Assembly (NCBI RefSeq): GCF_000179635.2
Contig: NC_014833.1
Coordinates: 1,560,001-1,592,000 of the forward strand
Reading direction: 5' to 3'
Length of the DNA: 32,000 nucleotides
Origin: Ruminococcus albus 7 = DSM 20455
Lineage (GTDB): Bacteria > Bacillota > Clostridia > Oscillospirales > Ruminococcaceae
Notes under the pieces: model-generated
What the model was told of the DNA's origin: nothing
What the model saw: the letters and a program-made list of their open reading frames with translations, nothing else
The model's database searches: none
Part shown: piece after piece, positions 1 to 32,000 of the stretch
Numbering within the stretch: position 1 is the stretch's first letter
Layout of the letters: each line of letters begins with the position of its first letter
Program-made: the position numbers and the translations under genes

Positions 1-748
1 GAATATATTGAAGCTGCTTTTTGATCGCTTTTCTGATCTTTTTCGCACCGCGCTTTCTGCATTTGGCAAGTGCAAGATAGTCTTTTCTTGCCTTTTGATG
101 GTACATTCTCGGTCTGTAAAATCCGTATTTATCGGAGACTCTGCACAGCATATCTTCAAGCTTTTCACGAACTTCATTCAGCAGCTCAATGTCCTGAGGA
201 TACTTGATATTCTGCGGCGCACAGGTCGCATCAAGGATCAGTGTGCCAGAGTTTTCAGTTTTTTCTTCGGAATCATTTGCTGGATCTTGCTGATCGGGCT
301 GACCTCCGTTTCCACTCACGTCATCAGAATCGTCATTGTCTTGCTGCGAGTTGTACTCGATGATCATTTCATTGATCTCGTTGAGAACATCCTCCGATAG
401 TCTTTTGCGGAATTCCACGAGAAGCGAAGGTACGAACGGAATCTTATCCTCATATCCGGGCAGCCCGATGAAATACTGGTAGTACGGGTTCTCTCTGATC
501 TGTTCGACGAGTTCTTCGTCCGGATAATGATATTGCTTCTGTATCAACAGCGAACCGAGTGCCATGCGGAGAGGCTTTGCGGGCATACCGGTATGGCTCG
601 GGAACAGCCTGGCATATTCAGCTTCAATTGTTTCCCAAGGGATCATTTCTGCTTTCTTTACCCAGCGGTTATCCGGGTTCATTTGCAAACCAAGCGGTTG
701 ATTGAAATCTGTGAATGAAATCTGTTTTTCTTTCTTGAACTTATACAT
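1..748 (-). CDS. IS5/IS1182-superfamily DDE transposase, N-terminal ~249 aa (rest lies beyond the left window edge)
   Basis: Not in the ORF track because it is open at the edge. Reverse-strand translation from the ATG (complement of 746-748) reads MYKFKKEKQISFTDFNQPLGLQMNPDNRWVKKAEMIPWETIEAEYARLFPSHTGMPAKPLRMALGSLLIQKQYHYPDEELVEQIRENPYYQYFIGLPGYEDKIPFVPSLLVEFRKRL... and later ...GTLILDATCAPQNIKYPQDIELL, with no stop down to nt 1. This is the InsH-N/DUF772-type transposase N-domain followed by the start of a DDE core. A GGAGGA SD lies at the complement of 753-758. Confidence 0.85.
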   Translation of the reverse strand, partial: MYKFKKEKQISFTDFNQPLGLQMNPDNRWVKKAEMIPWETIEAEYARLFPSHTGMPAKPLRMALGSLLIQKQYHYPDEELVEQIRENPYYQYFIGLPGYEDKIPFVPSLLVEFRKRLSEDVLNEINEMIIEYNSQQDNDDSDDVSGNGGQPDQQDPANDSEEKTENSGTLILDATCAPQNIKYPQDIELLNEVREKLEDMLCRVSDKYGFYRPRMYHQKARKDYLALAKCRKRGAKKIRKAIKKQLQYI

Positions 749-893
749 GGCATCCTCCGAAGTGCAAGCTTTTTTCTCGTTTTGATTACTTTTTCTTGCA
801 CTTCTATTATACCATATTGGGTTGGATTTGTCGATATTTCGTCGCTTTATTGCTGTGTGAGGAGAGACTAAATAGATTGTTATACGGTGATAG

Positions 894-1499
894 TCACCTC
901 AGATCGTTGATGTCAAATGCTGTGTAGCCCTCATAGTAATAGCTGGTGTCAATGCCTTTCATGAATACTTCACGATCTTCTGTTTTATCTGTAAGGGCAT
1001 TTTTGAGCAGTATATTTATCTCTGTAGAGCGAATAGGACTTCTCTCCATAGCAAGTAGATAGTCCTCCTTATCTATTAAGCTCCAGTCAACGACTTTTTT
1101 CAGTTCGTTCTTGAAAATGTGGTCGAGCCATATCCTTGTTGCTCTTCCGTTTCCCTCACGGAATGGGTGACAGATATTCATCTCAACGTATTTTGCAACG
1201 ATATCATCAAAAGTTGTTTGCGGCATCTGTTCTACTGTTTTCAATGACTGATCCAGATACATAACAGGTGCAAAACGAAAACTGCCTTTTGCGATATTCA
1301 CGGTGCGGATCTTTCCTGCAAAGTAGTAAATATCCTCAAAAAGTGTTTTATTGATGAACATGAGTGTATCAATTGTACCTGCCTTTTTTGTGGCAAGCAT
1401 ATTCTGTTCAAATAGTGTAATTGCTTTCTGTTTTGAAATGCGTTCTTCTTCTCTTGCCAGCTCCGCCGAGCTTTGTGCATTTATCTTATTTTCAAGCAT
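894..1499 (-). CDS. Fic family protein (AMPylase), class III with C-terminal auto-inhibitory motif
   Basis: 201-aa ORF with the canonical Fic motif HPFREGNGRATR (HxFx[DE]GNGRxxR). The C-terminal TSYYYEG fits the [ST]xxxE[GN] inhibitory-helix motif. An AAGAGGTG SD (complement of 1505-1512) lies 5 nt before the ATG. Confidence 0.9.
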   Translation of the reverse strand: MLENKINAQSSAELAREEERISKQKAITLFEQNMLATKKAGTIDTLMFINKTLFEDIYYFAGKIRTVNIAKGSFRFAPVMYLDQSLKTVEQMPQTTFDDIVAKYVEMNICHPFREGNGRATRIWLDHIFKNELKKVVDWSLIDKEDYLLAMERSPIRSTEINILLKNALTDKTEDREVFMKGIDTSYYYEGYTAFDINDLR

Positions 1500-1921
1500 T
1501 ATTGCACCTCTTCGTGATCCGTGAGCAAGGTATTTCCTATTTCTATTATAGTATATCCGAAACAGGAGTGTTTGTCAACCCATTACACATTGTGAGCGTT
1601 ATCTATGTGCTTACGTATTTCTTCACGCTCTGTCATATCCAGCTTGCCGCGCCTGATAGTCATTTTTATTATTTTTTCGACTTCGCTCAGATTATTGTTT
1701 TTATACTCGTTAGTGAACTGTCCTCCCGACAGATATCCTCTGTTTTTATATATTCACGGAGATACTCTGAATAAGCTTCTGATAGGGCAGATAATAATAT
1801 ATGGTGGTATATGATGTGTTGAATGGATATACGTATATTGTATATAGAGCTCATATACAATTTTGTTAAGATACTACAACAACGAAAGATATATTTTGGT
1901 AATATTTCGTGAATGGCGGGG

Positions 1922-1950
1922 TTGACAAGCATGTATATGTCTGATATAAT
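1922..1950 (+). promoter_or_regulatory. sigma-A type promoter, perfect consensus (TTGACA-17-TATAAT)
   Basis: TTGACA at 1922-1927, a 17-nt spacer, TATAAT at 1945-1950. It sits 41 nt upstream of the GntR ATG. Confidence 0.75.
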
Positions 1951-1969
1951 GTATATATCAAATATATAC
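1951..1969. promoter_or_regulatory. Perfect 8-3-8 palindrome, candidate GntR/YtrA operator
   Basis: GTATATAT-caa-ATATATAC directly abuts the -10 box and so covers the expected transcription start of the regulator's own operon. Confidence 0.5.
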
Positions 1970-1990
1970 GCATGAAGGTGAGTACTCATT

Positions 1991-2365
1991 ATGGATATAA
2001 TTATATCAAATTCAACAGGCGAGCCTATATACGAACAGATAGTTTCACAGATAAAGGCTCAGATAATGTCAGGCGAACTGAAGGCAGGGGACGCTCTTCC
2101 TTCGATGAGAGCACTGGCGCAGGCGCTTCGCATAAGCGTGATAACCACAAAGCGTGCATACGAAGAACTTGAAAGAGACGGTTTTATCGAATCTTACACA
2201 GGCAAGGGCAGCTTTGTAAAAACGCAGAACGCGGAGCTTCTGAAAGAGGAATATCTCAGGAAAGTTGAAGCACTTCTCGGTGAAGCCTGCGATACTGCAA
2301 AGATGTGTGATATTTCTCTGGAGGAAATGATCTCCATTGTAGAAATGATATACGGAGGTAACTGA
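1991..2365 (+). CDS. GntR family transcriptional regulator, YtrA subfamily (short C-terminal domain)
   Basis: 124 aa. The N-terminal winged HTH EPIYEQIVSQIKAQIMSGELKAGDALPSMRALAQALRISVITTKRAYEELERDGFIESYTGKGSFV is typical of GntR. The short helical C-terminus and the downstream ABC genes are typical of YtrA-type loci. Confidence 0.9.
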   Translation: MDIIISNSTGEPIYEQIVSQIKAQIMSGELKAGDALPSMRALAQALRISVITTKRAYEELERDGFIESYTGKGSFVKTQNAELLKEEYLRKVEALLGEACDTAKMCDISLEEMISIVEMIYGGN

Positions 2366-2366
2366 T

Positions 2367-3245
2367 ATGAACGACTATGCAAATGCAATAGAGATAAACG
2401 GGCTGACCAAAAAATATGACGGCTTCACACTGGACAAGCTTAGCTTTAATGTCCCGAAAGGGAGTATAATGGGATTTATCGGGCAGAACGGTGCGGGAAA
2501 ATCCACAACGATAAATACGATACTGAATATCGTCAAAGCGGACGAGGGCAGCATTAAAGTCATGGGGCTTGACCACATCAAAGACGAGAACGAGATAAAG
2601 CGGAACATCGCAGCGGTGTTCGATGAACTGCCATTCAATGAACAGCTGAACGCTAATGATATCGACTTTATATTTCAGGACTTGTTTGAAAACTGGGATA
2701 GTGAAACTTATTTCGGATATCTGGACAGGTTCGCGCTGCCGAGAAAGAAGAAATTTGGGCAATTCTCAAAGGGGATGAAGATGAAACTGCAGATAGCTTC
2801 TGCGCTTTCACACGGGGCTAAGCTGCTGATAATGGACGAAGCCACAACAGGTCTTGACCCTGTGGTGCGTAACGAGATACTTGATATATTCCTGGAATAT
2901 CTTCAGGACGAGGACAACTCTATACTGATGTCATCCCACATAACATCTGACCTTGAAAAGATAGCGGACAGTGTTACATTCATCGACAAGGGAAAGCTTC
3001 TGCTGACAGGCTACAAGGACGATATACTTGACAGTCACGGTATTCTCAAATGCACTAAGAAAGACTTTGCCGAGATAGAAAAGTCTGACTTCATCAGCGC
3101 AAGACTGACGGATTTCGGGGCTGATGTAATGGTCGCAGACCGTCGTGCCGCTGCAAAGAAGTATTCCGGCATAACGATAGACAAAACTACTCTGGAGGAT
3201 ATAATGCTGTTCTACGTCAGCCGCGGGAAAAAGGAGTGGAGATAA
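2367..3245 (+). CDS. ABC transporter ATP-binding protein
   Basis: Walker A GQNGAGKST, an ABC signature-like FSKGMKMKL, and Walker B LLIMDEATTGLD. The start lies 1 nt after the GntR stop, with a GGAGG SD at 2354-2358. Confidence 0.93.
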   Translation: MNDYANAIEINGLTKKYDGFTLDKLSFNVPKGSIMGFIGQNGAGKSTTINTILNIVKADEGSIKVMGLDHIKDENEIKRNIAAVFDELPFNEQLNANDIDFIFQDLFENWDSETYFGYLDRFALPRKKKFGQFSKGMKMKLQIASALSHGAKLLIMDEATTGLDPVVRNEILDIFLEYLQDEDNSILMSSHITSDLEKIADSVTFIDKGKLLLTGYKDDILDSHGILKCTKKDFAEIEKSDFISARLTDFGADVMVADRRAAAKKYSGITIDKTTLEDIMLFYVSRGKKEWR

Positions 3246-4012
3246 TGAACAGAAGATATTTCGCCATGTTCAAACATGATGTGATACTGGCAAAGAAAAC
3301 GCTGATACTGTCGGCAGTGGGATATATCTCTATGCTGATACTGTCCGTACTGGTATTTATGAGCGCGAAGTACGGCAACCTTGCTAAAAATGCGGCAAAG
3401 GATGATGTTATGCCAATATTCAGATCGATGATGATATTTATTGGTATTTCCGCTTCTATGATACCGATGTTATGCTTTGATAACAACACTCTTATCTCGG
3501 ATATTAAATGCGGCTGGCAGAAATTCACCTACACTTCTCCACTATCCGTAAATGAACAGCTTAGATACAGATATGGCTTGAAAATAGCAGGGTTGCTGTT
3601 ATCACACGTATTTTCAGCTATACAGATAGGAACGATAGTTATGGCTGACGGCAAGGGGCTTACAAAGACCGATGCGCTTATTACAGTATTTATATACGGG
3701 TATTTGTACATAATGGAAATGATTTCGATACCGCTTTATATAAAATTCAAAAACAGCGACAAGGCAGGAATGGCAAGTATGCTGCTTATCATGGTTCTGA
3801 TGATACCTGTAGTATTCCTGTTCAAGGATAAGGGCGATAAACTTAAAGAAATATCAGAGGTCAACGGCGGCGTGATCAGATTTAACGAGATGGTCGACTT
3901 GTTGGGTATTGATTTACCACTTATCGCCGCTGCTACAGCTGTGCTTATGGCGGTATCTCATATAGTATCCTATATGTGTACCAAAAAACTGTTGGAAAAG
4001 AAGGTGTGCTGA
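3245..4012 (+). CDS. ABC-2-type transporter membrane protein (ABC2_membrane_5-like)
   Basis: Polytopic hydrophobic protein. The ATG at 3245 overlaps the TAA of the ATPase gene (TAATG), with an AAGGAG SD at 3231-3236. The GTG at 3236 given in the ORF track is less likely. The family call rests on context and N-terminal resemblance to its neighbour. Confidence 0.7.
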   Translation: MNRRYFAMFKHDVILAKKTLILSAVGYISMLILSVLVFMSAKYGNLAKNAAKDDVMPIFRSMMIFIGISASMIPMLCFDNNTLISDIKCGWQKFTYTSPLSVNEQLRYRYGLKIAGLLLSHVFSAIQIGTIVMADGKGLTKTDALITVFIYGYLYIMEMISIPLYIKFKNSDKAGMASMLLIMVLMIPVVFLFKDKGDKLKEISEVNGGVIRFNEMVDLLGIDLPLIAAATAVLMAVSHIVSYMCTKKLLEKKVC

Positions 4013-4013
4013 T

Positions 4014-4760
4014 ATGCTGGGACTTATATATAAAGACTTTAAGATATATCGTAACACCTTTCTGTGCCTGCTGTGTGTGCTGCTGTTATCTAAAGGGTTC
4101 ATAATGCTGCCTGTGGCTGTCGGCACTGAGGAATTCAAGGACGCTATGAACTCAATGCCTGCATTATTCGGTATGATGTGCGCAGGCGGTACGGTGATAT
4201 CATTCTATATCGCAGGTATGTTCCAGGAGAGTCTTATCTCGGGAGATGAGCAGAAAAAATGGGCGTACTTCATCACTTCAACAGATGACGGCATAAAGCG
4301 CATGGTTGGCAGCAAGTATATCATAATACTGATATACTCGATGATGACTGCATTCATGTGCAGCTTTATGAACAAGCTCTGTGCCGATATCATAGGGCAG
4401 GATGCGCCCGATAACACCAATCTTATACTTTTGCTTTTCTTTGTACAGCTGATGTGCAGGGGATTCAGTGTACCGTTCTTATTCGCATTCGGTTCAAAGA
4501 AAGGCAACACGGTAAGGCTTACAGCTGTTATAACTGTGATAATAGCAGGGCTTATCTACGGGCTTTTCGGTGACCTGAGCATTATAAATCCGGAAAAGAT
4601 ATGGGAAATGCTGATGGATATGATGACAGACCTTTCGCAGAACTGGAAGCTGATGCTGGGACAGGCGATGTTCTTCGTGATAGTAATCGTTATGTATATA
4701 GTATCGTATAAGCTGTCTTGCAGATATTATCTGAAAGGGGTGGAGCACTATGACAAGTAA
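4014..4760 (+). CDS. ABC-2-type transporter membrane protein (ABC2_membrane_5-like)
   Basis: The N-terminus MLGLIYKDFKIYRNTF resembles the MKGLLxKDxxLxK start typical of this permease family. About 6 TM segments. It starts 1 nt after the previous stop. Confidence 0.7.
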   Translation: MLGLIYKDFKIYRNTFLCLLCVLLLSKGFIMLPVAVGTEEFKDAMNSMPALFGMMCAGGTVISFYIAGMFQESLISGDEQKKWAYFITSTDDGIKRMVGSKYIIILIYSMMTAFMCSFMNKLCADIIGQDAPDNTNLILLLFFVQLMCRGFSVPFLFAFGSKKGNTVRLTAVITVIIAGLIYGLFGDLSIINPEKIWEMLMDMMTDLSQNWKLMLGQAMFFVIVIVMYIVSYKLSCRYYLKGVEHYDK

Positions 4761-5616
4761 TGAAAAAAAGCTGACATTAAAGCGGATAGCCATATTCATA
4801 ATGCTTTGCTACATCCCCAACTATGTGCTGGAGATAGTTTTTTCAGACCACAATGGCGGAATGACCTCTGCGGCGGCAGGCTTGACGATAATGCTTTATC
4901 CTGCTATAGCTAATATCCTCACACGTATCATAACGAAAGAGGGCAAGGGCGAACACTATCTGAAAGCGCATTTCAAAAAGCACAAGGGGATATACATCGC
5001 GGCGGCTGTTTCACCGCTGATTATGGGTATCATCAATCTGCTTGTTTGCCATTTCGTATTGGACAGCCAAACCGATATGGGTGATATGCTGAACCAGAAC
5101 CTGTACGGGTCGGGTTTAAGGACGCTGATACCACTCATACTTTTATCATATATGGTTTGTATACCATTCATCGTAATGGGATTTGGTGAGGAATTCGGGT
5201 GGAGGGCTTACCTTACACCTAAGCTTGAAAAGTTCATGCCGAGATTTCCTGCCTGCTGTATCACAGGCGTGATATGGGCAGTATGGCACGCGCCGCTTAT
5301 ATGGTACGGGTACGATTTCGGCAGGGATTACCCCGGATTCCCTTATGTGGGAGTTATCGCCATGTGTGCGGTATGCATACCCCTAAGTTATGTACTGACA
5401 TGGATGACAGAGAAAACGAAGTCGGTATACCCTGCGGCTATATGTCACATGGTGATAGATAATGTGATGAACATACCGGCGCTGACGATGATATCTGAAA
5501 AGACAATAAAAGACAATTCTCTGCTTTTCGGTATACTTGCGCTGGGACTTGTGCCTGCTGCAGCAACTATAGGGATAATGATAGCTGAAAAGATCAAGTC
5601 TGAAAAAGCGGCATAA
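4750..5616 (+). CDS. CPBP family intramembrane glutamic endopeptidase (CAAX protease / bacteriocin self-immunity type)
   Basis: Motif 1 EEFGWR (EExxxR), motif 2 WAVWH (FxxxH-like) and motif 3 HMVIDN (HxxxN/D) sit in a polytopic membrane protein. It overlaps the previous gene by 11 nt. Confidence 0.85.
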   Translation: MTSNEKKLTLKRIAIFIMLCYIPNYVLEIVFSDHNGGMTSAAAGLTIMLYPAIANILTRIITKEGKGEHYLKAHFKKHKGIYIAAAVSPLIMGIINLLVCHFVLDSQTDMGDMLNQNLYGSGLRTLIPLILLSYMVCIPFIVMGFGEEFGWRAYLTPKLEKFMPRFPACCITGVIWAVWHAPLIWYGYDFGRDYPGFPYVGVIAMCAVCIPLSYVLTWMTEKTKSVYPAAICHMVIDNVMNIPALTMISEKTIKDNSLLFGILALGLVPAAATIGIMIAEKIKSEKAA

Positions 5617-5910
5617 AACAAAAGTCACTTAAAAGCCAAAAGACATAGAGGTGCTATTGCAGCTTGTATCCACTTAACTTTTCTTGCGGTATCACGACTA
5701 CCACCGGCAGGTCTATCGATCCGATAGACATTATAATTTGCACAAAATATTCGCAAAATATCCGAAGATTTTTAATTGTGTAAAAATTGAATTTTTTTGC
5801 CATATTGAATGACCTGAGCGGTTAGTGAAGTTTGGCATCAACAAAAAATGACCATTTTTCAGGGCTTTATGCAGATACATCATTATATGATGCGTGATAA
5901 TTGGTCAACG

Positions 5911-5939
5911 TTGAAAAATCGGGCAAAATGTGGTATAAT
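5911..5939 (+). promoter_or_regulatory. sigma-A promoter with extended -10 (TTGAAA-17-TGgTATAAT)
   Basis: TTGAAA at 5911-5916, TG at 5931-5932, TATAAT at 5934-5939. It lies upstream of the MATE gene. Confidence 0.65.
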
Positions 5940-6009
5940 AATACAGTGATATTCTGATAAGCTGCGGTTGATATCAGCCGCAGCTTGTTCATGGTATGGA
6001 GATGTTAAA

Positions 6010-7368
6010 ATGAATAAAAATATGGATATGCTTCACGGAACCATCGGTGACAAACTGATGACCTTTGCACTTCCGTTGGCTGCAACCGGTATTTTGCAGC
6101 AGCTTTTCAATGCAGCGGATATCGCGGTGGTAGGGCGCTGTGTCGGGAAAAATGCGATGGCAGCTGTGGGCAGCAACACCCCTGTAACAGCGCTGATACT
6201 CAGCCTTTTCACAGGTATCTCGATAGGTGCGAATGTCGTGATATCAACGCTTATCGGTCAGCGGAAACCAGAAAAAGTCAACAAAGCGGTACACACCGCA
6301 CTGCTGTTTGCATTTGTGGGCGGTGTGATATTTGCATTGATATGTGAACTTCTGTCGCGGCAGATCCTCAGCCGTATGTCGATACCCGATGAAGTATTCA
6401 GCATGGCGCTGCTATACTTCCGTGTTTATGTGGCAGGAATGCCCGTAATACTTTTGTACGACTTTGCCTCGGCGGTATTCCGAAGTCACGGCAATACCCG
6501 CACACCGCTGATATGTCTGCTGACATCGGGTGTAATAAACGTTCTGCTTAACCTGTTTTTCGTGCTGGTGCTGGATATGACGGTCAACGGCGTGGCGCTG
6601 GCAACTGTTATATCAAACCTGATAAGTTCGGTACTGCTGATATATTTTCTCATACGTGAAAACTCGGAGATACATTTCTCTTTTAAAAAACTCGGTATCG
6701 ACAAAAAGCAGCTTAGCATGATGATAAACATCGGACTGCCAGCAGGCATTCAGGGCATGGTATTCGCCATATCCAACATAATCATACAGTCCTCGATAAA
6801 CAAGCTGGGCAGCGATGTTATGGCGGCATCATCTGCGGCATTCAACATCGAGATATTCGCCTACTACATACTAAATTCCTTCGGGCAGGCATGTACCACA
6901 TTCGTGGGACAGAATTACGGTGCCAAGCAGCCGGATAGGTGCATAAAAGCCACAAAGATCGCGCTGGTACAGGACATGGTCATCACAGTGGTGTTTTCGA
7001 TGCTGATACTTCTGGCAGGCAGACCGCTGTTACACATTTTTAACTCGAATGAAGCAGTAATATCCGTCGGCATGATACGCATTAAGTATGTACTGCTGAG
7101 CGAGGGAATAAATGTCATCATCGAGATAATGTCGGGCTGTATGCGCGGCTACGGACGTTCATTCATACCTGCGCTGATATGCACAGTCGGCATCTGCGGA
7201 GTGCGAATAACATGGGTGTACAAGGTGTTCGCTTACCACAAAACGTATGCCACACTGCTAAAAGCCTACCCACTCAGCTGGGCAGCGACCTGTGCGGCAC
7301 TGGTAATAGCATACACTATACTGCGAAGAATTACGATGAAAGATTTCTTTGAGAGAAAATCAGCCTGA
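6010..7368 (+). CDS. MATE family efflux transporter
   Basis: 12-TM protein whose N-terminus GDKLMTFALPLAATGILQQLFNAADIAVVGR is typical of MATE/NorM. The ATG at 6010 (MNKNMDML) follows a GGAGA SD. The TTG at 5968 in the ORF track lies inside a leader hairpin and is unlikely. Confidence 0.9.
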   Translation: MNKNMDMLHGTIGDKLMTFALPLAATGILQQLFNAADIAVVGRCVGKNAMAAVGSNTPVTALILSLFTGISIGANVVISTLIGQRKPEKVNKAVHTALLFAFVGGVIFALICELLSRQILSRMSIPDEVFSMALLYFRVYVAGMPVILLYDFASAVFRSHGNTRTPLICLLTSGVINVLLNLFFVLVLDMTVNGVALATVISNLISSVLLIYFLIRENSEIHFSFKKLGIDKKQLSMMINIGLPAGIQGMVFAISNIIIQSSINKLGSDVMAASSAAFNIEIFAYYILNSFGQACTTFVGQNYGAKQPDRCIKATKIALVQDMVITVVFSMLILLAGRPLLHIFNSNEAVISVGMIRIKYVLLSEGINVIIEIMSGCMRGYGRSFIPALICTVGICGVRITWVYKVFAYHKTYATLLKAYPLSWAATCAALVIAYTILRRITMKDFFERKSA

Positions 7369-7399
7369 GTGATCACAACCAAGCCATTGTATAACAAAT

Positions 7400-7435
7400 A
7401 TAACGTTCGGCATACCTGCTATGTGTGGGTATGCT
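7400..7435 (+). terminator. Rho-independent terminator candidate after the MATE gene
   Basis: GCATACC (7400-7406) pairs with GGTATGC (7418-7424), followed by a T8 run at 7428-7435. Confidence 0.55.
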
Positions 7436-7807
7436 GATTTTTTTTATGGTTATTCCTCTGACACACCAAATTAAATGGTGTTATATCGGAACTTGAAATA
7501 CTTGGCGGATATCCTTTCCCCGCCTGCGGCGGTGGAAGGATAACATCAACAGGATGTTCTGTTATTATTCAGCACTTTGTGGTGGTGTGCTGAATGGATA
7601 CCCATGTATTTTTTACAGAAAAAGCATAAAGAAGCAGATACGGTCGGGTGCATTTGGGGGCGGTCTTTTACCCGATGTAGTATAAATTTATCGGTGCAAG
7701 ATAGTTATATTTGCAAAAACTTTGTATCAATTAACAAATTATAATACTATGATTTGTTTATGCCTACAAAACTCAAAGCGTGTATACGTTTACATTTAAT
7801 AAATCCA

Positions 7808-7836
7808 TTGACTTAAATTTAATCGTGTGTTAGAGT
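7808..7836 (+). promoter_or_regulatory. sigma-A promoter candidate for the GH5 mannanase (TTGACT-17-TAGAGT)
   Basis: TTGACT at 7808-7813, a 17-nt spacer, TAGAGT at 7831-7836. Confidence 0.55.
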
Positions 7837-7844
7837 AAATTTAA

Positions 7845-7856
7845 TGAAACGTTTCA
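7845..7856. promoter_or_regulatory. Perfect 12-bp palindrome TGAAACGTTTCA, LacI/GalR-family operator-like
   Basis: It sits 9 nt downstream of the -10 box and 50 nt upstream of the mannanase ATG. The AAACGTTT core is shared by Cra/RbsR/PurR-type operators (recalled from memory). Confidence 0.45.
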
Positions 7857-7905
7857 GAAACACAAGTAAACGATTTATCAAGAAAACCGAAAGGAAGCGA
7901 AAACA

Positions 7906-9369
7906 ATGGTCAATATGCAGACGAATCTCAAGGCTGTGAAACGCACAGCTGCAACAATGCTGTCAGCGATGCTGCTGGCATTATCCATGCCCGCAGTCCC
8001 GGCAGATGCGGCATCAAAAGGGTTTTATGTCAGCGGTACAAGCATCAAAGATGCTAACGGAAATACCTTCGTTATGCGCGGCGTAAATATTGCACACGCA
8101 TGGTACAGTTCATACACCTCGACCTCTATCAAGGGCGCAGCTGACAACGGCGCAAACACCGTAAGGGTAGTTGTTGCTGACGGCAAAAAGTGGTCAAAAA
8201 CTTCAAAGAGCGACCTGCAAAGCATAGTAAACGAATGCAAAAAGAACGATCTTGTATGCATACTGGAAGTGCACGATGCCACAGGCAGCGACAGCACATC
8301 AGACCTCAAAGCAGCTGTTGATTACTGGATTGAGAACAAAAGCGTACTTCAGGGCAACGAGAAGTATGTAATACTCAACATAGCTAACGAGTGGTACGGC
8401 AGCTGGAACGGCTATTCATGGGCTGAGGGCAACAAGTCTGCTGTGAAGAGCATAAGAAATGCAGGCATTGATAACATGATAATGGTCGATTGTGCGGGCT
8501 GGGGACAGTACCCAGATTCCATCAAGGACTACGGCAAGTCGGTGTTCAATGCTGACTCGCAGAAAAACACAGTGTTCTCAATACATATGTACGAGTACGC
8601 AGGAGGAAATTCAAGCACTGTCAAAAAGAACATCGACAATGCTCTTGGAATAGGTGTGCCTGTTGTGATAGGCGAATTCGGAGGTCAGCACACTAACGGT
8701 GATGTTGATGAAGGTACTATCATGAGTTACTGCACACAGAAAAATGTCGGCTATCTCGGCTGGTCGTGGAAAGGCAACGGCTCTGACCTTTCATATCTTG
8801 ATATCTCAAACAATTGGTCAGGCACTTCACTTACCTCCTGGGGCAACACTCTGATAAACGGCAGCAACGGCATAAAGAAGACCTCAAAGAAATGCTCGGT
8901 ATTCACCGGAAGCAGTTCTTCATCGAACAGTTCATCGTCGGGAAATACCTCGTCATCAAGCAGCAGTTCGTCATCAAGCAGCGGTGACCCTTATGTTTCG
9001 CTGTTCTGGGGACAAAGTTCGGCAGGTGCATGGGGTCAGCCTGTATCCGTCATGACCACGAAGAACGGCGGCAGCTTTGATGCATCCAACATCAAGAAAA
9101 AAGGTTACTTCTATGTTGAATACACCAACAGCAACCGTAATCAGATAGAACTTATACTGCAAAGCTGGAGCGGCGGCAGCGGATGGGCAAAAGTACAGGC
9201 TTATGAATTCGGCAGTGCGAACGGTCACAGCTATGCCAAGTTCTCTTATAACGACTGTGTAAACGCTTTCGGTACAAGCAATTTCAGCAGTTACCTCGAC
9301 CAGGTTCACGTGGGCTGTATGAAGAACTCCACCACGGTATACTCGGTTTGCTACTGCTATCCGAATTGA
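7906..9369 (+). CDS. Secreted GH5 (subfamily 8-like) endo-beta-1,4-mannanase with Ser-rich linker and an unassigned ~125-aa C-terminal module
   Basis: Signal peptide ...MPAVPADAAS. The catalytic domain closely resembles Bacillus-type GH5 mannanases (GFYVSGT...FVMRGVN, LEVHDATG, acid/base NIANEW, nucleophile IGEFGG, SIHMYEY). A Ser linker spans nt 8911-8985. The C-terminal module has no dockerin repeats. Confidence 0.93.
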   Translation: MVNMQTNLKAVKRTAATMLSAMLLALSMPAVPADAASKGFYVSGTSIKDANGNTFVMRGVNIAHAWYSSYTSTSIKGAADNGANTVRVVVADGKKWSKTSKSDLQSIVNECKKNDLVCILEVHDATGSDSTSDLKAAVDYWIENKSVLQGNEKYVILNIANEWYGSWNGYSWAEGNKSAVKSIRNAGIDNMIMVDCAGWGQYPDSIKDYGKSVFNADSQKNTVFSIHMYEYAGGNSSTVKKNIDNALGIGVPVVIGEFGGQHTNGDVDEGTIMSYCTQKNVGYLGWSWKGNGSDLSYLDISNNWSGTSLTSWGNTLINGSNGIKKTSKKCSVFTGSSSSSNSSSSGNTSSSSSSSSSSSGDPYVSLFWGQSSAGAWGQPVSVMTTKNGGSFDASNIKKKGYFYVEYTNSNRNQIELILQSWSGGSGWAKVQAYEFGSANGHSYAKFSYNDCVNAFGTSNFSSYLDQVHVGCMKNSTTVYSVCYCYPN

Positions 9370-9378
9370 TCTTATAAA

Positions 9379-9407
9379 AGCGGTTCTGTACAGAGCCGCT
9401 TTATTAT
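9379..9407 (+). terminator. Weak terminator candidate after the GH5 gene
   Basis: AGCGGTTCTG / CAGAGCCGCT hairpin with one G-U pair, followed by TTATTAT. Confidence 0.45.
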
Positions 9408-9626
9408 GCATATAAAACGTTGTTGATACATCAGTTTTCATCAACAAGCCGCATTATGTATGCGAATGCTTGCTGTGCGGTAAAACCTTTACTACCTTGC
9501 CGCTGAGATGAGGGCTGCGTATAAGATCGGTTTCAAGGCGGTGTGATTTGATGAGAGATATTCAGGATCAGCTTGTTAGGAAGATCGGTATATCCCTGTA
9601 ATACGGGGATAAATCATTTTTGTCCA

Positions 9627-9655
9627 TTGACATTCACAATATTGAGTGGTATAAT
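9627..9655 (+). promoter_or_regulatory. sigma-A promoter, perfect consensus with extended -10
   Basis: TTGACA at 9627-9632, a 17-nt spacer, TGgTATAAT with TATAAT at 9650-9655. Confidence 0.75.
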
Positions 9656-9745
9656 ATTTGTACAGATAAGGCATTTTGTTTGCTTGAAAAAACGGTGATT
9701 TGCCTATCTGATTATTTTTAGAATAGGCGATTTAGGAGTTTGTTT

Positions 9746-10246
9746 ATGATTGATCACATTTTTGCTTATTTGGCGGTATTGTTTTTTGTAGTTATCGGAC
9801 TAGTGGCTATATTTAAGGGTATATTCGGATTTTTGCTGTATCACAAGAAAGTACAGGCAAGAGGCAAATCCGGAAAAAGATATGTCGTAACCAATGCCAG
9901 GACGAGAATCGAAAATGAATCAAGAGGTCTTTACGGAAAGCCGGATGGACATGTTTATACTAAATCAGCAGTCTTTACTTATGAAGAAAACGGAAAAGGA
10001 GTTATGGCAACAGCTGTAAATCTTTTGGGCGAAGATAACTCATATATAGTCAATAACAAGATCTACACGATAAAAGTGTCACCTTTCGATCCTCACAAGT
10101 GTTATTTTCCTGCATACCAGCTTTATCAGGGATGCAGCATTCCCGTGAAGATATTCATTTTTGTGATGAGAACATTACCACGGGCCGGCGGTCTTATGTT
10201 TATTGGAGTTGCCTGGTTTATTTATACCAGTTTTATTGTCAGATAG
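9746..10246 (+). CDS. Hypothetical membrane protein (N-terminal TM, beta-rich middle, C-terminal TM; DUF3592-like topology)
   Basis: The ATG at 9746 lies 8 nt after a TAGGAG SD. Hydrophobic N- and C-terminal segments. The family assignment is only a topology-based guess. Confidence 0.6.
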   Translation: MIDHIFAYLAVLFFVVIGLVAIFKGIFGFLLYHKKVQARGKSGKRYVVTNARTRIENESRGLYGKPDGHVYTKSAVFTYEENGKGVMATAVNLLGEDNSYIVNNKIYTIKVSPFDPHKCYFPAYQLYQGCSIPVKIFIFVMRTLPRAGGLMFIGVAWFIYTSFIVR

Positions 10247-10333
10247 TATAATATAGTCGTAAATTCCGGCAAATGCGATGCATGGTTTTCGGTGCATCGT
10301 TCAAATATAATTATAATATAAGGAGATAGCATT

Positions 10334-10954
10334 ATGGGATTTTTTGACAGCTTATTGAATGGAGCAAAGGAAATAATTGACGGCACAAAAACAGCGATCG
10401 ATAAAATACAGATGGACGTGGATCAAGAAAAAAATAATACAGTGAATAATGAAAGATTCAATGCTCCGTCAGAACCGCTTCCCGCTGTTGCGGTACAAAC
10501 CGGATTACGTGGATACAACGTGCAGTTCATGCTCTCAAGTGATTTTACCGAGCACGCAGGATATGTCGCTTCAACGGTTTCACTAAAATACAATCCGGAA
10601 CATCTTGGCGTTCTGGAGTATGATGATGAGGGAGAGATAACTGTTTCATTACATGAGGGAATAGGCGATTTTTACGAAATCGGCGAGTGCATTGAAGAAT
10701 ATATTTCAAGCGGAACATTATCAGGTGCAGAACTATTTGAAGCTTTCCCTGACGGAATATATAAGTTCAAAGCTAGAATTTCCGCATCGGACTATATGAT
10801 GTATTTTTATGTTTTAAGAAGTAATGCTTCCGACCCTTGTGATCACGATATTTTATTATTGTTTTACCCGGCTGATGTTCATAATACTAATTTAGAGAAA
10901 AAATTGGTATATTGTTTTGATGAAGCCGCAAGAACGTTAACTATTCAACCATAA
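10334..10954 (+). CDS. Hypothetical protein
   Basis: 206-aa ORF with an AAGGAG SD at 10320-10325, followed by a strong terminator. No family recognised. Confidence 0.6.
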   Translation: MGFFDSLLNGAKEIIDGTKTAIDKIQMDVDQEKNNTVNNERFNAPSEPLPAVAVQTGLRGYNVQFMLSSDFTEHAGYVASTVSLKYNPEHLGVLEYDDEGEITVSLHEGIGDFYEIGECIEEYISSGTLSGAELFEAFPDGIYKFKARISASDYMMYFYVLRSNASDPCDHDILLLFYPADVHNTNLEKKLVYCFDEAARTLTIQP

Positions 10955-11010
10955 TAAAAAAAGAGTATATTGGTGTACCTGAAAACCAAATAATCAGATA
11001 AGAATACAAA

Positions 11011-11051
11011 GCGTCTGACACAGCCTTTCGGTGAGTGTCTGACGCTTTTTT
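11011..11051 (+). terminator. Rho-independent terminator between convergent genes
   Basis: GCGTCTGACAC (11011-11021) pairs with GTGTCTGACGC (11035-11045) at 10 of 11 positions, followed by T6 at 11046-11051. Confidence 0.75.
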
Positions 11052-11063
11052 AGAAAAGTATGA

Positions 11064-11474
11064 TTATATTTGTGATGTCGGAACAGTATATGCTTTAAAG
11101 GCAGAGTTCAGGCAGATCAAAGCGGTCATGTTGAGCAGGCTTCCCACGCCGTAAGCCAGGATATCTTCCCACGCAAAGCCGGTGCCGATTAAAATTGCAG
11201 GCAGACTTCCGCGGGCGAAACCGAGGACTTTATAAAGCTCAAAATACTGTGACACTTCAACTGCGCAGGCAAAGATGAAGAGTATCAGCGGGAGGGTGCG
11301 CGGAAACTTATCGGTGAATATGCGCACGAAGAAGTACATTGTGGGCATAACGAGAACGTCTCCGATGTATGCGCGGATAAATCCTTTGGCGTACAAGCCT
11401 ATCAGTATCTCGGTGATGAGCATGACGGCGAAGAGCGCAGTGTATATAAGCTTAAGTTTCGTAGTATGTTTCAT
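11064..11474 (-). CDS. DUF2809-like small membrane protein
   Basis: Four TM segments. YIGDVLVMP near the N-terminus and FAWEDILAYGVG near the C-terminus resemble DUF2809 signatures (recalled from memory). The start at 11474 (MKHTT) has an AAGGAGAA SD. The 11492 start would overlap the upstream gene. Confidence 0.7.
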   Translation of the reverse strand: MKHTTKLKLIYTALFAVMLITEILIGLYAKGFIRAYIGDVLVMPTMYFFVRIFTDKFPRTLPLILFIFACAVEVSQYFELYKVLGFARGSLPAILIGTGFAWEDILAYGVGSLLNMTALICLNSAFKAYTVPTSQI

Positions 11475-11484
11475 AGTTTTCTCC

Positions 11485-11958
11485 TTAATCAATGTAGTTT
11501 AAATGTACCCGGTATTTATCTTCATACGGCTCTATCCTTATATGGATGATTCCGGTTGCGTACTTGTTGTATTTGTAATCATCTCCGCTTGAGGGATCAG
11601 CTTTTTCGATATCGCACGTTATGTTGTTTTTCAGAAATACTTCCGGATCATTGACTTCAACGATAAGCTCGCTGTCTATAACGCATAGAAAGCTTCTGTC
11701 ACAGTAGCTCACAAGTTTAACGTCATCGGTGAGGTCGAGGTTGAATTCCTCGCTTACTTTCTCACGGTCGATAAAAAAGTGGTAGGTGTGCGGCGAGAAA
11801 ATAAATAGTATCGCCAGGTAGCCCAACAACGGAAGCCATACAATCAGAATAACGATCCAGATCCACAGGTTGCTTTTTTGGGATCTTTGGTCCATATCAT
11901 CAACGTCAAGTCTGCTGTCAGTATTCGGGAAAGCATCGGTGATCATATTTTTTTCCAT
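11485..11958 (-). CDS. Hypothetical single-pass membrane protein
   Basis: 157-aa ORF with one TM (LWIWIVILIVWLPLLGYLAILFIF), a GGGAG SD and a perfect consensus promoter upstream. Confidence 0.6.
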   Translation of the reverse strand: MEKNMITDAFPNTDSRLDVDDMDQRSQKSNLWIWIVILIVWLPLLGYLAILFIFSPHTYHFFIDREKVSEEFNLDLTDDVKLVSYCDRSFLCVIDSELIVEVNDPEVFLKNNITCDIEKADPSSGDDYKYNKYATGIIHIRIEPYEDKYRVHLNYID

Positions 11959-11994
11959 ATAAGATAAACTCCCATAAAATATTATTGTGACATC

Positions 11995-12023
11995 ATTATA
12001 TCACATAAGAAACTGTTTGTCAA
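11995..12023 (-). promoter_or_regulatory. sigma-A promoter, perfect consensus with extended -10 (minus strand)
   Basis: On the minus strand: TTGACA (complement of 12018-12023), a 17-nt spacer, TGaTATAAT (TATAAT = complement of 11995-12000). Confidence 0.75.
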
Positions 12024-12350
12024 TAGAAAATTATCGAAAAACAATAACTTTTTATTAAACATCAGAAAATTTAGCAGAGGCTTCGTCTTCGATCCGAGAT
12101 CTGTATAAAAGTGTATTGGCATAGAAAGATCATATAAGCTTCTTTATCGTTTATTTTATATAGTATCTTCCGATTGTTTCATTCATCAAAAAAACCAATA
12201 ATGTAGGATGTTTATTTTTAAATCAGCAATATTAATTATTTAAATTTTTTGTTGAAACTATTGCATTTTTCTTGAAAACGTGATATATTATTGGTGGTGA
12301 GTTTACACAATATTCTAATTGTCAATAATATGCATATATCTGCTTCGTTA

Positions 12351-12380
12351 TTGACGATTTGCACAATTAGGGTTTATTAT
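12351..12380 (+). promoter_or_regulatory. Possible promoter for the GH26 gene (TTGACG-18-TATTAT)
   Basis: TTGACG at 12351-12356, an 18-nt spacer, TATTAT at 12375-12380. Other weak candidates exist upstream. Confidence 0.35.
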
Positions 12381-12412
12381 AGGGTAAATATAATGAAAGA
12401 AGGATGAATGAA

Positions 12413-14224
12413 ATGAAAAGATGTGTACTCAATGTAATGTCCGCTGCTGCAGCGGTAATACTTGCTTGTTCTGCGGTTACTCCTGCGGTCACCGCTTTTG
12501 CTGAGAATTCCTCAGGCAGTGCGCAGGTGTATGAATTTGAAAACGGCAGGACTTCGGGCGGCAAGATATTTGCCAATGGTACAGAAGGTCTTAAACGCGG
12601 CGGAGATTGGAGCGATGATACCGACCTTTCAAATTTCTCGGGAAAGGGTTTCTCATATCTTGATCAGAAGGGAACTACTGTCAGTGTCGAGGTTGAGGTC
12701 CCTGCGGATGGTCTGTATCAGCTTACTTTCTGCTACTGCCAGCCCAGCGACAGAAACAAGAAGGTGCAGTATCTCAATGTAAACGGTGTCAACCAGGGGG
12801 AGGTCAGCTTCCCTTATAATGAATCGTTTGCAGAGACATCGGGCGGTATCGTCCTGCTGAATAAGGGTAAGAATACCATTGAGCTCGAAGGCTACTGGGG
12901 CTACACCTATTTTGATTATCTAAAGATAGCACCTGCGCCTGAGCATATATCAAAGCTTAGCCCGACTGCCGAGCTTTCAAACCCCAATGCTTCTGATTCT
13001 GCTAAGCGGCTTTACAGCTATCTCCGTGACCAGTATGGTAAGCATATAATCGCGGGTCAGCAGGAATACTGCGGTTCACATAACTACAATTCATGGAACA
13101 GCCCTGATGTATTCATAAAGGACAATGAAGCTGAATTTGAGTATATCCTCGATAAGACAGGCAAGCAGCCTGCTATACGCGGAATAGACCTGCTGGCATA
13201 CAACACTACATCTTCATGGCGTGACAATGCTCCCGAGCGTGCTATCGAGTGGACGAACAAGTATCACGGCATCGCTACCCTGACATGGCACTGGAACGTT
13301 CCTTGTGAAAAGGGAAGTACAGAAACTGCTTTCTATGTTAAGTCTGCAAGTGCTACATACACTACTTTCAGCATAACCAATGCCCTTGAAGAAGGCACAT
13401 GGGAGAATGAAGTGCTGATGGCTGATATAGAACTTATCGCAGGTGAGCTTAAAAAGCTAAAGGATGCTGATGTGCCTGTTATATGGCGACCTCTGCATGA
13501 GGCTGAGGGCGGCTGGTTCTGGTGGGGCGCTGAGGGTCCAGAGGCTTGCAAAAAGCTGTACCGTCTGCTCTATGACCAGCTTACCAATGTATATGGTCTT
13601 GACAACCTTATCTGGGAATGGACAGGTTATACCTTCCCGACTTCATCAGCATGGTATCCCGGTGATGATGTGGTGGATATCATAGGATATGATAAATATA
13701 ACGCCAAGGACGGCCTGCCTAACCTCAGTTCGATATCAGCTACTTTCTACAGCCTTGTACAGAGTACGGACGGTCAGAAAATGGTTGCCATGTCGGAAAA
13801 CGATTCAATACCATCTATTGAGAATCTGAAGAATGAAAGGGCATACTGGCTGTACTTCTGCCCCTGGTATATGAATTACCTTACAAGTGAGCAGAACAAT
13901 CCTGTGGATAATCTTATTGATGTATACAACAGTGAGTACTGCATAACTCTTGATGAGCTGCCTGACCTGAAGAACTATCCGATATCCGGTGGAGAGGTAA
14001 CTAAGGCAAAAGTCGTTTACGGTGATGCAAACTGTGACGGAAAGGTAAATATATCTGATTTAGTGCTTGTAAAACAGCATCTTGCTTCGCCAAAAAAATA
14101 TACTCTCACTGCGCAGGGCAAAGCTAATGCTGATGTAGATAACACAGGTGACGGCATAACTGCTTCTGATGCGATCAAGATACAGAAGTATGTTGCTGGC
14201 ATCATCAAATCATTAGGTGTCTGA
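12413..14224 (+). CDS. Cellulosomal beta-mannanase: signal peptide - CBM35-like - GH26 - dockerin
   Basis: GH26 signatures WHWN and RPLHEAEGGWFWWG. The N-terminal YEFENG...NVNG...GKNTIEL...FDYLKI module is CBM35/CBM6-like. The C-terminal dockerin has two Ca-loop repeats, GDANCDGKVNISDLVLVKQHL and DVDNTGDGITASDAIKIQKYV. The ATG at 12413 (MKRC) is better spaced from the SD than the ATG at 12404. Confidence 0.93.
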   Translation: MKRCVLNVMSAAAAVILACSAVTPAVTAFAENSSGSAQVYEFENGRTSGGKIFANGTEGLKRGGDWSDDTDLSNFSGKGFSYLDQKGTTVSVEVEVPADGLYQLTFCYCQPSDRNKKVQYLNVNGVNQGEVSFPYNESFAETSGGIVLLNKGKNTIELEGYWGYTYFDYLKIAPAPEHISKLSPTAELSNPNASDSAKRLYSYLRDQYGKHIIAGQQEYCGSHNYNSWNSPDVFIKDNEAEFEYILDKTGKQPAIRGIDLLAYNTTSSWRDNAPERAIEWTNKYHGIATLTWHWNVPCEKGSTETAFYVKSASATYTTFSITNALEEGTWENEVLMADIELIAGELKKLKDADVPVIWRPLHEAEGGWFWWGAEGPEACKKLYRLLYDQLTNVYGLDNLIWEWTGYTFPTSSAWYPGDDVVDIIGYDKYNAKDGLPNLSSISATFYSLVQSTDGQKMVAMSENDSIPSIENLKNERAYWLYFCPWYMNYLTSEQNNPVDNLIDVYNSEYCITLDELPDLKNYPISGGEVTKAKVVYGDANCDGKVNISDLVLVKQHLASPKKYTLTAQGKANADVDNTGDGITASDAIKIQKYVAGIIKSLGV

Positions 14225-14306
14225 TATTCATCATCGATATACCGGATACAGACCGATGATCAGATCATTGTATTTTCATGGTACGGCCGGTGATTAAAAC
14301 GGGCCT

Positions 14307-14351
14307 CAGCCGTGTTACAGAGGGGGATAATATCCTGTATTAACACGGCTG
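14307..14351 (+). other. Long hairpin (11-bp outer stem plus 5-bp inner stem) between the GH26 and GH9 genes, no U-tract
   Basis: CAGCCGTGTTA (14307-14317) pairs with TAACACGGCTG (14341-14351). Inner stem GGATA/TATCC. Confidence 0.5.
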
Positions 14352-14453
14352 GATCATCAGGCGTTCGCGGTGACGTGAACATGATCTGAGAAATGGTCCA
14401 TGTTCCGGGATATGGCTGTTGATTACAGAATAAAATTTTATGGAGGTATTATC

Positions 14454-17006
14454 ATGAAATTGAAAACCAGGCTGATCTCAGCCGCGGCAGGTGCGGTACT
14501 CGCGCTTAGCCAGACTGCTGCCATGATCCCGTCTGTACACGCTGCAGGCGAGCTCAAGGAAGCTATCGAAAATTCATCCGGTGTTCGATACGACTTTGCA
14601 AGAGCATTACAGTATTCCATGTATTTCTACGATGCGAATATGTGCGGCGATGACGTTGAAGGAAACAACCGGTTTGAATGGAGAGGCAATTGTCACACCT
14701 ATGATTCAAAAGTTCCGCTCCACCCAATCGAGGACTGGGAAGGCGTGAACCTGACAGAATCACAGATCAAGAAGTACAAGAGCCTTCTTGATCCTGACGG
14801 CGACGGCTATGTTGATGTTGCAGGCGGTTATCACGATGCGGGTGACCATGTTAAATTCGGTATGCCTGAAAACTATGCTGCTTCAACTGTGGGCTGGGGT
14901 TACTATGAGTTCCGTGATTCTTACATCAAGATAGGTGAGCAGGATCACATTGAGACCATACTCCGTCATTTCAATGATTATCTTATGAAGTGTACATTCC
15001 TTGATAAGAACGGTGATGTTGTACTTCACTGCTATCAGGTAGGCGACGGTGACCTGGATCACAAGTACTGGAATTCTCCCGAGATGGACGAAATGGCAAG
15101 ATCTGCATTCTTCCTGACACCAGAGAAGCCTCAGACTGACTATGCAGCATCTGCTGCAGCTTCCCTTGCTATCAACTATCTGAACTTCAAGGACACTGAC
15201 AAGACCTATGCTCAGAAGAGCCTTAAATACGCAAAGGCACTCTTCAAGTTCGCTATGGATAATCCTAAGGATCTTTCCGATAACGGCGACGGTCCTAAGG
15301 GCTATTACAGATCCAGCAAATGGGAAGACGACTACTGCTGGGCTGCTGCTTGGCTCTACAAGATAACTGGCGATCATATGTATCTCGAAGAGATCTACCC
15401 CAACTACGACTTCTATGCAGCACCCTGCTATGTTCACTGCTGGAATGACGTATGGGGCGGCGTACAGTGTATACTCGGTGAGATATGCAGAGATACTCCT
15501 TACACCAAGGGCGAATACGTTTATCCCGATTTCATTGAGGAATTCAAAAAAGCTGCAAACAAGAGTCCCTATGAGCAGATGAACTGCTGGGAGTCTGTTG
15601 AGAAGGCTATAAATACTTATATGACAGGCGGCGTAGGTAAGGTAACTCCTCAGGGTTACTGGTGGCTGGATACCTGGGGCAGTGCACGTTATAACACTGC
15701 TGCACAGCTGGAAGCACTGGTATACACCAAGTACAACGGTGATAAGCCAAACAAGTACAGCGACTGGGCTAAGAGCCAGATGGAATACATCATGGGCAAC
15801 AATGATATCACCTATCTTGAGCGTATTGAGGAAAACAATGCAGCTGAGAAGAACGGTGAGCCTAAGCCATGGAGCGATGACGAACTCCACGGCAGCAGAA
15901 GCTTCATAGTAGGTTTCGATGAGAATTCTGTACAGTATCCTCACCACAGAGCAAGTTCAGGTCTTACCAAGTGTGAAGATCCCGATCCCCAGAGATATGT
16001 TCTCTTTGGCGCACTTGCAGGCGGTCCCGATAATCAGGATCGTCACAACGATATAACCAAGGACTGGATATACAACGAAGTTACTATCGACTACAACGCA
16101 GCTTTCGTAGGCGCAAGCGCAGGTCTTTACAAGTACTACGGCACTTCCAAGATGGCTCCTACAAAGAACTTCCCGCCCAAGCCCACATTCTCGGGTACAA
16201 ACGGCGGTTCTACAAGCAACGAATGCTGGGTAACTGCCTGCGGTATCGACGATCTGCATTCTGACGGTGCAGGCGTTACAAAAATATCCCTTTATGTAAT
16301 GACTGCTTCCACCAAGAAGGTCGAGGATCTTTCGGTACGTTACTACTTCAGCACAAAGGGTATGAAAGACCCCAACAATATCAAGGTTTCCGAGCTTTAC
16401 GATCAGGCTGCTGTTGAAGCTGCTCCCGCTAATGGTACTATCAGCGGTCCCTACAAGTATGACAAGATGAACGATATGTACTATGCTGAGATAAAGTGGG
16501 ATGATTACAACATCGCAAACTCCGGAAAGAAGTATCAGTTCACTGTTGGTCTGTATTACGGCGATATGTGGGATCCTACCGATGACCCCAGCTACAAGGA
16601 TCTGAAGATCTATGAGGTAGACGATGCTTTCTTCGCTACAGGTACTGAGGTAAAGACCGAGAATATCTGCGTATACAGCGGCGATAAGCTTGTTGGCGGT
16701 ATTGAGCCTGACGGATCAAAACCTGAATTTGAATCCGAATCCGAGAACAGCAGTGCTCCTGCAACATACGGTGATGCAAACTGTGACGGAAAGGTTGATA
16801 TGGCAGATGCTGTACTTATGGCTCAGTATCTCAAGTATCCCAAGAAGTATCCTATCACTGCAGCAGGTCTGAAGAATGCTGACTGTGTTGATTCTGACGG
16901 CATAAACACTCTGGATGTACGTGCTGTTCAGCTGGTAGCAGTAAAGGCTCTCTCTCAGAAGAGTCTTCCTTCTACAAAATCAAAGATCAATTCTATTGGC
17001 AAATAA
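14454..17006 (+). CDS. Cellulosomal endoglucanase: signal peptide - GH9 - CBM3c-like - dockerin
   Basis: GH9 signatures DAGDHVKFG, HHRASSG and NEVTIDYNAAF. The following module (ECWVTACGIDD...VRYYFS...YQFTVGLYY) is CBM3-like. Dockerin: GDANCDGKVDMADAVLMAQYL ... DSDGINTLDVRAVQLVAV. The ATG at 14454 follows a GGAGG SD. The 14400 start in the ORF track has no SD. Confidence 0.95.
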   Translation: MKLKTRLISAAAGAVLALSQTAAMIPSVHAAGELKEAIENSSGVRYDFARALQYSMYFYDANMCGDDVEGNNRFEWRGNCHTYDSKVPLHPIEDWEGVNLTESQIKKYKSLLDPDGDGYVDVAGGYHDAGDHVKFGMPENYAASTVGWGYYEFRDSYIKIGEQDHIETILRHFNDYLMKCTFLDKNGDVVLHCYQVGDGDLDHKYWNSPEMDEMARSAFFLTPEKPQTDYAASAAASLAINYLNFKDTDKTYAQKSLKYAKALFKFAMDNPKDLSDNGDGPKGYYRSSKWEDDYCWAAAWLYKITGDHMYLEEIYPNYDFYAAPCYVHCWNDVWGGVQCILGEICRDTPYTKGEYVYPDFIEEFKKAANKSPYEQMNCWESVEKAINTYMTGGVGKVTPQGYWWLDTWGSARYNTAAQLEALVYTKYNGDKPNKYSDWAKSQMEYIMGNNDITYLERIEENNAAEKNGEPKPWSDDELHGSRSFIVGFDENSVQYPHHRASSGLTKCEDPDPQRYVLFGALAGGPDNQDRHNDITKDWIYNEVTIDYNAAFVGASAGLYKYYGTSKMAPTKNFPPKPTFSGTNGGSTSNECWVTACGIDDLHSDGAGVTKISLYVMTASTKKVEDLSVRYYFSTKGMKDPNNIKVSELYDQAAVEAAPANGTISGPYKYDKMNDMYYAEIKWDDYNIANSGKKYQFTVGLYYGDMWDPTDDPSYKDLKIYEVDDAFFATGTEVKTENICVYSGDKLVGGIEPDGSKPEFESESENSSAPATYGDANCDGKVDMADAVLMAQYLKYPKKYPITAAGLKNADCVDSDGINTLDVRAVQLVAVKALSQKSLPSTKSKINSIGK

Positions 17007-17012
17007 TAGGTT

Positions 17013-17041
17013 AAGGGGTGCTGTATTATGCAGCGCCCCTT
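17013..17041 (+). terminator. Terminator candidate after the GH9 gene
   Basis: AAGGGGTGCTG / CAGCGCCCCTT hairpin with one G-U pair and a weak T tail. Confidence 0.5.
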
Positions 17042-17054
17042 TATCATATCCGTA

Positions 17055-17106
17055 TAAAAAAGCCATAGGCGAAGAATTCTTGTCTTCACCTATGGCTTTT
17101 GATTTT
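17055..17106. terminator. Bidirectional terminator between the GH9 (+) and TraB/GumN (-) genes
   Basis: AGCCATAGG (17061-17069) pairs with CCTATGGCT (17089-17097). It is flanked by A6 on the left and TTTgaTTTT on the right. Confidence 0.7.
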
Positions 17107-17126
17107 ATGATCATGAAAATCGTTTA

Positions 17127-18233
17127 TCAGCCGATCTTTTCAACGGTATAACCCATTTTTTCAAGGAGATTATCAACGCCGTTCTCGCCGGAGTAATGAC
17201 CTGCACCTACCATGAACAGGCAGTTCTTGCCTTCCTTGAGATACTCGGAAGCCTTATCAGCCATGTACTTGTTGCGGTCATCGAGCATGACCTTCATATA
17301 AGCCTCGTGGTCATCCAGAAGATCCTTTGGCAGTTCCTCAAGATCTACATCGTCATCGAGAGGTATCTCACCGTCGCCGTTAGCCCATTTCTCAAAGAGC
17401 TCGCTGTATTCCTCAGCGAAACCTTTTATATCGTCCATATCATTAAGCATATCGCTAATAGCATAATCAGCGTATTCATCAGAATAAGCAGTGAGAGCAT
17501 CTGTCTGCATGGACAGTTCTTCGATACTGATAACTTCCTTGCCGTCTGCCTGTGCCTTGGTGATGAAATATACATCAGTTCCCGACAGCTCAACATTTTC
17601 AAGTCTGAGGAGCATAACGGTAGTCAGCTGGTTTATCCAGTAGCCTGTCTTGTACTGATCAAGCATTTTTGTGTTTGCACCTATGCTTGTGAAGTAATCC
17701 TTTGCCTTGTTATATGTTTCCTCGGAGAGGTGATCCTTAGCGGAGGTCCCGTCAGAATAAACCATGCCGTTAACATACTCCATCTGAGCGTTGACATCGT
17801 TCTGAAGGGCAGTTACATCATACTCTACTGCGATAGAATCACAGCTGTTGTAGATATCCATAAGATCTGCAGGATAATCTGATACTTCGGAGGGAAGTAC
17901 GTGTATAGTACCTAAGAGGTACATAGAGTTTCCGCTTTTGGGATCTGTCACCTTCCACAGGGGAGGATCTATCTCCTTGGTTTTGATGAATTCGTTGATG
18001 TCAGCTGTAGAACCAAAAGAATTCTCGCCTGCAGGAGCAGTTTCATCACTGGTGGTAACTGCTGTTTCATCAGCGGTAGTTACTGCTGTTTCTTCATCAC
18101 TTGTAACGGTAGTGTCGGCAGCTGATGATACTGTATCAGCCTTGCTTGAAGAATCGTCATCCTTCTTTCCGCATGAAGCGCATGAAAATGCCATTACTAT
18201 AGCAAGCGCTGCGATAAGTATTTTCTTTTCCAT
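17127..18233 (-). CDS. TraB/GumN family lipoprotein
   Basis: Lipoprotein-type signal peptide (MEKKILIAALAIVMAFSCASCGKK). TraB/GumN signatures PLWKV...SMYLLGTIHV and FMVGAGHYSGENGVDNLLEKMGYTV. An Asp/Thr-rich repetitive linker follows the lipobox. Confidence 0.88.
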   Translation of the reverse strand: MEKKILIAALAIVMAFSCASCGKKDDDSSSKADTVSSAADTTVTSDEETAVTTADETAVTTSDETAPAGENSFGSTADINEFIKTKEIDPPLWKVTDPKSGNSMYLLGTIHVLPSEVSDYPADLMDIYNSCDSIAVEYDVTALQNDVNAQMEYVNGMVYSDGTSAKDHLSEETYNKAKDYFTSIGANTKMLDQYKTGYWINQLTTVMLLRLENVELSGTDVYFITKAQADGKEVISIEELSMQTDALTAYSDEYADYAISDMLNDMDDIKGFAEEYSELFEKWANGDGEIPLDDDVDLEELPKDLLDDHEAYMKVMLDDRNKYMADKASEYLKEGKNCLFMVGAGHYSGENGVDNLLEKMGYTVEKIG

Positions 18234-18293
18234 GTTTTTATTTTCCTTTCCTGATAACTGTATACTTTTTGATAATATAAAATTAACTTAATG

Positions 18294-18322
18294 ATTATAC
18301 ACTTATCGCGCTAAAATGTCAA
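18294..18322 (-). promoter_or_regulatory. sigma-A promoter, perfect consensus (minus strand) for the TraB/GumN gene
   Basis: On the minus strand: TTGACA (complement of 18317-18322), a 17-nt spacer, TATAAT (complement of 18294-18299). Confidence 0.75.
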
Positions 18323-18634
18323 TATATATTAATCTGATTTCACCCATCAAACACAATGTTTGTAAAAATCGTCCTTAAAAAACTGAGTTGGCATCTGAAT
18401 TTTGTAAATCTTTTCCTGAGGCATGATGTGCATAATGATATAACAGTCAATGTGCTATATTATTATTATTGCAGGCATATCTGTATATGATGAGAGTATG
18501 GTAATTTGTTTGGTTTGCATAGTTAAGAATGATGCACTTTGTTTAGCTTTTTTTAGTCAGTTAATCCAGGTGGTTAATATTTTTCATTTATTGTGCTGTT
18601 TTGACCAAAAATTGCACTGATGTCTTAAATATCA

Positions 18635-18663
18635 TTGACACTTATACTAAGGTGTGGTATAAT
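18635..18663 (+). promoter_or_regulatory. sigma-A promoter, perfect consensus with extended -10, for the GH10 gene
   Basis: TTGACA at 18635-18640, a 17-nt spacer, TGgTATAAT with TATAAT at 18658-18663. Confidence 0.8.
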
Positions 18664-18694
18664 AAACTTAAATATTTGAGGGAGGTTATCCACC

Positions 18695-20641
18695 ATGAAT
18701 GGAAATTTAGTAAAAAAGCTGGCTGCTTATGCACTTTGCCTGACTATGGCATCTTCCATGATACCGGGTGCTGCATTTACAGCTACAGCTGAATCAGCAA
18801 GCCCTGCTTTCTCGACTGATTTCGAGGACGGAAACGTTTCGATGTTCTCAAAGCGCGGTGACAGCGATACTTCTGTTATCAAGGTCGTTGAGGACTCCGC
18901 TGCACCCAGCGGCAGCAAGGTAATGTCTGTAACAGGCAGAAGCAAGAGCTGGAACGGTCCTTCGATAGCACTGGAGGGTATACTTGAACCTTACGTTAAG
19001 TATGACATCACCGTTAAGGTAAAGGCACAGTGGTATAACACTGTCTGCATCTCGATGCAGCATACGCCCGCAGGCTCAGACTCGCCCCAGTACACTAACC
19101 TCGCAAAAGCCGTTTCACAGGGCGATTATGTTGAGCTGAGCGCCAGCTTCTCCTACGGCTCGGACGAAAAAGATGTTTCGCTGTATATTGAAACAACAGG
19201 CGATGCAAACGATCTGTACATAGACGATCTTACCATATGTGAGTCGCCCAACAATCTTGATCTGACTGCACCTTCACTTAAAAATGTTTACGGCGATATG
19301 TTCAAATTCGGCACTGCTACCACTGTTTCCGAACTTGCACCAAAGTCTACAAAGGCACTTATCAAAAAGCATTTCAACAGCCTTACAGCAGGCAACGAGC
19401 TGAAGCCTGACAGCGTTCTCGACCAACAGGCTTGCCTAGCACTGGCGGCATCGGGCGATGACGAAAACCCGCAGGTAACTCTTGACGCTGCAAAGCCCAT
19501 ACTCGACTTTGCCCGCGATAACAATATCCCCATGAGAGGTCACGTCCTGGTATGGCACCAGCAGACTCCTATCTGGTTCTTCAAAGAAAACTATGATGCC
19601 AACGGCGAGTGGGTATCTAAGGAAAAGATGCTCAGACGTATGGAAAACTACATCAAGAACGTTTTCACCGCAGTAAAGAAAGAATATCCCGATGTTGACT
19701 TCTATGCGTGGGACGTTGTGAACGAGTGCTTCACCGATGCGGGTGCGCCCAGAAATCCCGGCGTTCCTGATTCTTCCAACGGTTATCAGTCATCTCCGTG
19801 GGTGCAGATCTTCGGTGACAACTCATTCATCAAGCCTGCATTCATATACGCTAAGAAGTATGCTCCCTCAGGCTGCAAGCTCTACTACAATGACTATAAC
19901 GAGTATATGCAGAAGAGCGATGCTATCGTAAAACTGTGCCAGGATATCAATTCCAGCGGTCACTACATCGACGGCATCGGTATGCAGTCGCATCTGAACG
20001 TTACCAACAACGGCGGTTCTGATCCGTTCCCGAGCGTAAGTATGTACAGACAGGCACTTGACAAGTTCAGCAAGACCGGTCTTGATATACAGATCACAGA
20101 GCTGGATGCTACTGTAAACAACAAGAGGTTCGATCTCCAGGCTAAGTACTACAGCGACATCATGGATGCTATAGTTGATTACAAGGACTATGTTTCTGCG
20201 GTTGTTGTTTGGGGTACTACTGATGACCTCAGCTGGAGAGCTGACCGTGATCCGCTGTTGTTCAACCAGGATTACTCGGTAAAGCCTTGCTTTGAGTCTA
20301 TCGTTGACGGTATCGAGTATACCGAAACTGAAAACGAAAATGAAAATGATCCCGATCCTGTTGATACTTATCCTACAAATGTTAAGGCAAATTACAGTAC
20401 AAAGTATCACCAGATACAGTTCGTATGGGACAAGGTCAAGGGCGCTGACAAGTACGGTATCGCTGTATATCTGGCAGGCAAGTGGAGAGTTCAGACCACT
20501 AACATCACAAATAACAGCTATGTAACTCCCAAGAACCTGACTCCCGGCATGACCTATAAGGTTGCAGTTGCTGCAAGAGTTAACGGTAAGTGGGATACTA
20601 CTAACGCTATCAAGAACGCTATCACTGTTACTGTTCAGTAA
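18695..20641 (+). CDS. Secreted endo-1,4-beta-xylanase: signal peptide - CBM22-like - GH10 - Fn3-like C-terminal domain (no dockerin)
   Basis: GH10 signatures GHVLVWHQQTP, WDVVNE (acid/base) and ITELD (nucleophile). The N-terminal FSTDFEDG...SWNGPS...DLYIDDLTI module is CBM22-like. The C-terminal ~90 aa (YPTNVKANYS...WDKVKGADKYGIAVY...LTPGMTYKVAVAA) is Fn3-like. Confidence 0.95.
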   Translation: MNGNLVKKLAAYALCLTMASSMIPGAAFTATAESASPAFSTDFEDGNVSMFSKRGDSDTSVIKVVEDSAAPSGSKVMSVTGRSKSWNGPSIALEGILEPYVKYDITVKVKAQWYNTVCISMQHTPAGSDSPQYTNLAKAVSQGDYVELSASFSYGSDEKDVSLYIETTGDANDLYIDDLTICESPNNLDLTAPSLKNVYGDMFKFGTATTVSELAPKSTKALIKKHFNSLTAGNELKPDSVLDQQACLALAASGDDENPQVTLDAAKPILDFARDNNIPMRGHVLVWHQQTPIWFFKENYDANGEWVSKEKMLRRMENYIKNVFTAVKKEYPDVDFYAWDVVNECFTDAGAPRNPGVPDSSNGYQSSPWVQIFGDNSFIKPAFIYAKKYAPSGCKLYYNDYNEYMQKSDAIVKLCQDINSSGHYIDGIGMQSHLNVTNNGGSDPFPSVSMYRQALDKFSKTGLDIQITELDATVNNKRFDLQAKYYSDIMDAIVDYKDYVSAVVVWGTTDDLSWRADRDPLLFNQDYSVKPCFESIVDGIEYTETENENENDPDPVDTYPTNVKANYSTKYHQIQFVWDKVKGADKYGIAVYLAGKWRVQTTNITNNSYVTPKNLTPGMTYKVAVAARVNGKWDTTNAIKNAITVTVQ

Positions 20642-20661
20642 TATTATTTCACAGACCTATA

Positions 20662-20691
20662 ACGGCAGTTCCTTCGGGAACTGCCGTTTTT
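20662..20691 (+). terminator. Rho-independent terminator after the GH10 gene
   Basis: ACGGCAGTTCC-ttcg-GGAACTGCCGT, a perfect 11-bp stem with a tetraloop, followed by TTTTTGTT. Confidence 0.9.
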
Positions 20692-20795
20692 GTTCGGATT
20701 TAAACATACTAATATGATAGAATTAATATGTTATTTACATCGCGGTTCTTGAAATGTTCACCAAATGGAGATATTATTATAATGAGGTGAAGTAT

Positions 20796-21821
20796 ATGGA
20801 AGAAACTGTCATAAATAATATAACGCCGCAAGCGTTTCTTTCGGTGGCAAAGAGCGGTGTAACTATAGTTGATATACGTGAAAGGGATGAGGTTATCACA
20901 AACCCTGTTGCAGGGGCTGTGAATATACCATTTTCTGAGATCTCAAAACGGCTTTCGGAACTTGACAAGGCAAAACCTGTTTATGTTCTGTGCAGGACAG
21001 GGGAGCTTAGCGGGGAGGTCACTGAGATACTTTCTGACCGCGGATATGAGGCATTTAATATCGAGGGCGGATATGAAGCTGTAAGTGAGTACATCAAAAA
21101 TGCACCGCCGGCTGTTCTTGATCTTAAAGGTATACGATGTCCCGGTCCTGTTGTAAGGACGGCGGAGATACTTAGTGATATGCAGTTCGGTCAGCGTGTG
21201 CTGATAACTTCTGATGAAAGTGCTTTTTCTTCCGATATAGCTGTATGGTGCGAAAGAACAGGGAATACCCTTATAAACCTTGAAAACAGGGGAGGGGAGA
21301 TAAGTGCCCTGATAGAGAGAAACTATGCGGCAAAGCAGAACGCAGAGCGTCCTGACGGAAAGACCTTCGTACTGTTCAGCGGAGATCTTGATAAAACGAT
21401 AGCTGCATTCATTATGGCTAATGCGGCAGCTTCAATGGGAAGAAAGGTCACACTGTTTTTTACTTTCTGGGGGCTGAATATACTGCGCCGCCATGAAAAA
21501 GTGAAGGTCAGGAAGAATATAATAGAGAAGATGTTCGGCTTAATGATGCCGAGAGGTACGAAGCGGTTGGGATTGTCGCGGATGAATATGGGCGGCATGG
21601 GTGCTAAGATGATACGCGGCATCATGAAAAGCAAGGGTGTGGATACTCTTGAGGGATTGATGGAGTCTGCGAAAAAGCAGGGGGTACGTCTGGTGGCTTG
21701 TCAGATGTCAATGGATATAATGGGTATAAGGCAGGAGGAGCTTATTGACGGCGTAGAACTTGGCGGCGCTGCGACTTTCATAGGCTCGGGAGAGCAGAGC
21801 GATATGAGTTTGTTCATATAA
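20796..21821 (+). CDS. Fused sulfur-carrier protein: rhodanese - TusA/SirA-like - DsrE/DsrF-like
   Basis: Rhodanese active-site loop VLCRTGELS. TusA motif LKGIRCPGP (CPxP). The DsrE/F-like C-terminal half is FVLFSGDLDKTIAAFIMANAAASMGRKVTLFFTFWGLNIL. The ATG at 20796 (MEETV) follows a GAGGTG SD. Confidence 0.88.
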   Translation: MEETVINNITPQAFLSVAKSGVTIVDIRERDEVITNPVAGAVNIPFSEISKRLSELDKAKPVYVLCRTGELSGEVTEILSDRGYEAFNIEGGYEAVSEYIKNAPPAVLDLKGIRCPGPVVRTAEILSDMQFGQRVLITSDESAFSSDIAVWCERTGNTLINLENRGGEISALIERNYAAKQNAERPDGKTFVLFSGDLDKTIAAFIMANAAASMGRKVTLFFTFWGLNILRRHEKVKVRKNIIEKMFGLMMPRGTKRLGLSRMNMGGMGAKMIRGIMKSKGVDTLEGLMESAKKQGVRLVACQMSMDIMGIRQEELIDGVELGGAATFIGSGEQSDMSLFI

Positions 21822-21838
21822 GTAAAGGTGGGGAAAGT

Positions 21839-22432
21839 ATGATAACAAGAAATGAAGCATTTGAACTTCTGAAAAAATACAACAAGGATCATTTTCATTT
21901 GCAGCACGCACTGACGGTCGAGGCTGTTATGAAGTGGTATGCAAATGAACTGGGATACGGTGATGAAGCCGAATATTGGGGCATTACGGGACTTCTGCAT
22001 GATATCGACTTTGAGATATATCCTGAGGAACACTGTATAAAAGCTCCCGAACTTCTGCGTGAAGGCGGTGTGAGCGAGGATATCATCCATGCAGTATGTT
22101 CACACGGATATGGCATAACCGTGGGCTGTGGTGTTACTATCGAAGTAGAGCCTATACATGAAATGGAAAAGGTACTGTTTGCTGCTGATGAGCTGACAGG
22201 CCTTATAGGTGCGGCTGCTCTTATGCGCCCTTCTAGGAGTACCAAGGATATGGAGCTGAAGTCGTTGAAAAAGAAGTATAAGAGTAAGGGATTCGCTGCA
22301 GGCTGTTCCAGGGATGTGATCGAGCGCGGTGCCGACCAGTTGGGCTGGGAGCTTGACAAGCTGCTGATCTTGACCCTTCAGGCGATGGCTGATACAGAAG
22401 ACGAGATAAACAGAAAGATGGAGGAGCTTTGA
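21839..22432 (+). CDS. HD-domain (HDIG-type) metal-dependent phosphohydrolase
   Basis: H...HD metal-binding pattern (LQHALTVEAV ... GLLHDIDFE ... CSHGYG). 197 aa. Starts 17 nt after the previous gene. Confidence 0.85.
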   Translation: MITRNEAFELLKKYNKDHFHLQHALTVEAVMKWYANELGYGDEAEYWGITGLLHDIDFEIYPEEHCIKAPELLREGGVSEDIIHAVCSHGYGITVGCGVTIEVEPIHEMEKVLFAADELTGLIGAAALMRPSRSTKDMELKSLKKKYKSKGFAAGCSRDVIERGADQLGWELDKLLILTLQAMADTEDEINRKMEEL

Positions 22433-22433
22433 T

Positions 22434-23192
22434 ATGCTTGACCAGTTTTCAAGGACACAGCTGCTTCTGGGCAGAGATGGTATGGACAAGTTGGCACAGG
22501 CACGTGTGGCTGTGTTCGGTATAGGCGGTGTGGGCGGATATGTATGCGAGGCGCTGGTGCGAAGCGGAGTTCGTAAGTTCGATCTTATAGATGATGACAA
22601 GGTGTGCCTGACTAATCTCAACCGCCAGATAATAGCTACAAGAAAGACCGTTGGAAAATACAAGGCGGAGGTAATGGAGGAGCGCATGAGGGAGATAAAT
22701 CCCGATATAGATGTGCGTGTACACAAATGCTTTTTCCTGCCTGAAAATGAGGATGAGTTTCCCTTTGAGGAGTACGATTATATTGTCGATGCAGTGGATA
22801 CGGTAACCGCGAAGCTGGCGCTGGTGATGAAGGCGAAGGGAATGGATATACCAATAATATGCAGTATGGGTGCAGGCAACAAGCTGGATCCTACGGGCTT
22901 CAGGGTTGCTGATATATATGATACCCGAATGTGCCCTCTTGCGAAGGTCATGCGTATCGAGTGCCGAAAGCGCAAGGTGAAAAAACTGAAAGTGGTATAT
23001 TCAGAAGAAAAGCCTACACGTCCGATAGAGGATATGTCAATATCATGTCGAACACACTGTATATGTCCGCCGGGTGCAAAGCACAAGTGTACCGAGCGAA
23101 GGGATATACCCGGAAGTACTGCATTTGTGCCTTCTGTTGTGGGACTTATAATCGCAGGTGAGGTAGTAAAGGATATCTGCAGAGGGAAGTAG
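22434..23192 (+). CDS. tcdA: tRNA threonylcarbamoyladenosine dehydratase (ThiF/E1-like, TcdA/CsdL family)
   Basis: N-terminus FSRTQLLLGRDGMDKLAQARVAVFGIGGVGGYVCEALVRSGVRKFDLIDDDKVCLTNLNRQ is the TcdA-type Rossmann/E1 fold. ~250 aa. Starts 1 nt after the HD gene stop. Confidence 0.9.
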   Translation: MLDQFSRTQLLLGRDGMDKLAQARVAVFGIGGVGGYVCEALVRSGVRKFDLIDDDKVCLTNLNRQIIATRKTVGKYKAEVMEERMREINPDIDVRVHKCFFLPENEDEFPFEEYDYIVDAVDTVTAKLALVMKAKGMDIPIICSMGAGNKLDPTGFRVADIYDTRMCPLAKVMRIECRKRKVKKLKVVYSEEKPTRPIEDMSISCRTHCICPPGAKHKCTERRDIPGSTAFVPSVVGLIIAGEVVKDICRGK

Positions 23193-23373
23193 TATATTAT
23201 CGCTGTAAATCATAGTAAATATATCTCAATTAACGGATCATCCGTAAAGGGGTATTTGAATGAAACGAAGCTAGAAAAGTATTTCGGATAAGGTGCTTTC
23301 GGGCTTAAAACAAAGCATAGAAAGTGCCTGAAATATTTTTTTCAAAAAAACAAAAATTTTTTTGAAAAAACCC

Positions 23374-23402
23374 TTGACAAACAGAACACAATATGCTATA
23401 AT
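23374..23402 (+). promoter_or_regulatory. sigma-A promoter, perfect consensus with extended -10, for tRNA-Ser
   Basis: TTGACA at 23374-23379, a 17-nt spacer, TGcTATAAT with TATAAT at 23397-23402. It is preceded by phased A/T tracts (23336-23370) that look like an UP element. Confidence 0.8.
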
Positions 23403-23439
23403 AATTAAGCTGTGAGAAACACAGAGAACAAAAACCGAT

Positions 23440-23532
23440 GGAGAAGTCGCCTAGCCCGGTTTATGGCGCACGACTGGAACTCGTGTATGGGTTAATAGCT
23501 CATCGAGGGTTCGAATCCCTCCTTCTCCGCCA
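23440..23532 (+). tRNA. tRNA-Ser (anticodon GGA), class II with long variable arm, CCA encoded
   Basis: Hand-folded. Acceptor GGAGAAG/CTTCTCC. Anticodon stem CACGA/TCGTG with loop CTGGAAC, giving anticodon GGA. Long variable arm ATGGG..CTCAT. T-arm GAGGG-TTCGAAT-CCCTC. Discriminator G, then CCA. Confidence 0.95.
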
Positions 23533-23563
23533 ACCTATGAAGTCAAAAAAGATGATTTCACTT

Positions 23564-23589
23564 AAAAGCGCGTATTTACGCGCTTTTTT
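23564..23589 (+). terminator. Rho-independent terminator after tRNA-Ser
   Basis: AGCGCGT (23567-23573) pairs with ACGCGCT (23578-23584), followed by a T6 run. An A-run precedes the stem. Confidence 0.8.
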
Positions 23590-23753
23590 GTTGCCCTGAA
23601 ACAGAAATTTTATATATGAAAACCGAAGATGATTTTTGGTATAAAATGCCTTTGGACAGGATTCGAACTCTTTTTTGGAGCGTTTCAAGAAGAATAGAAG
23701 ATTTTTTGAAGGGAAACAACTCAAATTTACATCAAAAGTTTCACAAACTTTTC

Positions 23754-23815
23754 AGCCCGAATTTGGTGCTTTTCACGAAATGTGAGAACACCGGATTCGG
23801 GCTTTTTTTATTTTT
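23754..23815 (+). terminator. Strong intrinsic terminator/attenuator 27 nt upstream of the amidoligase ATG
   Basis: AGCCCGAATTTGGTG (23754-23768) pairs with CACCGGATTCGGGCT (23789-23803), a 15-bp stem including 2 G-U pairs. It is followed by T7-A-T5 (23803-23815). Confidence 0.75.
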
Positions 23816-23841
23816 ACATATCAAAGAATGGAGGTGAAAGA

Positions 23842-24933
23842 ATGCCGGGAAATTTTGATGGGATAAAAAATAGAAAATTCGGAATCGAGATCGAGATGAC
23901 TGGTATAACAAGGTGCGAAGCTGCTAAAGCAATAAAAAAAGTTCTTGGAGGTGATATAGATCATGTGGGCGGCACCTACGACAAATACACTGTAGGTGAT
24001 GACAAAGGAAGAAAATGGCAGATAGTCTTCGATAGCAGCATTTATGCCCGAAAGAAAAACGGAGATCTTGCCAGTGACTATTACAAGGTAGAGCTTAACT
24101 CTCCCGTACTAGAATATGAGGACTTTGATCTGCTGCAAAATGTTATTCGAGCCCTGAGAAAAACAGGAGCAATAACAGGACCAGATTATGACTGCGGTAC
24201 TCATATCCATATTGATGCATCGGACTACACGCCGCAGCAGATAAGAAACCTTGTAAACCTATGGTCAAGCAAAGAGGATTTCTTGTGGGACGCTCTTCAG
24301 GTATCATCCGCAAGATCAAACTACTGCAAAAAGATCAACCGAACGTTTGTGTATCAGCTCAATCAAAAAAAGCCAAAGACTCTGGATAAGATCAGTGATC
24401 TTTGGTATGCCGAGACTTCAAACAGCCGCTATAACCACTATAATCCGACAAGGTACCATGCTTTGAATCTGCATTCCTTCTTTCAGCACGGACATTACGA
24501 GATAAGAGCCTGCAATGCATCGCTCCATGCTGGAGAGGTAAAGGCGCAGGTATTACTTGCGCTTGCTATCTCAAATGCGGCTGTGACAAAAAAATATTGT
24601 TCCCCTGCTGTATCGCATTCTGACAATATGCGGTACAGCTTTCGTGTTTTTCTGCTGAATTTAGGATTTATCGGTGATGAGTTCAAGAACTATCGGGCTC
24701 ATCTTCTGAAGCACCTTTCCGGGAATATAGCGTGGCGTCACCCAGAAGATGCTATTGCACAGAGAGAACGTCTGAAAGCAGAACGAGAAGCCGCTCGTAA
24801 CGAGCGTGTGCGCCCTGTGTCGCAATACACGGACGAGTTCGGGGAAACACACGATGAGGAACAAACCGCCCCTGTGGACGATTTGTCGGGCAGTTTTGGG
24901 GAAGATGAATCTGCAGTTACAATGAATATGTAG
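23842..24933 (+). CDS. Amidoligase family protein (Pfam Amidoligase_2-like, glutamine-synthetase-like carboxylate-amine ligase fold) with acidic C-terminal tail
   Basis: N-terminal RKFGIEIEMTG, ...KWQIVFDSS..., VELNSPVL and CGTHIHID match the conserved blocks of the mobile-element amidoligase family as I recall them. The ATG at 23842 follows a GGAGGTG SD. The start at 23782 in the ORF track would lie inside the terminator hairpin. Confidence 0.85.
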   Translation: MPGNFDGIKNRKFGIEIEMTGITRCEAAKAIKKVLGGDIDHVGGTYDKYTVGDDKGRKWQIVFDSSIYARKKNGDLASDYYKVELNSPVLEYEDFDLLQNVIRALRKTGAITGPDYDCGTHIHIDASDYTPQQIRNLVNLWSSKEDFLWDALQVSSARSNYCKKINRTFVYQLNQKKPKTLDKISDLWYAETSNSRYNHYNPTRYHALNLHSFFQHGHYEIRACNASLHAGEVKAQVLLALAISNAAVTKKYCSPAVSHSDNMRYSFRVFLLNLGFIGDEFKNYRAHLLKHLSGNIAWRHPEDAIAQRERLKAEREAARNERVRPVSQYTDEFGETHDEEQTAPVDDLSGSFGEDESAVTMNM

Positions 24934-24943
24934 AGGTGAGAAA

Positions 24944-25510
24944 ATGAAAAAGAAAAACGAATACAAACATTCAGAAAAACCGATGCTGTACATCGCTTAC
25001 GGTTCAAACATCAACCTGCCACAGATGGGTTTCAGATGTCCTCATTCAAAGGTCATAGGGACTGCTATGGTCAAAGGCTGGGAACTGGAGTTCCGAGGGG
25101 TTGCAACTATCGTACCGAAACAAAATACCGAAGTTCCCGTATTGCTGTGGGAACTTGACCCAAGGGATATTCCTGCACTCAATCGCTATGAGGGATTTCC
25201 CCATCTGTACAGACAGGAAGATATACCTCTTGAACTTGACGGAAAGCAGGTCATGGGCATGGCGTACCTGATGAACAGAGGGCAGATATCTCCACCAACA
25301 CAGGGGTATTTGCAGACAATATGGGACGGCTATAAGGAGAACGGTATGGATACAAGCTACCTTGTAGAAGCAGCATCAAGGGCATATGATTATGCTTCAA
25401 ATATGAATGTCAGGTATTCACAAGCTATTGATGAAGATGAATACGAGGACTTTGACATTGACGATGATAACAGCCTTGATGATGATATACAGATGAGTTT
25501 CAAACTTTAA
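24944..25510 (+). CDS. Gamma-glutamylcyclotransferase family protein (GGCT/AIG2-like) with acidic C-terminal tail
   Basis: YIAYGSNINLPQMGFRCP (the YGSN motif of the GGCT fold), ...GWELEFRG...ATIVP...VPVLLWELD...LNRYEGFPHLY. An AGGTGAG SD precedes the ATG. Starts 10 nt after the amidoligase stop. Confidence 0.85.
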   Translation: MKKKNEYKHSEKPMLYIAYGSNINLPQMGFRCPHSKVIGTAMVKGWELEFRGVATIVPKQNTEVPVLLWELDPRDIPALNRYEGFPHLYRQEDIPLELDGKQVMGMAYLMNRGQISPPTQGYLQTIWDGYKENGMDTSYLVEAASRAYDYASNMNVRYSQAIDEDEYEDFDIDDDNSLDDDIQMSFKL

Positions 25511-25520
25511 GGAGGCAGAA

Positions 25521-25802
25521 ATGAAATACAAAGGATTTTATATCGACATATCCCCCGACGATCACATTATCCGAAGCGACAGCGACGGAAATAATGTGGT
25601 CTGTCGGGGGTTTTTGTTTTCGGTGTACACTGATGAAGAGCGTACAGAAAAATTCGATGAGTTCTCAGCGGCTGTTGGGTTTGAGATACTGACCGACAGC
25701 ATAGAAGAAGCCGAACAGTTTGCTAAGGACGTGGTTTCATGTGAGGATAAGGCTTTTCACAACGATCAGCAGGATATGACGATGGGAGGTACAGCATTAT
25801 GA
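25521..25802 (+). CDS. Hypothetical small protein (93 aa)
   Basis: AAGGAGG SD 5 nt upstream. Its stop overlaps the next start (ATGA). No family recognised. Confidence 0.7.
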   Translation: MKYKGFYIDISPDDHIIRSDSDGNNVVCRGFLFSVYTDEERTEKFDEFSAAVGFEILTDSIEEAEQFAKDVVSCEDKAFHNDQQDMTMGGTAL

Positions 25803-26638
25803 ATGAGGAAAAGTTAGCGATCAATCTTCCATGCCTTGAAAGAAAGGCTGAAAGTTTCACTACGCACGAATACATCGTTGAAAAGGCTCTGCCTGTAAGT
25901 AATTACAGGTTCAGGCAGATAACGGAAAGTCCGATGAAAGATCATAAGGAGATCCGTGACAACCTTGACTGTATGTACTACGATGGCTTACAGCACCATT
26001 GTCTTTTGATATACGATAAAGAGAATGGCGATGGACTTATAGTCGAAAGCGAGGGTTATGATTACGCGAGGTATGCACAGTATATTCCGCAGGCAAAGCT
26101 GATATGGGAGCAGTTTGCAAAGAACCATGCCCATGAGATCAGATTGTGCTGTCCGCTGGAGATCTATCTTAATATCAGCAATTATCCCCGTGATTTTTGC
26201 ATTGCGGATAACGCAGAGATGGCAAAGTATGCCGATGATATCAATATCGGCATTCGGGAGAATGATCTTCCTGAAGAACGTGAGCGAGGATTGATGCACT
26301 GGTATCATCCCGAAAGTATTGTTGATGAGCTGGATAACAAAGTTTTTTCGGCACATTGCTCAGTGGAGGTAATAGGCGGCGAACTTACAGGAGTTATAAC
26401 GTTAAAGGTGATCGGAGACCTTTCAGCAGATGCAATGGCAAGGTTCATAAAATACTGTTCGGGACAGCTGAGTGATGGCTGGGGTGAGAGTTTAGAGCAG
26501 AAATATCTCAAGACCGATGCAGGCGAAATAAATGTCAGCTTCTGGAACAGCGGTGATGACTGGCAGCTTTTGCCCGAAAAAGACTATCTTGACAGCTTTA
26601 CACGATCGGAAGAAATTGGAATGGGAGGTCAGTCGTGA
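25799..26638 (+). CDS. Hypothetical protein (279 aa), mobile-element-associated two-domain protein
   Basis: Translationally coupled (ATGA overlap at 25799-25802). Blocks such as HHCLLIYDKENGDGLIVESEGYDYARY and CSGQLSDGWGESLEQKY...VSFWNS resemble domains I recall from conjugative-element polyvalent proteins. This needs an HMM check. Confidence 0.75.
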   Translation: MNEEKLAINLPCLERKAESFTTHEYIVEKALPVSNYRFRQITESPMKDHKEIRDNLDCMYYDGLQHHCLLIYDKENGDGLIVESEGYDYARYAQYIPQAKLIWEQFAKNHAHEIRLCCPLEIYLNISNYPRDFCIADNAEMAKYADDINIGIRENDLPEERERGLMHWYHPESIVDELDNKVFSAHCSVEVIGGELTGVITLKVIGDLSADAMARFIKYCSGQLSDGWGESLEQKYLKTDAGEINVSFWNSGDDWQLLPEKDYLDSFTRSEEIGMGGQS

Positions 26639-26692
26639 AAGAAGAAATCGATATAACACAGATTTTTATGATAAGTGGAGGAGTATAAAGAA

Positions 26693-27589
26693 ATGAACAA
26701 TGATCTGAAACAATTCATGGGGAAAACATTTCCGACAGGTACCAAAATCAAGATAGACCGTGCGGCAAATGATGATATAGTAGGAAAGACATATATTGTG
26801 GACAGAATTGACGATAATGGTTTGTACTGTTCAACAGAAAGCGGTAATGTGGTGCTAATAGATCCTGATGAATCGACGTTTTACAAGCTTGATCAGCCGC
26901 CAATAGTAGCATACGGCTGCGATGATGAGCCTGCGAAACTGACAGACGTTAGGCAGATATCAGAGTTCATCATCAACAACGGATTGTACGGCGATATCAC
27001 TATGTACAAAAAGGACACGGGAGAATTTGTGCTGAGTACAATGGGTATCTTCATTGACCAAATTGCTGATATGGATTTCCGAAACGAGCTGCTGACGATA
27101 CTAGTTCCGCTTCAGCAGCAGTTTCCATTTGGTATGCTGGATGAACAGGATAACGGAGAAACGGAAGCCACTGAATGGAACAAAAGAAAAATTTTTAATT
27201 ATAGTGGAACGCAGGTGTATTTTGAGATATCGGACTACGAATCGGATCCGTCTATTATGGCGATAACATTGTTCACATCGGACGGTGAAGAATTCGGCAC
27301 ACTGAGCGTAAATGTTCGGGAACACGGACATATCGAGCCAAATCAGACCTTAATAGATACCAACAATATGCCGAATGCGGTTGAATTCCTTGAGTCGATC
27401 AAAGGCGTAGAACCTGTCACGGAAAATGGTGTTCCTGTTACTGCCAAAAGCGGGTTTTGCGAGTATCCACTGTTTGAGTTCAGTGAAGAATTACTTGCGG
27501 ATATGGATCTTAAGGGATATATGGAGCATATTCACAACTATGATCGAGCATTGACTGATATGACTAAAGAAATGACAATGGGAGGCTGA
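26693..27589 (+). CDS. Hypothetical protein (298 aa): N-terminal DUF4314-like small beta domain, C-terminal DUF4313-like region (tentative)
   Basis: The ATG at 26693 follows a GGAGGAG SD (the GTG at 26675 in the ORF track is inside the SD). N-terminus FPTGTKIKIDRAANDDIVGKTYIVDRIDDNG...LIDPDESTF parallels the DUF4314 protein at 28164. C-terminus AITLFTSDGEEFGTLSVNV...LIDTNNMPNAVEFLE...SGFCEYPLFEF. Confidence 0.75.
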   Translation: MNNDLKQFMGKTFPTGTKIKIDRAANDDIVGKTYIVDRIDDNGLYCSTESGNVVLIDPDESTFYKLDQPPIVAYGCDDEPAKLTDVRQISEFIINNGLYGDITMYKKDTGEFVLSTMGIFIDQIADMDFRNELLTILVPLQQQFPFGMLDEQDNGETEATEWNKRKIFNYSGTQVYFEISDYESDPSIMAITLFTSDGEEFGTLSVNVREHGHIEPNQTLIDTNNMPNAVEFLESIKGVEPVTENGVPVTAKSGFCEYPLFEFSEELLADMDLKGYMEHIHNYDRALTDMTKEMTMGG

Positions 27590-27591
27590 TC

Positions 27592-27732
27592 ATGAAGGAA
27601 GAAATAGCAATACCACAGAAGTACGTTGAAATGATCAAGAAAGCCGCAGAACAACAAGGTGTTTCAGCTGATGATATAGTCGAAACTGAAATAAAAAACT
27701 TTTTAGAAAGAGGTGCAGAAAATGCCGAATGA
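27592..27732 (+). CDS. Small ribbon-helix-helix (CopG/Arc-like) protein, 46 aa, absent from the ORF track
   Basis: MKEEIAIPQKYVEMIKKAAEQQGVSADDIVETEIKNFLERGAENAE has a beta-strand (IAIP) plus two helices. The ATG lies 2 nt after the previous stop, with a GGGAGG SD at 27580-27585. Its 3' end overlaps the next gene's ATG by 11 nt. Confidence 0.6.
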   Translation: MKEEIAIPQKYVEMIKKAAEQQGVSADDIVETEIKNFLERGAENAE

Positions 27733-28159
27733 GAAAAAAGGCATAACCGTAAAGGTTGATGCTGAGCTTCACGCCAAGGTAAGGACATACATCGAAGAAC
27801 ATGGTATAACAATGAACGATTTTGTAGCTCAGGCTCTGGATAACGAGCTGCACCCGAAGATACAGGAGGCAAGAAATATGGGTAATATGAGGACTATGGC
27901 GTTTCAGGTTCCAGAGGAACTGTTTGATCAGATAAAGGACTATCTCAACAGGCATCATATGACGCAGAAGGAATTTGTTCTTGGTTTGATAAAAGCAGAG
28001 CTTGATAGAGATCAGCAGCAGACAGCTGTCGAAGAGGCAGATGAAGCTGAAGATGAGGAGCTTGACGAAGAATATGAGGTTGAAGAAACTGAGGGTTATC
28101 CAGACAATGAAGATGAAGACCTCGAAGAGTATGATGATCTGAGCATGGATATGGGGTGA
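27722..28159 (+). CDS. Tandem double ribbon-helix-helix protein with a long acidic C-terminal tail
   Basis: Two RHH-like units: KKGITVKVDAELHAKVRTYIEEHGITMNDFVAQALDNEL and MRTMAFQVPEELFDQIKDYLNRHHMTQKEFVLGLIKAELDR. These are followed by a ~45-aa D/E-rich tail. The ATG at 27722 follows an AGAGGTG SD. Confidence 0.75.
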   Translation: MPNEKKGITVKVDAELHAKVRTYIEEHGITMNDFVAQALDNELHPKIQEARNMGNMRTMAFQVPEELFDQIKDYLNRHHMTQKEFVLGLIKAELDRDQQQTAVEEADEAEDEELDEEYEVEETEGYPDNEDEDLEEYDDLSMDMG

Positions 28160-28163
28160 TAAA

Positions 28164-28427
28164 ATGCGAAGCAAAACCGAGATGATAAGAAATAGATATC
28201 CCGTAGGAACGAGAGTATGCTGTGACGAGATGCCTGATGATCCTAATCCTATACCTCGCGGGACTTGTGGAACTGTTATGGGAGTTGATGATGCAGGGCA
28301 ACTGATTATGAAATGGGATAATGGTAGGTCGCTGTCTATTATTCCGGGAGTTGACAGATTTCATGTTGTTGAGCAAAATGAGGATGAGTCTTTGAAAGAA
28401 AATGAAGGGATTGATTTGTCTATGTAG
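28164..28427 (+). CDS. DUF4314 domain-containing protein
   Basis: YPVGTRVCCDEMPDDPNPIPRGTCGTVMGVDDAGQLIMKWDNGRSLSIIPGVDRF matches the DUF4314 pattern as I recall it. A GGGGTGA SD precedes the ATG. It is the last gene of the coupled array. Confidence 0.8.
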   Translation: MRSKTEMIRNRYPVGTRVCCDEMPDDPNPIPRGTCGTVMGVDDAGQLIMKWDNGRSLSIIPGVDRFHVVEQNEDESLKENEGIDLSM

Positions 28428-28819
28428 AACTTGAAATTATATAAGTGTTTTCAAAAAGCTTGATTAGTTACTATTTATAATAACATAAATTACGATCCGT
28501 AATAGGGTGAAATTTTATATTAAGAATGTAAAATGCACGAAGATTGTGTTGTCTATCTTAATTGCAACGGTTATTGACATTAACAATGATTGTAGGCTTG
28601 ATGTATGGATATAGCTGCATCGGCGGACTCACTTGTAAGTTCGCCGATGACCTATTACGGCATTTACAATCTAATACTGCACAAACTATACGTATTTCAA
28701 AGAATGTTATTTCGCCACTAAACGTAAAAAACTTTTATATAATTACAGAGAGATTATTATATAAAAATTTTTTACTAAAATAGAATGATATAGCCCAATT
28801 ATACCATAATTAATAAACA

Positions 28820-28849
28820 TTGACAAAGATATAACAATTATGATATACT
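28820..28849 (+). promoter_or_regulatory. sigma-A promoter candidate with extended -10 for the paralogue pair
   Basis: TTGACA at 28820-28825, an 18-nt spacer, TGaTATACT with TATACT at 28844-28849. The SD AGGAGGA lies at 28883-28889. Confidence 0.55.
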
Positions 28850-28896
28850 AATCGAGCATGACACTTTGTCTGCAAATATTATAGGAGGAATTTTTT

Positions 28897-30261
28897 ATGG
28901 GAAACTTTTTTCATACTGTGCATTTTAAAATCAAGGACAAAGAAAAATTTTTCAAAGGTATCAACGCATATATGAAAAAGAAAGGCTTCGTGCCATGTGA
29001 TGACGATGAAGCCGTGAAAACTTATATCATTGCGTTATCTGTTGATCAGCAGTGGGCAACTCTTGCTGATATGGACAGCAGTGATGAATCAAGAGCGCTT
29101 TTTAATGATGCCAAGGCTGTTTCAAAAAGCATGAAACTTCCGTGTATTACCGAGGTTATAACCGACAGCGATATCGCGGTACTTGAACTCTTTGACAAAA
29201 CAGGAGAGAGCGCAGATAGGATCGTTGTGGGCGATGGTGAGATCTACGGCATGGGAAATAATGAAATAAAGCCCGAATGCTGGAAACCATTGCTGAATAA
29301 CAAAGCAGATATCGAAAAACTCATTGAGTTGACCGGTGAAAGTGATCTTTTGGCTGATGAAAGACTTAGCAAAATATCATTGCTATTTGGCGTGGATATG
29401 CTTGCTGATAGTGATGAACTCGGCATAAGAAATGACGAAAGTATATTAAGACTCAGTTTTAAAAAGGCTGAAGAAAAAAAGCCGACGTTAAACACTTTGT
29501 TTACGCAGATCTACGGTGAGGCACTTGAACCGCTGGGCTTCAAAAAGCCTAAAGTTCGTATGCCTCTATACGTTCGTGTTATCAAAGATGAGATCATACA
29601 TATTGTCGGTATCCATGATATGAAATCACATCTGGTGCCTTTTGGAGCGATCGCCACTGTTTACCGTGAAGATCTTTGTATTGACCGTACATTCCGGCAA
29701 AACGAAAGATGGTATAAACGTTTAAAGGAATTTTATCTTAATTGGCATATATCGGACAAGCCATTTGAAGAAAGCTGTTTTCACTACACCGATATTATTG
29801 ATTATATGCCTTTATCAGACGCAGTTAAGGCTTCATTGAATGCAACTATTACATGGATACTTCCTGTTCTGGATAATGTTAAAACGCTTAAAGATGTAGC
29901 AGATTATGATGATCTTATTTTTAAAGACTATCTTTCCATATCTGCATTACCACTAAATAAATTTCCTGGCGCGTCATATAGTGACGCAGCGATTAGGTTC
30001 CTTTTAGATGATCTAATTAATGACCTTGAAAAGCGATACTCGGTTTTATTGAAACGAAGCGATGAAGCAAATATTCGTTTCCCGCGTCCACAGGAAGACG
30101 TATTAAAAAGTCGTTTAGAATATGAACAGTGGTATAATGAAGCTCGCGAAAGGGTTCAGACATTTCTTGAAGATGAAGAAATACACAAGCAGACAATGGA
30201 AGAACTTGAAAGGCGAAAAGAACATAACCTTGAATTGCTCAGAAAATACAAGATTATTTAA
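28897..30261 (+). CDS. Hypothetical protein, paralogue 1 (454 aa); C-terminal half possibly DUF4304-like
   Basis: Strong SD. 454-aa ORF in an AT-rich region. The block TLFTQIYGEALEPLGFKKPKVRMPLYVRVIKDEIIHIVGIH resembles the N-terminus of DUF4304-type proteins (tentative, from memory). Confidence 0.8.
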   Translation: MGNFFHTVHFKIKDKEKFFKGINAYMKKKGFVPCDDDEAVKTYIIALSVDQQWATLADMDSSDESRALFNDAKAVSKSMKLPCITEVITDSDIAVLELFDKTGESADRIVVGDGEIYGMGNNEIKPECWKPLLNNKADIEKLIELTGESDLLADERLSKISLLFGVDMLADSDELGIRNDESILRLSFKKAEEKKPTLNTLFTQIYGEALEPLGFKKPKVRMPLYVRVIKDEIIHIVGIHDMKSHLVPFGAIATVYREDLCIDRTFRQNERWYKRLKEFYLNWHISDKPFEESCFHYTDIIDYMPLSDAVKASLNATITWILPVLDNVKTLKDVADYDDLIFKDYLSISALPLNKFPGASYSDAAIRFLLDDLINDLEKRYSVLLKRSDEANIRFPRPQEDVLKSRLEYEQWYNEARERVQTFLEDEEIHKQTMEELERRKEHNLELLRKYKII

Positions 30262-30310
30262 TGAAAAATCGTTGACAAATAAAATTATACAAGCATTACA
30301 GGAGAAATAT

Positions 30311-31672
30311 ATGGGAAACTTTTCAAATACAGTGCATTTTAAGATAGGTGACAAAGAAAAATTTGTCAAAGGTATCAATGCATATATGAAAAAGAAAGGC
30401 TTTGTGCCATGTGATGACGATGAAGCCGTGAAAACTTATATCATTGCGTTATCTGTTGATCAGCAGTGGTCAACTCTTGCTGATATGGACAGCAGTGATG
30501 AATCAAGAGCGCTTTTTAATGATGCCAAGGCTGTTTCAAAAAGCATGAAACTTCCGTGTATTACCGAGGAAGTAACAGACAGCGATATCGCAGTACTTGA
30601 ACTCTTTGACAAAACAGGAGAGAGTTCAGACAGGATCGTTGTGGGCGATGGTGAGATCTACGGCATGGGAAATAATGAAATAAAGCCCGAATGCTGGGAA
30701 CCGCTGCTGAATAACAAAGCAGATATCGAAAAACTCATTGAGTTAATCGGTGAAAGTGATCTCATGGCTGATGAAAGACTTAGCATGATATCATCGCTTT
30801 TCGGCGTGGATATGCTAGCTGATAGTGATGAACTCGGCATAAGAAATGACGAAAGTATATTAAGACTCAGTTTTAAAAAGGCTGAAGAAAAAAAGCCGAC
30901 GTTAAACACTTTGTTTACTCAGATCTACGGTGAGGCACTTGAACCATTAGGATTTAAAAAGCCAAAAGTTCGTATGCCGTTATACGTTCGTGTTATCAAC
31001 GATGAGATCATACATATTGTAGGTATCCATGATATGAAAAATCAGCTGGTACCCTTTGGTGCGATCGCCACTGTTTACCGCAAAGATCTTTGTATTGACC
31101 GTACATTCCGACAAAACGAAACATGGTATAAAGATCTATGGGATTTCTATCATGAGTGGCATATAGCTGACGAACCATTTGATAAGGGCGGTTTTGACTA
31201 TTATAATGATCTTATGCCTTTATCAGACGCCGTTCAGAATTCATTTAATGCAACTATGACATGGATACTCCCTGTTCTTGATAATGTTAAAACGCTCAAA
31301 GATGTAGCAGATTATAATGAATGTATGTTTAAAAATCATATTACGGTTATTTCATTGCCAATAAATGAATCTCTTGCTGCGCCATATAGTGATACTGTGA
31401 TCAAGTATATTTTAGATGATCCGTTGTCTGATCTTGAAAAACGGTACTCTACTGCATTGAAAAAGATTGATGAATCAAATAAAAGATACAATTTTTCACA
31501 GGAAAAAATAACACAAGATCGTTTAGAATATGAACAACGATATAATGAATCTCGTCAAAGAGTGAAAACTTTTCTTGAAGATGAAGAAATACATAAGCAG
31601 ACAATGGAAGAACTTGAAAGGAGAAAAGAGCATAACCTTGAATTACTCAGGAAATACAAGATTATTTACTGA
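30311..31672 (+). CDS. Hypothetical protein, paralogue 2 (453 aa)
   Basis: The ATG at 30311 (MGNFSNTVHFKIGDKEKF) aligns with the start of paralogue 1 and follows a CAGGAGAA SD. The 63-codon 5' extension in the ORF track (from 30122) overlaps the end of paralogue 1 in another frame and is not credible. Confidence 0.8.
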   Translation: MGNFSNTVHFKIGDKEKFVKGINAYMKKKGFVPCDDDEAVKTYIIALSVDQQWSTLADMDSSDESRALFNDAKAVSKSMKLPCITEEVTDSDIAVLELFDKTGESSDRIVVGDGEIYGMGNNEIKPECWEPLLNNKADIEKLIELIGESDLMADERLSMISSLFGVDMLADSDELGIRNDESILRLSFKKAEEKKPTLNTLFTQIYGEALEPLGFKKPKVRMPLYVRVINDEIIHIVGIHDMKNQLVPFGAIATVYRKDLCIDRTFRQNETWYKDLWDFYHEWHIADEPFDKGGFDYYNDLMPLSDAVQNSFNATMTWILPVLDNVKTLKDVADYNECMFKNHITVISLPINESLAAPYSDTVIKYILDDPLSDLEKRYSTALKKIDESNKRYNFSQEKITQDRLEYEQRYNESRQRVKTFLEDEEIHKQTMEELERRKEHNLELLRKYKIIY

Positions 31673-31761
31673 AATATAACGGCGTTGCTACAAGCGGAAG
31701 TGTTCTTTCTTTTGAAGACGCGATTAATGGAGATGAATCAGGTGAAACAGCTCAGATCTAT

Positions 31762-32000
31762 ATGGATTTCCTTTTTGCTGATGATATTGCTGTAAAGCGC
31801 TATTATCTCAAACAGTACCTTTATAAGATCACTGGTTCAGAAAATATTGATCCAAACAGCAGAGGCGGAAATATCGATGCAAGAGACCTTCACATGGTCG
31901 AGCAGTTTATGGGAAGAACATTCGTTGATGTTGACGGCGAAAATCCAAACGCGCCTGCAGCAATTCTTAAACAGATATGCAACCGAATCGAAAACATCTA
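31762..32000 (+). CDS. Open reading frame running off the right edge, start unresolved (possibly a 5'-truncated gene remnant)
   Basis: The frame is open from 31642 to 32000 (...KYNGVATSGSVLSFEDAINGDESGETAQIYMDFLFADDIAVKRYYLKQYLYKITGSENIDPNSRGGNIDARDLHMVEQFMGRTFVDVDGENPNAPAAILKQICNRIENI). The first ATG is at 31762 and has no SD. No family recognised. Confidence 0.2.
   Translation, partial: MDFLFADDIAVKRYYLKQYLYKITGSENIDPNSRGGNIDARDLHMVEQFMGRTFVDVDGENPNAPAAILKQICNRIENI

Follow-up and report, generated by a model that had tools for sequence, protein, structure and literature searches.

The genes at 23842–24933 and 24944–25510 of the window, a stretch of 32,000 nucleotides from Ruminococcus albus 7, encode a predicted amidoligase and a predicted gamma-glutamylcyclotransferase (GGCT). 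At a little under an even chance, the pair is read here as a two-enzyme accessory module of the temperate phages of gut Clostridia and of tRNA-integrating, probably conjugative elements that makes reversible gamma-glutamyl adducts. The ligase would activate a gamma-carboxylate and join it to an amine of a host metabolite or of another cytoplasmic host component; the gamma-carboxylate of glutamate, which all characterised superfamily members activate, is the most likely one. The GGCT would then turn gamma-glutamyl adducts that have a free alpha-amine into 5-oxoproline and the free amine, so that the modification would be transient, self-limiting or proof-read. The term ‘writer/eraser of gamma-glutamyl amides’, which follows a sequence-only reading of this DNA, is our best guess for the pair; it is neither new nor proven, and we infer it throughout.

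The amidoligase gene (363 aa, forward strand), assigned by Pfam, alignment, AF2 and Foldseek, lies in an open reading frame that spans 23782–24933. The ATG at 23842 is its true start, as a ribosome-binding site (RBS), GGAGGTG, is found at 23830–23836 and the homologues all begin M-x-G-N-F-[DE]-G-I; the stop is at 24933. The protein consists of a catalytic domain with the predicted glutamine synthetase (GS)/glutamate-cysteine ligase (GCL) fold (aa 9–243; 23866–24570), an extra helical C-terminal domain (aa ~245–305; 24574–24756) and a charged helix that leads into a disordered acidic tail ending ...EDESAVTMNM (aa 323–363; 24808–24930). It matches Pfam Amidoligase_2 (PF12224) over profile positions 1–244 of 245 (E 1.2e-61, 209 bits for a cut-off of 22) and phrog_2443 of the PHROGs (E 1.2e-78). 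Residues E16, E18, E84, H121, H123, R204, H211, E220 and R222 are invariant in an alignment of 27 amidoligases with 56–85% identity to the window protein, and these acidic, histidine and arginine residues, of the kind that the family has on its core strands at the site for metal, ATP and acyl phosphate, are missing from the dead paralogues described below. The AF2 model has a pLDDT of 78.6, with values below 50 in the tail, and its best full-length Foldseek matches are YbdK (1tt4/1r8g), GCL (2gwc), GshF and GS (TM 0.33–0.45, E ~1e-4). The relation is remote, with a TM of only 0.41–0.45 to YbdK, and sequence and profile searches of the PDB gave no match to the amidoligase. From its sequence the protein is an intact predicted ATP-dependent carboxylate-amine ligase of the glutamine-synthetase/glutamate-cysteine-ligase fold. 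The literature searched gave a defined substrate for no Amidoligase_2 member, in agreement with the sequence-only reading, so that glutamate as the substrate is an extrapolation from remote relatives. A paper on Klebsiella CfmP was considered as a case of a defined amidoligase substrate and rejected, as it deals with an ATP-grasp enzyme of another family.

The GGCT gene (188 aa, forward strand; Pfam, PHROG, alignment and Foldseek) starts at the ATG at 24944, after a 10-nt spacer that follows the amidoligase stop and contains AGGTGA. A core (aa 14–165) is followed by a disordered acidic tail ending ...DDDIQMSFKL (aa 166–188; 25439–25507). The protein matches the Pfam profiles GGACT (E 1.9e-11, 45 bits; curated cut-off 22.8) and AIG2_2 (E 1e-8, 35.9 bits; curated cut-off 27), the family profiles being PF13772/PF06094, as well as phrog_2520 (E 5e-31, PHROGs); both domain assignments of the earlier reading, amidoligase and GGCT/AIG2, are borne out above the curated Pfam cut-offs. 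In a sequence search it also matches human GGCT (E 2e-10). Within its family Y19-G20-S21-N22 and E83 are invariant in alignment, and Y19–N22 aligns with the human YGSN motif and E83 with human E98, the site of E98Q in 3cry. Superimposing the AF2 model (pLDDT 82.7) on human GGCT (3cry/2rbh) gives a target-normalised TM of 0.71 and an rmsd of 2.1 Å for 147 columns, and the structural matches to GGACT and ChaC2 are clearly weaker. The gene product is, as far as sequence can tell, an intact predicted gamma-glutamylcyclotransferase of the C7orf24 type. As enzymes of this type require a gamma-glutamyl group with a free alpha-amino group, the GGCT would favour small gamma-glutamyl adducts over peptide tags, and a small adduct of this sort, its alpha-amine free, is the probable target.

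The GGCT is closer to human GGCT, an enzyme of gamma-Glu-alpha-amino acids, than to GGACT or ChaC, and the best full-length structural matches of the ligase are YbdK and the glutamate-cysteine ligases, as would be expected of a miniature gamma-glutamyl cycle. In such a cycle the ligase would make gamma-Glu-amino acid dipeptides and the GGCT would break them down into 5-oxoproline and an amino acid. Glutamate would on balance be converted to 5-oxoproline at the expense of ATP, which would drain ATP/glutamate or raise the 5-oxoproline of the host; both proteins are cytoplasmic and no further partner would be needed. We nevertheless regard it as unlikely. A ligase that made gamma-Glu-amino acids would turn the pair into a futile ATP-consuming cycle, with no obvious gain for a temperate phage or an integrated element, and the C-terminal domain of the ligase, the dead paralogues and the linkage to methylase and DUF4314 genes suggest a macromolecular context.

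Neither the amidoligase nor the GGCT has a signal peptide or a membrane segment in its sequence, which also bears on a modification of cell-envelope precursors that would lead to superinfection or entry exclusion. Papers citing Iyer et al. 2009, to whom the proposal is attributed for phage amidoligases, state it for phiEco32-type amidoligase/GATase pairs, and gamma-glutamyl bonds and free amines both occur in the stem peptides of peptidoglycan. However, the alpha-amine of the stem-peptide D-Glu is acylated, so that by established GGCT chemistry the enzyme cannot cyclise it, and no envelope genes are linked to the pair; an envelope role is accordingly considered improbable.

The two genes are co-transcribed, 10 nt apart, and neither their domains nor their adjacency can be due to chance. 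The GGCT gene lies directly downstream of the amidoligase gene in 52 of 56 related genome loci; among 18 phages of gut Clostridia, at least 16 have the same arrangement. Both genes stand no more than 1 kb apart on the same strand in at least 16 phage records, where ~0.09 shared records are expected from the 102 and 44 matches in 50,697 records. In distant phages the linkage recurs independently: Bacillus phage 031MP004 has the two families at genes 40 and 44, and Arthrobacter phage Waltz has them at genes 94–96, in reversed order and with a GATase; a scan of IMG/VR gave only 10 loci, most of them at contig edges. The pair is co-inherited over 23–97% sequence identity and two element classes. 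The gap of 10 nt, the mobile-element context and the place of the pair as the first genes of an array had all been described correctly from the sequence, and the co-location of the two families elsewhere, which had been proposed as a check, is strongly upheld by the genome loci, the phage records and the distant Bacillus and Arthrobacter phages.

An eraser is no absolute requirement, as an intact ligase gene is found without a GGCT partner at three loci (L020, L046 and L052); one further ligase (P0023) is joined to a piece of a GGCT from which the catalytic half is missing. It is on these cases that a toxin–antitoxin or addiction role, in which the ligase would be toxic and the GGCT its enzymatic antidote, is rejected as very improbable. 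Enzymatic writer/eraser toxin–antitoxin pairs such as DarT/DarG provide a precedent, and in some loci the pair lies at the element edge near PemK toxins, but the ligase is kept without its antidote or with a truncated one, and the pair does not occur dispersed as a free-standing cassette of two genes. PADLOC gave no match of either protein to its defence-system protein models and the NCBIfam search found nothing for either; no PADLOC or NCBIfam model places the amidoligase or the GGCT in a known defence or anti-defence system.

The pairing itself is not new. Iyer, Abhiman, Burroughs and Aravind (Mol Biosyst, 2009) are said to have reported the Amidoligase_2–AIG2/GGCT neighbourhood in Firmicutes and, reportedly, a class-II GATase-like partner gene in Proteobacteria and phages. 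The pairing is also known from PHROGs 2443/2520 and from published tables, which include orf22/23 of Tn6164 (PMC3485107) and C. clostridioforme prophages (PMC11318856), with a further published occurrence in LUZ24-like phages (PMC3890496). The ligase–GGCT pairing is already recognised as a unit of gut phages and conjugative elements.

In the phages the pair is part of a block formed from an N6-methylase, a C5-methylase, a dead amidoligase paralogue, the ligase, the GGCT and a DUF4314 protein, just upstream of the terminase. The C-terminal domain of the amidoligase is common to these catalytically dead paralogues, which adjoin DNA methylases and DUF4314 in phages; that the ligase has this extra domain and shares it with them appears to be a new detail. 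In Streptococcus phages the block of methylase, dead paralogue and DUF4314 is present although the active pair is missing. The pair travels with orphan DNA methyltransferases and DUF4314, a gene set deployed on arrival in a cell.

This fixed block could also be taken to point to hypermodification of DNA or nucleotides, or to methyltransferase support, in which the ligase would equip a modified base or cofactor with an amino-acid moiety or process one already there, and the GGCT would deprotect it, much as BtrG removes a gamma-glutamyl protecting group in butirosin synthesis. A SAM synthetase is likewise present at the Tn6164 locus (PMC3485107), and in viromes genes for amidoligases are found together with those for thymidine hypermodification (PMC8989533). 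In the window, however, the 7 kb downstream contain no methylase, genes for a 5-hmU kinase, a glycosylase-like protein or any other base-modifying enzyme are lacking, and the Streptococcus phages retain their block when the active pair is lacking. There is little probability, in our view, that this is the role of the pair.

The inserted element of the window begins at a host tRNA-Ser(GGA) gene (23440–23532, forward strand; ARAGORN and Rfam tRNA), the 3' CCA of which (~23530) marks its left end on the attL side. Comparison of the window with a relative inserted at a tRNA-Leu gene (L002) shows that homology starts at the 3' end of the tRNA. In the relatives a tRNA-Ser, -Leu, -Pro or -Arg gene precedes the amidoligase by ~300 nt, and the pair is positioned either next to the tRNA or immediately behind serine recombinases. 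A terminator hairpin with a T-run (23564–23589, forward strand), recognised in the sequence right after the tRNA and inside the conserved left end of the element, is kept in L001, L002 and L006. A second, intrinsic-terminator-like hairpin (23754–23810, forward strand) consists of a 22-bp stem at 23754–23803 followed by U7, and is placed ~20 nt upstream of the RBS and ~30 nt upstream of the amidoligase start codon. Folding gives it −33.5 kcal/mol (z = −8.4), and an equivalent hairpin and U-run of different sequence lies upstream of the amidoligase in 12 of 12 relatives folded; an Rfam search of the window hairpin found no family. No sigma-70-like promoter was found between the tRNA terminator and the amidoligase gene. 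Expression of the pair would depend on read-through of the intrinsic terminator from upstream transcription, which may arise from the recombinase genes in the circular form of the element. A further detail that appears to be new is that, counted from the tRNA attachment end, the pair comes first among the genes and always has an intrinsic terminator ahead of it.

The operon continues on the forward strand with a conserved third gene of ~90 aa (25521–25802), recognised by its recurrence in relatives. Nearly all related genome loci have it next after the GGCT gene (68 distinct members) and the phage loci do not have it; it gave no Pfam, NCBIfam or PHROG match and belongs to the integrated-element form of the module. 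A DUF6329 protein (25799–26638; Pfam), with the tail ...SEEIGMGGQS, is kept in L090 and L091, and is followed by a DUF4313 protein (26693–27589; Pfam and sequence), with the tail ...KEMTMGG, the start of which is revised to the ATG at 26693 behind GGAGGAG. The DUF4313 gene is a variable member that is deleted in L001, and a conserved 46-aa ORF (27592–27732), seen in the sequence and called as a gene in L090 and L091, is translationally coupled to it. A ribbon-helix-helix (RHH)/HicB-like DNA-binding protein (27713–28159; Pfam and PHROG) has a long acidic tail ending ...DDLSMDMG, and the last gene of the operon encodes a DUF4314 protein (28164–28427; Pfam E 9e-28) with the tail ...EGIDLSM, from a family that also adjoins the pair in phages. 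The DUF6329 and DUF4313 proteins were considered as dead amidoligase paralogues, comparable to a phage protein of 254 aa, and rejected (hhalign probability 0.2%).

Among the context families of the array are orphan C5 and Dam methylases, LPD28, DUF3849 and YodL/DUF3846, and at one locus (L004) a MobA/VirD2 relaxase fragment is found downstream of the array. Such context families are typical of the leading-region or establishment arrays of conjugative elements (PMC5512222). The integrated elements that carry the pair are probably conjugative, and action on entry into a new host, as the sequence-only reading had it, is made plausible by the orphan methylases, LPD28, YodL/DUF3846 and the relaxase fragment in relatives. 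Neither T4SS genes nor an oriT were seen at the loci examined; ‘conjugative’ here, like ‘export signal’ below, is for this reason something that we infer. The DUF3849 homologue was found on short contigs only, and the window protein at 30311–31672 is not on record.

The acidic tails share the form ...[DE]n-Phi-x-M-x-M/F, disordered and acidic with a Met-rich tip. The motif is found in 153 of the 376 ORFs of the arrays but in 8 of the 526 ORFs upstream, and is carried by the ligase, the GGCT and at least seven unrelated neighbouring families in integrated copies only; the tails are absent from the phage orthologues of both enzymes and from 131 of 135 representative clusters. This confinement to integrated, probably conjugative copies and to so many unrelated families appears to be new. 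In the integrated copies both enzymes and most of their operon neighbours would have acquired the tail.

Some of the tails invite comparison with Pup, as the ...MGGQS and ...MGG ends of the neighbours recall its GGQ end and the Pup ligase PafA shares its fold superfamily with the amidoligase. In Pup-like tagging, host defence proteins or the acidic tails would receive a protein, a peptide or single glutamates from the ligase, and de-tagging would fall to the GGCT. Against this, Pfam matched the amidoligase to Amidoligase_2 alone and not to Pup_ligase, and in the ...MGG(QS/TAL) ends the GG is not terminal and lies at a variable distance from the C-terminus; both points lead to the rejection of Pup-like tagging as quite improbable. 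In three genes, moreover, the GG codons of the MGG endings coincide with the GGAGG RBS of the next gene, the phage modules have no tails, and a peptide-linked tag could not be cleaved by a C7orf24-type GGCT. The endings cannot, for their part, be put down purely to the downstream RBS, which is only a partial explanation as it leaves over the acidic run and the Met residues and does not cover the tails of the ligase, GGCT, RHH and DUF4314 proteins.

Modification of the co-encoded acidic-tailed proteins, one of the roles suggested from the sequence, is disfavoured because the phage modules keep both enzymes without such tails. The shared tail is best read as a possible docking or export signal. 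In its fuller form this would make the tails the signal of the conjugation machinery, with both enzymes injected together with the DNA as ready-made effectors that transiently gamma-glutamylate a host target before the genes of the element are expressed, a scenario that we put forward as a minority possibility. If true, the tails would for the first time define by sequence an effector signal of a Gram-positive conjugative T4SS; they would also place the orphan Amidoligase_2 family in a functional context and provide a handle by which to identify the proteins that Gram-positive conjugative elements send into recipients.

For the preferred reading as a reversible gamma-glutamylation module, the comparison of element types narrows the target, which would be something common to phage infection and conjugation and not the tails of the neighbours. 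The Ruminococcus copy adds no new chemistry; Amidoligase_2 is, however, a large family (~4,850 clusters at 50% identity in public data) that is very common in gut phages and integrated elements.

Among known systems, the Amidoligase_2–AIG2/GGCT neighbourhoods (Iyer et al. 2009; PHROGs 2443/2520) have the same families, order and tight spacing, in phages and in integrated elements, and their function is likewise predicted only computationally. The window subclade differs in that it resides in tRNA-integrating, probably conjugative elements and adds the Met-tipped tails, the ~90-aa third gene and the terminator-gated, att-adjacent position; no description of these additions was found in the literature searched, which did not cover Iyer et al. 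2009 itself.

The gamma-glutamyl cycle (glutamate-cysteine ligase/YbdK with the GGCT C7orf24) has a ligase of the fold superfamily predicted here and the same YGSN and Glu active site. In that cycle the ligase forms a gamma-glutamyl amide with ATP and GGCT converts gamma-Glu-X to 5-oxoproline and X, whereas the window ligase is remote (~12% identity, TM 0.41–0.45), is carried by a mobile element and has no glutathione context. The same logic of putting on and taking off is found in PuuA/PuuD (putrescine) and BtrJ/BtrG (butirosin), in which an ATP-dependent ligase adds a gamma-glutamyl group to an amine and a second enzyme removes it, PuuD being a hydrolase, BtrJ an ATP-grasp enzyme and BtrG a GGCT-fold cyclotransferase. 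These pairs belong to catabolic or antibiotic clusters, in contrast to the phage and mobile-element establishment regions of the window pair. PafA/Dop pupylation employs the same ligase superfamily to form an isopeptide from a gamma-carboxylate, but the window pair has no Pup, Pup_ligase signature or proteasome, and its eraser is a cyclotransferase that requires a free alpha-amine. Finally, the tails resemble the C-terminal signals of T4SS, namely the E-block of Legionella Dot/Icm and the acidic tail of F TraD that docks on TraM, in having a disordered, Glu/Asp-rich C-terminus with a hydrophobic tip, and in each case the feature is common to many unrelated proteins of one system. The window elements are, unlike these, Gram-positive, and their tails end in a Met-rich tip (Phi-x-M-x-M/F).

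The window chromosome is R. albus-like: it has GH9, GH26 and GH10 genes with dockerins, and its best protein match is to R. albus (97% identity). A ThiF-family gene and the gene for tRNA-Ser(GGA) (23440-23532) precede a densely packed plus-strand operon that opens with the ligase (23842-24933) and GGCT (24944-25510) genes. The ligase starts at the ATG at 23842, which is preceded by GGAGGTG, and not at an upstream GTG. The 363-residue product covers the whole of the Pfam Amidoligase_2 profile (E 1.2e-61). The GGCT ORF of 188 residues opens at ATG 24944, 10 nt past the ligase stop, with the RBS AGGTGA; its product matches both GGACT and AIG2_2 over the Pfam thresholds and finds human GGCT in a plain sequence search (E 2e-10). 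The sequence-only reading was therefore exact in its coordinates and in both domain calls, and right at the domain level in describing an Amidoligase_2 protein beside a GGCT.

Residues E16, E18, E84, H121, H123, R204, H211, E220 and R222 are invariant among 27 ligase sequences with 56-85% identity to the window protein. The AF2 model of the ligase (pLDDT 78.6) has YbdK, plant glutamate-cysteine ligase, GshF and glutamine synthetases as its sole full-length PDB matches, with low scores (TM 0.33-0.45), and neither sequence nor profile searches detected a solved structure for it. The GGCT retains Y19-G20-S21-N22 together with E83, which aligns with the human catalytic E98. Its model (pLDDT 82.7) superimposes on human GGCT with a TM of 0.71 and an rmsd of 2.1 Å, and is clearly nearer to that enzyme than to GGACT or ChaC2. 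GGCTs act on γ-glutamyl groups with a free α-amino group, typically γ-glutamyl-amino acids, and by homology such groups should also be the substrate of the window enzyme. A role as an eraser of peptide tags is unlikely for a GGCT of this C7orf24 type. A small-molecule γ-glutamyl cycle yielding 5-oxoproline is a rival reading of the pair, of low probability.

The GTDB genomes gave 80 related loci, all Ruminococcus or Oscillospiraceae-type, 56 of which were usable in having an intact ligase and enough downstream sequence. The GGCT gene follows the ligase within 300 nt in 52 of the 56, usually at about 10 nt, and in one further locus the two are split by a 2.9-kb insertion; as these loci share descent they count as one or few events. 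Phages give independent support: among 50,697 phage records a ligase relative occurs in 102 and a GGCT relative in 44. In at least 16 records the two genes share a strand and are no more than 1 kb apart, against about 0.09 shared records expected, and the phages with both are ‘Ca. Heliusvirales’ gut Clostridia phages (36-50% identity). The link is kept at 23-26% identity in distant phages: genes 40 and 44 of Bacillus phage 031MP004 are separated by 1.1 kb, and Arthrobacter phage Waltz has the order GGACT, amidoligase, GATase. Published elements also list the pair, as orf22/23 of Tn6164 from C. difficile (PMC3485107), in C. clostridioforme prophages (PMC11318856) and in LUZ24-like Pseudomonas phages, where a GATase and an ATP-grasp enzyme accompany it (PMC3890496). 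The expectation that the two families would be co-located elsewhere is thus clearly borne out by the genome, phage and published pairings.

The same association was reportedly described by Iyer and colleagues in 2009, and the Pfam entry PF12224 reportedly places the family next to a GATase-like peptidase (Proteobacteria) or an Aig2 cyclotransferase (Firmicutes). Both families are annotated in PHROGs (2443 for the ligase, 2520 for the GGCT), and the ligase family is large, with 4,851 representative clusters at E <= 1e-3, falling to 475 at E <= 1e-30. The window pair is one unexceptional instance of a module already known and widespread in phages and mobile elements. Full-text literature searches turned up no ligase-family member whose substrate has been defined experimentally. 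Later papers credit Iyer et al. (2009) with proposing cell-wall modification or secondary-metabolite synthesis as the work of phage amidoligases and their partners. The functional idea is a reasonable one, but after more than 15 years it is still a prediction; that the pair modifies envelope precursors, the 2009 proposal, is improbable.

Insertions of about 2.6-2.9 kb separate the two genes in several relatives, including L087-L089, L069 and L071. In the metagenome loci L087-L089 (11778-13631) the insertion encodes a reverse transcriptase (RVT_1) and is probably a group II intron. An intact ligase without a GGCT is found in three related loci (L020, L046 and L052). In the 423-residue homologue P0023, present on 4 contigs, a natural deletion joins the amidoligase to the C-terminal half of GGCT, leaving a fusion that lacks the YGSN loop and catalytic Glu. 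The persistence of this variant on several contigs speaks against a ligase that is toxic by itself, and the fusion to a truncated GGCT, like the solitary ligases, contradicts a strict toxin-antitoxin pair. No PADLOC defence-system model matched either enzyme.

Homology between the window and the related locus L002, which adjoins tRNA-Leu and not tRNA-Ser, begins exactly at the tRNA 3′ CCA (~23530), and in other relatives a tRNA-Leu, -Pro or -Arg gene lies some 300 nt ahead of the ligase. It follows that the tRNA-proximal end of an integrated element has the pair as its first genes, and the amidoligase is always the first gene in tRNA-inserted copies. One element family occupies the 3′ end of differing tRNA genes, Ser-GGA, Leu-GAG, Pro-TGG and Arg-CCG (window 23530; L002, L006, L008, L059). 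Other relatives form a second group, with three large serine recombinases about 64 nt upstream of the pair and in its orientation; sigma-factor, PemK and DUF3789 genes stand ahead of the recombinases. Circular permutation of a single order (recombinase, hairpin, ligase) relates the two arrangements.

That hairpin, a strong terminator-like one of 22 bp with a U7 tail (23754-23810; folding z = -8.4), ends about 20 nt before the ligase RBS, and abuts it in the recombinase-linked loci. A hairpin and U-run of different sequence stands in the same place in 12/12 relatives folded, so that position and structure are conserved and sequence is not (window; L003-L059). No Rfam family matched it. No sigma-70-like promoter was seen between the tRNA terminator and the ligase gene, which suggests regulated read-through or expression after circularization; the next transcription unit starts from a consensus promoter at 28820-28849. 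We infer that the operon (23842-28427) is shielded from flanking transcription in the integrated state, and that transcription from the recombinase side, reading through the terminator, expresses it; in tRNA-integrated copies this means after circularization.

The GGCT gene is followed in nearly all integrated copies by a gene for an unassigned protein of ~90 residues (25521-25802; 68 distinct sequences; consensus MxYKGF...DxFSAAVGxExL...EAEQFAKD), found in none of the phage loci inspected. Further downstream, the relatives carry DUF6329, an RHH protein and DUF4314, then C5 and Dam methylases, Bro/ANT, LPD28, DUF3849 and YodL/DUF3846, families typical of proteins deployed in recipients by conjugative elements (PMC5512222). 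A MobA/VirD2 relaxase fragment directly follows the array in one relative, and neither T4SS genes nor an oriT were seen in the window and the available sequence of the relatives. Behind the promoter at 28820-28849 the window has tandem paralogous ORFs of ~453 residues each (28897-30261 and 30311-31672), which matched nothing in Pfam, NCBIfam or PHROG and, for the first ORF, PADLOC. They may be cargo or defence genes, since a GmrSD type IV restriction gene takes their place in the R. albus AR67 relative (L090). In that locus three tyrosine recombinases are inserted into the DUF4314 gene (13384-17143) and the window's DUF4313 gene (26693-27589) is absent, the array being otherwise 93-97% identical. 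Human-gut relatives carry variable defence cargo downstream of the pair (L085-L086 16933-21104; L083 13921-16368), comprising a pPIWI-RE system, a RES-domain toxin with a MauJ-like partner, and acetyltransferases.

The ligase continues past the Pfam domain into a conserved two-helix C-terminal domain (residues ~245-305; 24574-24756) with the consensus ...RYSFRVxLLNLGxxGDEFKNxRxHLLKHLxGNIAWR. Firmicute phage proteins of 216-254 residues, annotated ‘virulence-related protein’ (for example L081 5115-5879 and L097 3352-4002), consist of this domain and a catalytically dead version of the ligase fold (hhalign probability 96-97.5%) that has lost H121/H123 and the E-x-E motif. They lie upstream of the terminase in a fixed block of ParB-N6 methylase, C5 methylase, dead paralogue, ligase and GGCT where present, and DUF4314, found in Streptococcus, Erysipelothrix and gut Clostridia phages; the Streptococcus phages have the block without the active pair. 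DUF4314 is common to this block and to the end of the window operon (28164-28427). Amidoligase genes of unknown role also occur beside thymidine-hypermodification genes in viromes (PMC8989533). Despite such neighbours, we consider it quite doubtful that the pair modifies DNA or a cofactor alongside the methylases.

Ligase and GGCT are thus both intact, and the two are transcribed and inherited together, in phages as well as integrated elements, among genes for arrival or counter-defence. As the most likely reading we tentatively propose, with a little less than even confidence, that the ligase would form a γ-glutamyl-type amide on a host cytoplasmic amine and that the GGCT would cyclize such adducts to 5-oxoproline, making the modification transient or proof-read.

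In integrated copies both enzymes end in disordered acidic tails (pLDDT <50) whose tip is hydrophobic and rich in Met, ...EDESAVTMNM in the ligase (24808-24930) and ...DDDIQMSFKL in the GGCT (25439-25507), with conserved tips and variable linkers. Like tails end the 93-residue, DUF6329, DUF4313, RHH and DUF4314 proteins of the window, and LPD28, DUF3849 and other proteins of relatives; they are also present in L004, L006, L012 and L091, the tip taking the form Phi-x-M-x-M/F. Defined as a net acidic charge of at least 4 in the last 20 residues with at least one Met in the last 8, the motif occurs in 153/376 array ORFs vs 8/526 upstream ORFs. With the two enzymes left out it is still found in 51/253 array ORFs (Fisher p = 5e-19, for sequences that are not phylogenetically independent), and in at least half the members of each of 7 unrelated families. 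Overlap with the GGAGG RBS accounts for some terminal Gly-Gly codons and not for the rest of the tails. Gut-phage ligases end right after the C-terminal domain (6/6 inspected), their GGCTs stop at 143-162 residues, phage DUF4314 orthologues also have no tail, and only 4 of 135 near-full-length representative ligase clusters have one. The tail is therefore an operon-wide acquisition specific to the integrated-element lineage. The neighbours' tails are ruled out as the conserved substrate, because the phage modules have none, and this disfavours the suggestion in the sequence-only reading that the acidic-tailed proteins are modified.

Worth following are this integrated-only motif, the terminator-gated place by the attachment site, and the block of dead paralogue, DUF4314 and methylases; together, motif, position and dead-paralogue block suggest where and when the enzymes act. 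The tails would best be explained as a shared docking motif or a candidate T4SS export motif, by analogy with the E-block signal of Legionella and with the acidic tail of TraD, which binds TraM in F. Protein transfer by the F plasmid is documented (PMC8406263).
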